Assembly (NCBI GenBank): GCA_015063795.1
Contig: SVTL01000007.1
Coordinates: 12,600 to 76,599, forward strand
Length of the DNA: 64,000 nucleotides
Direction: 5' to 3'
Source: Oscillospiraceae bacterium
GTDB taxonomy: Bacteria; Bacillota; Clostridia; Oscillospirales; CAG-272
Each line of letters begins with the position of its first letter. The first letter of the stretch is position 1. The notes beneath the pieces are model-generated. The model saw only the letters and a program-made list of their open reading frames with translations. It was not told the origin of the DNA and searched no databases. The position numbers were made by a program, and so were the translations under genes. Shown one piece after another: positions 1-64,000 of the stretch.

Positions 1-328
1 GCATGAGGTATTATGATCCGAGCATTGGTCGATTCCTCGCGGCGGATACTCATTCTTTGCAGAAGCAGTTGCAAAAGGGATAAAAAAGTACGAAGTGCAC
101 CATATGATTCCATTGGAGTGGGCACATGTGATGGGAGATCGTTTTGACCCCAATATGCTTGCGAATTTGGCAGGGGTTGAAGATACGATCCACAGAAGTA
201 TTAACGATATGTGGAATGGTTTTAGAAACCGCTATAAGGATAAACTGCCGACTGAAGAGGCTGTTTTGAACTTTGCAAAGAAAGTTCATTCAAAGTACGG
301 AAAGTCTTATATGATGGGAGGAAAATAA
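1..328 (+). pseudogene. Rhs/YD-repeat toxin C-terminal remnant with HNH-like nuclease tip; frame-disrupted and cut by the window edge
   Basis: Frame 3 from nt 3 reads MRYYDPSIGRFLAADT (Rhs core motif RYYDPxxGRF) and stops at 81-83. Frame 2 continues ...KGIKKYEVHHMIPLEW...DPNMLANL...IHRSIN to 328. Region is AT-rich. Confidence 0.7.
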
Positions 329-330
329 CG

Positions 331-861
331 ATGACACATGAAGATTTTGCCTTGATTGAAAAAGAATTGGATATTGTTTTGCCGGAACGGTATAAGAAGC
401 TGGCCTTGGAAGCGCCGTTGAAGGATACTGCTTATTCAAACGCATTCTATGATGATCCTCGAAAGCTGATTCGGACAAATTTGCGTTTGCGGAAAAACGG
501 AATTTATGGCAGCGAACCGCTTTGGAAAAACCATCTGGTTGTAGGTTTTTATTTTGACCAGTATGCATACATAGACGTTTCCAGTGAGGAAGATGTGCAT
601 TATAAAGCAGATAGGACGAAAGGATTTCATTATACCCCTACAGACAAAGAGTATAATTCATTGAGGTTTGACCTTTTTGGGTATATCGATATATTTCTTT
701 TCTATCACGAACGTGACCTAAAACGGCAAAACACGCCTCCTGAACAGTTATACAAACGTCCGAGTAATGAAAAAGTCTGTTCCTTCCTCCTTGCTTTGCA
801 GGCAGATCATCAAAAAATGAAGGAAGAACAGAAAAAACAAGAACAGAAGAACCAAGAATAA
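331..861 (+). CDS. SMI1/KNR4-family immunity protein
   Basis: N-terminal IEKELDIVLPERYK matches the SMI1/KNR4 pattern; starts 2 nt after the toxin stop. Confidence 0.7.
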   Translation: MTHEDFALIEKELDIVLPERYKKLALEAPLKDTAYSNAFYDDPRKLIRTNLRLRKNGIYGSEPLWKNHLVVGFYFDQYAYIDVSSEEDVHYKADRTKGFHYTPTDKEYNSLRFDLFGYIDIFLFYHERDLKRQNTPPEQLYKRPSNEKVCSFLLALQADHQKMKEEQKKQEQKNQE

Positions 862-872
862 GGTTTTAATCC

Positions 873-911
873 AATAGAAGGGAATTTTTTCTTGAGAAAT
901 ACCCTTCTATT
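873..911 (+). terminator. Hairpin after the immunity gene
   Basis: AATAGAAGGG ... CCCTTCTATT inverted repeat. Confidence 0.5.
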
Positions 912-1015
912 ATACCTCGACTGGAAGTAACAATATCACCCTGGTCACGAAAGACATGAAACCACTTGCGAAAGAGCTCGGCTGATCCCGGGCTCGTTCT
1001 TTTTGTATATATGAA

Positions 1016-1055
1016 GAAGAGATATGACCGTTTTTTCGATCATATCTCTTTTTGT
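1016..1055. terminator. Intrinsic terminator downstream of aspS, probably bidirectional
   Basis: AAGAGATATGACCG-TTTTTT-CGATCATATCTCTT inverted repeat with flanking T tract. Confidence 0.6.
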
Positions 1056-1066
1056 TTTGCTGTTTG

Positions 1067-2860
1067 TTATTCTTTTGCTTCCTCGGCGACCTCGATGCAA
1101 AGCTCTTTGAGTGCTTTGGGATCGGCGGGAGTGGGCGCGCCGGTCATCAGCTCGGAGGCGTTCTGTACCTTCGGGAAGGCGATGACGTCGCGGATGTCCT
1201 CCAGCCCCAGCAGCAGGGTGACCAGACGGTCAAAGCCGAACGCGAGACCGCCGTGAGGAGGCGTGCCGTACTTGAATGCTTCTAACAGGAAGCCGAACTT
1301 GGCCTGTGCCTCTTCGGGGGTGAAGCCGATGGCATCGAACATCTTGGCCTGCACATCGGGCAGGTGGATACGGATCGAGCCGCCGCCCACCTCGGTACCG
1401 TTGATGACCAGGTCATAGGCCTTGGCTCTCACGCGGCCGGGATCGCTTTCCATATACGGCAGGTCCTCATCCATAGGCGAGGTGAAGGGATGGTGCATGG
1501 CGCAGAAGCGTCCCTCTTCCTCGTCATACTCAAGCAGCGGGAATTCGGTGACCCACAGGATCTTGAAGTCGCCGGGACGGATCAGCCCCAGCTTCTTGGC
1601 CGCGGCGATACGCAGAGCACCCAGCGAGTCGAACACGACCTTGTTCTTGTCGGCCACGATCAGGATCAGGTCGCCCTCTTCCACGCCCATCACTTCCGCG
1701 ATGGCGGCGTTTTCCTCTTCGGTGAGGAACTTGGCATAGGAGGAGGAAACCTCAGCGCCCTTCTTCAGCCAGGCCACGCCCTTGGCGCGGTACTGCTTGG
1801 CGACCTCGATCAGCGCATCGATCTCCTTGCGGGAGAAGGCGGCGCCGCCCTTGACGTTGATGCCGCGGACGCTTCCGCCGCCCGCAACAGCATCGGCAAA
1901 GACCTTGAAGCCGCAGCTTCTCACGGTCTCGGTCAGGTCGGTCAGCTCAAAGCCGAAGCGGGTGTCGGGCTTGTCCGAGCCGTAACGGTTCATAGCCTCG
2001 GCGTAAGGCATACGCGTAATGGGCAGGGCGATATCCATATCCAAGAAGTCCTTGAACACACGCTTGATAAAGCGCTCGTTCAGCTCCATCACGTCGTCGG
2101 CGGTGACGAAGGACATTTCCAAATCGATCTGGGTGAATTCGGGCTGACGGTCGGCACGCAGGTCCTCGTCGCGGAAGCAGCGGGCCAGCTGCATATAGCG
2201 GTCAAAGCCGGACAGCATCAGCAGCTGCTTGTACAGCTGGGGCGACTGGGGAAGGGCATAGAAGGAGCCGGGGTGGACACGGCTGGGAACGATGTAGTCG
2301 CGCGCGCCCTCGGGGGTGGGGTTGATCAGATTGGGCGTTTCGATCTCGATGAAGCCGTTTTCGGCGTAGAAATCGCGGGCGATCTTGGCGATCTTGCTGC
2401 GGGCGATGATGTTTCTCTGCAGATCGGGACGGCGGAGATCCAGATAGCGGTGCTTGAGACGGAGCTCGGGGCGGACCTGACTGTTTTCCACGATCTCAAA
2501 GGGAGGCGTCTGCGCGAGGGAGAGAACCTTCAGCTCTTCGACAAAGATCTCAACCTCGCCGGTGGGGATGTTTTTGTTGACAGCACCCTCACCGCGGGCG
2601 CGGACGGTACCGTGAGCGCAGAGGACGCTCTCGGAGCGGAGGGAGAAGGCCCGGGAAAAGACCTCTTCGCTGTTGGCTTCGCGGTCGAAGGCCAGCTGGA
2701 CGATGCCGGTGCGGTCGCGCAGGTCGATGAAGATCAGCGTGCCTAAGTCGCGCTGGCGCTGGACCCAGCCCATGACGCAGACCTTCTGTCCCACGTCGGC
2801 GGAGGTGAATTCTCCGCAGTATTTGGTGCGTTTATCCTGACTTGTAAGCAATTCGGCCAT
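1067..2860 (-). CDS. aspS: Aspartate--tRNA ligase
   Basis: IFIDLRDRTGIVQ, ALPQSPQLYKQLLM, RCFRDEDLRADRQPEFTQ, PPHGGLAFGFDR. Confidence 0.97.
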   Translation of the reverse strand: MAELLTSQDKRTKYCGEFTSADVGQKVCVMGWVQRQRDLGTLIFIDLRDRTGIVQLAFDREANSEEVFSRAFSLRSESVLCAHGTVRARGEGAVNKNIPTGEVEIFVEELKVLSLAQTPPFEIVENSQVRPELRLKHRYLDLRRPDLQRNIIARSKIAKIARDFYAENGFIEIETPNLINPTPEGARDYIVPSRVHPGSFYALPQSPQLYKQLLMLSGFDRYMQLARCFRDEDLRADRQPEFTQIDLEMSFVTADDVMELNERFIKRVFKDFLDMDIALPITRMPYAEAMNRYGSDKPDTRFGFELTDLTETVRSCGFKVFADAVAGGGSVRGINVKGGAAFSRKEIDALIEVAKQYRAKGVAWLKKGAEVSSSYAKFLTEEENAAIAEVMGVEEGDLILIVADKNKVVFDSLGALRIAAAKKLGLIRPGDFKILWVTEFPLLEYDEEEGRFCAMHHPFTSPMDEDLPYMESDPGRVRAKAYDLVINGTEVGGGSIRIHLPDVQAKMFDAIGFTPEEAQAKFGFLLEAFKYGTPPHGGLAFGFDRLVTLLLGLEDIRDVIAFPKVQNASELMTGAPTPADPKALKELCIEVAEEAKE

Positions 2861-2898
2861 GGTGGTATTCCTTTCGGTTCGGATGAATTGTTGTTTTT

Positions 2899-4155
2899 TT
2901 ATCGGAGGAGAGAAGCGAGGGGTTCGATGTCGTTGATGTCAACCTCGGTCTGCTCGCTGGTCTGCATGTTTTTCAGCTGTGCCTTGCCGCTTTCGATCTC
3001 GCTGTCGCCTAAGATCAGCGTGAAGCGGGCGTGCTTTTTGTCGGCATATTTCATCTGCGCTTTCAGGCTTCTGCCGACCAGATCGGTCTCGGTGTAAAGC
3101 GCCTGCTTGCGGAGAGAGGAGACGATCTTGGCTGCCTTTTCCACGGCTGCGCTGCCCATGGGGGCGATGTAGAGGGCGGGAGCATTGTCCTCGGTGATCT
3201 CCACGCCGTTCAGCTTCATGGCGAGGATGAGACGGGTGATACCGGTGGCAAAGCCGATGCCGGGCAGGGAAGGACCGCCGATCTCGGAGATCAGCCCGTC
3301 GTAACGTCCGCCTCCGCAGATGGTGCTCTGAGCGCCGATGGAGGGGCAGATGAATTCGAACACGGTACGGGTGTAGTAATCGAGGCCGCGGACGATGCGG
3401 GTGTCGATGTCATAGGCAATGCCGTGGGCGTCAAGCAGCTTTTTCAGCGTTTCGAAGTGGTCGCGGCAGTCATCGCAGAGGTAGTCGAGCATGACGGGTG
3501 CGTCTTTGCCGATCTCGCCGCAGATGGGGCTCTTGCAGTCGAGAATACGCATGGGGTTGGTCTGCAGACGTCCCTTGCAGGTGTCGCAGAGCTGCTCCTG
3601 TCTGGCGGCGAAGTACTCCTTCAGCGCCGCATGATAGCGCGCACGGCATTCGGGGCATCCGATGGAGTTGATGTGAAGCTGAGCGTCCTTGATGCCCAGC
3701 GAGCGGATCAGCGTGTCGGCCAGCGCGATGACCTCAGCGTCGGCAGCAGGGTGAGCTGCGCCGAACATTTCGGTGCCGAACTGGAAAAACTCACGGCTGC
3801 GTCCCGCCTGGGGCTTTTCGTAGCGGAAGCAGTTGATGAGGTAAAAGAGCTTTTTGGGCATGGTGTCCGAGCAGAGACCGTTTTCGATCAGGCTGCGGGC
3901 CACGCAGGCCGTTCCCTCGGGGCGGAGGGTGATGCTTCGTCCGTCGCGGTCGGTGAAGGAATACATCTCCTTCTGCACCACATCGGTGGTACCGCCCACA
4001 CCGCGGGAGAAGAGCTCGGTGGCTTCAAAGGTGGGGAAGCGGATCTCCTCAAACCCGAAGCGGGCCGAGATCTCGCGGGCTTTTTCTTCGATAAAGCGCC
4101 ATGTTGGCATTTCTGCGGGAAGGATATCCATCGTCCCGCGCATTTTCTGTATCAT
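2899..4155 (-). CDS. hisS: Histidine--tRNA ligase
   Basis: LRPEGTA, FRYEKPQAGRSREF, RGLDYYT, GGGRYD; ATG at 4155 (MIQKMRGT). Confidence 0.96.
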   Translation of the reverse strand: MIQKMRGTMDILPAEMPTWRFIEEKAREISARFGFEEIRFPTFEATELFSRGVGGTTDVVQKEMYSFTDRDGRSITLRPEGTACVARSLIENGLCSDTMPKKLFYLINCFRYEKPQAGRSREFFQFGTEMFGAAHPAADAEVIALADTLIRSLGIKDAQLHINSIGCPECRARYHAALKEYFAARQEQLCDTCKGRLQTNPMRILDCKSPICGEIGKDAPVMLDYLCDDCRDHFETLKKLLDAHGIAYDIDTRIVRGLDYYTRTVFEFICPSIGAQSTICGGGRYDGLISEIGGPSLPGIGFATGITRLILAMKLNGVEITEDNAPALYIAPMGSAAVEKAAKIVSSLRKQALYTETDLVGRSLKAQMKYADKKHARFTLILGDSEIESGKAQLKNMQTSEQTEVDINDIEPLASLLR

Positions 4156-4189
4156 AAAAACGTCCGTCCTTGTTCTTGATTTATCTTTT

Positions 4190-4218
4190 ATTTTACCACA
4201 CCGTTCGGTAAATTTCAA
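4190..4218 (-). promoter_or_regulatory. Sigma-A promoter of hisS-aspS
   Basis: TTGAAA-17 nt-TAAAAT with extended TG. Confidence 0.6.
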
Positions 4219-4314
4219 GAGATTCGGAAAACAATTCCATCGTTATTGAAAAGATTTTGATAAAAAAGGCGGTGAAAAAGCGAAAAAGCCGCTTTGAGCG
4301 GCGGACAGGATGCG

Positions 4315-4683
4315 CTATGGTTCCTTCTTTTTCTTTTTGAACAGCGTCAAAAGCCCCGACACGATCAAAAGCCAGCCGAAGATGCGCTTCACCCAAACAG
4401 GATCGATGGCCTTGAGAAGCGCAAAGCCGAGGAGGATGCCGACCGCACCGCAGAGCGAGACGATCGCGGCGAGTCGAAGACGGATCCGTCCCTTTTTGCC
4501 GTTGACGGCGGAGGCGGCCGCTGAGGAGAAAATGAAAAAAAGAAGGTTGGTGCCCTGCAGCATCAGATGGGGTTGGCTTGTGACCGCCGAGAGGTAGATG
4601 ACAAGCAGTCCGCCCCCTCCGATGCCAAGCCCCGACAGCGCGGCGATGAGCGCGGGGACGAGCCCTTCAAGCAGAAGCATCAT
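4315..4683 (-). CDS. TauE/SafE (TSUP) family membrane protein, half-size
   Basis: LSGLGIGGGG, QGTNLLFF; hydrophobic; start overlaps the stop of the upstream paralog. Confidence 0.75.
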   Translation of the reverse strand: MMLLLEGLVPALIAALSGLGIGGGGLLVIYLSAVTSQPHLMLQGTNLLFFIFSSAAASAVNGKKGRIRLRLAAIVSLCGAVGILLGFALLKAIDPVWVKRIFGWLLIVSGLLTLFKKKKKEP

Positions 4684-5036
4684 GCCATCACCATGCGGAT
4701 GCCGCTGTACAACACCATGCAGGCGAAGAGCTTTTGAAGGAGCGAGGGCTTGATTTTTCCGAGCAGCAGAGCGCCGACCGCTCCTCCGACGGCGGCAGGG
4801 ACAAAGACCTGCGAGGAGAAGGAAAGATCGATCATCCCCTCCTTGAAATAGAGCACGGCGGTGAGCAGCGACATCAGAAAAATGCAGAAAACGGTGGTGG
4901 CAAAGACCTCGGTCTTCGACAGCGAAGGAATGCGCGAGAGCAGGAAGACCAGAACGATACCGCCGCCCGTACCGAGAAGACCGTTGAAAAAGCCGCCCAA
5001 AAGGGCGAAAAAGAGGATAAAAAGAAGGTTTCTCAC
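4680..5036 (-). CDS. TauE/SafE (TSUP) family membrane protein, half-size
   Basis: GFFNGLLGTGGG motif, about 4 hydrophobic segments. Confidence 0.75.
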   Translation of the reverse strand: MRNLLFILFFALLGGFFNGLLGTGGGIVLVFLLSRIPSLSKTEVFATTVFCIFLMSLLTAVLYFKEGMIDLSFSSQVFVPAAVGGAVGALLLGKIKPSLLQKLFACMVLYSGIRMVMA

Positions 5037-5173
5037 GAAAGTTGCTCCAAAATTCTATTGTATTTTTGATAAAAATATGGTACAATGATTAAATAAGGAA
5101 TAGAATGAAACGTAAAAGCAGGGCTCGGAGAGACCAGACATGGGACGTCCGGGCGAAAAAGGAGTGTTGCGTT

Positions 5174-6007
5174 TTGAATATAGTATCCGCTGTTCTGTTC
5201 GGTATCATGCAGGGCATCGCCGAATTTCTCCCCATCTCCAGCTCGGGGCATCTGGCCATCCTGCACAGCTTTTTTGATATCGGCTTTGACAGCACGCTGA
5301 CCTTTGATGTGATGCTCCATCTGGGAACGCTGATCGCGGTGGTCATCGTCTATTTCCGCGACCTCTGTGCGCTGGTCCCTGCCGCCTTTTCGCTGCTGGG
5401 CAAGGTGTTCAGGAAAAAGTGGAAGCTGGCCGACTATACCGTCGATGAGCGGCTGGTGCTCTTTCTTGTCATCGCCTGCCTGCCTCTGATCGCGGCCGCG
5501 TTTATCAACGACTATGTGGAGATCCTCAGCAGCTACACCAAGGTGGTGGGCGGCATTCTGATTGTCAACGGCTTTGTTCTGTTCGTGTCCGACCGCATCG
5601 GCAAGGGGGGCAAAAACGTGGAAAAGACCACGCCTCTGAATGCTTTTCTGGTCGGTTTGTGCCAGATGTGCGCCATCCTGCCCGGACTTTCCCGCTCGGG
5701 CTCAACCATCACGGGCGGTCTTCTGCAGGGCTTTGACCGCGACTACGCCGTGAAGTTTTCCTTCCTGCTGTCCATTCCCGCCATTGTGGGCGCCAACATC
5801 TTCGTGCTGCCCGATATGCTCGACGAGATCGCCGCTGCCCCCGCCCCCTCCGAGCTTCTTCTGCCTGCGCTGGTCGGCATTGTGTCGGCTATGCTGGCCG
5901 GCATCGCCGCGATGAAGCTGCTCGTTTACATTTCCAAGCATTCCAACTTCCGCCTGTTCGGCTATTACTGCATTGCAGTCGGCCTGCTGACGGTGATCTT
6001 CGGATAA
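5174..6007 (+). CDS. uppP: Undecaprenyl-diphosphate phosphatase
   Basis: QGIAEFLPISSSGH, PGLSRSGSTI, FSFLLSIP; TTG start after GGAG. Confidence 0.93.
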   Translation: MNIVSAVLFGIMQGIAEFLPISSSGHLAILHSFFDIGFDSTLTFDVMLHLGTLIAVVIVYFRDLCALVPAAFSLLGKVFRKKWKLADYTVDERLVLFLVIACLPLIAAAFINDYVEILSSYTKVVGGILIVNGFVLFVSDRIGKGGKNVEKTTPLNAFLVGLCQMCAILPGLSRSGSTITGGLLQGFDRDYAVKFSFLLSIPAIVGANIFVLPDMLDEIAAAPAPSELLLPALVGIVSAMLAGIAAMKLLVYISKHSNFRLFGYYCIAVGLLTVIFG

Positions 6008-6028
6008 AGACAAGGAGACGCAAGCACC

Positions 6029-8767
6029 ATGCCTCAGAAAAAAACAACAACCGAAGCGAAGAAAAAGAGCGCGTCGGCTCCCGAGAAGAAGACGGCCGCG
6101 AAAAAAACGGCTCCTGCCAAAAAGGAGACGTCTGTTAAACATGCAACGGCCGCGATGCCGCTCAAGGAGAAAAAAGCGCCGAACCCCGACAGCGTGTTCA
6201 ACCGCGTGATGCCCTATATTCTCATGATTGTGGCGCTGTTTGTCGCCGTCTGCTTCTTGATGAGCGGTATGACAGGCAGTGTGGGCGGCGCCATCCGCAT
6301 CGTGCTGTACGGCCTGTTTTCCACCGCCGCCTGGTTTGTGCCGGTGGTGATCGCCATTGAGGCGGTCTGCTGGAAGAAGGACGTGGAGCGAGGAGAGGTC
6401 ACCTCCAAGTGGATCTTCGCGCTGGTGGTGGTCACCTTCATCGCCGTGCTGATGCACGTGTTCTATGTGCAGTCCAACGGCATTCCCTCCGGCGAAGTCA
6501 GCTTCAATGTCAAAGAACTGTGGCAGATGGGCATCGGCTCAGAGGAGGTCTCCCGCATGGGCGGAGGCGTTCTGGGCGGATTGATCGCCGCTCTTCTGCT
6601 GCGTCTGATCGGCATCGCGGGCACGCTGATCGTGTCCATCGCGCTGCTGTTTACCTTCACGGTCTTTCTCTTCGGCCTCACCCCCCGTGCGCTGGGCATT
6701 TACATCGCTTACTATTTCCACAAGAAGCGTGAGGAGAGTGCGAAAAAGCGCGCCGAGGAGAACGAGCGTCTGAAGCCCTATTATACGCCTGTCCGCCGCG
6801 ACAAGGATTGGGACGAGCCGACAAGCGATTCCGGGCATGAAACGGCGGAGGAGCCTGCCGCAAAGGACAAGCCCAAAAAGAAAAAGCCGGTCGACCGCAT
6901 CGATACGCTGGAGGAGCCGGAGGACCTGCCCCCCTTTGATATCGACGTGGATCCCTTTGAGGAAAAAGAGGAGGAGGAAGAAACAGAGCCGCTTCCCGCC
7001 TCGGATTATACGCCCGCTTCTCCCATCGCCGAGTTTATTCCCATGGAGGAGGAGCCTGAGGTCCGCAACGAGCTGAAGGAGGTCTTCGGCGGCGAGCGCA
7101 GACAGAGCATTCCCGCAACGGCGGCTGCATCGGCTGTTCCTTCCGCAGCGGAGGCGGCGGTGTCGGCTGTTCCCGATGCGGCCGAGCTGGAGCTGATGGT
7201 GGAGCGCAAGAGACTGTCCGAGCTTGAAGCGGAAAAGAAGGAAGCGGAAAATGCTCCCGAGGAAAAGGAGCCTGTCCGCGAATATGTCTTCCCCCCCATC
7301 AGCCTTCTGAACATCAAAAACGAGCCGCAGAATGTGGACATCAGCGAGGAGCTGCACAAAAACGCCGTGAAGCTGGTGGAAACGCTGGCCAGCTTTAAGG
7401 TGCGAACCCGCGTGGTCAACGTGTCGCGAGGCCCCACGGTCACACGGTATGAGCTGGTTCCCGAGGAGGGCATCCGCGTTCGCTCCATCGCCAACCTGGT
7501 GGACGATATCGCGCTGAATCTGGCCACCACGGGCGTGCGCATCGAGGCGCCGATCCCCGGCAAGAGCGCGGTGGGCATTGAGGTGCCGAACCGCATCAAG
7601 GAGACGGTGTATCTGCGCGAGCTGATCGAGAAAACAACGTTCAAGCAGGCGGCAAGCAGGCTGAACGTGGTCTTGGGCAAAAGCGTGGCCGGCGAGCCGA
7701 TCTATCTGGACATCGCCAAAATGCCCCACCTGCTGATCGCGGGTGCCACGGGTATGGGCAAATCGGTGTGCATCAACACCATGATCATCAGCCTTCTCTA
7801 CAAAGCCACCCCCGATGAGGTGAAGATGATCCTCATCGACCCGAAAAAGGTCGAGTTCAGCATGTACAACGGCATTCCCCATCTGCTGGTGCCGGTGGTG
7901 AGCGATCCGAAGAAGGCGGCCGGCTCTCTGCACTGGGCGGTCAACGAGATGGAGCGCCGCTTTGAAATGATCGAGGACGTGGGCGTCCGCGATGTGATGA
8001 GCTACAACAAGATCACCGAGGGGGATCCCGAAAAAGAGAGACTTCCCCAGATCGTCATCGTCATCGACGAGCTGGCCGATCTGATGATGACCGCTCCCGA
8101 CGACGTGGAGGATTCCATCTGCCGTCTGGCACAGAAGGCGAGAGCGGCGGGTATGCATCTGGTCATCGGTACCCAGCGTCCGTCGGTGGACGTGGTCACA
8201 GGTCTGATCAAGGCCAACGTGCCGTCCCGTATCGCCTGCACCATGGCCTCGCAGGTGGACTCCCGTACCATTCTGGACGTGGCGGGTGCGGAAAAGCTGA
8301 TCGGTAAGGGCGATATGCTCTATTCCCCCGTCGGCTTCAACAAGCCCATGCGTGTGCAGGGTGCGTTCGTCAGCGACTCCGAGGTGGAGAGCGTGGTGCA
8401 GTTCCTGAAGAGTGCCTGCGGCACCTGCGAATACAACGACGATGTGATGGCGCAGATCGACAAGGAAGCCGCTCGCTGCGGCATGGGCAAGAAGGGAAGC
8501 GGAGCATCGCCGGATATGGACGATGAGGACATGGAGAGCGATCCCATGCTCCGCCCGGCTCTGGAGCTGGCCGTGGAAAGCGGCAAGATCTCCACCAGCC
8601 TGATCCAGCGGCGTCTCTCTCTCGGCTATGGTCGTGCGGCCAAGCTGATCGATAAAATGCAGATCTTAGGATATGTCAGCCCTCCCGACGGTCAGAAGCC
8701 GCGGACGGTGCTGATCACAAAGCAGCAGTACATGGAAATGGTGCTGAAAAAAGACGATTTTGAGTGA
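6029..8767 (+). CDS. ftsK: DNA translocase FtsK/SpoIIIE
   Basis: N-terminal TM segments; PHLLIAGATGMGKS, IDELADLMM, QRPSVDV; gamma domain STSLIQRRLSLGYGRAAKLID. Confidence 0.95.
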   Translation: MPQKKTTTEAKKKSASAPEKKTAAKKTAPAKKETSVKHATAAMPLKEKKAPNPDSVFNRVMPYILMIVALFVAVCFLMSGMTGSVGGAIRIVLYGLFSTAAWFVPVVIAIEAVCWKKDVERGEVTSKWIFALVVVTFIAVLMHVFYVQSNGIPSGEVSFNVKELWQMGIGSEEVSRMGGGVLGGLIAALLLRLIGIAGTLIVSIALLFTFTVFLFGLTPRALGIYIAYYFHKKREESAKKRAEENERLKPYYTPVRRDKDWDEPTSDSGHETAEEPAAKDKPKKKKPVDRIDTLEEPEDLPPFDIDVDPFEEKEEEEETEPLPASDYTPASPIAEFIPMEEEPEVRNELKEVFGGERRQSIPATAAASAVPSAAEAAVSAVPDAAELELMVERKRLSELEAEKKEAENAPEEKEPVREYVFPPISLLNIKNEPQNVDISEELHKNAVKLVETLASFKVRTRVVNVSRGPTVTRYELVPEEGIRVRSIANLVDDIALNLATTGVRIEAPIPGKSAVGIEVPNRIKETVYLRELIEKTTFKQAASRLNVVLGKSVAGEPIYLDIAKMPHLLIAGATGMGKSVCINTMIISLLYKATPDEVKMILIDPKKVEFSMYNGIPHLLVPVVSDPKKAAGSLHWAVNEMERRFEMIEDVGVRDVMSYNKITEGDPEKERLPQIVIVIDELADLMMTAPDDVEDSICRLAQKARAAGMHLVIGTQRPSVDVVTGLIKANVPSRIACTMASQVDSRTILDVAGAEKLIGKGDMLYSPVGFNKPMRVQGAFVSDSEVESVVQFLKSACGTCEYNDDVMAQIDKEAARCGMGKKGSGASPDMDDEDMESDPMLRPALELAVESGKISTSLIQRRLSLGYGRAAKLIDKMQILGYVSPPDGQKPRTVLITKQQYMEMVLKKDDFE

Positions 8768-8778
8768 GGTATCGGCAT

Positions 8779-9468
8779 ATGTCATTCTTTCTTGCCATCG
8801 ACGGGCTGGACGGCTCGGGAAAAGAAACGCAGTCGCTTCTGCTGAAGGAGGCGCTGGAGAAAAGAGGACAGTCTGTCCGCATGCTCTCCTTCCCCGATTA
8901 TGAAAGCGATTCCTCCTTCCTTGTGCGGATGTATCTGTCGGGGAAGCTGGGGGATGATCCCAAGGCCACCAATGCCTATGCCGCCTCCACCTTTTTCGCC
9001 TGCGACCGCTATGTCAGCTTCCGTACCGACTGGCAGCGCGACTACCAAACGCCCGGAAAGATCCTCATCGCCAACCGATACACCACCGCCAACGCGGTCC
9101 ATCAGCTGTCCAAGCTTCCGCGGGGCGAATGGGACTCCTTTCTCGATTGGCTGTGGGAGTATGAATACGAAAAGCTGGGCATCCCGGCTCCCGACCGCGT
9201 GATCTATCTGGAGCTGAAGCCTGAGCTTTCCATGAAGCTGATCCAGTCGCGGTGCGAGAAAACGGGCGTGAGCAAGGACATTCACGAAAAGGATCCCGAT
9301 CATCTGAAACGAAGCTACGAAGCGGCTTTGTATGCAAGCGAAAAATGGGAGTGGACGCGCATCCGCTGTTATGAGGGCGATGCCATCCGTTCCCGAGAAC
9401 AGATCCACAAAGAGATCATGGACAAGCTGGGCTATGACCGCCCGATGCCGTCTCTGACGCTCGATTGA
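8779..9468 (+). CDS. tmk: Thymidylate (dTMP) kinase
   Basis: P-loop DGLDGSGKETQ, ANRYTT, DIHE. Confidence 0.8.
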   Translation: MSFFLAIDGLDGSGKETQSLLLKEALEKRGQSVRMLSFPDYESDSSFLVRMYLSGKLGDDPKATNAYAASTFFACDRYVSFRTDWQRDYQTPGKILIANRYTTANAVHQLSKLPRGEWDSFLDWLWEYEYEKLGIPAPDRVIYLELKPELSMKLIQSRCEKTGVSKDIHEKDPDHLKRSYEAALYASEKWEWTRIRCYEGDAIRSREQIHKEIMDKLGYDRPMPSLTLD

Positions 9469-9499
9469 TCCCGAAAACGCGGGAGAAAGGACAAACCAC

Positions 9500-10045
9500 A
9501 TGATCTATCTGATGCTGGCAAACGGCTTTGAAGAAAGCGAAGCGCTGGTGAGCTGGGATATGCTCCTGCGCGCAGGAAACGAGGTCAAGCTGGTCTCGAT
9601 CACCGATTCGCTGACCGTGCAGGGAACTCACGGTCTGGAAACGCAGGCGGATATGACCGTTATTCAGGCGCTTGCTCTGCAGGAAAAGGCGCAGGCCATC
9701 GTTCTGCCCGGCGGACTTCCCGGTGCGGACAACCTGTATGAGAGCGGGGACTGCCGCCGTCTGATCGAGCGCGTGTACGGCGACGGCGGACTGATGTGCG
9801 CCATCTGCGCCGCCCCCTCGGTGTATGGCAGAATGGGGCTTCTCCGCGGCGTGAAGGCTACCTGCTATCCCTCCTTTGAGCGCTTTTTGGAGGGTGCTGT
9901 GTTCACCGATGAGAGGGTGACGCTTGACGGACGCTTCCTGACTGCAAAGGCCATGGGCTGTACGGCAGAGTTTGCTTTGGAGGCCATCCGTGTTCTCAAC
10001 GGCGAGCAGACGGCAGAACGTGTCAAAAACAGCATCTTTATGTGA
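9500..10045 (+). CDS. DJ-1/PfpI (ThiJ/YajL) family glyoxalase/deglycase
   Basis: GFEESEA, VLPGGLPG, AICAAP, ATCYP. Confidence 0.9.
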   Translation: MIYLMLANGFEESEALVSWDMLLRAGNEVKLVSITDSLTVQGTHGLETQADMTVIQALALQEKAQAIVLPGGLPGADNLYESGDCRRLIERVYGDGGLMCAICAAPSVYGRMGLLRGVKATCYPSFERFLEGAVFTDERVTLDGRFLTAKAMGCTAEFALEAIRVLNGEQTAERVKNSIFM

Positions 10046-10058
10046 AAGGATCCTCAGC

Positions 10059-10649
10059 ATGCCGGACATAATAACAGTAAAAAAGGCACTCCGACAGGAT
10101 TATATCCAGAAAAGAAAAGCCATTCCCGCCGAGAAAAAGGCGGCGGCTGAAAAAAAGATGATCGCCCTCTTCCGCTCGCTGATCTCCTATCGGTATTCCG
10201 ATGTGCTCATGCTCTATTATCCGCTGAACAGCGAGATCGATCCTCTGCCCTTGGCGGAGGCGGCATGGAAGGAGGGGAAAACCGTGGCCTTTCCCAGATG
10301 CGGAGAGGACCATCGGATGGATTTTCGCATCGTTACGTCGCTGTGTGAGGATTTTGAAAGCGGAATGTACGGTCTTCACGAGCCAAAGGAGACCTGCCCG
10401 ATCCTGGATCCGGAAAAGGATGGGCGGTCGAAGATCTGCGTGATCCCCGCTGTGGTCTACGATCGGGAGGGTTACCGTCTCGGCTACGGCAAGGGCTATT
10501 ACGACCGCTATCTCAGCGGCTTTGCGGGGATGAAGGTGGGCTTTGCCTATGAGGAGCTCATCCTCGACCGCATCCCCCGCGGACGGTACGATCTGGCCGT
10601 TGACCTGCTGATCAGCGAAAAGGGGGTTCACAATCTCCATGCGCATTAA
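10059..10649 (+). CDS. 5-formyltetrahydrofolate cyclo-ligase
   Basis: DREGYRLGYGKGYYDRYL signature. Confidence 0.92.
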   Translation: MPDIITVKKALRQDYIQKRKAIPAEKKAAAEKKMIALFRSLISYRYSDVLMLYYPLNSEIDPLPLAEAAWKEGKTVAFPRCGEDHRMDFRIVTSLCEDFESGMYGLHEPKETCPILDPEKDGRSKICVIPAVVYDREGYRLGYGKGYYDRYLSGFAGMKVGFAYEELILDRIPRGRYDLAVDLLISEKGVHNLHAH

Positions 10650-11547
10650 AAGCACGATCACAGCGCCTCTGCTGGTGCTGCTGGTGTATGTTCTTCTGAT
10701 CCTGTCCCGCCTGCTGGATCTGAACATCCTGCAAAGCGGCGACAATGTCTATCTGACCATGATCGTCCTGCAGCTGCTGATTTTGGTCCTGCCCGCCTTC
10801 TTCTATTGCAAGCTGAAGGGCGAGGGCTTTGCGGGAAAGCTGAGGCTGAAGCTGTTTGCTCCGCGCAAGTGGCTGACCGTTTTCTATGCCTTCGGCGTTC
10901 TGGTCTGCGGAAGCGCGCTGATCAATCTGGGTATGCATTACCTGTTCGGCGTGCAGTCCACGGTGGATTACAGTGCCATTCCGAGCGGTTCGCCCAACCT
11001 GCTGTCGATTTTGTATGTGGCCGTCACCTTTGCGGTGGTTCCCGCCTTTGCCGAGGAATTCCTCTTCCGCGGCGTGTTTTTGGCCGAGTATGCACCAAAC
11101 GGAAGCATCACCGCTGCTTTGGTGTCGGCTCTGCTGTTCGCCATGGTCCACTTCAATGCCCGCGGCGCTTTGGTCTATTTCTTCGGCGGTCTTGTCTTCG
11201 CCTTTGTCACCTATGTGACCGATTCGCTCCTCTGCTCGATGCTTCTGCATATGCTGTACAACCTGTTCGGCATATTCCTTGAGGGGTATGTGTGGTCGCT
11301 GATCATGAAGCCAAACAGTCTGGTCTTCTTCCTCTTTACGGTGACGACGCTATTCTTTGTTTTCCTGCTTCTGGCCCTGCATGATGCGGAGCGTTTGTAC
11401 TACATCCGCGGGGTACGGGGCGATCCCTCGCCTCCCGAGGAGAAGCGCGCGTATTACGGAACGCGGGCTTTGAGCGACGGGCTCTTTTCCCCCGGGGTGC
11501 TGGCCTGCATTCTCTTTTTTCTCATTGTGGTGGTCGTTCAGGCCTGA
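10639..11547 (+). CDS. CPBP (CAAX/Abi) intramembrane metalloprotease
   Basis: EEFLFRG, FAMVH, LHMLYN; multiple TM segments. Confidence 0.88.
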   Translation: MRIKSTITAPLLVLLVYVLLILSRLLDLNILQSGDNVYLTMIVLQLLILVLPAFFYCKLKGEGFAGKLRLKLFAPRKWLTVFYAFGVLVCGSALINLGMHYLFGVQSTVDYSAIPSGSPNLLSILYVAVTFAVVPAFAEEFLFRGVFLAEYAPNGSITAALVSALLFAMVHFNARGALVYFFGGLVFAFVTYVTDSLLCSMLLHMLYNLFGIFLEGYVWSLIMKPNSLVFFLFTVTTLFFVFLLLALHDAERLYYIRGVRGDPSPPEEKRAYYGTRALSDGLFSPGVLACILFFLIVVVVQA

Positions 11548-11572
11548 CCGCCAAGCCGTTTAAACCGATGAA

Positions 11573-13351
11573 ATGAAAGGCAATTCTGACATGAACAACA
11601 ATTCTTTTCGCCCCAGGCATGCCAAGCGCGAGCCGAATCTGACTGCGCACGATACCGCGCCGCTTCAGGCAGCCGCGCCGCAAAAGCTTCCGGGTGACAA
11701 GCAGACAGAAACTCCTCCGAAGTCTGTCGGGCAGAGCCCGTCGGATCGGCCGATCCCTGACCAGCCGACGGGTGTGTTTGATGCAAAAGAGATCCGCCGC
11801 GAGGAGGCCGAGTGGTCGCATCTGGAGATCCGTCAGCGCCAGATCCCCAAAAAGCAGGAGGCGCTGGACTTCATCCCCGCCGATAAAACAAGGCCGATTC
11901 AGCCGCGCGTGAGACCGGTTCCTTCTTCGCAAACGCCGTCCGTCCGCACGGGCAGCGCTTCGCCGCAGGCTGCACAGCCTTCTTCCGCATCGAAGCCGAC
12001 CCCTGCCCGTCCGACCGCGCAAGTCCCGCATCCGACCGCGCAAGTCCCGCATCCGACCGCGTCGGTCCCGCATCCGACCTCATCGGCACCGAAAGCGGTT
12101 TCCCCTGTCCCGTTTCCGACCGCACCGGCACCGAAGCCGGCATCGCCTGCCCCCAAGCCCATGGAGCTGATGGGGGTTGACTTTGAATACACCTATGTGG
12201 ACGCGGAAAAGGAAACTGCCGCCGATGACACCGATGCGTTTGACACCGATGCCTTCTCCACCGAGGAGCAGGAGTTTTCGGGAAGCACGGCGAAGAATGT
12301 CATTCTCGGCATCACCAAGGCGCTGATCTATATCGTGTTCGTTCTGTCCGTTTCGGTGGTAGGCGCTCTGACCGTCATCCGCTGCGGAAACGACGTGTTT
12401 GCCTTCGTCAAGCCCACCGATGAGGTAACGCTGTCCATCGGCGAATACGCCACGGTGGACGAGCTGGCCGAGCTGCTGGGAACCAACGAGGTCATCGACT
12501 ATCCCTTCGTCTTCCGCCTGTTCGCCAAGCTGAAGAAGGACGACGGCAAATTCGTGGCGGGCACATACACCGTCTCGCCCTCCATGAATTACGATGAGCT
12601 GCTGAGCGCTTTTAAGAAAAAACTGGCCAAGAAGGAGGAGATCCGTCTCACCATCCCCGAGGGCTATACGGTGGATGACATCATTGACCTCTTCCTGGAA
12701 AACGGTATGGGCACGCGCGAGGGCTTTGTGGAGGCCATCAACGAATACGAATACGAGTATTGGTTCGTCAAGGAGCTGACCGAGATCTCGCCCAACCGCA
12801 AGTACCGTCTGGAGGGCTACCTCTATCCCGACACCTACGATTTCTATAAGGATTGGGAGGAAACAGTGATCATCTCCCGCTTCCTTGCCAACTTTGACAA
12901 GAAATTCTCCAAGGAATACCGCGAAAGCTGTGCCGAGCAGGGCTATACGGTGGACGATGTGGTCAATCTGGCATCCATCATCCAAATGGAGGCGAAGTAT
13001 TCCGATGAATATGCAGTCGTTTCCTCGGTGCTGCACAACCGTCTGAACAATGTGACGGTCTTCAACCGCCGTCTCGACTGCGATGCCACCATCCAGTATA
13101 CCTTCGACGAGCGCAAGCCGGTGATGGAGGAGGGCGACACCGCCATCGACACACCCTATAACACGTATCTTTACGGCGGATTGCCTCCGGGGCCGATTTC
13201 CAACCCCGTGATGAGCGCGGTCGATGCCGCTCTCTTCCCTGATGACACCAATTATTGTTACTTCATTGCCCAAAGAAACGGCCGTCTCCGCTTTGCCAAA
13301 ACGCTGAATGAGCACAACGCCAACGTGGCCGACATCAAGGCAGGAAATTAA
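11573..13351 (+). CDS. mltG: Endolytic transglycosylase MltG with a long Pro-rich N-terminal extension
   Basis: LEGYLYPDTY, LASIIQMEA, NTYLYGGLPPGPISNP; one TM segment near aa 250. Confidence 0.9.
   Translation: MKGNSDMNNNSFRPRHAKREPNLTAHDTAPLQAAAPQKLPGDKQTETPPKSVGQSPSDRPIPDQPTGVFDAKEIRREEAEWSHLEIRQRQIPKKQEALDFIPADKTRPIQPRVRPVPSSQTPSVRTGSASPQAAQPSSASKPTPARPTAQVPHPTAQVPHPTASVPHPTSSAPKAVSPVPFPTAPAPKPASPAPKPMELMGVDFEYTYVDAEKETAADDTDAFDTDAFSTEEQEFSGSTAKNVILGITKALIYIVFVLSVSVVGALTVIRCGNDVFAFVKPTDEVTLSIGEYATVDELAELLGTNEVIDYPFVFRLFAKLKKDDGKFVAGTYTVSPSMNYDELLSAFKKKLAKKEEIRLTIPEGYTVDDIIDLFLENGMGTREGFVEAINEYEYEYWFVKELTEISPNRKYRLEGYLYPDTYDFYKDWEETVIISRFLANFDKKFSKEYRESCAEQGYTVDDVVNLASIIQMEAKYSDEYAVVSSVLHNRLNNVTVFNRRLDCDATIQYTFDERKPVMEEGDTAIDTPYNTYLYGGLPPGPISNPVMSAVDAALFPDDTNYCYFIAQRNGRLRFAKTLNEHNANVADIKAGN
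12011..12080 (+). repeat. 21-bp coding tandem repeat (PTAQVPH) in the mltG N-terminal extension
   Basis: CCGACCGCGCAAGTCCCGCAT x2, then degenerate copies. Confidence 0.85.
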
Positions 13352-13464
13352 GGAGCGCCTTAAGGATATTAACTTTTTTTCGAAAAGGACTTGATTTTCT
13401 AAAAGAAATGGTTTATTATATTAAGAAGAGAGAGCGAACCTTGTAGAAAAAGAGGGTATTGGGT

Positions 13465-13932
13465 ATGGATCATATCGACGAGCAATTGCTGATGATGCTT
13501 CAGGAAAACGCGAGAACGCCGCTCAAGCAGTTGGCGGAAAAAGTGTATCTTTCCTCGCCTGCGGTGGCTGCGCGCATCGAAAAGCTGGAGAAGGACAACA
13601 CGATCAAGGGCTATCATGCCGAGGTCAATTGGCTGAAGTTGGGATATCACATTACGGCTTTCATCAACCTTGAGGTGGAGCCGATCCAGAAGCCGAAGTT
13701 TTATCCTTTCATCAAAAGCTGTCCGAATGTGGTGGAATGCAACTGTGTGACCGGTCAGTATACGATGCTGATCAAGGTCTGCTTCAAGAGCACCATGGAG
13801 CTGGATGCCTTCATCGGCAAGATCCAGCGCTTTGGCAGAACCAGCACGCAGATCGTATTCTCCACGGCGGTGGAGCATCGCGGTGTGCAGGAATTGAGCT
13901 TCGAAGAGGAAGAGCATCAGGCAAAGGAATAA
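13465..13932 (+). CDS. Lrp/AsnC family transcriptional regulator
   Basis: LQENARTPLKQLAEKVYLSSPAVAARIEKLE HTH; VTGQY AsnC domain. Confidence 0.92.
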   Translation: MDHIDEQLLMMLQENARTPLKQLAEKVYLSSPAVAARIEKLEKDNTIKGYHAEVNWLKLGYHITAFINLEVEPIQKPKFYPFIKSCPNVVECNCVTGQYTMLIKVCFKSTMELDAFIGKIQRFGRTSTQIVFSTAVEHRGVQELSFEEEEHQAKE

Positions 13933-14008
13933 GGAATGTTCGCGGCGAGCGTCGTTTTTTCAAGCGATGTTCGCCGTCTCTGTTTGGAAAAGGACCGAGA
14001 GGAGATCT

Positions 14009-14569
14009 ATGGCAAAAGCAAAGGACATTGTGTCGCTGTTTGTGCAGTTTTTGAAATTCGGCTTTTTCACCTTCGGCGGCGGATGGAGCATTGTGGCTCA
14101 GATGCGGAGAGTGTATGTGGTGGAAAAGGGCTGCCTGAGCGACGAAGAGCTGCTGGATCTGACCAGCGTTGGGCGCAGTCTGCCCGGAATCATGATCGGC
14201 AATGTGGCCATGCTGTTCGGCTACCGTCAAGCGGGTGTTTTGGGCGGCATCGCCTGCGTGCTGGGGCTGACGCTGCCTCCGATGGCGGTGCTGTCGGTCA
14301 TCACGCTGTTTTATACCGCCTTCCGCGACAGCAAGCCGGTGGCGGCCGCCATGAACGGCATCCGTGCAGCGGTCATTCCCATCATTCTCAGCGCCGCTTT
14401 GCCCTTGATCAAGGGGAATGTGAACAGCGCGTTCGGCGTTGTGCTGGTGTTGCTCGGCTTCGCTTTGTACCTGTTCGCGGGGATGAACTGTGTGTGGATC
14501 GTGCTGATCGGCGCGGTGTGCGGCGTTTTGTACCGCCTGTACGCAGTGAAACGGGGGGACAGACGATGA
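14009..14569 (+). CDS. Short-chain chromate transporter (CHR), subunit 1
   Basis: FLKFGFFTFGGG, SLPG motifs. Confidence 0.88.
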   Translation: MAKAKDIVSLFVQFLKFGFFTFGGGWSIVAQMRRVYVVEKGCLSDEELLDLTSVGRSLPGIMIGNVAMLFGYRQAGVLGGIACVLGLTLPPMAVLSVITLFYTAFRDSKPVAAAMNGIRAAVIPIILSAALPLIKGNVNSAFGVVLVLLGFALYLFAGMNCVWIVLIGAVCGVLYRLYAVKRGDRR

Positions 14570-15117
14570 TGACGCTGCTTCGCCTGTTCTGGAGCTTTGC
14601 CAAGATCGGCTTCACCAGCTTCGGCGGCTTGTCCATGATTCCGCTGATCAACGAGGAAATGATCCAAAACGGCTGGATGACAGCCGCAGAGGTGTCGGAT
14701 ATTGTGGCCATCGCGGAGATGACACCGGGACCTTTGGGGATCAACTGCGCCACCTTTGCCGGCATTCGTGCGGCGGGGCTTGCAGGGGCGGCGGCTGCCA
14801 ACATCGGCGTTCTGATGCCCACGCTGACGCTGACACTGCTTGCCGCGGCCTTCTTCCACAAATTCAAAAACAGCCAAGGGATGAAAGCGGTTATGAGCGG
14901 TGTGCGTCCTGCCTGCATCGGGATGATCTTCGCGCTCTGCGTGTCCATGAGCCTGACCAACTACACATCCGACGGCGCACTGTATCTGCCGTATGTCCTG
15001 CTGGGAGGTGCGGATCTTTTCCTGCTTTTGAAGGCAAAGATGAGCGTTCCTGCCGTGATCGGCATCAACGCTTTGGCGGGTGTCCTGCTCTTCGGCGGTC
15101 TTCTGCCTCCTGTGTGA
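14566..15117 (+). CDS. Short-chain chromate transporter (CHR), subunit 2
   Basis: FAKIGFTSFGG, AEMTPGPLGINCATFAG. Confidence 0.88.
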   Translation: MMTLLRLFWSFAKIGFTSFGGLSMIPLINEEMIQNGWMTAAEVSDIVAIAEMTPGPLGINCATFAGIRAAGLAGAAAANIGVLMPTLTLTLLAAAFFHKFKNSQGMKAVMSGVRPACIGMIFALCVSMSLTNYTSDGALYLPYVLLGGADLFLLLKAKMSVPAVIGINALAGVLLFGGLLPPV

Positions 15118-15137
15118 CATAGAAAGAGAAAACAGTC

Positions 15138-15866
15138 GTGAATCATAGTCAAGAAAAAACCAAACAAATCAAACAAAGCAAGAGCCGGCATCCGCTGCTC
15201 CTGCGCGCCCTGCTTGATACGCTCCCGGTCATGACCGGCTATGTGGTGCTGGGCTTCGGCTTTGGGCTGCTGATGAAGGCCAACGGCTACGGCCCGCTGT
15301 GGACGATTGCCATGAGCCTGTTCGTGTATGCCGGCTCGATGCAGTATGCGGCGGTGGGGCTGATGGCAAGCGGTGCCTCGCTTCTCACGGCGGCATTGAC
15401 CACGCTGATGGTCAACGCCAGACATTTGTTCTACGGCATCTCTATGATCGAGCGCTATCGGGATGCGGGCTGGCGGAAGGGTTATCTGATCTTTGCTCTT
15501 ACCGACGAGACCTATTCGCTGGTCTGCCGCGACATCGAGGGCATCGAGAAAGGCGAACGGCGGGATTACGACCTGCTGGTTTCGTTGCTTGACCACATCT
15601 ATTGGGTGAGCGGTTCGATGCTGGGCGCTTTGGCGGGCATACTGATCCCCTTTGACAGCAGCGGCATCGAATTTGCTCTGACCGCGCTGTTTCTGACCGT
15701 GTTTGTGGAGCAGTGGCTGTCGAAACAAGACCACAAGCCTGCGCTGATCGGCGTTTTGGTGACGGTTGTGTCGCTTCTGATCTTCGGCAGCGAGCATTTT
15801 CTGATTCCGGCGATGATCGTGATCCTGCCGCTTCTTTGCGGATACCGAGAGGGGGAGAGCGTATGA
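15138..15866 (+). CDS. azlC: AzlC-family branched-chain amino acid exporter
   Basis: YAGSMQY, VNARHLFYG, LTDETYS, FALTALF. Confidence 0.9.
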   Translation: MNHSQEKTKQIKQSKSRHPLLLRALLDTLPVMTGYVVLGFGFGLLMKANGYGPLWTIAMSLFVYAGSMQYAAVGLMASGASLLTAALTTLMVNARHLFYGISMIERYRDAGWRKGYLIFALTDETYSLVCRDIEGIEKGERRDYDLLVSLLDHIYWVSGSMLGALAGILIPFDSSGIEFALTALFLTVFVEQWLSKQDHKPALIGVLVTVVSLLIFGSEHFLIPAMIVILPLLCGYREGESV

Positions 15867-16189
15867 ACGGCGGAAAAGAATGGCTGATGATCGCGGTGAT
15901 CGCGCTGGTGACAGCGGCTTTGCGCTTCCTGCCCTTTGCAGTCTTCAGCGGCAGCCGCAAAACGCCGGCCATCGTGCAAAAGCTGGGGCGGCTCCTGCCG
16001 TATGCGGCCATGGGCATGCTGGTGGTCTATTGCCTCAAGGACGTGTCCTTCGCTTCCTTGGCGGGCTTTCTTCCCTCGCTGATCGCCTCTGTGCTGGTGG
16101 TCGTCCTTCACCTGTGGAAGCGGAACACGCTCATCAGCATCGTCTGCGGAACGGTCTGCTATATGCTGCTGGTCCAGACCGTGTTTTGA
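15863..16189 (+). CDS. azlD: AzlD-family exporter small subunit
   Basis: RFLPFAVF, LPYAAMGMLVVYCLK, HLWKRNTLISI. Confidence 0.9.
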   Translation: MNGGKEWLMIAVIALVTAALRFLPFAVFSGSRKTPAIVQKLGRLLPYAAMGMLVVYCLKDVSFASLAGFLPSLIASVLVVVLHLWKRNTLISIVCGTVCYMLLVQTVF

Positions 16190-16227
16190 AGAAAGCGAAA
16201 AGCAAATCTTTTTTGAAGAAAAAAACA

Positions 16228-16264
16228 AAAACCGCTTGCGAAAACAGGCGGTTTTGTCTATAAT
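16228..16264 (+). promoter_or_regulatory. Terminator hairpin after azlD overlapping a sigma-A promoter of the next gene
   Basis: AAAACCGCTTG-CGAAAA-CAGGCGGTTTT hairpin; TTGCGA(16236)-17 nt-TATAAT(16259). Confidence 0.6.
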
Positions 16265-16301
16265 AGAATGACCAAAACAAAAAAGAAACGGAACAAACAT
16301 C

Positions 16302-17432
16302 ATGAACGAAAAAGAAATTGCCGAGCTTCGCCGCCGCTTCCGTCCCGATAAGACCAACATCACCAAGGTGCGCGGCTGTTATGTCAACGAATCGAAGGAG
16401 ATCGTGTCCACCTTCGAGCAGCCTCTCTGCCTGATGGCCGAGGACGAGAGCGAGGGCATTCTGAAAATTTTGAAGAAAACGCTGTCCGGTCAGGTGGGAA
16501 AGAATTTGATCGACATCGAGTTTACCAACGGGCAGGTGCTGGAGGGGGAGGAGCATAAGCTGCTGTCCCGTCTGCGCGAGAGTGCTTTGGAGGACAAGGA
16601 GGCCGTGTCCGACTTCTTCACCCGCGCGGTGGAGAGCATCCAATTCGACGGCAGCTACCTGCTGATGCTGATCAGCGACAGCTATGACGTGTTTTCCTAC
16701 GGCAAGGACGGCAGCAAGAACGAGGATTCTGTGTCGGTATTCTCGTATATTCTCAGCTGTGTCTGTCCTGTCAAGCTGACCACGCCCCAGATCAGCTATT
16801 ACACCGGCGAAAATGCCTTCCATAACATCGCCGTCCATTCGGTGGTGGCCTCTCCCGAATTCGGCTTCCTCTTTCCCGCCTTCGACGACCGTACCGCCAA
16901 CATCTACAACGCCCTTTTCTACACCCGTAACCTGTCCGACGATCACGAATCCTTCATCGACCGCATCTTCGGCAGCCGCGCACCCATGCCCGCCGACGTG
17001 CAGAAGGAGGTCTTTCAGACCGTGCTGGCCACCAGCGTGCCCGAAGCAGGGACGATGGAATTTGTCCGCTCCTTCCATGAGCAGGTCAGCGATCTGATGG
17101 ACGCGGAACAGGAGCAGGACGAGGAGGACGAAGCGCTGATGCTCTCCGCGGAAAAGATCGGCGGTCTGATCCGAGACTGCGGCGGAGAGGAGACCAGCGC
17201 GGAGCGCTTTGAGAAGGAGTACAAGGCGCAGTTCGGCGAGGCCAAGCTTTTGCCGAAAAATCTCATCGACCGTAAGCATTTCGAGGTGAAAACGCCGGAT
17301 GTGGTCATCAAGGTCAATCCCGACCGTCTGGATCTGGTCCGCACCGAGGTCATCAACGGAGCGAAGTACATCCTCATCCGTGCCGATGACAATGTGGAGG
17401 TCAACGGCATGGACATCAAGATCACGCAGTAA
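16302..17432 (+). CDS. Conserved Clostridia protein, DUF4317-like
   Basis: MNEKEIAELRRRF, ILKKTLSG, GFLFPAFDDR, IKVNPDR...YILI; recognised family pattern. Confidence 0.75.
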   Translation: MNEKEIAELRRRFRPDKTNITKVRGCYVNESKEIVSTFEQPLCLMAEDESEGILKILKKTLSGQVGKNLIDIEFTNGQVLEGEEHKLLSRLRESALEDKEAVSDFFTRAVESIQFDGSYLLMLISDSYDVFSYGKDGSKNEDSVSVFSYILSCVCPVKLTTPQISYYTGENAFHNIAVHSVVASPEFGFLFPAFDDRTANIYNALFYTRNLSDDHESFIDRIFGSRAPMPADVQKEVFQTVLATSVPEAGTMEFVRSFHEQVSDLMDAEQEQDEEDEALMLSAEKIGGLIRDCGGEETSAERFEKEYKAQFGEAKLLPKNLIDRKHFEVKTPDVVIKVNPDRLDLVRTEVINGAKYILIRADDNVEVNGMDIKITQ

Positions 17433-17497
17433 AGACATTGTAAAAGGCTGTCAAAAAAGACAGCCTTCCATTTTTTGCTTTTATCAGGATAACCGTA

Positions 17498-17959
17498 TTA
17501 TAACAGCGCTTCGATCCAATCGCCGCCCTCATGCTCCTTATGGGCATATTGCTCGCTCAGTTTCTCTTCAAGAAAAACGCGGAGCGTCTGCTCCATGCCC
17601 TCGGCCCATTGATCGGAGGGGATGGAGGAAAGATCGGCAAAAGACACCTCTCCCTCGCTTGAGGAGCGGAGAACACCCGAAAAGCGGTCGGTCTTGTAGA
17701 GCAGAACCGCATACCGTCTGCCGTCCGGCCAGGCATAATCCTTGATGCCGCAGAGGGTGAGATGAGAAACGGTGAGCCCGGTCTCCTCCAACACCTCCCG
17801 CTTGACCGCCTCGGTGAACGATTCGCCCCTTTCCACGTGTCCGCCGGGGAAGGTCAGCCCGGGCCATTTGGGATCAACTCGCTTTTGCACAAGCACACGA
17901 CCGTTTTCATCGGTGATCATGCACATATTGGTGAAGGTAACCTGCTCGCTCTGCTTCAT
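17498..17959 (-). CDS. Nudix hydrolase, 8-oxo-dGTPase-like
   Basis: Nudix box GGHVERGESFTEAVKREVLEETGL. Confidence 0.9.
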   Translation of the reverse strand: MKQSEQVTFTNMCMITDENGRVLVQKRVDPKWPGLTFPGGHVERGESFTEAVKREVLEETGLTVSHLTLCGIKDYAWPDGRRYAVLLYKTDRFSGVLRSSSEGEVSFADLSSIPSDQWAEGMEQTLRVFLEEKLSEQYAHKEHEGGDWIEALL

Positions 17960-17999
17960 GGGGTGACTCCTTATCGTTTCTTAGATGGACATATCAAGG

Positions 18000-18030
18000 A
18001 AAAAAGCACTTACGAATGCAAGTGCTTTTT
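18000..18030 (-). terminator. Terminator directly after the tRNA
   Basis: AAAAAGCACTT-acgaatgc-AAGTGCTTTTT. Confidence 0.7.
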
Positions 18031-18106
18031 GGTGGGCCATCAAGGACTCGAACCTTGGACCGACCGGTTATGAGCCGGTAGCTCTAACCAACTGAGCTAA
18101 TGGCCC
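18030..18106 (-). tRNA. tRNA with CAU anticodon, most likely tRNA-Ile2 (lysidine-modified)
   Basis: GGGCCATTAGCTCAGTTGGTTAGAGCTACCGGCTCATAACCGGTCGGTCCAAGGTTCGAGTCCTTGATGGCCCACCA: cloverleaf, encoded CCA, GGCTCATAACC arm typical of Firmicute Ile2. Confidence 0.9.
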
Positions 18107-18260
18107 GCAGTGTATGTTATCTGCGCGAAGTTTATTTTATCACAAAAGATCCTTTTTGTAAAGAGATTTTTGAAAAAAGATTTCCTTTTCCGCGATCCCT
18201 TGAAAAAAAGGCGGAAGTGTGATAGAATACAGAAAAAGGATGATCGGGAGGTTGAGTGGG

Positions 18261-18773
18261 ATGAGACTGTTTGTGGCGCTTCCGTTTCCGGAGGATGTGA
18301 AAAATAGGCTGATGAAGACCGGGCAGGAGCTGTTGGCATCCTGCCGCTCGGCGAACCTGACCAAGAAAGAGAATCTCCATCTCACGCTGGCATTCATCGG
18401 TGAGACAAATGACCACCGCTCTGCCATCCGTGCGCTGTCCGGCATTGAGCAGAGCGCCTTTTCGCTGACGTTAAAGGGAAGCGGACACTTCGGCGATCTG
18501 TATTGGGTGGGGGTGGAGAAAAACGAAGCCCTGCTACAGCTGATGAAAAAAACGCAGACTTCCCTCCGCACCGCCGGCTTTCCCATCGAGCAGAGGGAGA
18601 ACATCCCTCATGTGACCATCGCCCGACGCGTGGAGACCGACCGTCCGCCGAAAATCGCCTTTGACGAAATCACCTTCCCCTGCCACGCCTTCCACCTGAT
18701 GGTCTCCGAGCGCATCGGCGGGAAATTGACCTACCGCAGTCTTTACCGAAAGGATCTGACACCTCTATGCTGA
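18261..18773 (+). CDS. thpR: RNA 2',3'-cyclic phosphodiesterase (2H family)
   Basis: MRLFVAL start and two HxT motifs (LHLTLAFIG, PHVTIAR). Confidence 0.88.
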   Translation: MRLFVALPFPEDVKNRLMKTGQELLASCRSANLTKKENLHLTLAFIGETNDHRSAIRALSGIEQSAFSLTLKGSGHFGDLYWVGVEKNEALLQLMKKTQTSLRTAGFPIEQRENIPHVTIARRVETDRPPKIAFDEITFPCHAFHLMVSERIGGKLTYRSLYRKDLTPLC

Positions 18774-19330
18774 CCAACATGACCTTTGACGCCTTTGATG
18801 AATTTTTTGACATTCTTTCCGCCTCTTTTCCCAAGGAGGAGTACCGTCCGTATGCCGCGCAGAAGCGGCTGTTTGATAAGGCCGAGTACGGCATCCTTAT
18901 CCTGCCTTATGCGGACGTGGCAGAGACCAACGCCGACGGCAAGACCATCGCCGCTTTTCTCGCCCTCTGGGATTTCGGCACCTTTGCTTACCTGGAGCAT
19001 TTTGCCGTTCGGAGCGAGCTTCGGTCGATGGGACTGGGCGCGCGCCTGCTGAAGGAGGCAGGGGAGAGACTGAAAAAGCCGCTGGTGCTGGAATGCGAGC
19101 CTCACGGTGCCAACGAAATGGCCGACCGCCGCATCGCCTTTTATGAGCGGAACGGCTTTGTTCTCAACGAGTATCCCTACATCCAGCCGTCCATGGGGGA
19201 GGGAAGAGATCCCATTCCGCTGATGCTGATGACGTCGCCCTCTGCCATCGATGAGGAAACCTTTGCTTTTTACCGCGGCACGCTTTACGAAAAAGTGTAC
19301 GAAACCCTTGACAAAAAAGAGAGGGTATGA
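18767..19330 (+). CDS. GNAT family N-acetyltransferase
   Basis: LEHFAVRSELRSMGLG, RRIAFYERNGF. Confidence 0.85.
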   Translation: MLTNMTFDAFDEFFDILSASFPKEEYRPYAAQKRLFDKAEYGILILPYADVAETNADGKTIAAFLALWDFGTFAYLEHFAVRSELRSMGLGARLLKEAGERLKKPLVLECEPHGANEMADRRIAFYERNGFVLNEYPYIQPSMGEGRDPIPLMLMTSPSAIDEETFAFYRGTLYEKVYETLDKKERV

Positions 19331-19336
19331 TAGAAT
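19308..19336 (+). promoter_or_regulatory. Sigma-A promoter of the T-box/cocE/valS transcript
   Basis: TTGACA-17 nt-TAGAAT with extended TG. Confidence 0.8.
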
Positions 19337-19344
19337 GGAAGAAA

Positions 19345-19600
19345 GGCAAAGACGAGGAGTAGTAGCTTCCCAACCCTTTTTTCAGAGAGCCGCCGTCGGT
19401 GGGAGAGCGGTAAAGGATGGAATGCGAAGTAGCCTCCGAGCCCCGGCCCGAACGAGTTTTCTCTTCAGTAGGCGTCGGCGTGTGCGCCCGTTACAGCGCG
19501 AGACGGTTTTTTGCTGTCGCAGAGTGCGCCGCAAGGCGAAAATGGGTGGTACCGCGCAAGAATTTGCGTCCTGTTTTGAAAAGAAACGGGGCGTTTTTTG
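19345..19600 (+). ncRNA. T-box riboswitch, valine specifier
   Basis: AGTA, CAGAGAG and GGTGGGAG stem I elements; GAA-GTA specifier (GTA at 19429-19431); T-box AATGGGTGGTACCGCG at 19541-19556; terminator GCGTCCTGTTT...AAACGGGGCGTTTTTT. Confidence 0.9.
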
Positions 19601-19627
19601 TTTGCCCCGAAATGATGGAGGTTTAAT

Positions 19628-21262
19628 ATGTATACCTGCAAAGAGACCTACTGGCCCTGCCGCGACGGGGTGAAGATCTACACCAAGATCTATCTGCCGG
19701 CCGAGGAGGGGACGTTTCCCACGGTTTTGATCCGCACACCTTATGACAGTGTCCCTTCTTTCAACGAGGATTATGAAATTGCCCTGCGCAAGCATTATCT
19801 GGACGGTGGCTATGCGCTGGTGGTCCAGCACTGCCGCGGCACCTACAACAGCGAGGGTGAATTTTCTGCCACCATGCAGGAGCGGAACGACGGTCTGGAT
19901 GCGCTGGAGCACATCCGTCAGATGCCCTCTTACAACGGTGAGATCTTTCTGGACGGCACCAGCTACACCGCCACGGTCCATTTTGCCTATCTGGACACCA
20001 AGCCGCATGATGTAAAAGCGGCTATGTTCTGCGTTCAGCCCTGCATCCCCTATCTGAAGGAGTATGTGAACGGGCAGTTCAAGCATTCGCAGGTCACTGC
20101 CTGGCACGTGGCGCGCCGTGCTGTGAAGCAGCCTCTTCCCGAGGGAGAGGAGTACAAATTCCCTCACTATCTGAAAAAAGCCAAACCGATCAAAAATCTC
20201 TTCCCCATTTTGTTCGGGCGCGAGAATCCCGAATACACCAAGGATCTGATCCATCCCGATGCGCGCGATCCCTTCTGGAACGATCCGAATCAGGTTGGCG
20301 TTGTTTCCGACCAAATGGAGCGGCTTGAGATCCCGATCCTCTTCCGCGGCGGCTGGTATGATCCGTATGTAGAAGGTCTGGTACAGATGTGGGATCAGAT
20401 CCCGCCTGAAACCCGAAAGAAGTGCGGCCTGATCATCGGTCCCTGGGGACATTCGATGAAAATCAAGGAGCCCACGCCCATTCCGCTTCCGGGAACGCTG
20501 GTGGCCGAAAAGAATCTGTCGGTCAATTTCTTCGACCATGTCCGCAAGGGAACGCCCCTGTCCTTCGCTGAGGAGGGCAAGGTGAAATACTATGTGATGA
20601 ACGGCCGCGGATGGAAGACGGCAGACAGCCTGTCGGGTGTACTGACGAAAACCTTCTCCCTTTCCCAAGACGGTCTGCTGACCGAGGAACAGGCTGAGGC
20701 AGGCGAACGCTCGTATGCCTATGATCCCGAAAATCCTCCGTCCATGCCAGGCTCCATCCACTCGCTGAACACCACCTACGGCGGCTTTTGCGAGATTCCC
20801 GCCTTCGAGCGTTCGGATATCCTTTCCTTTGCGAGCCGTCCCATCGAAGAGCCGATGCTGCTCGACGGCTGCTCCGAATTGACGCTGAAAGTCAGAAGCG
20901 ACTGCGAGGATACCGCCTTCTTAGCCCGCGTGAACGCTCTCACCGCCGACGGCAAAAAGCTTCTCTTCGGCGAAACGATCACCGCCCTCCGCTATGAGCT
21001 GGGGGACTACACACCCAACGAAGAGGTCACCATCACGCTGCGCTTTTCGGCCGGTGCCTGGCTCTTCCATAAGGGCGACCGTCTGGTTCTGGATATCGCT
21101 TCGGCCAATTTCCCCGTCTTCCATGCCCATACCAACACCGCCGAGCCCTGGTATGAGGCGGAGGAGACCAAGGTGGCGCACAACACCGTCATCTGCGGTG
21201 CATCCTGCCTGAAGGTGCCGCTTTCTCCCTGCGCGGAGGATGCCTTTGAAGGCAAGCGGTAA
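19628..21262 (+). CDS. CocE/NonD family serine hydrolase (peptidase S15/amino-acid ester hydrolase-like), no signal peptide
   Basis: RDGVKI, LIRTPYD, RGTYNSEG, nucleophile GTSY, GGWYD, GPWGH; C-terminal jelly-roll domain. Confidence 0.9.
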   Translation: MYTCKETYWPCRDGVKIYTKIYLPAEEGTFPTVLIRTPYDSVPSFNEDYEIALRKHYLDGGYALVVQHCRGTYNSEGEFSATMQERNDGLDALEHIRQMPSYNGEIFLDGTSYTATVHFAYLDTKPHDVKAAMFCVQPCIPYLKEYVNGQFKHSQVTAWHVARRAVKQPLPEGEEYKFPHYLKKAKPIKNLFPILFGRENPEYTKDLIHPDARDPFWNDPNQVGVVSDQMERLEIPILFRGGWYDPYVEGLVQMWDQIPPETRKKCGLIIGPWGHSMKIKEPTPIPLPGTLVAEKNLSVNFFDHVRKGTPLSFAEEGKVKYYVMNGRGWKTADSLSGVLTKTFSLSQDGLLTEEQAEAGERSYAYDPENPPSMPGSIHSLNTTYGGFCEIPAFERSDILSFASRPIEEPMLLDGCSELTLKVRSDCEDTAFLARVNALTADGKKLLFGETITALRYELGDYTPNEEVTITLRFSAGAWLFHKGDRLVLDIASANFPVFHAHTNTAEPWYEAEETKVAHNTVICGASCLKVPLSPCAEDAFEGKR

Positions 21263-21316
21263 AAAACGGCAGCAAACGAGAAAAATAAAAAATATAACAT
21301 AGATCAGGAGATACTC

Positions 21317-23947
21317 ATGAAAAAAGAACTTGCCAAAACCTATTCTCCCGCCGAGATCGAGGACAGACTCTATGCCTGGTGGGAGGAGCAGGGGTATTTT
21401 ACCCCCGAGATGGACAAGGATAAAAAGCCCTTCTCCATCGTCATTCCCCCTCCGAACGTGACCGGTCAGCTGCACATGGGTCACGCGCTGAACAACACCT
21501 TCCAGGATATCATCATCCGCACCAAGCGTATGCAGGGCTATTCCACGCTGTGGGTGCCCGGTACCGACCACGCCGGCATTGCCACCCAGATCAAGGTGGA
21601 GGCCAACCTCCGCGAGCAGAAGGGACTCATGCGCCAGGACATTGGCCGCGAGGAGTTTTTGAAGCTTGTTTGGGAATGGAAGCAGGAGTACGGCGGACGC
21701 ATCATCAACCAGCTCAAGAAGCTGGGCTCCTCCTGCGACTGGTCGAGAGAGCGCTTCACCATGGACGAGAGCCTGTCGAGAGCGGTCCGCAAGACCTTTG
21801 TCAACCTGTACAACAAGGGACTGATCTACCGCGGTCTCCGCATCATCAACTGGTGCCCTCACTGCCTCACCGCCCTCAGTGACGCTGAGGTAGAGCACAA
21901 GGAGATCGGCGGCGCCTTCTGGCACATCCGCTATCCCGTCAAGGACAGCGACGAGTCGGTGATCATCGCCACCACCCGTCCCGAGACCATGCTGGGCGAC
22001 TCGGCTGTGGCCGTTCACCCCGAGGACGAGCGCTATCAGCACCTGATCGGCAAAACGCTGATCCTGCCTCTGGTCGGCCGAGAGATCCCTGTTGTGGCCG
22101 ACGATTACGTGGACCGCGAGTTCGGCACGGGCTGTGTGAAGATCACGCCCTGCCACGACCCCAACGACTTTGAGATCGGTCAGCGCCACAACCTGGAGAT
22201 GATTTCGGTGTTCGGCGAGGACGCCAAGATCAACGAAAAGGGCGGCCGCTATGAGGGACTGGATCGCTTCGAGGCGAGAAAGGTCATCGTGGAGGATCTG
22301 AAGAAGGAAGGGGATCTGGTCAAGATCGAGGAGCATTCGCACGCGGTCGGTCACTGCTACCGCTGCGGCACCATCGTCGAGCCGACGGCCTCCAAGCAGT
22401 GGTTCGTCAAGATGGAGCCTCTGGCCAAGCCCGCCATCGAGGTGGTCAAGGACGGCGAGATCCAGTATATTCCCGACCGCTTCAGCAAGATCTACCTCAA
22501 CTGGATGGAAAACATTCACGACTGGTGCATTTCCCGTCAGCTGTGGTGGGGACACCGCATTCCCGCCTTCTATTGCTCCGACTGCGGCGAATTGATCGTC
22601 AGTGAGACCGATGTTCACACCTGCCCCAAGTGCGGGTCCAAGAACATGAAGCAGGACGAGGACGTGCTGGACACCTGGTTCTCCTCCGCTCTGTGGCCCT
22701 TCTCCACGCTGGGCTGGCCGGACAAGACCGAGGAGCTTGACTACTACTATCCCACCAACGTTCTGGTCACCGCTTACGACATCATCACCTTCTGGGTTTC
22801 AAAAATGATCTTCATGGCGCTGGAAAATGTGGAACAAATTCCGTTCCCGCGCGTCTTTATACATGGATTGGTCAGAGATGCCCAGGGACGCAAGATGTCC
22901 AAGTCGCTCGGAAACGGCATCGATCCGCTGGAGGTCATCAAGGTCTACGGCGCCGACGCTCTCCGCTTTGCTCTGGCCACGGGCAACTCCCCCGGCAACG
23001 ATATGCGCTTCTCGGATGAAAAGATCGAGGCCGCGCGCAACTTCAACAACAAGATCTGGAATGCCGCCCGTTTCATTCTGATGAATCTGGACATCGATTC
23101 CTGCCAGCTTCCCGCCTCGGACAAGCTGACGCTGGCCGACAAGTGGATTTTGACCAAGTACAACCGCCTGGTCAAGGAAGTGGTGGCCAACATCGACAAT
23201 TACGAAATCGGAATTGCGCTGGGCAAGCTGTATGACTTCATCTGGGATGTGTTCTGCGACTGGTACATTGAGCTGACCAAGAACCGTCTCTCCGACAAGG
23301 GCAGCGAGGACAACGCTGTGGCGCAGAACACCATCTGCTGGGTCTTCTCCAATACCCTCAAGCTGCTGCATCCCTATATGCCCTTCATCACCGAGGAGAT
23401 CTGGCAGTCGATGCCTCATGAGGGCGAAAGCATCATGATCAGCGAATACCCGACCTATGATCCTGCTCTCGACTTCGCTTCCGATGAAGCCGAGATGGAG
23501 CGTATCCTCACGGCCATCAAGGCCATCCGCAACCGCCGCGCCGAGATGAACGTGCCTCCGTCCCGCAAGGCCAAGCTGGTCATTGCCTCGGCTTACGGCG
23601 ACACCTTCAACGAAAGCGCATCGCCCTACTTCCTGCGTCTGGCTTCGGCCTCGTCCGTGGAGTATGATCCCGCTTACGCCGACGAAAAGGCGGTGCAGAT
23701 CATCACCGACAGCGCCAACCTCTTCATTCCCCTGGCCGACATGATCGACCTGGACAAGGAGAAGGAGCGTTTGAACAAGGAAAAGGCCAACACCGAGGGC
23801 GAGATCAAGCGCCTGGAGGGCAAGCTGTCCAACGCAGGCTTCACCGCCAAGGCACCCGCTGCCGTGGTGGAGGGCGAGAAAAACAAGCTGGCAGGCTACA
23901 AGGAAAAGCTGGCCGGCATCCTCAAGGCGATCGAACAGCTGGGCTGA
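21317..23947 (+). CDS. valS: Valine--tRNA ligase
   Basis: [31 protein letters not shown]-terminal coiled coil. Confidence 0.98.
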
Positions 23948-23979
23948 TCGATTCTTGAACGATTCTTGATACGCGCAAG

Positions 23980-24018
23980 GGTGGGACTTGGGCAGAGAAA
24001 ACCCGTCCGAGTCCCACA
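23980..24018 (+). terminator. Strong hairpin after valS
   Basis: GTGGGACTTGGGC ... GTCCGAGTCCCAC. Confidence 0.55.
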
Positions 24019-24111
24019 TAGCCTTTGATAAGGCTTTGCTGTGTTTTTTGAGAAAACGGCAGAATTGTCTGTAGCATCCGAAAAAACACGGCTGAATGAA
24101 TGGAAAAAAAC

Positions 24112-24696
24112 ATGAATGCAATCTCCAAGCTCATAAGGCGATTCACCATACCGCCCGTGTTTGCGGCACTTCTGCTGCTCGTCGTCTATGCGGCCTTTCC
24201 CCAGGATAACGGAGGGATCGGGCATCTTCTTTGCGGGATCTTCTTTTTGAGCGTGCTTCCTGCGCTTGCCTATCCGCTGCAAAAGCACTTTGCCCATTTT
24301 AAGGACAGAGGCCGAGAGGGACAGCGCAGTCTTGCCATGATCTTCTCCTTTGTCGGCTATTTGCTGGGAACGGTCGTTTCCTTTGTGCTTTCCGCGCCCG
24401 TCCGTCTGAAGCTTCTTTATTGCGAATACCTGCTCTGCGGCGTCGGTATGCTGCTGCTGAACAAGGTCTTTGCCGTCAAGGCCAGCGGTCATGCCTGCGG
24501 TGTGGTCGGTCCGGTGATCATGCTGTTTTATTTTGGCTTGTATCTGCCGGCTCTGATCGGAATTGCCTGTATTCTTCCCGTGTATGTGTCGAGCGTAAAA
24601 ACCAAAAGCCACACGGTCCGACAGCTTGTGATCGGCAGTGCCATTCCGGCTGTTGTTCTGGCTCTTCTTGTGTCTGTTCAAACTCTTCTTGTATGA
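24112..24696 (+). CDS. Multi-pass membrane protein, PAP2-superfamily-like
   Basis: About 6 hydrophobic segments; KASGHACG and SHTVRQLVIG resemble PAP2 C2/C3 motifs; alternative start at 24100. Confidence 0.5.
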   Translation: MNAISKLIRRFTIPPVFAALLLLVVYAAFPQDNGGIGHLLCGIFFLSVLPALAYPLQKHFAHFKDRGREGQRSLAMIFSFVGYLLGTVVSFVLSAPVRLKLLYCEYLLCGVGMLLLNKVFAVKASGHACGVVGPVIMLFYFGLYLPALIGIACILPVYVSSVKTKSHTVRQLVIGSAIPAVVLALLVSVQTLLV

Positions 24697-24803
24697 TCCG
24701 ATAAAAGACGGGGATATGCGGTGCCTCTTCCGCTTTTTGAGCGTTGGCTTCGCGCATCTTCCGCCTGATATAGACTGAATCATTGCATGAAAGGAGATCC
24801 TTT

Positions 24804-25913
24804 ATGAAAAACAAGAGAACCCTATTAACCGCTCTTGCGGTCCTGATGGCCGCAGCCATGCTCCTCTCCTCCTGCGCGGCCACCGAGCAGATGACCAACG
24901 GAGGACGTGATTTCTATGATGTGACCGTCAAGGATATGGTTGTATCCGAGGATTCGGCTTATGTGCAGTCGGCACCTTCGATGATGGAAGGCGGATTCAA
25001 CTACGCCGCCGATAAGAAGTCCGAGGCCGAGTATGAAATGATGATGCCCGAAACCACGGCGGCGGCATCGAAAGCACCCTCGTCCCCCGTCGAAACGGGC
25101 AAGCCCGATCCGTCTGAGCAGACGCGCAAGATCATCAAGACCGTCTCTCTTGAGCTGCAGACGCTGAATTTTGACAAGACCACCAAGGACATCGTCGCCC
25201 TCACCGAATCCATGGGCGGATACGTGGAAAATTCCTATGTCAGCGGAAGCGAGATCGGCTACCGCGGCATCGTCCAGCGCCACGCTTCGTACACGCTCCG
25301 CGTCCCTGCCGAGAAGATCGATGCCTTTGTCTCTGGCGTCAGTGCCGATGTGAATGTGCTGAACAAGCGCGAGAACGCCGATGACATCACCGAGACCTAT
25401 TACGACGCCAAGGCCCGTCTCAATTCGCTTCTCATTCAGGAGGAGCGGCTGACCGAGATGTTGAAGGACGCCAAGGAGCTGCAGTATATGCTGGAGGTCG
25501 AGCGCGAGCTGGCCAACGTCCGCTACGAGATCGAGAGCTACTACTCCCGCCTGAGACGGTACGATTCGCAGGTGTCCATGTCTACCGTTTCGATCTCGCT
25601 GTACGAGGTGGTGGAGTATGAGGAGGTCATCGAGCCGCCCAAGAGCTTCGGCGAGAAGATGAAGACGGCTGTCACCAACTCCTGGAACAACTTCCTCGAC
25701 GACGGAGAGGACTTCCTGATCGATCTGGTCTATGCTTTGCCGGGATTGCTCATCTTTGCTTTGATCGTTGCGGTCATCGTCCTTGTGATCCGCGCCCTGA
25801 TCCGCCGCAGCCGCAGAAAGCGCATGGAGAGACAGAAGCTGTATATGGCTGCCTGCCCTCCGCCTGCCGCACCCGCGGAAGCGCCCAAGCCGAGTGAAGA
25901 GAAAAAGGAATAA
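24804..25913 (+). CDS. DUF4349-like lipoprotein with C-terminal TM anchor
   Basis: Lipobox LSSC; RKIIKT, GGYVENS, LRVPAE, DITETYYD, coiled coil. Confidence 0.8.
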   Translation: MKNKRTLLTALAVLMAAAMLLSSCAATEQMTNGGRDFYDVTVKDMVVSEDSAYVQSAPSMMEGGFNYAADKKSEAEYEMMMPETTAAASKAPSSPVETGKPDPSEQTRKIIKTVSLELQTLNFDKTTKDIVALTESMGGYVENSYVSGSEIGYRGIVQRHASYTLRVPAEKIDAFVSGVSADVNVLNKRENADDITETYYDAKARLNSLLIQEERLTEMLKDAKELQYMLEVERELANVRYEIESYYSRLRRYDSQVSMSTVSISLYEVVEYEEVIEPPKSFGEKMKTAVTNSWNNFLDDGEDFLIDLVYALPGLLIFALIVAVIVLVIRALIRRSRRKRMERQKLYMAACPPPAAPAEAPKPSEEKKE

Positions 25914-25933
25914 GAAAACCCAATCCGACAAAA

Positions 25934-25998
25934 AGATCCCCCGTTCTATCATGAGCGGGGGATTTCTGTATGTGTTTATGAGCGGGGGATTTTGTATG
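25934..25998. terminator. Terminator between convergent genes, with a duplicated 3' arm
   Basis: AGATCCCCCGTTC-tatcat-GAGCGGGGGATTT; ATGAGCGGGGGATTT repeated at 25951 and 25978. Confidence 0.6.
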
Positions 25999-26012
25999 GA
26001 GTGGATAAGCGG

Positions 26013-27749
26013 TCAAACGCCTGCGGGCTGAGGGGCGGCTGCCTGTTCGGTGCGCGCTTCCTCTTCTTTTTCGAGGACGGTATAAGCCACCTTGCCCACC
26101 AGCGTTTTGGGCAGAGAGCCGCGGATCTCGATCTCATAGGGCATGGCGTATTTGGCGATGTGCTTGCGGCAGTGTGCAAACAAACTTTCCTTCAGCTCTT
26201 CCGATTCGGCAAAGCCGGGGCGAAGCACCACAAAGGCTTTGACCTTCTGGATCTTATACGGATCGCGCACGCCGATCACACAGCTCATCTGCACCGCCTC
26301 GTGGGCTTCGATGATGTTCTCCAGCTGTGAGGGATAAACGTTGTAGCCGCTGGTGATGATCATGCGCTTGATGCGCTGCTTGAAGTAGACGAAGCCCTCC
26401 TCGTCCATCGAGCCCAGATCGCCGGTGTGGAGCCATGTATGACCGTCGGCGTGGACGCGGAGCGTGTCGGCATTTTCCTCGGGATGGTTGAGATAGCCCA
26501 GCATCACAGAAGGACCGCGCAGGCAGATCTCGCCCTCTTCTCCATAGGGAAGCTCCTCGTTGGTGCCCACGCCGCAGATGGCATAATAGGTGTCGGGGTA
26601 GGGGATGCCGATGCTGCCCTCTTTTTCCTTGTCAAAGGGAGTCAGACAGCTGGCGGTGACGCATTCGGTGGTGCCGTAGCCCTCGCGGACGCGGACGGAT
26701 GCGCCGTGGTCGGCAAGGAATTTGTCCAGCTTCTTCTTCAGCTCGATGGACAGCGAATCGCCGCCCGAGAAGACACCGTACAGGCAGTCCAGCTTCGCCT
26801 TATCCATCTCCTTGCTTCGCGTCAGCGCCTCATAGAGGGTGGGGACGCCCGCGATGAAGTTGGGACGCTCCTTGGTGACCAGCTTGGCATAGCTGGAGAC
26901 GTTGAAGCGGGGGACAAGGATGGAGCGTCCGCCGCAGGCCAGCATGGTGTGGACGCAGACGCCCAGCCCGAAGCCGTGGAACATGGGCATGGCGGCCAGC
27001 ATGCTCTTGCCTTTGACCTGGCAGTGGCTCATTTCGGCAGTCTGAAGCGCCAGAGCGTTGAAATTCAGATTGGAGAGCAGGATCGCCTTGGTTTTTCCCG
27101 TGGTGCCGCCCGAAAAGAGGATGACAGCCGCATCGGTATCCTTTTTGTTGACAGCGCAGGGCTTGTCATAGCGTTGACCGCCCGCCAGAAAATCCTTCCA
27201 GAGGACGGTGGTGCTGTCGGGCGTCACCTTTTTGATCTTGCGCCCCTGGGTGAGGGCATAGCCGATCTTCATCACGCCGGAAAGCGCATCGCCCACCGAG
27301 GTGATCAGGAGCTTATCCACCGGGTATTGCTCGGTGACCTCCTTCATTTTCGGATAGAACTGGTCGAGGGTAAGAACAGTGCGGCTCTTGACCTCCTTCA
27401 GATAAAAGACCAGCTCGCCGACTGCGGACAGCGGATGCACCATCGAGGCGATGGCACCAATGCGGTTGAGTGCATACAGGCAGTAGACGGTCTGCGGAAC
27501 GTTGGGCATGCAGAGGGTGACCACATCGCCCTCGCGGATGCCGAGAGCGGCAAAGGCCTTGGCGGTCTGTTCGATACGCTCGGCGAGCGTGCGGTAAGAA
27601 ATGTCGCTTCCCATAAAGGAAAGAGCGGTCAGCTCGGGATTATCCTTTGCCGTTGTCAAAACCTGATCGGAGATCGAGTGGGAGGGATAAGTCAGGTGAA
27701 AGGAAAGATCGCCGTAGCTGCTTTCCCAGGGGGCGTTAGATGCGGACAT
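26013..27749 (-). CDS. Acyl-CoA synthetase / AMP-binding enzyme (long-chain-fatty-acid--CoA ligase-like)
   Basis: FSGGTTGKTK, GYGTTE, LHTGDLG, LPKTLVGK. Confidence 0.92.
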   Translation of the reverse strand: MSASNAPWESSYGDLSFHLTYPSHSISDQVLTTAKDNPELTALSFMGSDISYRTLAERIEQTAKAFAALGIREGDVVTLCMPNVPQTVYCLYALNRIGAIASMVHPLSAVGELVFYLKEVKSRTVLTLDQFYPKMKEVTEQYPVDKLLITSVGDALSGVMKIGYALTQGRKIKKVTPDSTTVLWKDFLAGGQRYDKPCAVNKKDTDAAVILFSGGTTGKTKAILLSNLNFNALALQTAEMSHCQVKGKSMLAAMPMFHGFGLGVCVHTMLACGGRSILVPRFNVSSYAKLVTKERPNFIAGVPTLYEALTRSKEMDKAKLDCLYGVFSGGDSLSIELKKKLDKFLADHGASVRVREGYGTTECVTASCLTPFDKEKEGSIGIPYPDTYYAICGVGTNEELPYGEEGEICLRGPSVMLGYLNHPEENADTLRVHADGHTWLHTGDLGSMDEEGFVYFKQRIKRMIITSGYNVYPSQLENIIEAHEAVQMSCVIGVRDPYKIQKVKAFVVLRPGFAESEELKESLFAHCRKHIAKYAMPYEIEIRGSLPKTLVGKVAYTVLEKEEEARTEQAAAPQPAGV

Positions 27750-28617
27750 CGTCGGGTACCTCCATGATCGGTTTTTCCAGCAGGGCGGGATGCTCCAGCA
27801 GGTATTTGAGCAGACGGAACGAGCCGGCATAATACACGCCGTCGGCGATGCGTTCGTCCACGGTAAAGGCCAGATCCACCTGCTCCTTCATCTCATAGGA
27901 GCCGTCGGGCGCAAAGATCGGCGCGATCCTCTTCTCGCCGATGCAGACGAAGAAGGAGTTGGTGCCCCAGTTGGTCAGGTGGTGATAGGATGCCGACATC
28001 TTGATGCTGCCCAGATTGGAGATGAACACCGTCGAATAATAGGGGTCCTCTCTGGAGATGCTTTCGGGCATGATGCCGTTGTAATCGAGAAAGCGGAGAA
28101 CGGCAACCACGATCTTGAGCAGCCAGCGGGGAAGCTTGGTCAGCGTGTCCATGATGTCGGTCGCGCCGTCGGTCTTGTTCTCCTTGCGGAAGCCTGTGAC
28201 CTGCTTTTGGATCAGATCATGGACCTCCTGCAGAGGGTTGCTGTCCTCGCCTCGGTTGACCTTGAACTTGACCAGCCCCTCGGCTCCCTTGTCGTCCAGC
28301 GTTTTCTTGCAGGTGAAGGCGATGATGATGTCCTTCCGCTCATACAGACGGTGCCCCGCCACAAAACGGTTCATCTTCGGGCGGAGCGCCACGGTTTTGG
28401 CGATGGCGGCGGTGATCAGATGAAAGAGGGTGTATTTGAAATCGATGCCCTCCACGTTCTTTTCCTTGAGAAAGCTGTTGGCCTCGGTCAGATCGATGGC
28501 AAACTGCCCCACCGCCTCGTTGTCGGCGCGGTTGGGGAGCAGATAGGGCATGAATTTGTGCATGGAATCGATGTCGCTCAGCCAATAGGCGTCCCGGCGC
28601 TCGTGCTTCTGTTTCAT
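27736..28617 (-). CDS. Stand-alone 2-oxoacid dehydrogenase E2-type acyltransferase catalytic domain, no lipoyl domain
   Basis: RPKMNRFV, FISNLGSI, TVDERIADG in place of canonical DHRxxDG. Confidence 0.8.
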   Translation of the reverse strand: MKQKHERRDAYWLSDIDSMHKFMPYLLPNRADNEAVGQFAIDLTEANSFLKEKNVEGIDFKYTLFHLITAAIAKTVALRPKMNRFVAGHRLYERKDIIIAFTCKKTLDDKGAEGLVKFKVNRGEDSNPLQEVHDLIQKQVTGFRKENKTDGATDIMDTLTKLPRWLLKIVVAVLRFLDYNGIMPESISREDPYYSTVFISNLGSIKMSASYHHLTNWGTNSFFVCIGEKRIAPIFAPDGSYEMKEQVDLAFTVDERIADGVYYAGSFRLLKYLLEHPALLEKPIMEVPDDVRI

Positions 28618-29255
28618 GATGGAAGATCCGCCTTTCTTTCGTGAATGGAGTTGTCGCTGACCGCCTTGATCAGCGTGGGGAGAAAATAGGGATTATCCGC
28701 AAAGGGGGCGGTGACGGCATTCAGCCTTTGGCTCAGTTCGGCAGGACTCTCCACCATGTTGCGGCAGATCCAGTCCACGCTCAGAGCGATGATGCCCCCC
28801 AGCTGGTATTGAACAAAAATGGTCTTTTCGTCGCTGGGAGAGACGTTGTTTTCATCAAAAAAGCCCTCGATCAGCGCGTTGCTGTACAGCCAGAAGTTGT
28901 TGTACAGAAGATGGGACAGCGAGGCATCCTTCAGCTTCAGCAGGTAGTGCCGATGCTCATAGAGAATGTCGAAAAAGAGGCGGTACATCTCGCCGCTGTC
29001 AAAGCTTTTGCTTTCAAACAAAATCGTCAGCCGTTCGCTGTAAGAGGCGAAGAGCGATTCGATGAATTTGGCAATGATGTCGTCCTTGCCCTCGTAGTTG
29101 CGGTAAAAGGACTGACGCGCCACACCCGCCTTTTCGGTGATGTTGGCGATCTTGATGTCCTCATACTTCTTTTCATCCAGCAGGGAGAGCAGCGCGCCGA
29201 AGATCCAGTCCCGCGTCCGCTTGACCTGCTTGTTGACGGCCTTCAGGAATTTCAA
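28614..29255 (-). CDS. TetR/AcrR family transcriptional regulator
   Basis: IKIANITEKAGVARQSFYRNYEGKDDI HTH; TTG start after GGAGGAG. Confidence 0.92.
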   Translation of the reverse strand: MKFLKAVNKQVKRTRDWIFGALLSLLDEKKYEDIKIANITEKAGVARQSFYRNYEGKDDIIAKFIESLFASYSERLTILFESKSFDSGEMYRLFFDILYEHRHYLLKLKDASLSHLLYNNFWLYSNALIEGFFDENNVSPSDEKTIFVQYQLGGIIALSVDWICRNMVESPAELSQRLNAVTAPFADNPYFLPTLIKAVSDNSIHERKADLPS

Positions 29256-29289
29256 ACGACTCCTCCTTTCTATCTCATAGTGTCTAAAC

Positions 29290-29334
29290 TGTTACAAGTG
29301 TAACACATTTTGCGCCGTATGTCAAGAAGTGACA
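29290..29334 (-). promoter_or_regulatory. Promoter of the tetR operon with palindromic operator(s)
   Basis: TTGACA(29325-29320)-17 nt-TACACT(29302-29297); palindrome TGTTACA-AG-TGTAACA at 29290-29305 over the -10; TGTCA-N5-TGACA at 29320-29334 over the -35. Confidence 0.75.
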
Positions 29335-29465
29335 AACAGATTTTGAATATTTAAGAATTGGAGTGTGAAAAAAGAATAATCGATGTGAAAAAAACAACAA
29401 AATCCCCCTTGCAAGCCGTTGAGGGTTCGGCCGCAAAGGGGATCGTTTTGTTGTGAAAGGGAAGC

Positions 29466-30638
29466 TCAGAAGGATTCGGGCAGGTTCAGCAGGGTATGGA
29501 GCAGGATATCGGTGCGGGGAACGAGCGTTGCCAGATCCGCCCATTCGTCATGGGTGTGGAATTTGCCTCCGATGGGGCCGATCGAATCGATGACGGGGAT
29601 GCCTGCCTGCGAGATGTTGGCCGCATCGCTGCCGCCGCGGCTGGAGGTCTGTGCGATCTCCTTGCCGCAGACCGCCTTGTGACAGGAAGCATACAGATCG
29701 GCCAGCGTCTGCGTGCCCTCGGTGAAGAGGGTGGAGGGGCGGAAGCTGAAGCGGTCCAGGATGCCCTCGGTGTCCTCCACATGGACGGTCTGTTCCGCCT
29801 TTTGCAGAATGGCTTCGGCCTGTTCGAAGGCGGCATTGTCCTTGTAGCGCACGTCGATGCTGAAGCGGCAGTGCTCGGGGACCACGTTGGTGACCGTTCC
29901 GCCTTCGATGGTGCCGCAGTTGAAGGTCAGTCTCTCGATCTCGGACTGCCCTTCGATGTCGATGATCTTATGAGCCGCCTCCTTGATGGCGCTGCGCCCC
30001 TTGTCGTAGAAAACGCCGGCGTGGGCAGGGACACCGCGGATGCTCATCTCGTAACGGGCAACGCCGAAGCGGTAGGTGGTGAATTTGTCGGGGTAGCCGC
30101 ATTCGAGGCTGAAGGCGCAGAAGGCACCCTTGGCTTCGTTGAGGAGGAAATCGCGTCCCTCCTGCCCCGAATAGAGATTGCTGACCTCCTCATCGGGGGA
30201 GAGGACCAGCTTGACGGGACGGTCGGCATAGCCGATGGTTTTCAGCGTGTAGAGCGCCAGCAGACCGCTGACGATGCCGGCCTTGCAGTCCAGCACGCCG
30301 GGACCGTAGAGGATGCCGTCCTCGATGCGGATGGGATCCTCGCCGAATTCACCCACCGCGAAAACGGTGTCCATGTGGGCGGCGAAGAGGATGGGCTCTT
30401 TGTGTGAGCCGTTGTTGTATTCGATCACAACACCGTCGCCCGCCTTGTCAAAGGGGACGGTGCGGTGCGAAAAGCCCAGCTTCTCGGCAAAGGTCTTGAC
30501 GAGCTGTCCCACCCTGTCCACGCATTCCTTGCGCGCGGAGGGGCTTTCGGCTTTGACCAGCTCCAGCCAGAAGGCGATGAATTCCTCTTTTTTCTCCTCC
30601 ATGAGAGGAGCGAGGTTGTTGTTTCGTGTGATGGTCAT
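29466..30638 (-). CDS. M20 family metallo-amidohydrolase (carboxypeptidase G2-like), paralog 3
   Basis: AHMDTV, GPGVLDCKAG, PDEE, LECG, GGSDA, FHTHDEW. Confidence 0.9.
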   Translation of the reverse strand: MTITRNNNLAPLMEEKKEEFIAFWLELVKAESPSARKECVDRVGQLVKTFAEKLGFSHRTVPFDKAGDGVVIEYNNGSHKEPILFAAHMDTVFAVGEFGEDPIRIEDGILYGPGVLDCKAGIVSGLLALYTLKTIGYADRPVKLVLSPDEEVSNLYSGQEGRDFLLNEAKGAFCAFSLECGYPDKFTTYRFGVARYEMSIRGVPAHAGVFYDKGRSAIKEAAHKIIDIEGQSEIERLTFNCGTIEGGTVTNVVPEHCRFSIDVRYKDNAAFEQAEAILQKAEQTVHVEDTEGILDRFSFRPSTLFTEGTQTLADLYASCHKAVCGKEIAQTSSRGGSDAANISQAGIPVIDSIGPIGGKFHTHDEWADLATLVPRTDILLHTLLNLPESF

Positions 30639-30688
30639 GGTGTATCCTTTCTTGTCGGTCTTGGATCGTCCGATGCGGGGAATGAGAA

Positions 30689-31864
30689 TCAGAGGCTCTT
30701 CGGCAGATTGTGGATGGCCTGCGTGATGATCTCCGCACGGGGGAGCAGGGTAGCGGAATCCGCCCACTCCTGCTTGGTGTGGAAGAGACTGCCGATGATG
30801 CCCACCGTATCGATGATGGGGAGACCGGTCTCGGCCATGTTGGACGCATCGCTGCCGCCGCGGCTTCCGCCTGTGATGGCGATGTCCTTTCCGGTAACGG
30901 CCTTGTGGCAGGCCACATACAGCTCAGCCAGCTTCAGCGAGGCCGGCGTTTCGGTCATGCAGGGACGGAAGCTGACCGATTCGAGCGTGCAGGACGTGTC
31001 CTCCACAAAGACGGTGTCGGAAACGCGCTGAAGGATCTCCTGAGCTTCCTTTTGAGCGTCCTTGTCGCGGAAGCGGGTGTCGATTCCCACTTTGCAATGC
31101 TCGGGGACCACGTTGGTGACCGTGCCGCCCTCAATGGTGCCGCAGTTGAAGGTCATGCGCTCGAGGATAGATTCCTTTTCCAGCGCGATGATCTTGTGCG
31201 CGGCCTCCTTGATGGCGCTGCGCCCCTTGTCATAGAAGACGCCGGCGTGGGCAGGGACGCCCTTGATGAGGAAGTTGTTTCTCAGAATGCCGAAGCGGGA
31301 GACGATGAAGCGTTCCTCATAGCCGCCGTCGAGATTGAACGCGCAGAAGGAGCCCTTGGCCTCGCGGCGGATGAAATCCCGTCCCGCCTGACCGGAGTAG
31401 GTGTTGCTCCCCTCCTCGTCTGGCGTCAGCATCAGCTTGGCGGGGCGGTCGGTATAGCCGCTTTCCTTCAGCAGATACAGGATGGCGATGCCGAGAACGA
31501 TACCGGATTTGCAGTCATGCACGCCGGGACCGTAGAGGATGCTGCCCTCCTGACGGAAGAGGTTTTCGCCGAATTCGCCCACCTCAAAAACGGTGTCCAT
31601 GTGGGCGCCGAGGAGGATGGGGGCTTCCTTTGAGCCGTTGTTGTATTCGATGACAACGCCGTCGCCTGCCTTTTCAAAGGGGACGGTGCGGTGCGAGAGA
31701 CCGAGTTCCTCGGCAAAGGCCTTGGCGATCTGTCCGACCTTGTCCACGCACGCCTTGTCCGAAGAGGGGCTTTCGGCTAACACCAGCTCCTTCCAGAATT
31801 CGAGGAATCGGCTTTCCATGGGGCGGAAGAGATCGGCAATGCCGTTGATTTTCTGTATGGTCAT
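30689..31864 (-). CDS. M20 family metallo-amidohydrolase, paralog 2
   Basis: AHMDTV, GPGVHDCKSG, PDEE, GGSDA, FHTKQEW. Confidence 0.9.
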   Translation of the reverse strand: MTIQKINGIADLFRPMESRFLEFWKELVLAESPSSDKACVDKVGQIAKAFAEELGLSHRTVPFEKAGDGVVIEYNNGSKEAPILLGAHMDTVFEVGEFGENLFRQEGSILYGPGVHDCKSGIVLGIAILYLLKESGYTDRPAKLMLTPDEEGSNTYSGQAGRDFIRREAKGSFCAFNLDGGYEERFIVSRFGILRNNFLIKGVPAHAGVFYDKGRSAIKEAAHKIIALEKESILERMTFNCGTIEGGTVTNVVPEHCKVGIDTRFRDKDAQKEAQEILQRVSDTVFVEDTSCTLESVSFRPCMTETPASLKLAELYVACHKAVTGKDIAITGGSRGGSDASNMAETGLPIIDTVGIIGSLFHTKQEWADSATLLPRAEIITQAIHNLPKSL

Positions 31865-31903
31865 GATGCTTTGTCCTTTCGCGTTATCGTTTTTTCTTCT
31901 TTC

Positions 31904-31932
31904 AGTTTAAACGGAATGCTTCTTTTTGTCAA
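31904..31932 (-). promoter_or_regulatory. Sigma-A promoter for M20 paralogs 2 and 3
   Basis: TTGACA-17 nt-TAAACT. Confidence 0.6.
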
Positions 31933-32022
31933 GGAAAAGTGAGGTTTTTTTCAAGAAAAGGCAAAAAATTCTCAGGCAAAGAAAAGCCGCACGGCGGAGA
32001 ACCGTACGGCAGTTATGCTGTT

Positions 32023-33198
32023 TTACAGGCTTTTGGGCAGGTTGAAGATGGTCTGCAGCACCAGGTCGGTACGGGAGACGAGGGTCTTGGTGTCCACCCA
32101 CTCCTCCTTGGTGTGCGCCATGCCGCCGATGGGGGCCAGCGAATCGATGGCAGGGACACCGGCCTTGGTGAAGTAAGCGGCATCGCTTCCGCCGCGGGTG
32201 TGGAAGAAGTTGAGCTTCTCGCCCTTCAGCGCCTGGTGGCACTCGTTGTAGAGCTCGGCCAGCTTGCCGATGTGCTCATCGAAGGGCATGGTGGGACGGT
32301 CGCTGACGCGGATGATCTCGGCGGTGGTGTCGCCCACATAGGACTTGGCGGCTTCACGCTGAAGAATGGCATCGGCGACGGCGGCATCCTCGGGAGTCTT
32401 GACACGGATGTCGATGCCGAATTCGCAGAATTCAGGGACAACGTTGGTGACCGTGCCGCCCTTGATGGTGCCGCAGTTGAAGGTCATGCAGTCCAGCTTC
32501 GCTTCCTTTTCGATGTTAACGATCTTGTAAGCCGCTTCCTTGATGGCGCTGCGTCCCTTGTCGTAGAAAACGCCGGCGTGTGCCGAAACACCCTTGACAC
32601 GAATGGTACGGCGCAGGATGCCGAAGCGGGAGACGGTGAATTTATCGGGATAGCCGCTCTCCAGATTGAATTCGCAGAAGCCGCCCTTGCCCTCGTCCAG
32701 CATGAAGGCCACGCCGGGAGCGCCGGAGCAGGAGGTGCTGACCTCTTCGTCGGGGGAGAGGATGAGCTTGACGGGACGCTCGCTGTAGCCAAGCTCCTTG
32801 AGTGTGAGCATGCCCAGCAGAGCCTGAACGATACCGGCCTTGCAGTCCAGCACGCCGGGGCCGCGGAGGATGCCCTGTTCGTCCAGCGAGACGGGCTTGT
32901 CGCCGAATTCGCCCACGTCATACACGGTATCCATGTGAGCGCCGAGGAGAATGGGCGCTTCCTTCGAGCCGTTGTTGTATTCGATGACAACGCCGTCGCC
33001 TGCCTTTTCAAAGGGGATGCGTCTGCAGGTGAAGCCAAGCTCCTTGGCGAAGGAAATGATATAATCGGCCACCTTGTCCACGCAGTCCTTGCGGGCGGAG
33101 GGGCTTTCGATCTCGGCCAAGCCCACCCAGAAGCGGACGAAGCGTTCCTGCTCCCTCTCTAAGATCGGGAGTGTTTCTTTGCGAATGGTAACAGACAT
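32023..33198 (-). CDS. M20 family metallo-amidohydrolase, paralog 1
   Basis: AHMDTV, GPGVLDCKAG, PDEE, LESG, GGSDA, AHTKEEW. Confidence 0.9.
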   Translation of the reverse strand: MSVTIRKETLPILEREQERFVRFWVGLAEIESPSARKDCVDKVADYIISFAKELGFTCRRIPFEKAGDGVVIEYNNGSKEAPILLGAHMDTVYDVGEFGDKPVSLDEQGILRGPGVLDCKAGIVQALLGMLTLKELGYSERPVKLILSPDEEVSTSCSGAPGVAFMLDEGKGGFCEFNLESGYPDKFTVSRFGILRRTIRVKGVSAHAGVFYDKGRSAIKEAAYKIVNIEKEAKLDCMTFNCGTIKGGTVTNVVPEFCEFGIDIRVKTPEDAAVADAILQREAAKSYVGDTTAEIIRVSDRPTMPFDEHIGKLAELYNECHQALKGEKLNFFHTRGGSDAAYFTKAGVPAIDSLAPIGGMAHTKEEWVDTKTLVSRTDLVLQTIFNLPKSL

Positions 33199-33313
33199 GA
33201 CAAAGTCCTTTCTGATAAAACAAATTTGCAGAACCTGCGGATAAAATGCCGTAGGTATGCCGTACCGACTCCTTGGAAAAGAGAAATCGGTACGGCTCAC
33301 AATCGGATATGCT

Positions 33314-33342
33314 ATTATAACACGGATTGACCGTCCGCGCAA
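33314..33342 (-). promoter_or_regulatory. Sigma-A promoter for M20 paralog 1
   Basis: TTGCGC-17 nt-TATAAT with extended TG. Confidence 0.6.
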
Positions 33343-33424
33343 TCACGTCCTTTTTTCCTGTTTCTCAACCGTTCGTGGAGCTTTTCCATTCGGTTGAAGT
33401 GACAGGCGGGAGCGATCGGCGCGA

Positions 33425-35449
33425 TCAGTCGAGGATCAGGATGCGGTAGAGAGCAACGGCCATGTCCACACGGATCAGGTTCTCGTTGGGACGGATGTTG
33501 CCGTTGGCATCGGGATCGAGAACACCGGCATTGGCCAGCGCCTTGATGGCATCGGCTGCATACGAGGCAACAGAGGTCTGGTCATTGAAGCTGACCGTCT
33601 TGGTGGAATCCAGCTTCACGCCCACCTTGTCCAGCGTGCGGAGGATCAGGGTGAAGGCCTCCTGACGGGTGATGGAGGAATCGGGATCAAACTTGTTGTC
33701 GCCGCGACCCTGCGCGATGCCCATGGCCTTGGCAACGCCGATGGCCTGATAGTAGTAGCTGTTGGTCGGGACATCGGAGAAGTTCTCGGAGAAGGCGGCG
33801 TTCAGGTTGTAGGCACGGTAGAGCATGAGGATGAAGTCGCCGCGCTTGATGTTGGCGGCGGGAACATAGGTGGTGGCGGTCATACCGTTGACGACCTTTT
33901 CCTCATACAGATAGTCGATGGCGCCGGCTGCCCAGGCGTAAGAGGCATCCACGTCGGTGAAGTAGTCGCTCTTGGGCTTGGACTGGCTGTGCGCGGCGGT
34001 GACATCCACAATGATGGTGCCGCTGATGGCGGACGTTTCGGTGTAAGCCATGTAGAGGATGGTAACCTTACCCGAGAAGTTGGCGGCGGGAGTAAAGGAG
34101 ACGTACTTGAGCATGGGCGATTCGTCCAGCTTGTACTGATACTTGGGGCTGATCGGGACGGGGTTGCCGAAGTTGTAGGTCAGCGTACCGCCCTTGGCAT
34201 CGGGCTGGGTGAAGGTGACATATTCGATCTCCGCGTCGGAGAAGGCCTTGACCACCGATTCGAAGTCGCTCTGCTTGAAGGTGACGAACTTGTCGGAGGT
34301 GGTGGCATAATTCAGCGTCTTGGGCAGGGTGATGCCGATAACGATCTTACCCTTCACAAACACGCCGGAGGAGGTGTAGGCGGTGAATTCGATCTCCGCA
34401 TTGCCGGTATAGGAGCCGCTGGGCAGGAAAGCAACCTCGCCCAGATAGGGAGATTCGTAGAAATAATATCTCTCGTCGGCAGACACATTGGTGGTGTATG
34501 CGGTACGGGAGGTAGCGCCGTAAACCAGCTTGCCCTTGGAGGATTCGGGAAGAGTGAATACTACGTAATGCAGAGGCTCATCGGTGTACTTGAGGCAGAA
34601 TTCGTTGAAGTCCTGACGGTCGAAGCGGACCAGACCGTTGGAGTCCACGCGGTAGTTCAGGTTGTCCACCGAGCCGACGGTGATGCGGATCTTGCCCTTG
34701 TAGGACTCGTTGGTGGTGGTATAGGCGGTGTATTCAAACTCCGCAATGCCGGTAAAGCCGGCGCGGGGAATGAAGGTCAGCGAGGAGATGCGGGGGGAGA
34801 TACCGTTGTAGGTGAAGTAGGCACTGCCGGAAATTTCAGAGAAGGTATTGGTATCGGTGAAGTTGTAAACGATTTTGCCGCCGCTGTTGCTGTTGGCATC
34901 GTTGATATAAATGCGGGAGAGGGAGGTGCCCGTGCGGATCAGCGCCACATTGTTGAAGTCGGCTTCCGCGAAGGTGACAACCTTATTGTCCTCGGTGGTA
35001 TAGGTGATGATCTGCGAATCAGCATTGAAGGCGTTGATGTGGATGGCAAAGGTCAGGTACTGGGTTGTGGTGTAGTAGATGCGCATCTGAATGTCTTCCG
35101 TGCCCTCGGAGTGAGCAAGGTAGTAGGACGAGACCAACTCGCCGTACATATAGGGCTTGCTTTCCACCAACACCTCGCCGCTGGAGCCGTTGAACCAGCC
35201 ATAGGTGTTGCCGGCGTTGTCGAACATGATGTACTGGATGGACTGCCCGGTCTGCGCGAGCACGGAATCGTTCAGCGAAGAGAAGGTGACATCGGAGGAG
35301 AGGTAGAGGGGCTGATCAACGATCGCGGTGTAGAAAACGCCGCCGGCATCGCCGGTGTTGACGTCTGCCGCCGAAGCGCCGATGGCAAGCAGCGAGGCTG
35401 TCAGAGCGATGAGAAGGATCAGAATCCCTTTTTTGAATGTGTTTTTCAT
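33425..35449 (-). CDS. Secreted S-layer homology (SLH) domain protein with three beta-rich repeats
   Basis: Signal peptide MKNTFKK...ASA; C-terminal SLH motifs (FTDV..YAWA, IKRGDF, FSDVP, ITRQEA, FNDQ..VASYA). Confidence 0.85.
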   Translation of the reverse strand: MKNTFKKGILILLIALTASLLAIGASAADVNTGDAGGVFYTAIVDQPLYLSSDVTFSSLNDSVLAQTGQSIQYIMFDNAGNTYGWFNGSSGEVLVESKPYMYGELVSSYYLAHSEGTEDIQMRIYYTTTQYLTFAIHINAFNADSQIITYTTEDNKVVTFAEADFNNVALIRTGTSLSRIYINDANSNSGGKIVYNFTDTNTFSEISGSAYFTYNGISPRISSLTFIPRAGFTGIAEFEYTAYTTTNESYKGKIRITVGSVDNLNYRVDSNGLVRFDRQDFNEFCLKYTDEPLHYVVFTLPESSKGKLVYGATSRTAYTTNVSADERYYFYESPYLGEVAFLPSGSYTGNAEIEFTAYTSSGVFVKGKIVIGITLPKTLNYATTSDKFVTFKQSDFESVVKAFSDAEIEYVTFTQPDAKGGTLTYNFGNPVPISPKYQYKLDESPMLKYVSFTPAANFSGKVTILYMAYTETSAISGTIIVDVTAAHSQSKPKSDYFTDVDASYAWAAGAIDYLYEEKVVNGMTATTYVPAANIKRGDFILMLYRAYNLNAAFSENFSDVPTNSYYYQAIGVAKAMGIAQGRGDNKFDPDSSITRQEAFTLILRTLDKVGVKLDSTKTVSFNDQTSVASYAADAIKALANAGVLDPDANGNIRPNENLIRVDMAVALYRILILD

Positions 35450-35591
35450 GAGTGATTTCCTTTCGGGTTTTGTCATTGGTTTTATGGCATAACACCAGAT
35501 GCTCTGATGGTATACGGCGAAAATATGACGTTCTGAAACGAAATGAAACAAAACGGGTTCGTTTCGATGGAGTCAAAACGGTTTTGACGGG

Positions 35592-36377
35592 TTAGACTCG
35601 CTTTCCCTTAAAAAGTTCCCAGCAAAGGACGGCGGCCGCCGAGGAAACGTTGAGCGATTCGGCGGAGGGTGCCATCGGGATGATGACGCTCCCGCTGCAG
35701 GCGGCGATGACCTCCTGATCGAGCCCGTGTCCCTCGTTGCCCAGAACAAAGCAGATGCTTCCGTTTTTGTCTACCTCATTCAGAGAGCGCGAGCGGTCCG
35801 ACAGGGCGGTGGCATACACCGTGACGCCTTTTTCCTTCAGCGTTTCGATGGCGGAAAGCGGATCGCCGATGAGAGAAATGCGCTGACGGAAGAGCATCCC
35901 CATCGCGGCGCGTACCGTTTTGGGATTGTAGAGATCGGCGCAGTCGCTTGTCAGCAGGAGGGAATCGATGCCGAAGGCGTATGCACTGCGGATGATGGTT
36001 CCCAGATTGCCCGGATCGCGCACCGAGGAAAGCATCAGCAAACGCTCACCGTCGGGGATGCGGTCGGAAAAACGGGTATGCAGATCGCTCTGGCAGAAGG
36101 CGGTGCAGAACACACCGTCGTGCGTGCCCACCTGCGAGAGCTTGTCGGCCACCGCTTCGGAAACGAGCGTGACCTTCTCCTGCGGCAGGGAAGGGAGGTC
36201 AGAGGCAGCCTGCTCGGTCAGCAGGATACGGTCGAGAGTCAGCTGCGGGCTGGCCAAAGCTTCTTTCAACAGCTTGCGCCCTTCAAAGAAGAACAGACCG
36301 CTTTCCTCCCGCTTTTTTCGATCCTTCAGCGCGCAGATGCCTGTGATCAGAGGGTTGGTTCGGCTGGTGATGATCAT
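35592..36377 (-). CDS. TrmH/SpoU family RNA methyltransferase
   Basis: DPGNLGTIIRSA, GNEGHGL, IPM...ESLNV. Confidence 0.92.
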   Translation of the reverse strand: MIITSRTNPLITGICALKDRKKREESGLFFFEGRKLLKEALASPQLTLDRILLTEQAASDLPSLPQEKVTLVSEAVADKLSQVGTHDGVFCTAFCQSDLHTRFSDRIPDGERLLMLSSVRDPGNLGTIIRSAYAFGIDSLLLTSDCADLYNPKTVRAAMGMLFRQRISLIGDPLSAIETLKEKGVTVYATALSDRSRSLNEVDKNGSICFVLGNEGHGLDQEVIAACSGSVIIPMAPSAESLNVSSAAAVLCWELFKGKRV

Positions 36378-36396
36378 GGTTTGCTCCTCAAAGCAA

Positions 36397-36420
36397 AAGG
36401 GGACGGTGTGCCGTCCCCTT
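36397..36420 (-). terminator. Terminator after rplT
   Basis: AAGGGGACGG-cac-ACCGTCCCCTTTT on the minus strand. Confidence 0.65.
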
Positions 36421-36429
36421 CAAGGTTTC

Positions 36430-36783
36430 TTACAAAGCCGCTTTTGCCTGTTCCACGAGAGAAGCGAAGGCTTCTTTGTCACTGACGGCGAGCTCAGAGA
36501 GCATTTTGCGGTTGAGGTTGATGCCGGCCTTCTTCAGACCGTGCATGAACTGAGAATAGTTGATACCGTTGACTTTCGCCTGAGCGGAAATACGGGTGAT
36601 CCAGAGGGAACGGAAGTCTCTCTTCTTGAGTTTTCTTCCCGTGAAAGCGTAGTTACCGCTCTTCATGACGGCCTGTTTGGCCATCTTGAAGTGCTTGCTC
36701 TTGGAACCCCAGTAGCCTTTGGCAAGCTTGAGGATTTTATTTCTTCTCTTGCGAGTCATTACGGCGCCTTTAATGCGTGCCAT
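36430..36783 (-). CDS. rplT: 50S ribosomal protein L20
   Basis: MARIKGAV...AKGYWG...[13 protein letters not shown]...[10 protein letters not shown]. Confidence 0.98.
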
Positions 36784-36816
36784 GTTGGAAATTCCTCCTT
36801 AAAATTATCGGATAAG

Positions 36817-37017
36817 TTATCTTGCGTTGGGGAGCAGCGTTCTGACAGTCGGTGCGTTGGCCTCGCTGAGGTAAGCATTCTGACGAAGCTGTCTCTTTCT
36901 CTTGGGGGTCTTTATGCCGAGCTTGTGACGACGATGCGAACGGTTCATCTTTACAAGACCGCTTTTGGTGAGACTGAATCTTTTGGCCGTGGCTTTGTGG
37001 GACTTGATCTTTGCCAT
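36817..37017 (-). CDS. rpmI: 50S ribosomal protein L35
   Basis: MAKIKSHKATAKRF...KRKRQLR; lies between infC and rplT. Confidence 0.95.
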   Translation of the reverse strand: MAKIKSHKATAKRFSLTKSGLVKMNRSHRRHKLGIKTPKRKRQLRQNAYLSEANAPTVRTLLPNAR

Positions 37018-37063
37018 GGTTACCGGCCTCCTTTCTTTTTTTACAAAGTATTAACAAAAACGC

Positions 37064-37684
37064 TTATTGGGCGCTGTTCTGTTCGGGAGCTTGGTCTTTG
37101 TTCTCTGCGGCGGGCTTTTCGTCCTTGGGCTTTTCCTCTTTGGCCTTCTTGGCGGAAGCCTTCAGCGGAATGACCATCATGGACATGGCTCTTCCCTCGA
37201 GAACGGGACGCTTTTCTACCGTGCCGTGCTCGGCACAAGCCTCTTCGAATTTGGCAAGCAGCTCTCGTCCGATCTCCTGATGCGCCATCTGTCTGCCCTT
37301 GAACTTGACGATCACCTTCACCTTATCTCCGCCGGAGAGAAAACGCTTGGCGTGAGAAAGCTTGGTGTTGAAATCGTTGGTGTCGATGCGGCAGGTGAGC
37401 TGGATCTCCTTGATATCAACGATCTGCTGTTTTTTTCTCGCTTCTTTTTCTTTCTTGTCCCGCTCGAAACGGAATTTACCGTAATCCATCACGCGGCAGA
37501 CAGGCGGCTCGGCCTGAGGGGCGATGAGGACAAGATCCACTCCCTTTTCGTAGGCAAGGTCAAGCGCGGCCGCGTATGTCAGCATACCCAGCTGCTCGCC
37601 GTCATTTCCCACGACGCGGAGCATTTTGGAATCGGCAAAGCCGATCTCTTCGTTGATCGCGAGCTCTTTCGAATTGCTTTTTAT
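37064..37684 (-). CDS. infC: Translation initiation factor IF-3, non-canonical ATA start
   Basis: INEEI, DLVLIAP..PPVCRVMDYGKF, KFKGRQ; GGAGGTG SD 7 nt before ATA at 37684. Confidence 0.93.
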   Translation of the reverse strand: MKSNSKELAINEEIGFADSKMLRVVGNDGEQLGMLTYAAALDLAYEKGVDLVLIAPQAEPPVCRVMDYGKFRFERDKKEKEARKKQQIVDIKEIQLTCRIDTNDFNTKLSHAKRFLSGGDKVKVIVKFKGRQMAHQEIGRELLAKFEEACAEHGTVEKRPVLEGRAMSMMVIPLKASAKKAKEEKPKDEKPAAENKDQAPEQNSAQ

Positions 37685-37702
37685 AGAAAAACACCTCCAA
37701 AA

Positions 37703-37840
37703 AACAAGTGCGCGGAGAACTCCGCGCACGAAAAAATCATACCGATCCCCACAACAAAGCAGGGAGGAAACTGACCTTATCAAACCGAAGCGGCAAAAGG
37801 ACCGATCGGTGAGAACCGCGAAGCTCTACTTCTTTTTACT
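37703..37840 (-). ncRNA. L20 leader (ribosomal protein autoregulatory attenuator)
   Basis: AAGTAGAG...TTCTCACC motif; terminator GTGCGCGGAG-tt-CTCCGCGCAC-TTGTTTTTT (37708-37729) before infC; promoter TTGACA-17 nt-TATACT at 37874-37846. Confidence 0.75.
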
Positions 37841-37889
37841 GAGACAGTATACCACAACGGGCAGAACTTGTCAAGCCTTTTTTGAAAAA

Positions 37890-38972
37890 TCAGCGGGAAA
37901 TTTTGTTGGCGACCTCATACAGGGCGCGGATCTCGGAGCGGCGGCGCTCGCAGAACTCGTTCATCTGACGGATCTGATGATCGTCGTAGCCGTTCAGATC
38001 GCCGTCCTTCAGCTTGCCCTTGTACATGTTGTCCATGCGCAGAGCATAGCCGATGTCGGTGTGGCGGATCTTGCCGTCCACCAGACAGACGACCGCATTG
38101 CTGATGCCGTCGAAGAGGAGCTCGACAGCCTTGCAGCCCATCTGGGAGGCAATGAGACGGTCGCGCGCAGAGGGGGAGCCGCCGCGCAGCACGTGAGCGG
38201 GACGGACAAAGCGAGTCTCGATGCCGGTCGCCTTTTCGAAGCGGGCGGTGAACTGCTCGGCAAAATCCTTCTGGCCCAGCGTGGCGGGGACGCCCTCGGC
38301 GATGAGGACGATGAAATTGCGCTTTCCGTTGGCCTTCGAGGCGATCACGCGCTGGAAGATCTCCTGCTCGTCGAAGGCGATCTCGCTGATGAGAACAGCG
38401 GCGGCGCCTGTGGCGATACCGGCCTCAAGCGCGATATAGCCGGCGTTGCGCCCCATGATCTCCACCACGTTGCAGCGGGCGTGGGACTCGCAGGTGTCAC
38501 GCAGCTTGTCCACCATATCGATGGTGGTGTTCAGTGCGGTGTCAAAGCCGATGGTGTGGTCGGTAGAGGTGATGTCATTGTCGATGGTGCCGGGGATGCC
38601 GATGGTGGGGATGCCGCGGGCGCTGAGGTCGGAGGCGCCGCGGAAGGTACCGTCGCCGCCGATGGCCACGATGCCGTCGATCTTGTTGCGGTGGCAGGTC
38701 TCAATGGCCTTTCTCATGCCCTCTTCGGTCTTGAATTCGTCGCAGCGGTCGGAATAAAGGATCGTGCCGCCGTGGTTGATGATATTGGAGACGTTGCGCT
38801 CGCCGAAGCGGATGAGGTTGTCGTCCACAAGGCCGCGGTAGCCCTGCAGGATGCCCATGACCTCAACACCGTTGGCCAGAGCGGCTCTGGTGACGGCGCG
38901 GAGCGCGGCATTCATACCCGGAGCGTCGCCGCCCGAGGTCAATACACCGATACGTCTGAATTTTGTCTTCAT
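37890..38972 (-). CDS. pfkA: ATP-dependent 6-phosphofructokinase
   Basis: LTSGGDAPGMNA, IGGDGTFRG, PGTIDND, EIMGR. Confidence 0.93.
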   Translation of the reverse strand: MKTKFRRIGVLTSGGDAPGMNAALRAVTRAALANGVEVMGILQGYRGLVDDNLIRFGERNVSNIINHGGTILYSDRCDEFKTEEGMRKAIETCHRNKIDGIVAIGGDGTFRGASDLSARGIPTIGIPGTIDNDITSTDHTIGFDTALNTTIDMVDKLRDTCESHARCNVVEIMGRNAGYIALEAGIATGAAAVLISEIAFDEQEIFQRVIASKANGKRNFIVLIAEGVPATLGQKDFAEQFTARFEKATGIETRFVRPAHVLRGGSPSARDRLIASQMGCKAVELLFDGISNAVVCLVDGKIRHTDIGYALRMDNMYKGKLKDGDLNGYDDHQIRQMNEFCERRRSEIRALYEVANKISR

Positions 38973-39158
38973 AACTGTTTTACCTCTTTCAAAGCCATGC
39001 GGAATCATAGCATAAAATACATTCAGTTGAAACCCAATTATACTATATTCCGCCGAAAAAATCAAGAGTGCGGCAAGAAAAACAGGAATTTTTTTCATCT
39101 TTTTGTCGTTTTTCTGCCGAAAAGGAACGGATCATCCGAAAAAAACGCAAAAAACGTC

Positions 39159-40253
39159 TCATTTGTCCGTCGCCGGAGAAAAAGGCACTTCGATCCCGAG
39201 GTGGGCGGCAAAGGCCTCGGCCAGCAGCAGAGCGCTTGCCTTTACCTCCTCCAGCGTATTGCCGCAGGCGCCCATCTCCACCAGGAGGAAGCCGCTTGAA
39301 AGCTGTTGGTTGAAGCTGGCGGTCCGCAGATTGACGGCGCGGCAGATGGTCGGATCGCGTTCGTATAAATAGGATGTGAGCCGGAGCGCAAGCGCATAAT
39401 TGTCCCGCCAGTTGGGATGGAGCGCACCGCCCCGGTCGCTTCCCACCACAAACATGATCTGCGCCCGCCCGCTGTCCGAGAGAGGACGTGCCTTGGTGCC
39501 GTCGGAAAAGAGGATGGAATCCCGATGCAGGTCGAGAACATAGCGGATGGAGGGGTATTGCTCCAGCGTGTCGGCAACCGCCTTTCCGGACAGCGTATAG
39601 GAATCGTTGTAGGACTCCTCGTCAAAGGGGGTGCGGCAATGGAGCAGGGGAACGCCCAAGGCTGTGAGACGATCGCAAAAGGCGTCTCCCACGGCCACCA
39701 TGTTTTGCGTCGGATCGGAGGAACGGGTGGCGGTGTCGGCGGTGTAGTACGTTCCGTTGTCCGAAAAGGATTCGGTGCCGTGGGTATGTATGACCAGCAG
39801 AACGGGATCGCCGCCAGCAGTCAGCGCATGGGGAGCGGCTGAAACGGGAAGCGTGTCCGCAGACGGCGGATCGTAGTCGGTCTGGTTGATGACATTGCCC
39901 GGCGGCGAGGAGAGATCCACCGAACGGATCAGCTGTGCGCCGTCGGGAACAGAGAAGAGCGCTTCCTTTTCCTGCTGCTTGCGGAAGAGCTCGTCGTAAA
40001 AGGCATCGGCGATGGGCAGCTCGGGCTCGGCGGGGATGCAGGCGAGATCGAGGGGCTCGGCCTGTGCTTCAATCGGCCGTTCGGGCAGGGGAGTGACCGC
40101 CGCTGATACAATCAGCGAGGCGATGCGCTCGCGGTCGGGGAGAAGGGAAGGCAGCTCCTGCACGGCAAAGAAGACCAGCGCGGCCAGCCCTCCGCAGACG
40201 GCTAAGCGCCAAAGCGTTTTCAGGATACAGACGCCTTGTTCGGTCAGCTTCAT
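39159..40253 (-). CDS. spoIIP: Stage II sporulation protein P
   Basis: IHTHGTESF, YNDSY, LDLHRD, FNQQLS...LLVEMG..GNT; downstream of gpr. Confidence 0.9.
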   Translation of the reverse strand: MKLTEQGVCILKTLWRLAVCGGLAALVFFAVQELPSLLPDRERIASLIVSAAVTPLPERPIEAQAEPLDLACIPAEPELPIADAFYDELFRKQQEKEALFSVPDGAQLIRSVDLSSPPGNVINQTDYDPPSADTLPVSAAPHALTAGGDPVLLVIHTHGTESFSDNGTYYTADTATRSSDPTQNMVAVGDAFCDRLTALGVPLLHCRTPFDEESYNDSYTLSGKAVADTLEQYPSIRYVLDLHRDSILFSDGTKARPLSDSGRAQIMFVVGSDRGGALHPNWRDNYALALRLTSYLYERDPTICRAVNLRTASFNQQLSSGFLLVEMGACGNTLEEVKASALLLAEAFAAHLGIEVPFSPATDK

Positions 40254-40325
40254 TGATTTTCCCCCTTCTTCCTTCTCTTTTTCGGTGACACGGACACTCT
40301 TGCTTTGATCAGTGTCATTGACATC

Positions 40326-40355
40326 ATTATATGATAGGAAGCGAGTCGAATATGC
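40326..40355 (-). promoter_or_regulatory. Putative sigma-E promoter of spoIIP
   Basis: GCATATT-15 nt-CATATAAT on the minus strand. Confidence 0.55.
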
Positions 40356-41243
40356 TCACTCTGTGAAGGCGGCGTTGATGGCGGAGGCGATCAGCTCGGA
40401 CAGATCGTTCACGATCACGTCATTCTCCTTGGGCGTGACAAAAAAGCTCCTTCCGTTGTCGAGAATGGCCGACAGCGCTTCGCTGACCGACTCGATGCCC
40501 GCCTTCTCCAGCGCCTCGAAGATCATGGTGGAGGAATCGATGATGGTGGGAGCGCCCACCGCCAGCACGGGAATGCCAAGCGCCTCCTTGGTCAGCGGAC
40601 AGCGGCGGTTTCCGATGCCCGAGCCGGGAGCGATGCCCGTGTCCGACAGCTGCACGGTCTGCGCCAGACGCTCCACGCTTCGCGAGGCCAGCGCATCCAC
40701 CGCCACGATCAGAGAGGGCCTGACGGCTTCTGCCGTCTGTTTGACCAGCTCGCCTGTTTCAATGCCGGTCTGCCCCAGTACGCCGGGGGCGATGGCCGCA
40801 ACGCTCCACGGAGAGCTTCCGCCCAGCAGACGGCGGTCGAGCTCATTCAGATGGCGGGTGACGGTGATGCTGTCCGATACCTTCGGTCCGACCGCATCGG
40901 AGGTGATGGCGCGGTTGCCAAGCCCGACGATCAGCACGCTTTTGCCTTGGCCTTTGGTCATGGCGGCGGAAAAACGGCGGATCTCGCCCGCGATCACCTT
41001 TTTCAAGGCGGCGCACTCGTCGTCGCTGCACAGACGGATGGGCGGGAAGGCGACGGTCACATAGCTCCCCCGCGGCTTGCCGAGAGACCGTTCGCCGATC
41101 TCGTTTTCGATGCGGAGCCGCTCGGTACGGATCCGCCCCCGCTCGGCGACCGTGTATACGACTCCTTCTGCCGCACCGTCCCCCTCGGGCATGCATTCCG
41201 CGGCGATGTCGCTTCGTACGTACTTTCCTTTCTGCATGGTCAC
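40356..41243 (-). CDS. gpr: Spore germination protease GPR
   Basis: RSDIAAE, VGLGNRAITSDAVGP, PGVLGQTGIET, VDALA, GIAPGSGIGN, VTPKE. Confidence 0.93.
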   Translation of the reverse strand: MTMQKGKYVRSDIAAECMPEGDGAAEGVVYTVAERGRIRTERLRIENEIGERSLGKPRGSYVTVAFPPIRLCSDDECAALKKVIAGEIRRFSAAMTKGQGKSVLIVGLGNRAITSDAVGPKVSDSITVTRHLNELDRRLLGGSSPWSVAAIAPGVLGQTGIETGELVKQTAEAVRPSLIVAVDALASRSVERLAQTVQLSDTGIAPGSGIGNRRCPLTKEALGIPVLAVGAPTIIDSSTMIFEALEKAGIESVSEALSAILDNGRSFFVTPKENDVIVNDLSELIASAINAAFTE

Positions 41244-41529
41244 CCTCGCTTTTTGAAATGGTTATCGAGACATATGCGGTATTTTCTCACGAACGGGTGC
41301 CTTTTATGTACGATCGTCAAGGGAGAACAGGCGGAAGAGCTTGGAAAAGCGTACCGAAACAGGAAAAAGACCGAAAAACGTTGTGCAAAATATCTAAAAG
41401 AAAGTCGAAAAAATTGTGCATACATCTAAAACTTGAAAGTTAAAATTTTTTTCATTGATTCTCGGCGCGAATGATGTTATAATACCATTTAGCGATTAGT
41501 TTCTGTAAATACTTAGGAGGTTCTACCCA

Positions 41530-43284
41530 ATGAACTTTAAAAGAAGGCTTATGGCTCTGGTGCTTTGCGCCCTGATGGTCGTTCCCGCCCTGCTCACGTC
41601 CTGCGGAAGCAAGATCGATGAGGACAACAAAGGTGCTGTGATCAACATGTACCTGTCCGACGGTCTGGTGAGCTTCGACCCTGCATATTCGCTTAACGAC
41701 GATGCTGCTCTGAAGATCATGGGCATGGTCTATGAAGGCCTGTTCAAGATCGACAGCAAGGGCAAGGTTCAGAACGCGGTTGCCAAGAGCGTTGAGATCA
41801 TCGAAAAGCCCGATGACGGCATTTATATGATGGAGATCGAGCTGAAGAACTCCATGTGGAGCGACGGCCGTGTGCTGCAGGCTTCTGACTACCTGTATGC
41901 ATGGCAGCGCATCCTCGATCCCGAAATGAACAACCCCGCCGCTGCTGCGCTGTATGACATCAAGAACGCGCGTCAGGTCAAGAGCGGCGACTGCTCCATC
42001 GACGACATCGGTGCCAGAGCGGTCGGCACCACCACGCTGCAGATCGAATTCGAGAAGAAGATCGATTACAACCGTTTCAAGGAAACGCTGGCCAGCCCCT
42101 ATTTTGCTCCGCTCCGTAAGGACGTTGTCAACAAGGCTGAGGACTGGGCCTCCACCGTTGCCATCATGACCTTCAACGGCCCTTTCACCGTCAGAACCTT
42201 CATTCCCGGTGAGACCATCGTTCTGGAGAGAAACTCCTACTATCTGAGAAACCGTGACAAGGATGCGCTGGATAAGTATGTCACGCCTTATCAGATCGTC
42301 ATCGACCTGACCAAGAAGAAGGCCGAGCAGCTCAATATGTATAATGAGGGAACGCTGTTCCTCAACGGCGATCTCCCGGTTTCTGCAAGAGCCGATTGGG
42401 CAAGCGTTGTCAAGACCAGCCAGTCCCTCGCTTCGCACACCTTCTATTTCAACACCAATAAGGAGCCCTTCAATAAGCCCGAGGTCCGCAAGGCTCTGTC
42501 TCTTGCTCTGGACCGCACGGCCGTGGCCAACCTGATCACCTTTGCCACCCCCGCTACCGGTGTGATCACCGAGGGCGTGTTTGACACCAAGGTCGGTACC
42601 TCCTTCCGTGCCAACGGCGGCGATCTCATCGCTTCCACCGCCAACATGGAAGAGGCCAAGAGCCTGCTCAAGAGCGCCGGCGTCAGCGGCGGCAGCTTCA
42701 CCATCACCGTCCGCGACAATGACGTTGACCGCGCCATCGCCGATTACGCCAAGGACGTCTGGGGTGAGCTTGGCTTCAAGGTGACCGTCGTTCTCAAAAA
42801 GTCGACCAAGTATAAGACCGAGACCGAGTACGACGTTTATAAGGATGAGTACAACAAGGTTCTCGCTTCCGGCGAGTTCGATGTGATCGGTCTGGATATG
42901 ATCATGATCGCCACCGATCCTTATGCCACTCTCGCTCCCTTCGCTGTCAACTTCTCCGGCGGTGCTCTGGATTTTGAGAATATGAAGTTTGATGCGGCTC
43001 CCCACATCACCGGCTACCGCAACGAGGCTTACGATGCTCTCATCGAGCAGGTTTATGCTTCCGTCGATGCGGCTGAGAGAGCCACGCTGCTCCACCAGGC
43101 TGAGGAGATGCTGATCAACGATATGCCGATCTGCCCTGTCGTCTTCCTGCAGAATGCGTATGTTGCCAGCGGCGAGCTGTCCAAGGTCAAGACCGATTAC
43201 TATGGTCTGATGGATCTGGAAAAGACGCAGCTGAAGAACTGGGAAGCTTATATTGTGGAAGAGACCACGCCTGTTGAAGAATAA
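41530..43284 (+). CDS. Peptide ABC transporter substrate-binding lipoprotein (OppA-like, SBP family 5)
   Basis: Lipobox LTSC; YEGLF, WSDG, NGPF, VRKALSLALDR. Confidence 0.88.
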   Translation: MNFKRRLMALVLCALMVVPALLTSCGSKIDEDNKGAVINMYLSDGLVSFDPAYSLNDDAALKIMGMVYEGLFKIDSKGKVQNAVAKSVEIIEKPDDGIYMMEIELKNSMWSDGRVLQASDYLYAWQRILDPEMNNPAAAALYDIKNARQVKSGDCSIDDIGARAVGTTTLQIEFEKKIDYNRFKETLASPYFAPLRKDVVNKAEDWASTVAIMTFNGPFTVRTFIPGETIVLERNSYYLRNRDKDALDKYVTPYQIVIDLTKKKAEQLNMYNEGTLFLNGDLPVSARADWASVVKTSQSLASHTFYFNTNKEPFNKPEVRKALSLALDRTAVANLITFATPATGVITEGVFDTKVGTSFRANGGDLIASTANMEEAKSLLKSAGVSGGSFTITVRDNDVDRAIADYAKDVWGELGFKVTVVLKKSTKYKTETEYDVYKDEYNKVLASGEFDVIGLDMIMIATDPYATLAPFAVNFSGGALDFENMKFDAAPHITGYRNEAYDALIEQVYASVDAAERATLLHQAEEMLINDMPICPVVFLQNAYVASGELSKVKTDYYGLMDLEKTQLKNWEAYIVEETTPVEE

Positions 43285-43435
43285 CAGTTAAGACCAAATG
43301 GGGGTGCTGCACTTACCGTGTGGCGCCCCCTGTTCCATCCATTCGGCGTCTGATGCGACGCCGTTTTGCCGTTTTTTCAGACAAGTCTGCCGATGGCCGT
43401 TTTGGCGAAAATCCATCGGGACACATTGCGAAAGG

Positions 43436-43990
43436 ATGATTGCCGTGCTCAGAGAAAAGGACGATATCCGCATTTTTATTCTGTTTTTGCTTCGTAACAT
43501 CGGATACCCGCTCAGCTATTATGACCTCCATGACGTGGTCACACAGGATGGGTATGTCAATTCCTTTGACTGCACCGAATGCATCGATGACCTGGTGAAA
43601 AACGGCAATCTTCTGCTGACACAGGAAAATGGGAAGGATATGTATGCCATCACCGAGCAGGGATGCCTGGTGGCCGATGAGTTGAACAGCCGCCTGCTTC
43701 ACACCATCCGCGAAAAGAGCCTGCGGAGTGCCTTTCGCTTTATGGATTTCAAGAAGAAGGGCTCGCGTGTGATCTGCCGCGTCAAGCCCAATATGGACAC
43801 AACGTATGAGATCACCTGCGGCGTGGCTGAGAGAGATCGGGATCTGATGATGATCACCGTCCATGTGGACAACGATTCCACCAAGGAGCGCATCCTGCAC
43901 AATTTCGACGAGCGTCCCGAAGCGGTCTACCGCGGCATGATGGCCCTTCTGACCGGCGAAATGAATTATCTTTTCGAGGATAGCGACTAA
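43436..43990 (+). CDS. DUF4364-like winged-helix protein
   Basis: IFILFLL...YAITEQG...PEAVYRGMM pattern; start uncertain. Confidence 0.65.
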   Translation: MIAVLREKDDIRIFILFLLRNIGYPLSYYDLHDVVTQDGYVNSFDCTECIDDLVKNGNLLLTQENGKDMYAITEQGCLVADELNSRLLHTIREKSLRSAFRFMDFKKKGSRVICRVKPNMDTTYEITCGVAERDRDLMMITVHVDNDSTKERILHNFDERPEAVYRGMMALLTGEMNYLFEDSD

Positions 43991-44084
43991 CAGGATTTCT
44001 GTGAAGAATGAACAAGATTTTGCATGGCTTCTTGTGAAAAATGAAAGAAACGGCAAATCTTTTTAAAAAATTGTAAAAAAAGTA

Positions 44085-44112
44085 TTGACAACGAAAAAAA
44101 GTGTGATATAAT
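44085..44112 (+). promoter_or_regulatory. Sigma-A promoter
   Basis: TTGACA-16 nt-TATAAT with extended TG. Confidence 0.7.
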
Positions 44113-44142
44113 GTGAATGAGTTTGGAGAGGAATTTTTTCTG

Positions 44143-44715
44143 GTGAAAGATCAAAATCCGGCCAATCAATCGGCGGGATCGGTTGAAAAGAACCGTATTC
44201 TTGCCGCGCGAAACGGCGATCATGAAGCGTTTAATGCTTTGTGGGAGCAGTATCGCCCGATGGTTTTTAAAACGGTATTTCTCTACTGCCGTTCCGATGC
44301 GGCCCGCACCGAGGCGGACGATCTGCGTCAGGAGGCGTCCATCGCCCTGTATGATGCGGTCAAAAGCTTTGATGTGAGTCAGGATCGGATCACCTTCGGT
44401 CTGTATGCCAAGCGCTGTGTCACCAATCGCATCATCTCTGCGCTGCGGAAGCTGAAAAAGCACCGCTCCGATGGGGAGGAGCCGATTCTGTCCGATGAAT
44501 CGCCCGATCCGCTGGAAGAGATCATCGATCGGGAGAGCTATGAAGCGCTGGTCAAAAAGATCGAAGGGGCTTTGAGCGGTTATGAAAAGGCGGTCTATGA
44601 CCTTCATGTGGAGGGGAAGAGCTGCCGCGAGATCGCATCGGCCCTGAAGCGGTCGGAGAAATCGGTGGGGAATGCCATGTGCCGCATTCGGTCCAAGCTG
44701 GAATCCATCCTCTGA
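44143..44715 (+). CDS. SigH-like RNA polymerase sigma factor
   Basis: DDLRQEASIALYDAVKSFD, LSGYEKAVY...GKSCREIA...KSVGNAMCRIRSKL; GTG start after GGAGAGG. Confidence 0.8.
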   Translation: MKDQNPANQSAGSVEKNRILAARNGDHEAFNALWEQYRPMVFKTVFLYCRSDAARTEADDLRQEASIALYDAVKSFDVSQDRITFGLYAKRCVTNRIISALRKLKKHRSDGEEPILSDESPDPLEEIIDRESYEALVKKIEGALSGYEKAVYDLHVEGKSCREIASALKRSEKSVGNAMCRIRSKLESIL

Positions 44716-44829
44716 AAACGTCAATCTGTGTCCGAGTAGCTTAACATAGAGCGTTGTTGAATTCAAAGGTGGCGGTGGCAGTCCGTCCTGGGGCAAAAAT
44801 TTTTCATATTTTCAAAGCGAGGTAAAACC

Positions 44830-45108
44830 ATGTACGAAGACAAGACCCTTAAATGCAAAGATTGCGGACAGGAGTTCGTATTCTCCGCAGGCGAGCAGGA
44901 ATTCTATGCTGAAAGAGGCTTCCAGAACGAGCCCCAGAGATGCAAGGCCTGCCGCGATGCCAGAAAGTCTGCAAGCAAGGCTAACAGAGAGATGTTCTCC
45001 ACGGTCTGTGCCAAGTGCGGCAAAGAGGCTAAGGTTCCTTTCCAGCCCAGCAACGACAGACCTGTTTATTGCAGCGAGTGCTTCGCCGCAATGAAGGAAG
45101 AGCAGTAA
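44830..45108 (+). CDS. Zinc-ribbon protein (zf-trcl plus CxxC-x17-CxxC domains)
   Basis: CKDCGQEFVFSAGEQEFY...RCKAC and CAKCG-x-VPFQP...VYCSEC. Confidence 0.9.
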   Translation: MYEDKTLKCKDCGQEFVFSAGEQEFYAERGFQNEPQRCKACRDARKSASKANREMFSTVCAKCGKEAKVPFQPSNDRPVYCSECFAAMKEEQ

Positions 45109-45141
45109 TCGAATCGAAGGTTTGATCTTCTGTTGATGAAT

Positions 45142-45168
45142 AAACCGCCTGTTTCAACGGGCGGTTTT
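45142..45168 (+). terminator. Intrinsic terminator
   Basis: AAACCGCCTGTT-tc-AACGGGCGGTTTT. Confidence 0.75.
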
Positions 45169-45319
45169 CATTTTTCTGTTTTTTGCTTCCAACAGGCGGC
45201 AAAGTGCTTTTTGTGTTGAGAAAACGTCTTTTCTTTCGGAAAAGGCTTGAAAAAAAGAGTAAGATATGGTACAATAAAACAATACTGTTTAAAGAAGTTC
45301 AGAAAGGGAGGCGAAAGCG

Positions 45320-46519
45320 GTGGCGGCAAGAGTGCGAAGACGGAAAAACAAACTGGTTCTCTGGATCGTTTCGGTCACGCTGCTGCTCTTTCTTGTCCCG
45401 GCGCTTACCGTTTTGACGATCTTTCTGCGCTATCGGGCATCGGAAAAGGCCATCGGCGAGCAACCCCCTTTGATCATGGAAAACGCCTGGTACTACAACG
45501 GTCTGACGCGCAAGGAGCAGCTTTTGTATGAAGCGATTCTGGCAGGCATTGAGACGATGAGTACGCAGACCGAGCTTCTGCCATACCGCTATTCGGAAAA
45601 GGAATTCACCCGCGTGAGCGAGGCGATCGACCGCGATTGCCCGAAGCTGTTTTATCTGGATGTTCCCGCCTTTGTGTGCTGTACAGACGGCTTCAAGAGC
45701 TATGCGGAGCTGGCATATCGGTTCACGTCCGAGGAGCTTGCGCAGAGGACGATGGAGCTGGAGGCGATCGCCGCTGCCGCCAGTGCTTATGCCACTGCCT
45801 GTGAGAGCGAATTTGACAAGGAAGTGGCTCTCCATGATTTTTTGGTGGGCATAGCGGTGTATGAGGGCGGTACGGCGGATACGGCCGCATCGGCCTACGA
45901 CGCTCTGGTGAAGAAGCAGGCAGGCAGTCTGGGCTATGCCAAGGCGCTGAAGCTTCTCTTTGACCGCAACGGCATCGAATCGATCATCGTTGAGGGACGC
46001 GCCGCCGGCGAGCGCCACCATTGGAACATCGTTTCCATCGATGGACAGCATACGCATCTGGATGCTTCCTGGAACGACGGCGATATCGAGCGTGTGAATG
46101 TGCCCTTCCACGGCTATTTCAATCTGACTGACAGTGAGATGTCGCTCGATCACACCCTGTCCGGCGGATGGAAGTGGCCGGCCTGCACAGAAAACATCAA
46201 TTACTATACGCTGAAGGGTCTGCGGACGGCCAGCATCTCTCAGCTGGAGACCATTGCCTACGACCGCATCCGCGACACGATGGCAAAGGGCGAGAGCTTT
46301 TTGGAGGTCTATCCCGAGTTTTCCACCGAGAGCGATGCCATCCGCCTGCTGATGCTGGATGCGGTGGACCGCCTGCGTGCGGAGGGCGTGGATCTTCTGC
46401 GTGCCATCCGTGTGTACGAATGCTCGCAGACCAACGCGGCGATGACCATTCAGATCTTTTACAACAGCGACAAGCCCGCTCTGCCTTCGGCCGGGGACAG
46501 TGAAAACAGCGGATCGTAA
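45320..46519 (+). CDS. Membrane-anchored transglutaminase-like protein, Cys-to-Ser variant
   Basis: N-terminal TM; LHDFLV, AYDALV..QAGSLGYAKA, HHWNIV, HLDASWND. Confidence 0.75.
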   Translation: MAARVRRRKNKLVLWIVSVTLLLFLVPALTVLTIFLRYRASEKAIGEQPPLIMENAWYYNGLTRKEQLLYEAILAGIETMSTQTELLPYRYSEKEFTRVSEAIDRDCPKLFYLDVPAFVCCTDGFKSYAELAYRFTSEELAQRTMELEAIAAAASAYATACESEFDKEVALHDFLVGIAVYEGGTADTAASAYDALVKKQAGSLGYAKALKLLFDRNGIESIIVEGRAAGERHHWNIVSIDGQHTHLDASWNDGDIERVNVPFHGYFNLTDSEMSLDHTLSGGWKWPACTENINYYTLKGLRTASISQLETIAYDRIRDTMAKGESFLEVYPEFSTESDAIRLLMLDAVDRLRAEGVDLLRAIRVYECSQTNAAMTIQIFYNSDKPALPSAGDSENSGS

Positions 46520-46580
46520 AAAAAACGGCTGAACAAAAAACGATATTACATTTCTTTGATATAGAAAGGGGAAAAACAGC

Positions 46581-47711
46581 ATGGTAAGCATTGCGGTTTT
46601 GGGTTACGGCACCGTCGGAAAAGGCACGGTGGACCTGATCGATGAAAACAGAGCCCTCATCGCCGAAAAGATCGGTGAGGACATTCAGGTGAAATACATT
46701 GTGGATCTTCGGGATTTTGCCGGGGACCGCAACGAAAAGAAGCTGACAAAAAATTACGACGATGTGCTCAACGACAAGGAGGTCAGCATCGTTTGTGAGA
46801 TGATCGGCGGTTCGCACCCCGCCTTTGAATTTACGATGAAGGCCTTTGCCGCCGGCAAGAGCGTTGTCACCTCCAACAAAGAGGTGGTGGCCAATTTCGG
46901 CACCGAGCTGCTGGCCGAGGCGAAGAAAAACGGCGTTTCCTACCTGTTTGAGGCATCGGTGGGCGGCGGCATTCCGATCATCCGTCCGCTGAACAACTGT
47001 CTGGCCGCCAACAAGATCCGGAAAATCGATGCGATCGTCAACGGCACGACCAACTTTATTCTTTCGCAGATGTTTGAGCAGGGCGTGAGCTTTGCCGATG
47101 CTTTGGCGACCGCTCAGCAGAAGGGCTATGCCGAGGCCAATCCCTCTGCGGATGTGGACGGCGTCGATGCGGCGAGAAAGATCGCGATTCTGGCCGCTAT
47201 CAGCTGGGGTGAGCTGTTGTCTCCCGACCATGTGTACACCTGCGGCATCCGCGACATCACGGGCGCAGACGTAGCGGCGGCCGAAAAGATGGGCTGCACC
47301 ATCAAGCTCATCGCCCATGCCTCCCGCGGCGAGGATAACAAGCTTCAGATCTTTGTTTCGCCCTGCATGGTGAAAAACGACAACATCCTGTCCACGGTCC
47401 GTGATGTGTTCAACGGTGTCGCGGTCAGCGGTGATTTTGTTGGCGACACCTTCTTCTACGGCAGAGGTGCCGGCAGCGATCCGACGGCCAGTGCCGTCTG
47501 CGGCGACGTGATCGACGCGGCCCGCAACGGACGTGCCAAGGACCGTAGCAGCTGGACGCCCATGGATCCTGCCGCCGTGCGCGCTTATGAGGACATTGAG
47601 TCGGTGTTCTGCGTCATCGATGAGAAGGGCGAGCCCTCCTTCACCGAAAAGACCACCCTTCGCGCTCTGTCCGCCAAGTGCGGCAAGGCCCGTATTTTCC
47701 GCTTAATCTGA
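46581..47711 (+). CDS. hom: Homoserine dehydrogenase
   Basis: LGYGTVG, VVTSNK, FEASVGGGIP, NGTTNFIL, GYAEANP, GRGAG. Confidence 0.95.
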   Translation: MVSIAVLGYGTVGKGTVDLIDENRALIAEKIGEDIQVKYIVDLRDFAGDRNEKKLTKNYDDVLNDKEVSIVCEMIGGSHPAFEFTMKAFAAGKSVVTSNKEVVANFGTELLAEAKKNGVSYLFEASVGGGIPIIRPLNNCLAANKIRKIDAIVNGTTNFILSQMFEQGVSFADALATAQQKGYAEANPSADVDGVDAARKIAILAAISWGELLSPDHVYTCGIRDITGADVAAAEKMGCTIKLIAHASRGEDNKLQIFVSPCMVKNDNILSTVRDVFNGVAVSGDFVGDTFFYGRGAGSDPTASAVCGDVIDAARNGRAKDRSSWTPMDPAAVRAYEDIESVFCVIDEKGEPSFTEKTTLRALSAKCGKARIFRLI

Positions 47712-49043
47712 CGAGAAATAGAGGTCGGTCTCTTGAGAGGCCTCCCTGCTCAGCGCCAGCACGCATAGGGTGTTGAGCAGCGTCATGGAGGATACCACCA
47801 GATCGCTTGCCTCCCAGATGAGGATCGGCGAAAGCACGCTTCCGAGAAAAACAATGCCGCCGAAGAAGAGCTTGTAAGGCAGGTCGTACCGCTTGCCCGA
47901 TGAGAGAAACCGAAGGCATTCGCTTCCGTAAAAGCCTTGGCAGATCAGTGTGGCGTAGGCGAAGATCAGCACGCACACCGCCAGAAAGACGCCGGCCATC
48001 GGACCGAGATGAGCGGCATAGGCGGCGATGGACAGCTCCATGCCGTCAAGCGCTTCTCCGATCACAAGGCGGTCGTAGGAGAGCAGGATGACCAAGGCCG
48101 TCATGCTGCAGACCACGACCGTGTCGATAAACACCTCCGCGATCCCCCAAAAGCCCTGTTCAACGGGGCTTTTTGTTTTGGCCGAAGCGTGGGCGGTGGG
48201 CGAGGTGCCGCTTCCCGCCTCGTTGGAGAGGATGCCGCGCCCCACGCCGTACCGCATGGCGGTCATAAACAGGGCAAAGGAAAAGCCGCCGCCTGCCGCC
48301 CGCGGTGTGAGAGCCTCCCGGACAATACGGGCAAGGACCGAGGGCAGGGCGTGAAGATTGGTGACAAGCACATACAAAGAAACCGCCGTGAACAACAAGC
48401 TGAGCGCGGGAATGAGGCGGACGGTGACAGCGCTGATCTTTTTCACCCCGCCGCAGATGACGAGAAGCGTCAGCAGCGAGAGGATAAGCCCTGTCAGAAA
48501 GGGAGGGACGGCGAAGACATCCCAAAAGGCATCGGCCGCCGCCTTCACCTGCACCATGTTGCCCACCGTCAGCCCGTTCAGAAGAAAGAGGATCGCAAAG
48601 AAGGAGGCGGTTTTCGGCATGTTCAATCCGTCGCGGATGTAGAAAAAGGCGCCGCCGTGACAGGTGCCGTCGGGATCCTTTTGACGGTACTTGACGCCGA
48701 GAAAGACCTCGGTGTATTTGATGAGCATGGACAAAAGTGCCGACACCCAGATCCAGAAGACCGCGCCCGGACCGCCGGCAAAAATGGCGGTGGCAACGCC
48801 GACGATGTTCCCCACGCCGAGGGTACTGGCCAAAGCCAGCGAGAGAGCCGAGAAGGGAGAGAGTCCCTCCTCCCCGCTTTTGTTCATCATCCCGCGGAGC
48901 AGTTTGATCGGACGGCGGAGATGGAAAAAGCGGTAGCGAAAGGCGAGAAACAGCCCCGCGCCGAAGAGAAAAAGAGGCAGAGCGGGACCGAAGAGGAAGC
49001 GGTTGAGAAGCGACAGGCAACTCACAAGAGAAAAAGACGGCAT
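47703..49043 (-). CDS. Alanine/glycine:cation symporter (AGCS family)
   Basis: LGVGNIVGVATAIFAGGPGAVFW, SNEAGSG, EVFIDT. Confidence 0.9.
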   Translation of the reverse strand: MPSFSLVSCLSLLNRFLFGPALPLFLFGAGLFLAFRYRFFHLRRPIKLLRGMMNKSGEEGLSPFSALSLALASTLGVGNIVGVATAIFAGGPGAVFWIWVSALLSMLIKYTEVFLGVKYRQKDPDGTCHGGAFFYIRDGLNMPKTASFFAILFLLNGLTVGNMVQVKAAADAFWDVFAVPPFLTGLILSLLTLLVICGGVKKISAVTVRLIPALSLLFTAVSLYVLVTNLHALPSVLARIVREALTPRAAGGGFSFALFMTAMRYGVGRGILSNEAGSGTSPTAHASAKTKSPVEQGFWGIAEVFIDTVVVCSMTALVILLSYDRLVIGEALDGMELSIAAYAAHLGPMAGVFLAVCVLIFAYATLICQGFYGSECLRFLSSGKRYDLPYKLFFGGIVFLGSVLSPILIWEASDLVVSSMTLLNTLCVLALSREASQETDLYFSSD

Positions 49044-49128
49044 AAGAAAACACCCCGAAACATGGACTTCGCTTCCATTCTATTCGGGGTGTTGTGTTTT
49101 TATTTATCCGAACGGTTTCAGACCGATC

Positions 49129-50199
49129 TTACAGATAATAAGGCAGCTGCTCGTCGAACGTTTCGCCGTTGTTGCGGTAGTAGGCAATGACGTGGCGGAT
49201 GGCCTCGTGGGCCTTGGCGAGGGCGGCGGCGTCGGAGTTGAAGCCCTGATGAGGCTGAACGTACACATTGCCGGTTCTCTCAACGGCCATCTTCATCAGC
49301 TCATAGGCGGCCGCTTCGTTTTCATTGGCAGGCTGACCGCTCTTGACACAGGCGGCAAAGGAGGCTTCATCGGAGAAAACGTCAACGCCGATGCCGAGGA
49401 TCTTGCCCTCCTTGTACAGCTTGAGCAGCGTCAGCTCGGGAGCGATGTCGCCGCGGGTGACGTTGACGAACACAAGAGGCTTCTTGAACGAGCGCAGGTA
49501 TTCCTCGGAGAAATAGCCCACGTTGTAGAAACGGCTCTCGGGAATGCGTGTCAGGTTCATGACGTTGATGACGATGTCGGTGTTTTCGGCGGCCTCCTCC
49601 TTGGAGACAAACTTGACCGTGTCGCCGTATTCCTTCTTCAGCTCCTCGGCGCGGACGTCCACCGCCTGCACGGTCAGACCGTTGGCAACGCAGAGCTCAT
49701 AGGTGCGCTTGCCGATGCGGCCGACGCCGTAGACAGTCGCCACGCGGCTCTCATTCAGCTCGATGAAGGAGGGGAGATTGTTGCGGTCAAAGGTGGTGGT
49801 GTTGAGGGTGTATTTGTTCAGATAGCCGCAGCAGTCGTACATCATTTTGATGGCGGTCTGTGCAACGGCGTTCACGCAGTATTCGCGCAGGGAGGTGATG
49901 TTGGCGATTTTTTGCAGATGCTCCAGATGGTCATAGCCGGCCGAACGGGTGACGATGCTCTTCTTCTTGCCGGAGTTGATGTACTCAGCGGGGGGGACCG
50001 AATGGGTCTTGGTGGTGATGATGTCGGGCAGGACGGTGTCGGGGTGGGCAGCCAGATAGGTCTGCAGGTTTTCGCCCGTGATCAGGTAGTTGTACTGAGC
50101 GGGGAGAAGTCCCTCGGCCTGCGCCTTTTGGATCTCTTCCTCGATGTGACCGGCCTCGGCGCCCAGGGCTTCAAAATTCATAAGATCGTAGTTGCTCAT
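49129..50199 (-). CDS. D-isomer-specific 2-hydroxyacid dehydrogenase (D-LDH-like)
   Basis: TRSAGYDH, YGVGRIG, VNVTRG, DVFSDE, QPHQGF. Confidence 0.85.
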   Translation of the reverse strand: MSNYDLMNFEALGAEAGHIEEEIQKAQAEGLLPAQYNYLITGENLQTYLAAHPDTVLPDIITTKTHSVPPAEYINSGKKKSIVTRSAGYDHLEHLQKIANITSLREYCVNAVAQTAIKMMYDCCGYLNKYTLNTTTFDRNNLPSFIELNESRVATVYGVGRIGKRTYELCVANGLTVQAVDVRAEELKKEYGDTVKFVSKEEAAENTDIVINVMNLTRIPESRFYNVGYFSEEYLRSFKKPLVFVNVTRGDIAPELTLLKLYKEGKILGIGVDVFSDEASFAACVKSGQPANENEAAAYELMKMAVERTGNVYVQPHQGFNSDAAALAKAHEAIRHVIAYYRNNGETFDEQLPYYL

Positions 50200-50279
50200 A
50201 TCGATGCCTCTTTTTTAAATTTTTGATAATCATTTGTTTTATCATATCACAGAGGCGATTTTTTGTCAAGAAAAACGGC

Positions 50280-50771
50280 TTATTTTGCTTCCTTGACAAA
50301 CAGATACAGGCAGAGAAGGAAGAGGGACAGATTATCGGCGGTGTGCAGAAGCAGATAGATGCCGGCGATCCAGAGAAAGAAAAGGCAGAGATAGCCGATG
50401 CGCGAGCAAATGGTTTTGACCGCGAAGGGCGGATGCTTTTGCAGAAGACGGTTTTCAAGCAGACGTCCGCCGTCGAGAGAGGGGATGGGCAGAGCGTTGA
50501 GCAGGGCCAGCGCCAGATTGGAATCGGCAAACAAACGCCATGAGTCCTGCTCGGCAAAGGGAAGCGCGAGACAAAAGAGCAGGGCATTGACGGCGATGCC
50601 GGCGATCAGGCAAAGGCTTTCTCGGCGGTAGGAGAGGGAAGGACCGTAGACAATGTCAAAGCCGGCGGGGGTGATGCGGATGCTTTTGAAGGGAACGCCG
50701 AGCAAAAGCATGGCCGAAAGATGTCCCAATTCATGACAGATGGCGGCCAGCAGCGGAAGAAAACAGGACAA
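50280..50771 (-). CDS. Site-2 (M50) metalloprotease, SpoIVFB-like
   Basis: HELGH and NALPIPSLDGGR; TTG start after AAAGGAG. Confidence 0.8.
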   Translation of the reverse strand: MSCFLPLLAAICHELGHLSAMLLLGVPFKSIRITPAGFDIVYGPSLSYRRESLCLIAGIAVNALLFCLALPFAEQDSWRLFADSNLALALLNALPIPSLDGGRLLENRLLQKHPPFAVKTICSRIGYLCLFFLWIAGIYLLLHTADNLSLFLLCLYLFVKEAK

Positions 50772-50797
50772 AAGGTGCGCTCCTTTCCAAGAACTTC

Positions 50798-50826
50798 TTG
50801 ACAAAAGGGAAACGATCCCGTATAAT
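50798..50826 (+). promoter_or_regulatory. Consensus sigma-A promoter of the aspartate kinase gene
   Basis: TTGACA-17 nt-TATAAT. Confidence 0.8.
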
Positions 50827-50863
50827 ATAAAGTAATACTTATTATAAAGGGGTATTTTTAACC

Positions 50864-52186
50864 GTGAACAATCAAGTGATCAAAGTAGTCAAATTCGGAG
50901 GCAGCTCTCTGGCCGATGCCGGCCAATTTCAGAAGGTTGCCGACATCATAAAGCGCGACGAAGCCCGCAAGTTTGTCGTTCCCTCCGCGCCCGGCAAGCG
51001 TTTTTCGGGCGATACCAAGGTGACCGACATGCTCTACGGCTGCTACGGCATTGCCGAAATGGGCGGCGAGTTTTTGTCCATGTTTGAGCAGATCAAGGAA
51101 AGATACCGTGAGATCATATGCGGTCTTTCTCTGGACTATTCGTTGGAGGATGAGTTTGACACCATCCAGACCAATTTTATCGAAAAGGCCGGACGAGACT
51201 ATGCCGCCAGCCGCGGTGAGTATCTGAACGGTCTGATCCTTGCGCGCTATCTGGGCTATGACTTCATCGATCCGGCCAAGGTGATCGTGTTCGATGAAAA
51301 CGGGCGCTTCAATCCTGAAAAAACCAATGAGATTCTGTCGAAAGAGCTGAAAAAGCACGAAACGGCGGTTGTCCCCGGCTTTTTCGGCGCAACCGAATCG
51401 GGACGTGTGGTCACCTTCTCCCGCGGCGGCTCCGACATCACCGGCTCGATCGTGGCCCGTGCGGCCGAGGCGACCATTTACGAGAACTGGACCGACGTGT
51501 CCGGCTTCCTGATGGCTGACCCCCGTGTGGTGGAGAACCCCAAGCCCATCAAGACCATCACCTACCGTGAGCTCCGCGAGCTTTCGTATATGGGCGCCAC
51601 CGTTCTGCATGAGGATGCGATTTTCCCTGTGCGCATCGCAGGCATCCCGATCAACATCCGCAACACCAACGCGCCCGAGGATGCGGGGACGATGATCGTT
51701 CCCTTTGCCGAAGCCGAAAGCGGCAGCATCATCACCGGCATTGCGGGACGCAAGGGCTTCTGTGTCATCGCCATCGAAAAGGAAATGATGAACGCTGAAC
51801 TGGGCTTCGGCAGACGTGTGCTGCAGGTCCTGGAGGACAACGGACTCTCCTTTGAGCACCTGCCCAGCGGTGTCGATACCATGTGCGTGGTGGTCAACGG
51901 CAAGGAGCTGGAGGGCAAGAAGGATCAGGTCGTCAACGGGATCTGCCGTGCCGTTGAGCCCGAGAGCATTGCGATCCATGAAGGCGTGGCTCTGCTGGCC
52001 GTGGTCGGACGCGGTATGCGAAACGCCAAGGGTACGGCGGCAAAGATCTTCCGTGCCATCACCGATGCTTCGGTTAACATCCGCATGATCGACCAGGGCT
52101 CCAGCGAGCTGAACATCATTATTGGTGTCCAAGAGGAGGATTTTGAAAAGGCGCAGCGCGCCATTTACGCGGCCTTTGTCAAATAA
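50864..52186 (+). CDS. lysC: Aspartate kinase
   Basis: VVKFGGSSLA, TFSRGGSDITG, WTDVSG, two ACT domains. Confidence 0.92.
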   Translation: MNNQVIKVVKFGGSSLADAGQFQKVADIIKRDEARKFVVPSAPGKRFSGDTKVTDMLYGCYGIAEMGGEFLSMFEQIKERYREIICGLSLDYSLEDEFDTIQTNFIEKAGRDYAASRGEYLNGLILARYLGYDFIDPAKVIVFDENGRFNPEKTNEILSKELKKHETAVVPGFFGATESGRVVTFSRGGSDITGSIVARAAEATIYENWTDVSGFLMADPRVVENPKPIKTITYRELRELSYMGATVLHEDAIFPVRIAGIPINIRNTNAPEDAGTMIVPFAEAESGSIITGIAGRKGFCVIAIEKEMMNAELGFGRRVLQVLEDNGLSFEHLPSGVDTMCVVVNGKELEGKKDQVVNGICRAVEPESIAIHEGVALLAVVGRGMRNAKGTAAKIFRAITDASVNIRMIDQGSSELNIIIGVQEEDFEKAQRAIYAAFVK

Positions 52187-52223
52187 ATATTCTTTCCAAC
52201 TTTATAATAACAAGGAGGTTCCC

Positions 52224-53474
52224 ATGAAAAAGTTTCTGTGCATCACCCTTGTTCTTCTCCTGATCGGCAGTGTTCTGCCGGTAAGCGCCTTGTCGCCCGA
52301 TCCTGTTTGGAACGGACGCATGGCCACATCCTTCGATGGCGGAAGCGGCACGGCGGATGATCCGTACCGCATTGCCAACGGCGCCCAGCTGGCCTATCTG
52401 TCTGCGCTTGTGTCGGGCGGCGACCGCTGCGTCGGTCTCTTCTTTGAATTGACAGCCGATGTGTATCTCAATGATGTGAGTCATGTTTCTTCTTGGGCGA
52501 CAACAGCCCCTGCCAATGTCTTTCCTGCCATCGGCGGAGAGAAAAACATTCCCTTCGGCGGTCATGTCAACGGCAACGGACACGCGATCTACGGTCTGTA
52601 CCAGAGCGGATCGGCTCTCGGCAAGGGACTGTTCTTCAACCTGGCCGGTACGGTGCGTGAGCTTGCCCTTAAGAAGATGTATGTGGCCTCGTCGGCAAGC
52701 GATTTTGCAACGGGCGGCATTGCGGCCTTCACTTCGGCAGGCGCTGTGATCGAGGAGTGCATGGTTGAGGGAACCTTTTATGCGGGCGGGACGCTGGGCG
52801 GTCTTGCCGGCATTGTGTCCGGCGGAGCTGTGATCCGCAACTGCTATGCCAATGTTTCGCTGATGAGCGGCAGAACGGCGGGCGGTCTTGCGGGCGAAAA
52901 CAACGGCTCGCTGAGCAAGAGCTATATGAACGGGCTGGTGTATACCATCGACGGCAGTGTGCGTGCAGGTGCGCCTCTGGCCGCTGTCGGAAGCGGAAGC
53001 ATCAGCGAGTGTTATTACATCGACAGTTGGGAAAAGAAGGAGGTCTGGACGCCTCCGTTTATGAGCGATGGTCCGCAGCTCCGTGAAGAGGCATCGTACA
53101 ACAGCGCGGCCTCTCTCTCGGCGGGCGGCCTTGCGCTGACGGCCGAGCAGATGAAGACAGCCGAAAGCTTTGTCGGCTTTGATTTTGAAGCCGTCTGGAC
53201 CATGGAGGGCGAGACATCGTATCGTTATCCTCAGCTGATCTGTCATCAACCCTTGAAGGGCGATGCCAATCTGGACGATGAGTTGAATGTACTGGATCTT
53301 CTGCAGATCAAGGTGTATGAGAAAGAGCAGACAGCTTTGACCGGCCGTGTCTCATCGGCGCTGAATTACGGTGTGGGCAAAGGCCTTGCCGATGCGCTGA
53401 ATGCCGTGATGGCTGTGATCCTCGGCGAAAACTACGGCGAGGTCTGGACGCCGCCCTTTATGAGCGAGAGATAA
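52224..53474 (+). CDS. Secreted GLUG-type beta-helix protein with a dockerin-like C-terminal segment
   Basis: Signal peptide; GGSGTADDPYRI, GNGHAIYGL, GGLAG repeats, GFDFEAVW, KGDANLDDELNVLD. Confidence 0.7.
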   Translation: MKKFLCITLVLLLIGSVLPVSALSPDPVWNGRMATSFDGGSGTADDPYRIANGAQLAYLSALVSGGDRCVGLFFELTADVYLNDVSHVSSWATTAPANVFPAIGGEKNIPFGGHVNGNGHAIYGLYQSGSALGKGLFFNLAGTVRELALKKMYVASSASDFATGGIAAFTSAGAVIEECMVEGTFYAGGTLGGLAGIVSGGAVIRNCYANVSLMSGRTAGGLAGENNGSLSKSYMNGLVYTIDGSVRAGAPLAAVGSGSISECYYIDSWEKKEVWTPPFMSDGPQLREEASYNSAASLSAGGLALTAEQMKTAESFVGFDFEAVWTMEGETSYRYPQLICHQPLKGDANLDDELNVLDLLQIKVYEKEQTALTGRVSSALNYGVGKGLADALNAVMAVILGENYGEVWTPPFMSER

Positions 53475-53555
53475 AAGCGTCCGCGCTGCAGGGAATCCTC
53501 TTGAACATAGCCCTGCTTTTTCAGAGCAGGCGATTGACCTCAAACACAAACAAGA

Positions 53556-53598
53556 AAAAAGCTTCCGTTTCCTTGAAGGTGCGGAAGCTTTCTTTTTT
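53556..53598. terminator. Bidirectional terminator
   Basis: AAAGCTTCCG ... CGGAAGCTTT with A and T flanks. Confidence 0.65.
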
Positions 53599-53637
53599 TC
53601 CCTTTTTTGGATGATTTGGTGCTGTTTTTCGGACGAT

Positions 53638-54600
53638 TCATGCTTTTTGGTAGCCGATGCCGGTGGAAACGATCTCGCCGCTTTCGGTGATGAAGATCGC
53701 TTCGAAGTCGGGGTGCTCGTTGTGAAAGGCAAGAGCCTCGTCAAGCCCCATCACGAGAAGGGCGGTGGACAGCGCATCGCCTCTCAGCCCGTCTTCGCAG
53801 ATGACGGTGACCGATGCCAGCCCGTTGTCAACGGGGCGCCCGGTGGAAGGATCGATCACATGGCAGTACTTTTTGCCGTCCTGCTCAAAGTAACGCTGGT
53901 AGGTGCCGGAGGTGATCACGTTGGTGTCTCTCACCGACAGGTAGCACGCATAGGACTGGCGGTCGGTGGGATCGAGGATGGCAACCGTCCAATCGCCGCC
54001 GTCGGGATGAGAGCCGATGGCCGTCACGTTGCCGCCCAGCGAGACGATCGCCGATGAGATCCCCTCCTCCTTCAGAAGAGCACGCAGGCGGTCGGAGATG
54101 TACCCCTTGGCCACAGCCCCGATGTCGAGCTGCACGCCGCTGTTTGTACAGACGGCGTTTCCCTGAACGGTCAGTTTGTCGTATCCGCTGTCAGCAAGAG
54201 CGGACGTGAGCTCATCGGCCGAGGGAATACGGTATTGCTTTTGCGGAAAGCCCCAAAGGTCGATCACACGCCCCAAGCCGATGTCAACACATCCGCCCGT
54301 TTCGCGGCAAAGGGCCAGCGAGCGGGAGAGCATCTCGGCGGTGCGGCTGTCAACGGCCGTTTCTTTTCCTTCCGAGGCATTGATGCGGGAGATATCGCTG
54401 TCTTCCGTCCGTCCGAAGAGCGTGTCGCAGAGACGGATCTCCTCCGTAACAGCCTCCGCCGCTTTGCCGTCATCGCCGTAGGTGGTGACCGATATGACCG
54501 TATCCAAGGCAAAGAAGCTGAGCTCGTGTTTGTTTTCATGGCAAGAGACAAGCAGTGGCAGAAGAATCAGCGGAATGAGCAGAAGCAGACGCCGTTTCAA
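53638..54600 (-). CDS. apbE: FAD:protein FMN transferase (ApbE) lipoprotein
   Basis: Lipobox LVSC; LDIGAVAKGY, TSGTYQRYF, HVIDPSTG, DALSTAL. Confidence 0.92.
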   Translation of the reverse strand: MKRRLLLLIPLILLPLLVSCHENKHELSFFALDTVISVTTYGDDGKAAEAVTEEIRLCDTLFGRTEDSDISRINASEGKETAVDSRTAEMLSRSLALCRETGGCVDIGLGRVIDLWGFPQKQYRIPSADELTSALADSGYDKLTVQGNAVCTNSGVQLDIGAVAKGYISDRLRALLKEEGISSAIVSLGGNVTAIGSHPDGGDWTVAILDPTDRQSYACYLSVRDTNVITSGTYQRYFEQDGKKYCHVIDPSTGRPVDNGLASVTVICEDGLRGDALSTALLVMGLDEALAFHNEHPDFEAIFITESGEIVSTGIGYQKA

Positions 54601-55457
54601 GAGCGTTTCCCCCGGTTCGGTTCGATGCGGCTCAAAAGAGAAGAGATCTCCTGCTCAAAGGCAACGCCGTAACGGGTATCGTCGCCGTAAGCGTGGGTGC
54701 GGGAGAGAGAAGCGACGGTGAAATCGGTGGCGATCTCAGCCGAATCCTTTAAGGGGATGTCGTTGAGCAGAGCGGCCAGAAGGGAGGAGGCAAACACATC
54801 GCCGGTCCCGTGGTAGTAGCCCTCAACGGTCTTGCGCATGATGAAGTCGGTCTTGCCGCTCTTGCGGTCGAGGCAGGCACAGCCCACCGACTCTTTGTCA
54901 AAGGAGACTCCGGTCATCACGATGTCCGCCTTCGTTTCCCCTGCCAGCTTCTGCAGGATCGAATCGATGTAGTCCTGCTCGAAGGGGGGCTCGCGGTAGG
55001 GCTCGCCCAGCATCATGCAGGCCTCGGTCACGTTGGGGACGATGCCGTGAGCCTTTCGGCAGAGCGAGAGCATTTTTTTCGCAAACGGATCGCTGAAGCC
55101 GGTGTAATACCGACCGCAGTCGCCCATCACGGGATCAACAAAGAGATACCCGGGATAGTCGCGCATCACCTGTTCCACGATCTCCACCTGGTCGGCCGAG
55201 CCCAGATACCCGGAATAGACCGCGTCAAAGGAGAGCGAGAGCGTCTCCCAGTGGGCGAGGACACGCTTCATCTCCTCGGTCAGATCGAGAAAGGTGAAGC
55301 CGGTAAAGCCGCCGGTGTGGGTGGAGAGCAGGGAGGTGGGCAGAAGCGCGGTATGGATGCCGGCAGCGGACAGCACAGGCAGGGCAACGGTCAAGGAACA
55401 GCGGCCGATGCAGGAGATGTCGTTGACAGCGATGATTTGTTTCTGATTGACAGACAT
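54597..55457 (-). CDS. pdxK: Pyridoxal/pyridoxamine kinase
   Basis: NDISCIGRCSL, YSGYLGS, VDPVMGD, PNVTEA, GTGDVFAS. Confidence 0.88.
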   Translation of the reverse strand: MSVNQKQIIAVNDISCIGRCSLTVALPVLSAAGIHTALLPTSLLSTHTGGFTGFTFLDLTEEMKRVLAHWETLSLSFDAVYSGYLGSADQVEIVEQVMRDYPGYLFVDPVMGDCGRYYTGFSDPFAKKMLSLCRKAHGIVPNVTEACMMLGEPYREPPFEQDYIDSILQKLAGETKADIVMTGVSFDKESVGCACLDRKSGKTDFIMRKTVEGYYHGTGDVFASSLLAALLNDIPLKDSAEIATDFTVASLSRTHAYGDDTRYGVAFEQEISSLLSRIEPNRGKRS

Positions 55458-55624
55458 GGGAACCTTCCTTTGTATCAAACGTAAAAAACACGGTGGTTTC
55501 TATCATCATACCACATTTGAAAACGGAATACAAGAAGAAAAGCAAAAATAAGACGTCCATCTTGACAAAACCTCGTCTTCGGTGGTATCATAAAAGGGAA
55601 GAATACAAAAGGACGGTGGAACCG

Positions 55625-56392
55625 ATGCATGTTGAACTGATTGCCCATACCCCCGATGCCGATAAGATCGTTGCGGCGGCGGCCAAGCTCTGTTATTCCA
55701 AAAGCGAGATCCAGACGCTTCTGGACAACCTGACGCCCGAAAAGACCGAGCGTTTTTTGGATATGCTGGTGGAGAGGGGACATGAGAGCCCGGTGGAGCA
55801 CGCCACGTTTACCTTCGGGATCGAGGGCGTTTCCCGTGCACTTCTGGCGCAGATCACCAGGCACCGCATCGCTTCCTTCTCGGTGCAGAGCCAGCGGTAC
55901 AACGAGGAATCCTCCTTTGCTTATGTCACGCCCCCCGAGTTTGAGGGCATCCCCGAGGCCAAGGCCGAGTTTGAAAGCGCCATGGAAGAGGCCGCACAGC
56001 ATTACGATTCGCTGCGGCAGCATCTTGTCCGCGCCCACACCGCCCGTCTGATCGCCGAGGGCATGAGCGAGGAGGAGGCGAGAAAGGCCGCAGGCAAGCA
56101 GGCCAATGAGGATGCCCGCTTCGTTCTGCCCAACGCCTGCTGCACGAAAATGATCATGACCATGAACGTCCGCTCGCTGTACAACTTTTTCCGCCTGCGC
56201 TGCTGCAACCGCGCGCAGTGGGAGATCCGCGAGCTGGCCAATCGGATGCTGGCCCTCTGCCGCGAGGCGGCACCCAATCTCTTCCGCTATGCCGGTCCTC
56301 CCTGCCTGAAGGGGAAGTGCCCGGAAGGGGTGTTCACCTGCGGAAAAGCGGGTGAGATCCGCCGTCAGTACGGTGTGTCGGTCAAGGATTGA
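55625..56392 (+). CDS. thyX: FAD-dependent thymidylate synthase
   Basis: GHESPVEH, RHRIASFSVQSQRY, EDARFVLP, AQWEIR. Confidence 0.96.
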   Translation: MHVELIAHTPDADKIVAAAAKLCYSKSEIQTLLDNLTPEKTERFLDMLVERGHESPVEHATFTFGIEGVSRALLAQITRHRIASFSVQSQRYNEESSFAYVTPPEFEGIPEAKAEFESAMEEAAQHYDSLRQHLVRAHTARLIAEGMSEEEARKAAGKQANEDARFVLPNACCTKMIMTMNVRSLYNFFRLRCCNRAQWEIRELANRMLALCREAAPNLFRYAGPPCLKGKCPEGVFTCGKAGEIRRQYGVSVKD

Positions 56393-56748
56393 TCGTCGCA
56401 GCGGCGGCAGCCCAAAGCAGCTGACAAACGGTAGACGCTGGTGCGGCTGATGTTCAGCTTTTCAGCCACCTCCTCCAGCGTCAGCCCGTCCAGATAACGG
56501 TATTTGAAGAATAAATGCTCACGTAATATCCTCCGCCTCAGCTGCGGGGGATATTGTTTTGTGTAAGAAAGAAAATAGTCGTTTTTGATGGCTGTCATCT
56601 CCTTCTTCAAGTCACCGATCAGGTCGAGAAGGAAGGGATCGACAGGCTTGTCCCGCAGACGCAGACGCTCAGCCTCAAGCAGCAGATCGCGCAGCTCGCG
56701 TTTGTAAACAGGATAGCTTTTGAGCCGTTCTTTCAGTTGTTTTTCCAA
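56365..56748 (-). CDS. Sigma-region-4-type HTH protein, RinA/ArpU-like phage activator by resemblance
   Basis: N-terminal KERLKSY helix; C-terminal YRYLDGLTLEEVAEKLNISRTSVYR; TTG start after AGGAAGGTG. Confidence 0.6.
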   Translation of the reverse strand: MEKQLKERLKSYPVYKRELRDLLLEAERLRLRDKPVDPFLLDLIGDLKKEMTAIKNDYFLSYTKQYPPQLRRRILREHLFFKYRYLDGLTLEEVAEKLNISRTSVYRLSAALGCRRCDDQSLTDTPY

Positions 56749-56774
56749 ATGATGTCACCTTCCTTCCCTAAATC

Positions 56775-57014
56775 TTAGTTTAGGTCTTCTCCATCGGCAT
56801 CGAAGAGCCCCGAAAAGGGAATGCCGAGCTCAACAAACAGCTCGCTCACCGAATCGACGCCGAAACGGTCGGCCAGATCGTCGAGATCCATCTTCTCCGC
56901 GCAGGCAGGGCAGATGATGTGCTCATCGATCTGGAAATAGGATGATGTGTGCGCGCCGCACTCTCCGCAGAGCGGATCAGACGGACGGCAGGGATAAAAA
57001 TCAGACAAGGGCAT
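56775..57014 (-). CDS. Small putative zinc-binding protein (CxxC...CxxC)
   Basis: CGECG...YFQIDEHIICPAC; AGGAGG SD. Confidence 0.65.
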   Translation of the reverse strand: MPLSDFYPCRPSDPLCGECGAHTSSYFQIDEHIICPACAEKMDLDDLADRFGVDSVSELFVELGIPFSGLFDADGEDLN

Positions 57015-57032
57015 AACCTCCTAACGTATGAA

Positions 57033-57044
57033 GAACATATGTTC
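57033..57044. promoter_or_regulatory. LexA (SOS/Cheo) box
   Basis: Perfect palindrome GAACATATGTTC (GAAC-N4-GTTC) between the promoter and SD of the 57014 gene. Confidence 0.8.
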
Positions 57045-57060
57045 GTTTGTTTCCGGATTC

Positions 57061-57089
57061 ATTATACCACAACGAAGAAGAAAGCGCAA
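57061..57089 (-). promoter_or_regulatory. Sigma-A promoter of the SOS-box operon
   Basis: TTGCGC-17 nt-TATAAT with extended TG. Confidence 0.7.
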
Positions 57090-57155
57090 GATGTCAATAC
57101 CATTTTTTTTATTTTACATCTACTTCGAAAAAAGTTTAAAAACGGGGAGAAAACG

Positions 57156-57239
57156 CACAAAAGATCACAAAAGATCACAAAATTGTGCAACTTGTACAGA
57201 TGTAGAAAAAAACGCCTTTATTTTGTGCAAATCGCACAA
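57156..57239. repeat. CACAA/TTGTG repeat cluster
   Basis: CACAAAAGAT x2 plus CACAAAA, TTGTGCAACTTGTACA, palindrome TTGTGC-AAATC-GCACAA. Confidence 0.7.
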
Positions 57240-57529
57240 CGAAAAAGCCCTGTTTTTACTTGTGAACAATTCGTTGCCAAAGAATGATGACATGTTCTTT
57301 GGTGAAAAAGTCGAAAACCGAAAAAGAGAAAAGTTGCAAAAAACGGCTTAAAATCGCTATTTTTCACGGTTTTTTCGCACGGTTTTTGTAAAAAAACGGA
57401 AAAGGCACAACAAACGCTGATCCCGTTTTGGCAAAAAACGGAAAGACGGAGCGCCGGAAAATGGTTTTTGCTTTCGGTTTCTTTCTCGAAATCGGCGAAA
57501 ACGGAAGATTCAATCCTTTTTGGACCTAC

Positions 57530-57558
57530 TTGACAGTTTTTTGGCTTTGTGATACTAT
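57530..57558 (+). promoter_or_regulatory. Sigma-A promoter of the carbohydrate ABC operon
   Basis: TTGACA-17 nt-TACTAT with extended TG. Confidence 0.7.
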
Positions 57559-57634
57559 ATATTAGTATGAGAAACTGGGTTTACCACCCTCTTTCTTTGC
57601 GTTCCAAAGCAAAAGTTTACTTGGAGGAAAGGTT

Positions 57635-60600
57635 ATGAAAAGAACCAGATTAGCGAGAGCGTTTTGTCTTTTTCTGGCTGTCCTGATGGCGACCGGTGCC
57701 TTCTCGGCGTTCGGCGTATCGGCAGTCGGCGAAACCAAAACCTCGGACAACGGTGTTGTCGCCGTTGAAAAAAGCTCTCTGCAGCAGATGATGGAAATAC
57801 TTGACGTTATTTCCTATTACGAGTATGCAGAAAAGTATGCGGAGATCCCGCGCGCCAAGCAGCCGATCACCATTCAGGCGGCTGATTATCTGGCGTCGGA
57901 GACCACTGCCGCTGTCACCGTGGAGACCGATTACGAGGGCTCGACCGGCAAGTCTCTTGCCACGCCTTCGGACGGTAAGGTCTCTTGGGAAGTGAACATT
58001 CCCGAGGACGGTAAGTATGCAGTCAAATTTGTGTACTATCCCACGCTGGGCAAGGCATCCGCCATTGAAAGAATGATGTACATCGACGGCTTCATCCCGT
58101 TCGCAGAAGCCCGTTCGCTGACGGCCACCAAGAGCTGGGAGGACGTGTATGAGGGCGAGTTCGGTGTGTTCGTAAGAGACATCAACGACAACCAGATCCG
58201 CCCCGAAAAGGCACAGAAGCCCTTCTGGACCGAGTATGTGGCAACAGACTCCACCGGTTACAATGTGAACCCCCTGGAGTTCTACTTCACCGCGGGCAAG
58301 CACGTGATCACGCTTGAGTCGGTCCGTGAGCCTATGGTGCTCAAGGAGATCACGCTGTATCCTTATGAGGATCTGCCTACCTATGCCGAGGTTCTCGCTG
58401 AGTACGAGAAGAAGGGATATAAGGAAGTTTCTGCCGATGCCACCCTGCACATCCCGGCTGAGATCTCCTCCAGAACCTCCGAGCAGACCATCTACCCCAT
58501 TTCCGACCGTACCAGCCCGATCACCGAGCCGCAGGATGCGTCTCTGGTCCGACTGAACACCATCGGTGCCGAGAAGTGGAAGACCGTCGGCCAGTGGGTT
58601 GAGTATGACGTGGATGTCAAGGAAAGCGGCCTTTACAAGATCGTGCTGCGCTTCAAGCAGTCCGAGCTGGCCGGTATGTACACGTCCAGAAAGTTATATA
58701 TAAATGGAGAGGTTCCGTTCGAGGAGGCCAACTATCTGCAGTTCAACTTCGACAACAACTGGCAGGTCAAGGCTCTCAACGACGGCTCGCAGGAGTTCCT
58801 GTTCTATCTGGAAAAGGGAACCAACACGCTCCGTTTTGAAGTTGTTCTCGGTCACTTGGGCGAGATCCTTCGCCGTGCCCAGGATGCACTGAATATGATG
58901 AACACCACCTATACCTCGATTTTGAAGATCACGGGTTCCACCCCTGACCAGTACCGTGACTACGACTTTGCTGCACTGATCCCCGATGAGATCGGTATGC
59001 TCGGCCTTGCCGCCCAGGCTCTGCGCGGTGTGTCCGAGGAGCTGGTTTCCATCACCGGTCAGCGCGGATCGCACGTGGCCACGCTGGATAAAGTGTTCGT
59101 CCTTCTCGAAAGAATGTACGAGGATGAGGACGAGATCGCCAAGAACCTTTCCAACCTGAAAACATACATAGGTACTCTCGGAACTTGGCTTGCCAGCTCG
59201 ATCAGTATGCCTCTGGAGGTCGACTACATCAATCTTCAGAATTCCACTGAGGCTCTGCCGGCTGCCAACGCCAACTTCTTCCAGAAGATGTGGCACGAGA
59301 TCAAAGCCTTTGTCATGAGCTTCTTCTCCGACTACAGCTCGCTGGGCAGCACCTCCGAGGAGGTCAGCGGCGAGGCTGTTGAGGTTTGGGTCACCACCGG
59401 ACGCGAGAGATCCCAGATCCTCCGTTCGCTGATCGATAACGAGTTCACGCCTCACTCCAACATCAGCGTAAATCTGAAGCTGGTCGCAGGCGGTATCCTC
59501 CAGTCGACTCTTGCCGGCATCGGTCCCGACCTGGCAACGCTGAGCTCTGCCGACTGTATCAGCTATGCCATCCGTGATGCGGTTCTTCCCATCACACCTC
59601 ATAGCTATGAGGATGAGGAAGGTGACGACGAGGCAACCAAGAAGCGCAATGCCGAGCTCCGCGAGATCTTCTCTGACTTCAATGAAGCGATCAAGGCATT
59701 CCCCGCTTCCTCCACCGTTCCGCTCACCCTTTACGGCGAGACCTTCGGTCTGCCCAACACCATGGCGTTCCCCATGCTCTTCTACCGCATGGATATCTTC
59801 GCTGACCTCGGTCTCGAGGTTCCGAGAACCTGGGATGAGCTGCACGCCATCGTTCCCGTTCTCCAGAACAACTACATGGATGTCGGTTTCCCGCAGAAGC
59901 TGCCCGGCCTGAAGATGTTCCTCTATCAGAACGGCGGCGAGCTGTTTGCCGATGACGGTAAGCGAATCAACCTCGACTCCAACGTGGCGCTGACTGCCTT
60001 CGAGCAGCTCTGCGACCTGTTTGAAAAGTATAAGTTCCCGCTTAAATACGACTTCCCGAACCGTTTCAGAACCGGTGAGATGCCTCTGGGCATTGTGGAC
60101 TATGTCACCAACTACAACCAGCTGGTCGTCTTCGCTCCTGAAATCGAGGGCCTTTGGGAATTCACCTCCCTGCCCGGCGTTGAGCATGAGGACGGTACCA
60201 TCCGCAACGTATCGGTTACCGAAGTAACGGCCATTTCCATGCTGAAGGGCTGTGAGGGCAACGAAAAGAATGCTTGGGAGTACATGAAGTGGTACACCGG
60301 CGCTACCTGCCAGTCCCGTTACTCCAGTGAGTTGGTTGCCATCGTCGGTCCCTCCTCGAAGTACAACACGGCCAACATCGAAGCGCTCGAGTCCATGCCC
60401 TGGACCAGCCGTGAGTACTCCAACCTGATGCTTCAGTTCGAAAACACCGTGGGTGTTCCCGAATATCCCGGAAGCTATATCATTGACCGTTATGTAAGCT
60501 TCGCCTTCCTTGATGTTTACAACGACGGCGCTGATGCTGTGGAATCTCTGCTTGATATTGTTACCGATATCAACAAGGAAATTACCCGCAAGCGTAAAGA

Positions 60601-60694
60601 GTTCCATTACGATTACCTCGAATTTGATTACTCCACCTCCGCACAGTACATCGAATCGGCCGACGGTTCTGCTGAAACCGAACAGGCATCCTAA
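57635..60694 (+). CDS. Very large extracellular solute-binding protein (N-terminal CBM-like beta domains plus C-terminal family 1 SBP)
   Basis: Signal peptide; GQWVEYDVDV.ESGLYKI jelly-roll-like segment; MLFYRMDIF, VPRTWDEL, FRTGEMPLGI, AWEYMKW. Confidence 0.8.
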   Translation: MKRTRLARAFCLFLAVLMATGAFSAFGVSAVGETKTSDNGVVAVEKSSLQQMMEILDVISYYEYAEKYAEIPRAKQPITIQAADYLASETTAAVTVETDYEGSTGKSLATPSDGKVSWEVNIPEDGKYAVKFVYYPTLGKASAIERMMYIDGFIPFAEARSLTATKSWEDVYEGEFGVFVRDINDNQIRPEKAQKPFWTEYVATDSTGYNVNPLEFYFTAGKHVITLESVREPMVLKEITLYPYEDLPTYAEVLAEYEKKGYKEVSADATLHIPAEISSRTSEQTIYPISDRTSPITEPQDASLVRLNTIGAEKWKTVGQWVEYDVDVKESGLYKIVLRFKQSELAGMYTSRKLYINGEVPFEEANYLQFNFDNNWQVKALNDGSQEFLFYLEKGTNTLRFEVVLGHLGEILRRAQDALNMMNTTYTSILKITGSTPDQYRDYDFAALIPDEIGMLGLAAQALRGVSEELVSITGQRGSHVATLDKVFVLLERMYEDEDEIAKNLSNLKTYIGTLGTWLASSISMPLEVDYINLQNSTEALPAANANFFQKMWHEIKAFVMSFFSDYSSLGSTSEEVSGEAVEVWVTTGRERSQILRSLIDNEFTPHSNISVNLKLVAGGILQSTLAGIGPDLATLSSADCISYAIRDAVLPITPHSYEDEEGDDEATKKRNAELREIFSDFNEAIKAFPASSTVPLTLYGETFGLPNTMAFPMLFYRMDIFADLGLEVPRTWDELHAIVPVLQNNYMDVGFPQKLPGLKMFLYQNGGELFADDGKRINLDSNVALTAFEQLCDLFEKYKFPLKYDFPNRFRTGEMPLGIVDYVTNYNQLVVFAPEIEGLWEFTSLPGVEHEDGTIRNVSVTEVTAISMLKGCEGNEKNAWEYMKWYTGATCQSRYSSELVAIVGPSSKYNTANIEALESMPWTSREYSNLMLQFENTVGVPEYPGSYIIDRYVSFAFLDVYNDGADAVESLLDIVTDINKEITRKRKEFHYDYLEFDYSTSAQYIESADGSAETEQAS

Positions 60695-60744
60695 AGGCGC
60701 ACTGCCTTTTGAAGAATAAAATCAAGTAAGGAGAGAAAATTCTT

Positions 60745-61701
60745 ATGTCAGCCAATGCAGCCGTACAGGAAAAGAAAAAAGCTGTTGCAAGAAAAGACAT
60801 GACGAAATGGCAGTGGACTTGGAAAGAGATCAAGCGCAATAAGGTCGCATATGTAATGGTGGCGCCCTTCATGCTGATCTTCACCCTGTTTACCGTTGTT
60901 CCGGTCGTCGTTTCGATGCTGCTCAGCTTTACCAACTTCAATATGCTTCAGGTTCCCGACATTGTCTTCATGGACAACTACATCACCCTGTTCCTTGATG
61001 ACGATATCTTCCTCACGGCGATCCAGAACACCTTCGTGTTCGCGGTCATCGTCGGTCCGGCATCCTACGTTATCTCGTTCATCTGTGCGTGGTTCATCAA
61101 CGAGCTTCCGCCCAAGATCCGTGCGATTGTTACCTTTATTTTCTACTCTCCCTCGATCTCGGGTTCTGCTTATCTGATGTGGACCATCGTGTTCAGCTCT
61201 GACGCTTACGGTTACGCCAACGCCATTTTGATCGACATGGGCATCATCGCCTCCCCGATTCTGTGGTTTGAGAATACGAAATATATCATGCCGATCTGTA
61301 TCATCGTTGCGCTGTGGACCTCGCTGGGTGTATCCTTCCTGTCCTTCATCGCCGGTTTCCAGGGCATCGACAAGAGCCTGTTTGAGGCAGGCGCTGTGGA
61401 CGGTGTCAAGAACCGTTGGCAGGAGCTGTGGTACATCACCCTTCCGACCATGAAGCCTCAGCTGATGTTCGGTGCTATCATGTCCATCACCAACTCCTTC
61501 GGCTTCGGCGCCATCGTTACCGCCCTCTGCGGTTTCCCGTCTTACGAGTATGCGGCACACACCATCATGCATCACCTGGAAGACTACGGTAACACCCGTT
61601 GGGAAGTCGGTTACGCTTCGGCGATCGCCACGATCCTGTTTGCCATCATGCTGGGAGCGAATATGGTGGTTAAGAAGATGCTCGGAAAGGTGGGTAAATA
61701 A
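60745..61701 (+). CDS. Carbohydrate ABC transporter permease
   Basis: EAA loop LFEAGAVDG, ITLPTMKPQL; about 6 TM segments. Confidence 0.92.
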   Translation: MSANAAVQEKKKAVARKDMTKWQWTWKEIKRNKVAYVMVAPFMLIFTLFTVVPVVVSMLLSFTNFNMLQVPDIVFMDNYITLFLDDDIFLTAIQNTFVFAVIVGPASYVISFICAWFINELPPKIRAIVTFIFYSPSISGSAYLMWTIVFSSDAYGYANAILIDMGIIASPILWFENTKYIMPICIIVALWTSLGVSFLSFIAGFQGIDKSLFEAGAVDGVKNRWQELWYITLPTMKPQLMFGAIMSITNSFGFGAIVTALCGFPSYEYAAHTIMHHLEDYGNTRWEVGYASAIATILFAIMLGANMVVKKMLGKVGK

Positions 61702-61703
61702 AG

Positions 61704-62576
61704 GTGAAAAAACTTCGTACCAGAAAGCATACCGTTGTCCTCAACCGCTCTGCGGGCGGCGACGCGGGCATTGCTGTCTTCCTGATCCTGATGGGCGCCT
61801 TCCTTTTCCTTCCTATGTATTATACGGTCATTCAGTCGCTGAAGCCGCTGGATGAGCTGTGGATGTTCCCGCCCCGCTTCTATGTTTCCAACCCCTCGTT
61901 TGAGAACTTCTCCGAGCTGCTCTACCTGATGAGCGACTCCTGGGTACCGTTCTCCCGTTACATTTTCAACACCGTGTTCATTTCGGTGACCGGTACGTTT
62001 GGCAACCTGCTCTTCGCCTCCCTGTGTGCGTATGCACTGGCGAAGATCAAGTTCCCCGGACGCGGCTGGATGTTCCAGGTCGTCGTCCTCTCGCTGATGT
62101 TCCACTCCACGGTCTCCGCCATCGCCAACTACATCACCCTCGGTACTCTCGGCTGGCTGGATACCTACCTGGCCCGTGTGGTCCCTGCCTGGGGCTCCAC
62201 CCTCGGTCTTTACCTGATGAAGCAGTTCATGGAAACCAACGTCCATGATTCGATTCTGGAAAGTGCCCGTATCGACGGCGCCAAGGAGTTCAAGATCTAT
62301 TGGACGATCGCCATGCCGATGGTTAAGCCCGCTTGGCTGACGCTGATCGTGTATTGCTTCAAGGATCTGTGGAACACCGGTGCTTCCATTTACATTCAGT
62401 CCGAGCAGCTGAAAACCTTCAACTACGCCGTTTCTCAGCTGGTCGCTGACGGTATCTCCCGTCAGGGTGCATCGGCCGCCGCCGCGGTTATTACCATGCT
62501 GGTGCCGATCATCGTCTTCATTCTCACGCAGAGTAACATACTCGAGACGATGGGCTCGTCCGGTATGAAGGATTAA
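61704..62576 (+). CDS. Carbohydrate ABC transporter permease
   Basis: ILESARIDGA, IAMPMVKPAW; about 6 TM segments. Confidence 0.92.
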   Translation: MKKLRTRKHTVVLNRSAGGDAGIAVFLILMGAFLFLPMYYTVIQSLKPLDELWMFPPRFYVSNPSFENFSELLYLMSDSWVPFSRYIFNTVFISVTGTFGNLLFASLCAYALAKIKFPGRGWMFQVVVLSLMFHSTVSAIANYITLGTLGWLDTYLARVVPAWGSTLGLYLMKQFMETNVHDSILESARIDGAKEFKIYWTIAMPMVKPAWLTLIVYCFKDLWNTGASIYIQSEQLKTFNYAVSQLVADGISRQGASAAAAVITMLVPIIVFILTQSNILETMGSSGMKD

Positions 62577-62588
62577 GGAGGAAAGGAA

Positions 62589-64000
62589 ATGAAATCGAAA
62601 TTCACGCGCTTTATTGCCATTTCCATGGTCCTCGTCCTTCTGCTGGGTACGGTCACCGCGTTCGCCGCTTCGTCTTACGGTACGTACATCTACGCTAAGG
62701 ACGGCTTCTCCATGACCAGCCCCGATGCGTACACGCCTACGCTGCTTATCGACTCCGCTTACATGGGTCTGGTTGAGGCAACCGAAAAGAAGCTGACCTC
62801 GCCCTCTGATATTGAAGTGGACGAAAACGATCATGTTTACATCGCCGATGCCGACAACGACCGCATCGTGGTTCTCGACGAGTACTACAAGTTCAAGTTC
62901 ACCATCGACAAGTTCATCAACGGCAACGGTATTCCCGATGCCCTTGATAATCCCCAGGGCCTGTTCGTCGGCAATGGCAAGATCTATGTTGCTGATACCG
63001 ACAACAAGAGAATCGCCATCTTCAACCAGGAGGACGGCTCGTTCTACACCATCGTTGAGCAGCCGGAGGACGAAGTCTTCCCGGAAGGCTCGGTTTACCG
63101 CCCGATCGCTGTCGCCGTTGACAAGTCGGGAAGAATGTACATCGTTTCCTCTTCGACCTACATGGGCGTCATCGCCATGAACGAACAGTCCGAGTTCCAG
63201 GGCTTCATCGGTGCGCAGAAGGTTACCATCAGCACCATGGACATCATCTGGAGATACTTCCAGACCAAGGAACAGCGCGCAAGAAGCGAGCAGTACATCT
63301 CCACCAACTTCAACAACATCGATATCGATGATCGCGGCTTTATCTACGTCACGTCCGACCAGATCGCCGAGTCCAGCCAGCAGGCTGCGGTCAAGAGCAA
63401 GGGAAGCACCTATTCTCCCGTGAAGAAGCTCAACACCGCCGGCGACGATATTATGAAGAGAAACGGCTTCTTCGGCTTCGGTGAGGTCTCCACTCTGACC
63501 AAGACCACCAGCCAGATGACCAACCAGGGCACCACCGTTTCCAGCACCTCCACCATCACCGGTGTTTCCCAGATCACCGACGTTGCTCTCGGCGAGGAAG
63601 GCACCTGGTCCATCATCGATGCCAAGCGCCAGAAGGTTCTCACCTATGATGAAAACGGCTCTCTGCTCTTCATCTTCGGCGACCAGGGCTCTCAGCTCGG
63701 TAACCTGAAGGGCATCAAGGCTCTCTGCTATCAGGGCAGCCGCCTGCTCCTCCTCGATAAGAGCACCGCTTCCATCTCGGTTTACACCAGAACCGAGTAC
63801 GGCGATATCCTCATCGGCGCTCTGAGAAATCAGAACAACCGTAACTACGATAAGGCCAAGGAAGACTGGGAGAACATTCTCCAGAGAAACAACAACTTCG
63901 ATGCCGCTTATATCGGTATCGGTAAAGCCCTCCACCGCTCCGGCGACTGGGAAGGCGCAATGGAATACTACAAGAACGCTTACGATACCGAGAATTACTC
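62589..64000 (+). CDS. Secreted NHL-repeat beta-propeller protein with TPR-like region; truncated by the window end
   Basis: Translated by hand: MKSKFTRFIAISMVL...PSDIEVDENDHVYIADADNDRIVVLD...PQGLFVGNGKIYVADTDNKRI...AYIGIGKALHRSGDWEGAMEYYK; open to the end. Confidence 0.85.
   Translation, partial: MKSKFTRFIAISMVLVLLLGTVTAFAASSYGTYIYAKDGFSMTSPDAYTPTLLIDSAYMGLVEATEKKLTSPSDIEVDENDHVYIADADNDRIVVLDEYYKFKFTIDKFINGNGIPDALDNPQGLFVGNGKIYVADTDNKRIAIFNQEDGSFYTIVEQPEDEVFPEGSVYRPIAVAVDKSGRMYIVSSSTYMGVIAMNEQSEFQGFIGAQKVTISTMDIIWRYFQTKEQRARSEQYISTNFNNIDIDDRGFIYVTSDQIAESSQQAAVKSKGSTYSPVKKLNTAGDDIMKRNGFFGFGEVSTLTKTTSQMTNQGTTVSSTSTITGVSQITDVALGEEGTWSIIDAKRQKVLTYDENGSLLFIFGDQGSQLGNLKGIKALCYQGSRLLLLDKSTASISVYTRTEYGDILIGALRNQNNRNYDKAKEDWENILQRNNNFDAAYIGIGKALHRSGDWEGAMEYYKNAYDTENY

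Follow-up and report, generated by a model that had tools for sequence, protein, structure and literature searches.

A CocE/NonD-family hydrolase gene probably inserted between a valine T-box leader and valS in one Oscillospiraceae lineage

In the 64,000-nt stretch of Oscillospiraceae DNA analyzed here (the window), a gene encoding a CocE/NonD-family serine hydrolase is located between a valine T-box leader and valS. Comparison with related genomes suggests that the hydrolase gene was probably inserted between the leader terminator and the valS ribosome-binding site in one lineage, and that the switch-plus-synthetase unit around it is otherwise ordinary. Each component (switch, synthetase, and hydrolase family) is known by itself, and their combination appears confined to one species-level lineage, as far as our searches reach. 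A sequence-only reading of the locus had proposed that the hydrolase may release valine, and had held that an arrangement unique to this genome would speak against that role; within the reach of the same searches, we found the arrangement nowhere else.

Results

The features of the locus are listed in Table 1. The leader matched the full length of the Rfam T-box model RF00230 (model positions 1-219) with 105.0 bits (gathering score, 93 bits; E = 3.9e-22). The sequence-only reading had described a promoter followed by a full T-box leader with a valine specifier and a terminator. The consensus matches and the Rfam score bear out this description, and the model alignment, which that reading had recommended, confirmed the GUA specifier. 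We aligned the window's leader with the valS leaders of 22 relatives and found it to be homologous to them. The G and T columns of the specifier are invariant across these 23 leaders, and the relatives' specifiers read GTA, GTC, or GTT. Elsewhere in the genome, the aligned specifier triplet is UAC for tyrS, UUC for pheS, UGG for a trpB-like gene, and ACC for a thrS-like gene. The genome encodes tRNA-Val(UAC) with the 3' end ACCA. The terminator and the antiterminator 3' strand have GCGUCC in common, which makes the two folds mutually exclusive. Collectively, these features indicate that the leader is, by prediction, an ordinary class-I transcriptional valine T-box of valS, complete and cognate. 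The -35 element of the leader promoter lies within the 3' end of the GNAT gene upstream, and one metatranscriptome contig, from a library that may hold DNA, runs from the end of the GNAT gene into the leader.

Table 1. Features of the leader, hydrolase gene, and valS, in window positions
Feature	Position	Strand	Basis or remark
Sigma-70-type promoter, TTGACA-17-TAGAAT, extended -10 TG	19308..19336	+	11/12 matches; score 12.5
T-box leader: Stem I with specifier loop, Stem III, antiterminator	19340..19576	+	RF00230
Specifier codon GUA (valine)	19429..19431	+	RF00230 alignment; GAA of specifier loop 5', G 3'
T-box sequence GGTGGTACCGCG	19545..19556	+	UGGU at 19547-19550 complementary to the ACCA end of tRNA-Val(UAC)
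Intrinsic terminator of the leader	19566..19604	+	12 pairs (19566-19594), then T-run; 5' arm overlaps antiterminator 3' strand
Ribosome-binding site GGAGG, hydrolase gene	19617..19621	+	Read from sequence
CocE/NonD (peptidase S15) family serine hydrolase, 544 aa	19628..21262	+	Profile matches; cytoplasmic
Catalytic triad Ser112, Asp245, His275	19961-19963, 20360-20362, 20450-20452	+	Homologue alignment and CocE alignment
A-rich spacer, 54 nt	21263..21316	+	Without terminator or promoter
valS ribosome-binding site AGGAG	21306..21310	+	Within spacer
valS, valine-tRNA ligase, 876 aa	21317..23947	+	Sole valS found in genome
Two stable hairpins, then U-run	23980..24048	+	Probable operon end; terminator role inferred

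The sequence-only reading had called for a survey of relatives, and the result favors a T-box without an intervening gene. In 22 of 29 valS loci from the same family (one genome per genus), a T-box lies 20-235 nt (median, 65) 5' of valS with no gene between, a gap too short to hold one; in the window, the distance from leader to valS is 1740 nt. A T-box before valS was not found in the other seven loci, one of which had just 164 nt of upstream sequence. These comparisons show that a T-box directly 5' of valS is the ancestral arrangement and that the window's leader is the ancestral valS leader. Synteny around valS in the relatives, both upstream and downstream, was too variable for defining the boundaries of an insertion.

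The hydrolase scored 232.9 bits against TIGR00976 CocE_NonD (cut-off, 66.3), 135 against Pfam Peptidase_S15 PF02129 (cut-off, 23), and 58.3 against PepX_C PF08530 (cut-off, 22.5). Its three triad residues are invariant among 39 aligned homologues, with S112 aligning to S117 of CocE, D245 to the D of GWYD, and H275 to the H of GPWSH. The structure model (pLDDT 91, pTM 0.91) predicts an alpha/beta-hydrolase domain followed by a C-terminal jelly-roll. Residues 3-10 form a strand of the catalytic domain in this model, leaving no space for a signal peptide. The profiles, the alignment, and the model thus agree with the earlier description of a 544-aa hydrolase with an intact triad and no signal peptide. 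Among the hydrolase variants listed between diverged strains, 14 of 16 are synonymous, and we predict the enzyme to be functional because the gene appears to be under purifying selection.

The best solved match was CocE of Rhodococcus (PDB 1JU3 and mutants; E = 1.3e-32, TM 0.83-0.84 to the model), which shares the three-part build and the positions of Ser, Asp, and His but has only 20-22% identity and comes from another organism group. The alpha-amino-acid ester hydrolases (PDB 2B4K and 1MPX) and a thaumarchaeal S15 aminopeptidase (4PF1) have the same family and fold but are more distant than CocE (E = 2e-17 to 2e-10, TM 0.78-0.82). An X-Pro dipeptidyl peptidase (PepX) was considered and rejected, as the hydrolase has 544 aa compared with about 760 aa including an N-terminal domain, a TM of 0.62-0.67 by query and only 0.46-0.47 by target, and 11-12% identity. 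At position 487, the hydrolase has Val where all 108 of the 108 other aligned homologues have Arg. In alpha-amino-acid ester hydrolases, an acidic cluster holds the alpha-amino group of the substrate; the acidic pair right behind the catalytic Asp appears to be absent here, where the sequence reads D-P-Y-V-E. Judging by the genes that accompany its relatives, the hydrolase most likely acts on an acyl ester or a peptide rather than on anything valine-specific.

Scans of genome and metagenome contigs, from which entries close to the genome of the window may have been excluded, found no close relative of the hydrolase. Among 5.8 billion proteins, identity above 38% was confined to the cluster of the hydrolase itself (3 variants and a total of 12 contigs). 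Of 36 genomes from the same family, 2 have a homologue, as does 1 of 24 from the same order, at 31-33% identity. A tree of 109 homologues places the hydrolase on a long terminal branch (0.98 compared with a median of 0.25), far from both of the relatives' copies that the tree included. No T-box motif was detected upstream of a homologue at any of 158 loci (78 from genomes and 80 from metagenomes), 141 of which have at least 300 nt of upstream sequence (76 and 65, respectively); as a control, the same motif filter recovered all 22 T-box-positive valS loci. At the 78 genome loci, none of the 84 same-strand neighbors within 150 nt was a synthetase, and the neighbors were largely sugar-related enzymes and transporters. 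The T-box link is therefore, on this comparative evidence, apparently not a property of the hydrolase clade. A T-box beside one homologue (locus L053) was discounted, as it lies 3' of the hydrolase gene and leads an HTH-cupin-acyl-CoA-ligase gene.

Since the T-box-valS arrangement is ancestral and the hydrolase is rare, the hydrolase gene probably entered between the leader and valS in one lineage. Relative to 1078 long ORFs of the genome, the gene is at the 46th percentile for GC (0.571), the 47th for GC3 (0.721), and the 55th for codon score. Its flanks hold no direct or inverted repeats of note that would be signs of a mobile element. Because the genus is represented by a single genome in our collection, strain divergence alone sets a bound on when the insertion took place. 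As a fallback, the sequence-only reading had offered a recent insertion that captured the leader. The insertion itself is supported by the 22 of 29 relatives, the homology of the leaders, and the lack of a close relative of the hydrolase. A recent date is not supported, because the composition is native and the variants between strains are mostly synonymous. We also considered whether the GNAT gene upstream had arrived together with the hydrolase gene and rejected this: the window's GNAT is unrelated to the GNAT adjoining the homologue at L073 (E = 1.4), and the GNAT at L092 has only family-level similarity to it (25% identity, E = 4e-07).

The valS product matched NF004349 with 1272.4 bits (cut-off, 704) and TIGR00422 with 1165.5 bits (cut-off, 612.1), and it retains a match to the editing domain PF13603. 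A consensus scan for sigma-70 types found no promoter-like site in the spacer between the hydrolase gene and valS, and the spacer held neither a terminator-like site nor a significant hairpin (z = -1.68). In the 450 nt 5' of valS, the top promoter-like site scored 7 compared with 12.5 for the leader promoter, and 87.5% of random coding windows of the genome (n = 400; mean, 7.72) reach a score of at least 7. Both the spacer scans and the promoter scoring are consistent with the earlier statement that valS follows the hydrolase gene by 54 nt with no hairpin or promoter between them. The hairpins 3' of valS have an MFE of -40.5 kcal/mol (z = -4.37), and 0 of 200 shuffles were equally stable. The spacer resembles the A/T-rich stretch that separates the terminator and valS in relatives.

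Contigs from two further samples and studies span the leader-hydrolase and hydrolase-valS junctions with 0 differences. In two metatranscriptome runs, in which DNA carry-over is possible, the leader, the hydrolase gene, and valS are all represented by contigs, with a depth of 3-11 on the leader and hydrolase gene. None of these possibly DNA-derived contigs crosses 21262-21317, and one stops 22 nt past the hydrolase stop codon. From the sequence of the locus, we infer that the hydrolase gene and valS are co-transcribed.

Discussion

We propose that transcription begins at the strong promoter and that uncharged tRNA-Val(UAC) pairs with both the GUA specifier and the UGGU in the T-box bulge. This pairing would stabilize the antiterminator, allowing polymerase to pass the terminator. 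Both the hydrolase gene and valS, each preceded by a strong ribosome-binding site of its own, would then lie on a single transcript that ends at the hairpins after valS. As valS is single-copy, essential, and apparently without its own promoter, the hydrolase would always be produced alongside ValRS and would increase on valine shortage. Valine starvation thus very probably induces the hydrolase through the transcript it shares with the sole, essential valS, and its regulation by valine is most simply viewed as a by-product of the landing site.

The locus is readily compared with known systems. Valine T-boxes of valS in Bacillota (RF00230; 22 relatives) likewise combine a promoter, a GUN specifier in Stem I, a T-box sequence, and competing antiterminator and terminator, with valS as the regulated synthetase. 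The window differs by a 1.6-kb hydrolase gene between the terminator and valS. In the valS-folC operon of Bacillus subtilis, a valine T-box is the leader of valS. In B. subtilis cysE-cysS, a cysteine T-box precedes a non-synthetase enzyme and then the synthetase in one operon; CysE makes a precursor of the cognate amino acid, and the arrangement is common to related species. The gene order in the window is alike, whereas its hydrolase has no recognizable link to valine and occurs there in one lineage only.

It is also conceivable, if unlikely, that the hydrolase was retained behind the valine T-box in an adaptive recruitment, supplying valine when tRNA-Val is uncharged, either by releasing it from ester, amide, or peptide substrates or by liberating ester-bound isobutyrate for the branched-acid route to valine. 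The gene does lie behind a valine-specific switch, intact and under apparent purifying selection, and its native composition and strong ribosome-binding site beside an essential gene also fit recruitment. Alpha-amino-acid ester hydrolases belong to the family, as does an aminopeptidase, with the same fold (TM 0.78-0.82), and branched-acid-type acyl-CoA ligase fusions are under Leu and Ile T-boxes in the same genome. The length of its branch and Val487 in place of an otherwise invariant Arg could reflect an altered substrate and hint at a new specificity. Yet none of the 158 homologue loci is T-box-linked, the 84 close neighbors at the 78 genome loci include no synthetase and no recognizable valine-pathway gene, and the arrangement is limited to one species-level lineage. 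Moreover, the solved protein nearest to it in both sequence and fold is an esterase that acts on a non-amino-acid substrate, and the genome has ilvC and ilvD. A valine-releasing role for the hydrolase thus finds no support in these comparisons. More doubtful again is the specific scenario in which a gut anaerobe has made the hydrolase part of its response to valine starvation, the enzyme freeing valine from esters or peptides, or isobutyrate from esters for reductive carboxylation to valine, with Val487 and the long branch marking the change of substrate.

Two transcription units, with the T-box controlling the hydrolase gene alone and valS served by a promoter in the hydrolase 3' end or the spacer, seem distinctly improbable. 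The spacer is A/T-rich, the promoter scan covered sigma-70 types only, and the seven relatives in which no T-box was found before valS suggest that T-box control of valS is dispensable in the family. Against this, that scan found no promoter, the best site 5' of valS scores below the mean of random coding windows and well below the leader promoter, and no terminator follows the hydrolase gene; a transcript started within the spacer would also have hardly any 5' leader ahead of the ribosome-binding site. We give very little credence to a role in the translation apparatus, for example one in which the hydrolase would act with ValRS on aminoacyl esters that are mis-acylated or in excess, as by-products of the aminoacyl-tRNA or aminoacyl-adenylate kind. 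What speaks for it is adjacency to and co-regulation with valS, but no homologue lies beside a synthetase among the 84 neighbors and ValRS keeps its own editing-domain match. We know of no CocE/NonD family member that acts on tRNA.

A literature search pairing T-box riboswitches with CocE returned nothing. Hydrolases, peptidases, and esterases are not mentioned in the main text of Wels 2008 (PMC2494555), nor are hydrolases, peptidases, and amidohydrolases in Sun 2013 (PMC3766115) outside its supplementary regulon tables. T-box specifiers have been used for inferring the function of transporters and unknown genes, as described in the TBDB paper (PMC7778990), and the locus warns against assigning function from specifiers alone. 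With insertion as the preferred reading, a riboswitch regulon can grow by accident when insertion places a gene between a leader and the essential synthetase gene behind it. A gene so placed would gain amino-acid-starvation control at once and would be hard to silence without harming valS expression. If instead the hydrolase was recruited and acts on valine-yielding substrates, T-box regulons would extend from synthesis and uptake to a hydrolytic scavenging arm. The T-box set of this genome does include non-classical, salvage-type targets in the form of the two acyl-CoA ligase fusions, so T-box control here does extend to useful enzymes.

Organization of the predicted hydrolase-valS operon

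The sequence-only reading had described a promoter, a valine T-box leader, a gene for a 544-aa CocE/NonD (peptidase S15) hydrolase and valS 54 nt later, with no internal signals, and this description was upheld as a whole. The leader matched the Rfam T-box model above its gathering score and carries the specifier GUA. Across 18500-24500 of the + strand, a consensus scan found no other promoter of the quality of that preceding the leader.

Features of the predicted hydrolase-valS operon and its upstream region (window positions)
Feature	Position	Strand	Details
tRNA gene	18033-18106	-	Anticodon CAU
LigT/2'-5' RNA-ligase-like phosphoesterase gene	18219-18773	+	
GNAT acetyltransferase gene	18767-19330	+	Overlaps phosphoesterase gene
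Promoter	19308-19336		TTGACA-17-TAGAAT with TG, near-consensus, directly upstream of leader; consensus scan
T-box leader	19340-19576	+	Rfam T-box model, 105.0 bits (gathering score 93), E 3.9e-22, whole model covered
Specifier	19429-19431		GUA; specifier loop GAA-GUA-G
T-box sequence	19545-19556		GGTGGTACCGCG
Leader terminator	19566-19604		12-bp hairpin and T-run; 5' arm common to antiterminator
Ribosome-binding site			GGAGG, ahead of hydrolase ORF
Hydrolase ORF	19628-21262	+	
Spacer			54 nt, A-rich, with AGGAG; between hydrolase ORF and valS
valS	21317-23947		Directly after spacer

By its match to NF004349 (1272 bits), valS encodes a standard valine-tRNA ligase. An editing-domain match is also present, and no other valS was found in the genome. 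The consensus scan detected no terminator-like or promoter-like site on the + strand in the interval 19605-21317. The hydrolase-valS junction did not fold tellingly better than shuffled sequences (z = -1.68) and has no U-run. The best -35/-10 pair in the 450 nt ahead of valS scored 7, compared with 12.5 for the leader promoter; 400 random 450-nt coding windows from the same genome gave a mean of 7.72, and 87.5% of them reached at least 7. Given the lack of a terminator or promoter-like site and the weak score ahead of valS, we infer that valS transcription would depend on read-through of the hydrolase gene. No RNA-library contig bridged the hydrolase-valS junction, and these contigs are possibly DNA-derived, so we drew nothing from them on transcription. 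The operon probably ends 3' of valS at a very stable double hairpin with a U-run behind it (MFE -40.5 kcal/mol, z = -4.37), which none of 200 shuffled sequences matched in stability.

The leader and its specifier in related genomes

All 41 genomes in a family sample with one genome per genus contain valS. When valS loci of relatives were surveyed, 22 of the 29 fetched (12/12, 4/8 and 6/9 by batch) had a T-box just upstream on the valS strand, with no gene between. Measured to approximate start codons, the T-box match ended 20-235 nt (median 65) ahead of valS, leaving no space for an intervening gene. In the window this gap is 1740 nt, and the hydrolase starts where valS usually would, at 51 nt. 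Among the seven T-box-less loci, one has just 164 nt of upstream sequence, and in the others valS lies directly behind another gene or a plain promoter. The comparison of loci thus indicates that the leader is that of valS.

When the leader was aligned with the 22 T-box leaders from relatives, specifier positions 1 and 2 were invariantly G and T, and position 3 was A, C or T. In the same genome, the aligned triplets of the T-boxes ahead of tyrS (UAC), pheS (UUC), a trpB-like gene (UGG) and a thrS-like gene (ACC) show that this way of reading the specifier is valid here. The genome encodes tRNA-Val with anticodons UAC, CAC and GAC, and the 3' end of tRNA-Val(UAC), ACCA, complements UGGU of the T-box bulge. 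The hydrolase-valS leader is the sole valine T-box among the ten T-box matches of this genome with a specifier read; one further match, C22, lies outside this count.

Passages of two papers describe T-box targets as synthetase, biosynthesis and transporter genes (PMC3766115, PMC7778990). In the literature searched, we found no paper pairing "T-box riboswitch" with "CocE", and a listed case may still exist. An enzyme gene ahead of a synthetase gene has a precedent in cysE-cysS of B. subtilis, which lies behind a Cys T-box. The first-gene enzyme of that operon serves the cognate amino acid; the hydrolase here has no evident connection to valine.

Structure and conservation of the hydrolase

The hydrolase has Peptidase_S15 and PepX_C domain matches and scores 232.9 bits against TIGR00976 (CocE_NonD; cut-off 66.3); no second clear S15-family gene was found in the genome. 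Among solved structures, its best sequence match is cocaine esterase (CocE; E 1.3e-32), followed by alpha-amino-acid ester hydrolases with E values of 2e-17 to 4e-15. An AlphaFold model built with 39 homologues as input (pLDDT 91, pTM 0.91) matched the fold of CocE with TM 0.83-0.84, a thaumarchaeal S15 aminopeptidase with 0.81, alpha-amino-acid ester hydrolases with 0.78-0.82 and PepX with 0.62-0.67. Across 39 aligned sequences, Ser112, Asp245 and His275 do not vary; Ser112 aligns with CocE Ser117. In the model, residues 3-10 are already folded into a catalytic-domain strand, which leaves no place for a signal peptide.

In two further DNA samples of other studies, contigs span both the GNAT-leader-hydrolase stretch and the hydrolase-valS junction without any difference, and a variant of about 95% identity occurs on contigs from two RNA libraries. 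The 16 hydrolase variants listed comprise 14 synonymous and 2 conservative changes (S44T and A402V), a mostly synonymous pattern that indicates purifying selection on the gene.

Origin and possible role of the hydrolase

The sequence-only reading preferred a hydrolase that releases valine or acts on aminoacyl esters, and kept as a fallback a recent insertion that captured the leader. T-box control is not a habit of the hydrolase clade. In alignment-based scans, we kept the best 80 of 244 relatives from species-representative genomes (78 loci returned) and the best 80 of 114 from metagenomes (80 loci). A two-mismatch search found a T-box sequence just upstream on the gene strand in 0 of 78 and 0 of 80 loci, of which 76 and 65, respectively, had at least 300 nt upstream; the same filter recovered 22/22 T-box-positive valS loci. 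Covariance scans of seven candidate loci gave a single T-box, in L053, which lies downstream of a hydrolase homologue and leads into another gene. No synthetase occurred among 84 same-strand genes within 150 nt of hydrolase homologues. These neighbors included acetyl-xylan-esterase-like hydrolases (5), GFO/IDH/MocA oxidoreductases (5), isocitrate or isopropylmalate dehydrogenase (3), aconitase (2), glycoside hydrolases (GH2, GH20, GH95 and a GH3 piece), Mem_trans, MFS and MatE transporters, and further S15 paralogues. A valine-release role is thus unsupported by these comparisons, and the presence of ilvC and ilvD in the genome means that scavenged valine is not an obvious need. On the other side, of 81 highly conserved columns, the hydrolase deviates from the clade consensus in 8 (set median 4, maximum 19). 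Among these 8 is Val487, in the conserved C-terminal strand (consensus I-R-V-D-I-S-S), where 108 of 108 other aligned homologues have Arg; an Arg is present two residues earlier. Two acyl-CoA-ligase fusions in the T-box set show that T-box control has extended to salvage-type enzymes in this organism. Together, Val487, the consensus departures and these fusions keep the bolder, valine-release reading alive.

The best-supported explanation is that the hydrolase gene is a newcomer whose insertion captured the leader, as judged from its distribution and phylogeny. Among 5.8 billion clustered proteins, matches above 38% identity were confined to its own cluster, which holds three 544-aa variants, 1-6 residues apart, on 9, 2 and 1 contigs. 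Among 60 relatives, 36 from the same family and 24 from the same order, three had a homologue of any kind, with identities of 32%, 31% and a weak 33% over 118 residues. In a FastTree phylogeny of 109 homologues, restricted to + strand ORF calls of 480-620 aa with other loci excluded, its terminal branch is long (0.98 versus a median of 0.25) and its partners are two Clostridia MAG proteins (support 0.94). Patristic distances are 2.2 to the nearest homologue and 3.3-3.6 to the two included copies from relatives. The T-box-valS order in relatives and the rarity of the hydrolase thus favor the insertion, and average composition speaks against "recent": GC, GC3 and codon usage of the gene are average for the genome. 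Nor were flanking repeats found around it as a mobile-element signature. From both results, the insertion is either not recent or came from a similar donor. The parts of this arrangement are known, and their combination is a lineage-specific variant.

Other T-boxes and upstream genes

Two T-boxes elsewhere in this genome (G000) precede genes for acyl-CoA-ligase fusion proteins, not synthetases. One (C3:35909-36152, -; 94.6 bits; aligned specifier CUC, Leu) precedes a gene (C3:33287-35905, equal to fetched locus L125:1288-3906, -) encoding 872 aa with a xylose-isomerase-like TIM barrel and an AMP-binding domain. The other (C6:13579-13843, -; 92.2 bits; specifier AUC, Ile, or CUU, Leu) precedes a gene (L126:1175-3646, -) encoding 823 aa with HTH, cupin and AMP-binding domains, whose top NCBIfam match, MbcS, is under the cut-off. 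A 769-aa HTH-cupin-acyl-CoA-ligase of the same build is encoded in another Clostridia MAG (L053:3796-6105, +) behind a T-box (3473-3716, +; 83 bits) directly 3' of a hydrolase homologue; that homologue lies upstream of the leader and is not controlled by it. An unusually long T-box match (G000:C28:409909-410345, equal to L007:1501-1937, +; 437 nt, 68.5 bits; specifier CUC, Leu) has a large insert resembling a second Stem I region. The gene behind it, some 8 kb upstream of ilvC-ilvD, is of the PALP family (threonine-dehydratase-like).

The GNAT stop adjoins the leader promoter; as the GNAT gene has no terminator behind it, transcription may read through into the leader. Three relatives have a tRNA gene no more than about 200 nt from the valS T-box, so the phosphoesterase and GNAT genes may have arrived here as a second insertion at this locus.

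Follow-up and report, generated by a model that had tools for sequence, protein, structure and literature searches.

We find that a predicted LexA box and the gene for a small helix–turn–helix (HTH) protein form a conserved unit in the chromosomes of an Oscillospiraceae bacterium and its relatives, and we propose, with a probability of roughly 0.6, that the HTH protein is a late activator of the phage Ltr type that has come under direct LexA control and drives an element resembling a gene transfer agent (GTA). The features of the locus, their conservation and synteny, the existence and spread of a candidate target cluster, and the neighborhood and promoter links between the two were read from sequences and their comparison across genomes. 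The window, by which we mean the whole 64-kb stretch of DNA that was analyzed, carries the module at positions 56365-57089 on the minus strand, surrounded by housekeeping genes. The promoter, the palindrome, the Shine-Dalgarno sequence, and the 79-aa and 127-aa open reading frames (ORFs) all lie where the initial annotation of this DNA had put them:

57061..57089, minus strand: module promoter, with -35 TTGCGC (57089-57084), a 17-nt spacer and -10 TATAAT (57066-57061)
57033..57044, no strand assigned: predicted LexA box GAACATATGTTC of the Cheo type, transcribed as part of the leader, after the -10 and before the Shine-Dalgarno sequence
57017..57022, minus strand: Shine-Dalgarno sequence AGGAGG of the first gene, read from the sequence
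56775..57014, minus strand: ORF for a 79-aa Cys4 zinc-ribbon protein with an acidic helical C-terminal tail, an accessory gene
56365..56748, minus strand: ORF for a 127-aa protein with a helical hairpin and a sigma-region-4 HTH, a putative Ltr-type late activator
56523..56557, plus strand: terminator-like hairpin inside the HTH gene and downstream of convergent thyX, given as context for a possible antisense overlap
about 55622-56392, plus strand: thyX, convergent with the HTH gene and overlapping it by 28 nt at the HTH stop region

The -35 element is weak, agreeing with TTGACA at three of six positions, which is why the promoter is absent from a consensus scan. A TG at 57069-57068 precedes the -10 and gives the form TGnTATAAT (TGgTATAAT, 57069-57061), and judged by its sequence the promoter is best called an extended -10 promoter. 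The form TGTGGTAYAAT occurs 22 times in the genome, one of these being before a LexA-like gene. The box starts 16 nt past the -10 and ends 10 nt ahead of AGGAGG. A single GAAC-N4-GTTC palindrome is found in the window against an expectation of 1.10, a count that 71 of 100 shuffles reach, so what makes this box meaningful is its placement and its conservation at orthologous loci, not its presence alone. Contigs assembled from an RNA library, which show presence in the library and are silent on strand, level, and transcript ends, cover both module genes but not the adjoining intergenic DNA, and one from run X8 ends at 57054, 7 nt past the -10, which is a weak hint given that only contigs are at hand.

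Conservation of the box across relatives, which the initial annotation had singled out as a check, extends over genera. A perfect GAAC-N4-GTTC stands no more than 500 nt ahead of the HTH gene at 24 of 30 loci of the bacterial family (two more have a box with one mismatch and four lack the box) and at 27 of 29 loci from named metagenome-assembled genome (MAG) records. In the latter set, a manual count gave 29 perfect boxes in about 14.5 kb of upstream windows versus 8 in the other 289 kb or so. The genome also has a LexA-like gene (PF00717, 3.5e-32), which is a 202-aa ORF on contig C16 with near-boxes upstream, and a RecA-like ORF with a LexA-type box in front. The module had been described as a two-gene unit, a description that does not extend to the relatives: at most orthologous loci the box goes with the HTH gene alone, the Cys4 gene being limited to some lineages. 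The proposal of LexA control thus stands as far as box placement, conservation, and the presence of a LexA-like gene are concerned, and from these, binding by LexA and induction by DNA damage are predicted.

The surroundings of the module are chromosomal, in agreement with the earlier statement that no prophage lies around it. Among 50 ORFs of the window that were scanned, no integrase or virion family matched at E<=1e-10, and recombinase families, matched in the genome only on contigs C29, C7, C28, and C15, gave no match on C18, the contig of the module. The assignment of thyX is firm (ThyX PF02511, 4e-74). The other neighbor had been named a sugar ABC operon, and this is supported through the relatives, with solute-binding (SBP_bac_1/8) or permease (BPD_transp_1) families matching ORFs at this position in 7/8 orthologous loci, but not directly, as the three ORFs at this position in the window itself gave no Pfam match at the strict cut-off (E<=1e-10). 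A divergent ORF of at least 1088 aa stands beside the HTH gene in all eight orthologous loci examined, so that the non-phage synteny is kept, and no relatives of the HTH family were found in IMG/VR. The operon is best explained as part of the LexA regulon, chromosomal and passed on vertically, with LexA binding and induction as the predicted consequences.

Residues 76-105 of the HTH protein score 27.6 bits with Pfam Sigma70_r4, above its cut-off of 24.1, confirming the sigma-region-4-type HTH proposed at the outset, and the protein matches phrog_36 at 2.7e-11. Its AlphaFold model (pLDDT 88.8) has C-terminal helices at 68-86, 91-98, and 102-111; the nearest full-length folds are phage proteins of 108-155 aa named Sigma70, ECF sigma, or DUF1492, and a Foldseek search of the PDB returned no match at E<=0.001. 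In a profile search of PDB sequences with the HTH family, only region-4/YlxM-like stretches were matched. The more specific label of a RinA/ArpU-like protein has to be dropped: the NCBIfam models for RinA (TIGR01636) and ArpU (TIGR01637) give no match to the protein at E<=1, and among 15 relatives each model matches one, weakly. DUF1492 (PF07374) scores 0.089 with the window protein, below the cut-off, and weakly matches 5/15 relatives; Sigma70_r4 is found in 14/15. The protein belongs with the small phage regulators of the Sigma70_r4/DUF1492 type and, having region 4 only, would be expected to act as an activator and not as a sigma factor. Its gene is present in 109 of 401 genomes of the family, nearly always in single copy, and the protein has two close database relatives.

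The first gene of the module encodes a protein with CxxC motifs at residues 16-19 and 35-38, whose four cysteines are invariant across 17 homologs. Its ATG at 57014 lies only 2 nt past the Shine-Dalgarno sequence and an in-frame TTG at 57008 is better spaced at 8 nt, so a product of 77 aa is possible. No family in Pfam, NCBIfam, or PHROG matches above cut-off, the zinc-ribbon matches in Pfam being weak and below it, and the structure model, of moderate confidence (pLDDT 67), consists of two hairpins and three short helices. The protein presumably resembles zinc-binding anti-sigma (ZAS) or Ogr/Delta-type zinc-finger regulators; as an identity, neither was retained, there being no family signature or HMM match. 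Small ORFs that immediately precede terS in other genera are homologous to it (hhalign 98.8 %, E 1.1e-16). The Cys4 protein belongs to the same system as the HTH protein, with co-activator, antirepressor, and packaging accessory as candidate roles.

The initial annotation had supposed a target of the activator elsewhere in the genome, and a concrete candidate is found on contig C22, at about 48.5-56.7 kb, although its activation by the HTH protein is a prediction. The gene order there is LexA box, terS-like gene, TerL, a 579-aa ORF, a P22-like portal, capsid, and an M23 peptidase, and the box is the same 12-mer as that of the module. The cluster holds head and packaging genes with no integrase or replication genes, and recombinase families have no match on this contig; the M23 peptidase and a holin-like ORF (the latter read by eye) supply lysis genes, and the flanking ORFs, also read by eye, are PckA-like and C-N hydrolase-like. 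A tail-fibre gene was looked for in this genome and none was found. Relatives of its TerL occur in 297/401 genomes of the family and 72 of 97 genera, at 50-67 % identity and mostly in one copy. The capsid protein reaches 103 of 301 genomes of the order, including all sampled genomes of families f17, f18, f20, f27, and f3; among the matches listed (120, at 58 % identity or more), its relatives are unnamed or called "P22 coat protein" and come from Clostridia MAGs. The cluster looks like a domesticated, integrase-less, P22-like element resembling the FpGTA type of GTA. Of the 109 HTH-positive genomes, 8 (manual tally) have no TerL match, which counts against a link between the HTH gene and the cluster.

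Several observations tie the HTH gene to this cluster, even though in this genome it lies on a different contig from terS and not just upstream of it. In genome G225, the HTH gene follows the capsid gene at a distance of about 2.5 kb, and in G282 it is 9 kb away from terS. Homologs of the Cys4 gene stand directly upstream of terS at 9/10 loci in genomes without the HTH gene versus 0/20 in those with it, and a perfect LexA box occurs within 1 kb upstream of TerL at 10/10 versus 5/20 of these loci, the ten HTH-less loci representing three genera, with seven from a single genus. In genus g18, the box about 500 nt upstream of TerL falls within the reading frame of the Cys4 gene (codons N-K-C-S), perhaps as a coincidence of coding. 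Promoter architecture differs in parallel: the Cys4-terS promoter of HTH-less genera is an ordinary TTGACA-17-TATAAT, whereas the terS promoters of HTH-bearing genomes have tandem repeats adjoining the -10 and no -35. Four repeat copies are present in G028, G044, G012, and G225, and two 7-nt copies and a -10 are seen in the genome studied here. In an automated test (at least three tandem repeats, shuffle p<=0.05), three of 20 loci were convincing and G010 was marginal; two more were A-rich artefacts. Genome G001, which is 72 % complete, has a promoter of the activator type, and the HTH gene was not found in it.

The repeats co-vary with the recognition helix of the HTH protein, each class being drawn from one or two clades only. 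A helix with SRRT goes with TGGCAC (G012, G225, G010), SRS/SRA with TGAGACT (g37, g29), SRDT with a TTGC core (G044, G145, G346, G066), and SRTS, in the present genome, with CGGTAC. The predicted regulon is small. Here, GGTAC-N5-GGTAC occurs twice in 2.16 Mb, at the terS promoter and at a promoter on contig C6, and the two promoters share an identical 15-mer and -10; the 214-aa ORF behind the second has no Pfam match and two PHROG matches, both marginal. Elsewhere, the motif of the terS promoter recurs before a tail-spike-like gene in G145 and G257 (phrog_4636, 7e-18) and before a BppU_N protein in G346 (PF10651, 1.4e-9), while GAGACT tandems mark the terS promoter in four of five genomes searched, with none in G240. 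Two additional GAGACT tandems, both inside coding sequence and lacking the features of a promoter, were attributed to chance. The 11-mer TTGCWACTGTT on its own was no rarer than a control in five genomes and is informative only in extended contexts, and a 7-mer common to the intergenic repeats of the module and the region upstream of the C22 cluster was discarded as not specific, having 512 matches in the genome. The trans-acting switch proposed at the outset is thus tied to the cluster by Cys4 neighborhood, promoter architecture, and helix/repeat covariation, and activation itself is what these ties would predict; the link is circumstantial, with every comparative pattern confounded by kinship.

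From these features we infer LexA binding, induction, binding of the repeats by the HTH protein, and the production of particles, in the following sequence. In undamaged cells, LexA on the leader box would block transcription from the strong extended -10 promoter, and upon DNA damage, self-cleavage of LexA would allow the operon to be expressed. The 127-aa product would then act like a phage late transcriptional regulator, binding the short direct repeats just upstream of the -35-less terS promoter and thereby switching on the head, packaging, and lysis genes of the C22 cluster together with the second promoter of the same design on C6. Given that the terS leader has its own identical LexA box, LexA would gate activator and target alike; by the same token, the activator would not be strictly needed for SOS control of the cluster.

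This last point can be read in favor of an alternative, in which the SOS-induced HTH protein regulates some other target, such as the ABC operon, thyX, or a cell-cycle function, and its ties to the cluster are a coincidence of shared ancestry. The divergent arrangement with the large SBP/ABC genes, kept at 8/8 loci, and the convergent position of thyX in 4/30 loci across genera would fit such a role. However, promoters of the CGGTAC-repeat design are confined to terS and C6, with none in the 620 nt upstream of the SBP gene, the nearest folds are those of proteins like phage late regulators, and a target elsewhere leaves unexplained why the Cys4 gene moves between the HTH and terS operons, why the HTH gene adjoins the cluster in G225, and why helix and repeats co-vary. 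We therefore regard this alternative as unlikely.

The order of genes raises a different possibility, namely that the Cys4 protein is the real switch, either an SOS-induced antirepressor or a zinc-finger activator, with the HTH protein as a helper of secondary importance or confined to certain lineages, or even as a repressor or an immunity factor of the cluster. Three layouts are seen, with the Cys4 gene ahead of the HTH gene, ahead of terS, or behind an Xre-type switch, and in each of them it comes first in the de-repressed unit; genera g18 and g58 have the cluster and the Cys4 gene with the HTH gene undetected, and small antirepressors under LexA control are known from coliphage 186 and the Gifsy prophages. 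Yet most LexA-boxed orthologous loci have no Cys4 gene, so it is not the essential part there, and the ordinary promoter of HTH-less genera beside the -35-less promoter of HTH-bearing ones is what an activator role of the HTH protein would lead one to expect. Together with the moderately confident model and the lack of a family match above cut-off for the Cys4 protein, this makes such a reading distinctly improbable. That the module is what remains, decaying and without function, of the regulatory region of an old prophage is more improbable still, to the point where we give it hardly any weight: the resemblance of the HTH protein to phage proteins and the small size of its sequence family would suit a remnant, but the ORFs are intact at one syntenic place in many genera, in single copy and with the operator kept, and, more weakly, the RNA-library contigs follow the genes rather than the DNA around them.

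The closest known counterparts of the proposed Ltr-type activator are the late transcriptional regulators of the Ltr superfamily, described as comprising RinA, ArpU, LtrA (Sigma70_r4), LtrB (DUF1492), and LtrC, of which families including LtrA and LtrB are reported to bind 7-nt direct repeats upstream of terS (PMC3753634). Like these, as they are described there, the HTH protein of the module is small with a C-terminal sigma-region-4-like HTH, its expression is predicted to be released by SOS, its presumed target is a terS promoter with short direct repeats, and its specificity appears, from covariation, to sit in the C-terminal helix. It differs in that its gene lies away from terS at a fixed housekeeping locus instead of closing a phage early operon, in that its predicted control is by a direct LexA box and not by a phage cI repressor, and in that the cluster it is proposed to target is domesticated and has neither integrase nor replication genes.

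For the cluster, the nearest comparison is FpGTA of Faecalibacterium prausnitzii, presented as about ten genes of short-tailed-phage type in the order terS-terL-portal-scaffold-capsid, carried by all genomes of one lineage of gut Clostridia, with tail-fibre and lysis genes at a second locus and a terS described as having no obvious DNA-binding domain (PMC12946183). The C22 cluster is like it in gene content, as compared by description, and its order-wide capsid spread fits as well; unlike it, the C22 cluster has lysis genes inside the head cluster, and the tail-fibre gene has no counterpart found in this genome. The main text of the FpGTA paper describes no regulator, with "LexA" occurring 0 times and "SOS" once, in a generic sense (PMC12946183).

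An activator encoded apart from its structural cluster and tied to SOS would place the module near the GTAs of Alphaproteobacteria, to which it is unrelated in lineage and protein architecture. There, the activator GafA is reportedly encoded away from the structural genes and receives input from LexA, which is said to act indirectly; here, the activator gene has a predicted LexA box of its own, as does the terS promoter in some genomes. In Firmicutes, the defective phage PBSX of Bacillus subtilis has an Xre repressor and a DNA-damage-inducible, sigma-like positive factor, Xpf, that turns on its late operon, and UviA of Clostridium perfringens is a sigma-like factor made from a LexA-controlled promoter that turns on a bacteriocin gene. 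Xpf and UviA each have region 2 in addition to region 4, unlike the HTH protein, which has only region 4. Xre-type switches that lie beside a second HTH subfamily (read by eye) recall PBSX. The packaging operon I of SaPIs is reportedly under LexA control, and the boxes at terS promoters suggest a similarly direct action of LexA on a terS packaging operon; SaPIs, however, are mobile, integrase-bearing satellites, whereas the C22 cluster is fixed and widely conserved.

A fuller reading, which we hold tentatively and at slightly less than even odds, is that a family-wide, FpGTA-like GTA of gut Clostridia has the LexA-controlled HTH gene, together with the Cys4 gene where there is one, as its master switch, and DNA damage would directly trigger the packaging and release of host DNA. 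Control of the element would have been rewired several times (direct LexA control, an Xre/CI-type switch, and a trans-acting Ltr-type activator), helix and repeats would be co-evolving, and the Cys4 protein would represent a novel type of small partner in such switches. The three layouts seen in one bacterial family show rewiring of the control of a domesticated element, and the helix and repeat classes offer a natural specificity-swap system. If the proposal is true, the module is a clear case of a phage late activator relocated to a housekeeping locus under direct host control, and the path from LexA box to Ltr-type activator to repeat-bearing terS and tail-fibre promoters is a testable circuit for the timing of particles. 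An account of FpGTA from 2026 reports that packaging of host DNA in the manner of a GTA is prominent in gut Oscillospiraceae and Ruminococcaceae (PMC12946183). Gene exchange among these abundant gut commensals would then be tied to DNA damage, including damage caused by antibiotics.

Our preferred reading, to which we give a probability of about 0.6, is that the 127-aa HTH protein is an activator of the kind of the phage late transcriptional regulators (Ltr), directly controlled by LexA and driving a cluster resembling a gene transfer agent (GTA) elsewhere in the genome, where LexA would gate both steps, the HTH operon and the terS cluster. Reading of the sequence confirmed the promoter, palindrome, Shine-Dalgarno sequence and two ORFs of the initial annotation.

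Features of the module in the window
57089-57084, minus strand: -35 element TTGCGC, 17-nt spacer to the extended -10
57069-57061, minus strand: extended -10 element TGgTATAAT
57033-57044, sixteen bases past the -10: LexA box GAACATATGTTC
57022-57017, minus strand: AGGAGG
56775-57014, minus strand: Cys4 ORF, 79 aa, CxxC at residues 16-19 and 35-38
56365-56748, minus strand: HTH ORF, 127 aa, with its own (second) ribosome-binding site ahead

The promoter is absent from the consensus-scan list because its -35 is poor (3/6 consensus positions); the extended -10 form TGTGGTAYAAT occurs in 22 copies genome-wide, one of them ahead of a LexA-like gene. RNA-library contigs, which weigh little as they give neither strand nor level, span both module genes and end 7 nt past the -10, and a DNA run spans the whole stretch. 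The 64-kb window has no GAAC-N4-GTTC besides the module box, and shuffled sequence gives 1.10; since chance alone gives about one box per 64 kb, the weight of this one lies in its position and conservation. That no prophage surrounds the module also held, as the Pfam families found among the 50 window ORFs scanned are all housekeeping (tRNA synthetases, FtsK, L20, germination protease, homoserine dehydrogenase, ApbE, ThyX) and recombinase families, searched in the whole genome, matched on other contigs only.

The surroundings of the module have features of their own. The thyX and HTH genes are convergent with a 28-nt overlap (56365-56392), a layout seen again in three compared genomes (G082, G071, G103), and the HTH gene contains a terminator-like plus-strand hairpin (56523-56557), so that antisense run-in of thyX transcripts may be possible. 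About 70 nt upstream of the -35, in a 620-nt A/T-rich intergenic stretch, the 10-mer CACAAAAGAT stands twice in exact tandem (57156-57175). Beyond it, a 1019-aa ORF (57635-60694) with no Pfam match at the window scan's strict cut-off lies where orthologous loci have 1088-1306-aa ABC solute-binding proteins.

The HTH protein had been called RinA/ArpU-like, an identity that the models of those families do not support: neither NCBIfam model matches it at E<=1, and it passes Pfam Sigma70_r4 instead (27.6 bits, cut-off 24.1) and matches phrog_36, 'transcriptional regulator', at 2.7e-11. Its 15 aligned relatives match Sigma70_r4 in 14 cases, DUF1492 in five (best 4.3e-4), and RinA and ArpU in one each. 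The AlphaFold model, a confident one (pLDDT 88.8), consists of a long helical hairpin (3-31, 38-62) followed by three region-4-type helices, for which Foldseek found nothing in the PDB at E<=0.001. Its top full-length neighbours among viral predicted structures are 108-155-aa gut-phage Sigma70, ECF sigma and DUF1492 proteins (probability about 1, TM 0.44-0.59, E 4e-3 to 5e-2), and those in the ESM Atlas are 116-149-aa clusters, 50-100 % viral, with DUF1492 and Sigma70_r4 (TM 0.60-0.66 across residues 3-114). In PMC3753634, Sigma70_r4 (LtrA) and DUF1492 (LtrB) are two late transcriptional regulator families, whose small, SOS-induced proteins bind direct repeats of about 7 nt upstream of terS and are the sole phage factor required for turning on the packaging and lysis operon.

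By word-based protein search, the HTH protein has just two close relatives (99 % and 79 % identity). A single-protein whole-genome search placed it in 17/201 genomes of the CAG-272 family, its own included, and a 15-sequence profile in 109/401 (32/97 genera), nearly always in single copy. Across the wider order, the profile matched 7/301 genomes, just two of them, weakly, outside the family, to which, within the order, it thus appears almost restricted. The LexA box is kept across orthologous loci. Within 500 nt upstream, the best 30 loci have a perfect box in 24 cases, a one-mismatch box in two and none in four, these four being the weakest HTH matches. Named genome records, scanned independently, gave 29 loci in gut MAGs of uncultured Clostridia, Oscillospiraceae and Eubacteriales, with a perfect box in 27 and a one-mismatch box in one, the last having just 32 nt upstream; by hand count, the upstream windows (about 14.5 kb in all) hold 29 boxes, against 8 in the remaining ~289 kb. 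Typically, the box lies 30-85 nt ahead of the HTH gene without an intervening ORF. In all eight loci examined, an ORF of at least 1088 aa, with ~320-aa ORFs after it, runs divergently from the HTH gene, and solute-binding or permease families match at that position in seven; thyX converges on the HTH gene in 4/30 loci of different genera, and IMG/VR gave no HTH relative in a pattern scan. By gene order, then, the synteny is chromosomal, and the non-phage setting proposed for the module stands for its HTH gene. The two genes together are not what is conserved: judged by these loci, the conserved unit is the LexA box plus the HTH gene, and the Cys4 gene, missing from most loci, is outside the conserved core. 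Six loci (L084, L089, L091, L092, L094, L108) have a second perfect box ~5.7-5.9 kb upstream of the HTH gene, at a fixed place past the ABC permease genes.

A LexA-like protein is encoded in the genome, with near-boxes ahead of its gene and of a RecA-like ORF (identified by eye). Ten perfect GAAC-N4-GTTC matches occur genome-wide; one, on contig C22, is the identical 12-mer to the module's box and stands in the leader of a head/packaging cluster on the minus strand.

Genes of the C22 cluster, in order, all minus strand
terS-like ORF: first in the cluster, behind the LexA box
TerL: PHROG 2.3e-46; Terminase_3/6N
579-aa ORF
P22-like portal
short acidic ORF
capsid protein: phrog_267, 1.7e-47
two small ORFs
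M23 peptidase
73-aa ORF: holin-like, by eye

REP-like intergenic repeats of CAATTCATG-type units occur on C22, ahead of the terS promoter (L003:18760-19000), and at C24:16915/17088; they give rise to long ORFs that are spurious and account for two of the ten 'perfect' matches. Two LexA-type boxes 34 nt apart (C29:179546 and 179580) lie upstream of a MiaA-like ORF, 3 kb from a tyrosine recombinase gene (C29:176138), and two near-consensus boxes 33 nt apart (C2:33049 and 33082) upstream of an MraZ-like ORF (both ORFs by eye).

The cluster is flanked by PckA-like and C-N hydrolase-like ORFs (by eye), and no recombinase family matched on C22. TerL is found in 297/401 family genomes (72/97 genera) at 50-67 % identity, mainly in single copy, and the capsid protein in 103/301 genomes of the order, including all sampled genomes of five families (f17, f18, f20, f27, f3); the capsid has at least 6967 database relatives, the few named ones being 'P22 coat protein' of Clostridia MAGs. 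In gene content and spread, the pattern is that of a domesticated element. The target had been guessed to lie elsewhere in the genome, and this integrase-less cluster is a candidate, linked by comparison. The GTA of Faecalibacterium prausnitzii (FpGTA), as PMC12946183 describes it, runs in some ten genes from a terS lacking a DNA-binding domain to the capsid, with tail-fibre and lysis genes at a second locus; it was found in all Faecalibacterium genomes examined and forms podovirus-like 40-nm particles with 8.4-8.9 kb of host DNA. By this published description, the C22 cluster is FpGTA-like.

All patterns that connect module and cluster are confounded by kinship, and the counts are of clades, not independent events. 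By hand tally, TerL occurs in 101/109 HTH-positive genomes versus ~196/292 others. Among the 30 best TerL loci, divided by the profile search into 10 HTH-less (genera g18, g58, g2) and 20 HTH-bearing, a Cys4 ORF lies directly upstream of terS in 9/10 of the former versus 0/20 of the latter. The HTH-linked and terS-linked Cys4 groups match profile to profile (98.8 % probability, E 1.1e-16, 74 columns), which suggests that the gene moves between the two operons. Of these 30 loci, 15 have a perfect LexA box in the 1 kb upstream of TerL (10/10 HTH-less, 5/20 HTH-bearing), and four more have a one-mismatch box only. The Cys4-terS operon of g18 and g58 stands behind an ordinary TTGACA-17-TATAAT promoter with LexA boxes near, and in two genomes a divergent repressor-like gene (by eye). 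In HTH-bearing genomes, the terS promoter is without a -35 and has tandem repeats beside the -10 (four copies in G028, G044, G012, G225); promoter type thus appears to track HTH status. An automated repeat test was only partly convincing, with shuffle p<=0.05 in three clean cases; two other hits were dismissed as A-rich artefacts. The HTH gene lies ~2.5 kb past the capsid gene in G225, and a Cys4-HTH pair 9 kb from terS in G282.

The repeat class, in turn, seems to track the HTH recognition helix: SRRT goes with TGGCAC (G012, G225, G010), SRS or SRA with TGAGACT (genera g37, g29), SRDT with a TTGC core (G044, G145, G346, G066), and SRTS, the helix of the window's protein, with CGGTAC. GGTAC-N5-GGTAC has two sites in the window's genome, the terS promoter and one on contig C6, which agree in the -10, in a GGTAC copy upstream and in one identical 15-mer. 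The promoter on C6 (~43497-44217; L131:15398-16118, minus strand) leads to a 214-aa lysine/glutamate/arginine-rich ORF with no Pfam match, after which lies a SecG-like ORF (by eye). The terS motif is seen again ahead of a tail-spike-like gene in G145 and G257 (phrog_4636, 7e-18), and G346 has two further sites, one of them ahead of a BppU_N protein (1.4e-9). Of five genomes searched for GAGACT tandems, four have them at the terS promoter (G240 has none), and two further matches fall within coding sequence. The promoter design may thus mark a small regulon.

A rival view keeps the HTH protein as an SOS regulator but gives it a different target, for instance the ABC operon or thyX, genes that do neighbour it; we consider this improbable though worth weighing. 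The CGGTAC design is missing from the HTH-ABC intergenic region. Less probable still is that the Cys4 protein is the true switch and the HTH protein secondary. In an alignment of the Cys4 protein with 16 homologues, its four cysteines are invariant and its acidic helical tail is conserved; its structure model is moderate (pLDDT 67), Pfam, NCBIfam and PHROG searches gave no family above cut-off, and most HTH loci do without the gene. With the box retained across so many loci, a module that is a dead remnant is very hard to credit. An Ltr-type activator of the GTA-like cluster remains our favoured account.

A more distant HTH type, detected by profile in seven genera (g37, g29, g60, g11, g13, g22, g23), broadens the picture. 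Among the 20 such loci examined, ten have a Cys4 ORF directly upstream and just three a perfect LexA box; in many, repeats resembling operators surround a TTGACA...TATAAT promoter, and an Xre-type gene runs divergently (both by eye). Repeated TTCGGAAATGCGA-like operators flank the promoter in L112, L114-L118, L124, L125, L129 and L130, and with the Xre-type gene look like a phage-style switch replacing the LexA box. There seem to be three layouts in the CAG-272 family: a repressor or LexA acting on Cys4-terS; an Xre-type switch acting on Cys4-HTH, which acts on a repeat-bearing terS promoter; and LexA acting on (Cys4-)HTH, which acts on such a promoter, in some cases with LexA on the target too.

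There is precedent for Ltr-type late activators, for activators specific to GTAs, and for LexA acting on GTAs and on packaging operons. What appears new is a gene resembling late activators that keeps a fixed place at a housekeeping locus, directly LexA-controlled and conserved across a family of gut Clostridia, and, on comparative evidence, its probable pairing with an FpGTA-like element; we found no published combination of these features. The main text of PMC12946183 names no FpGTA regulator, and supplement-only mentions would escape; for DUF1492 with LexA, the literature gave the Ltr paper only (PMC3753634), and for LexA with gene transfer agents in Clostridia nothing related. The control of gut GTA-like particles thereby becomes directly testable.
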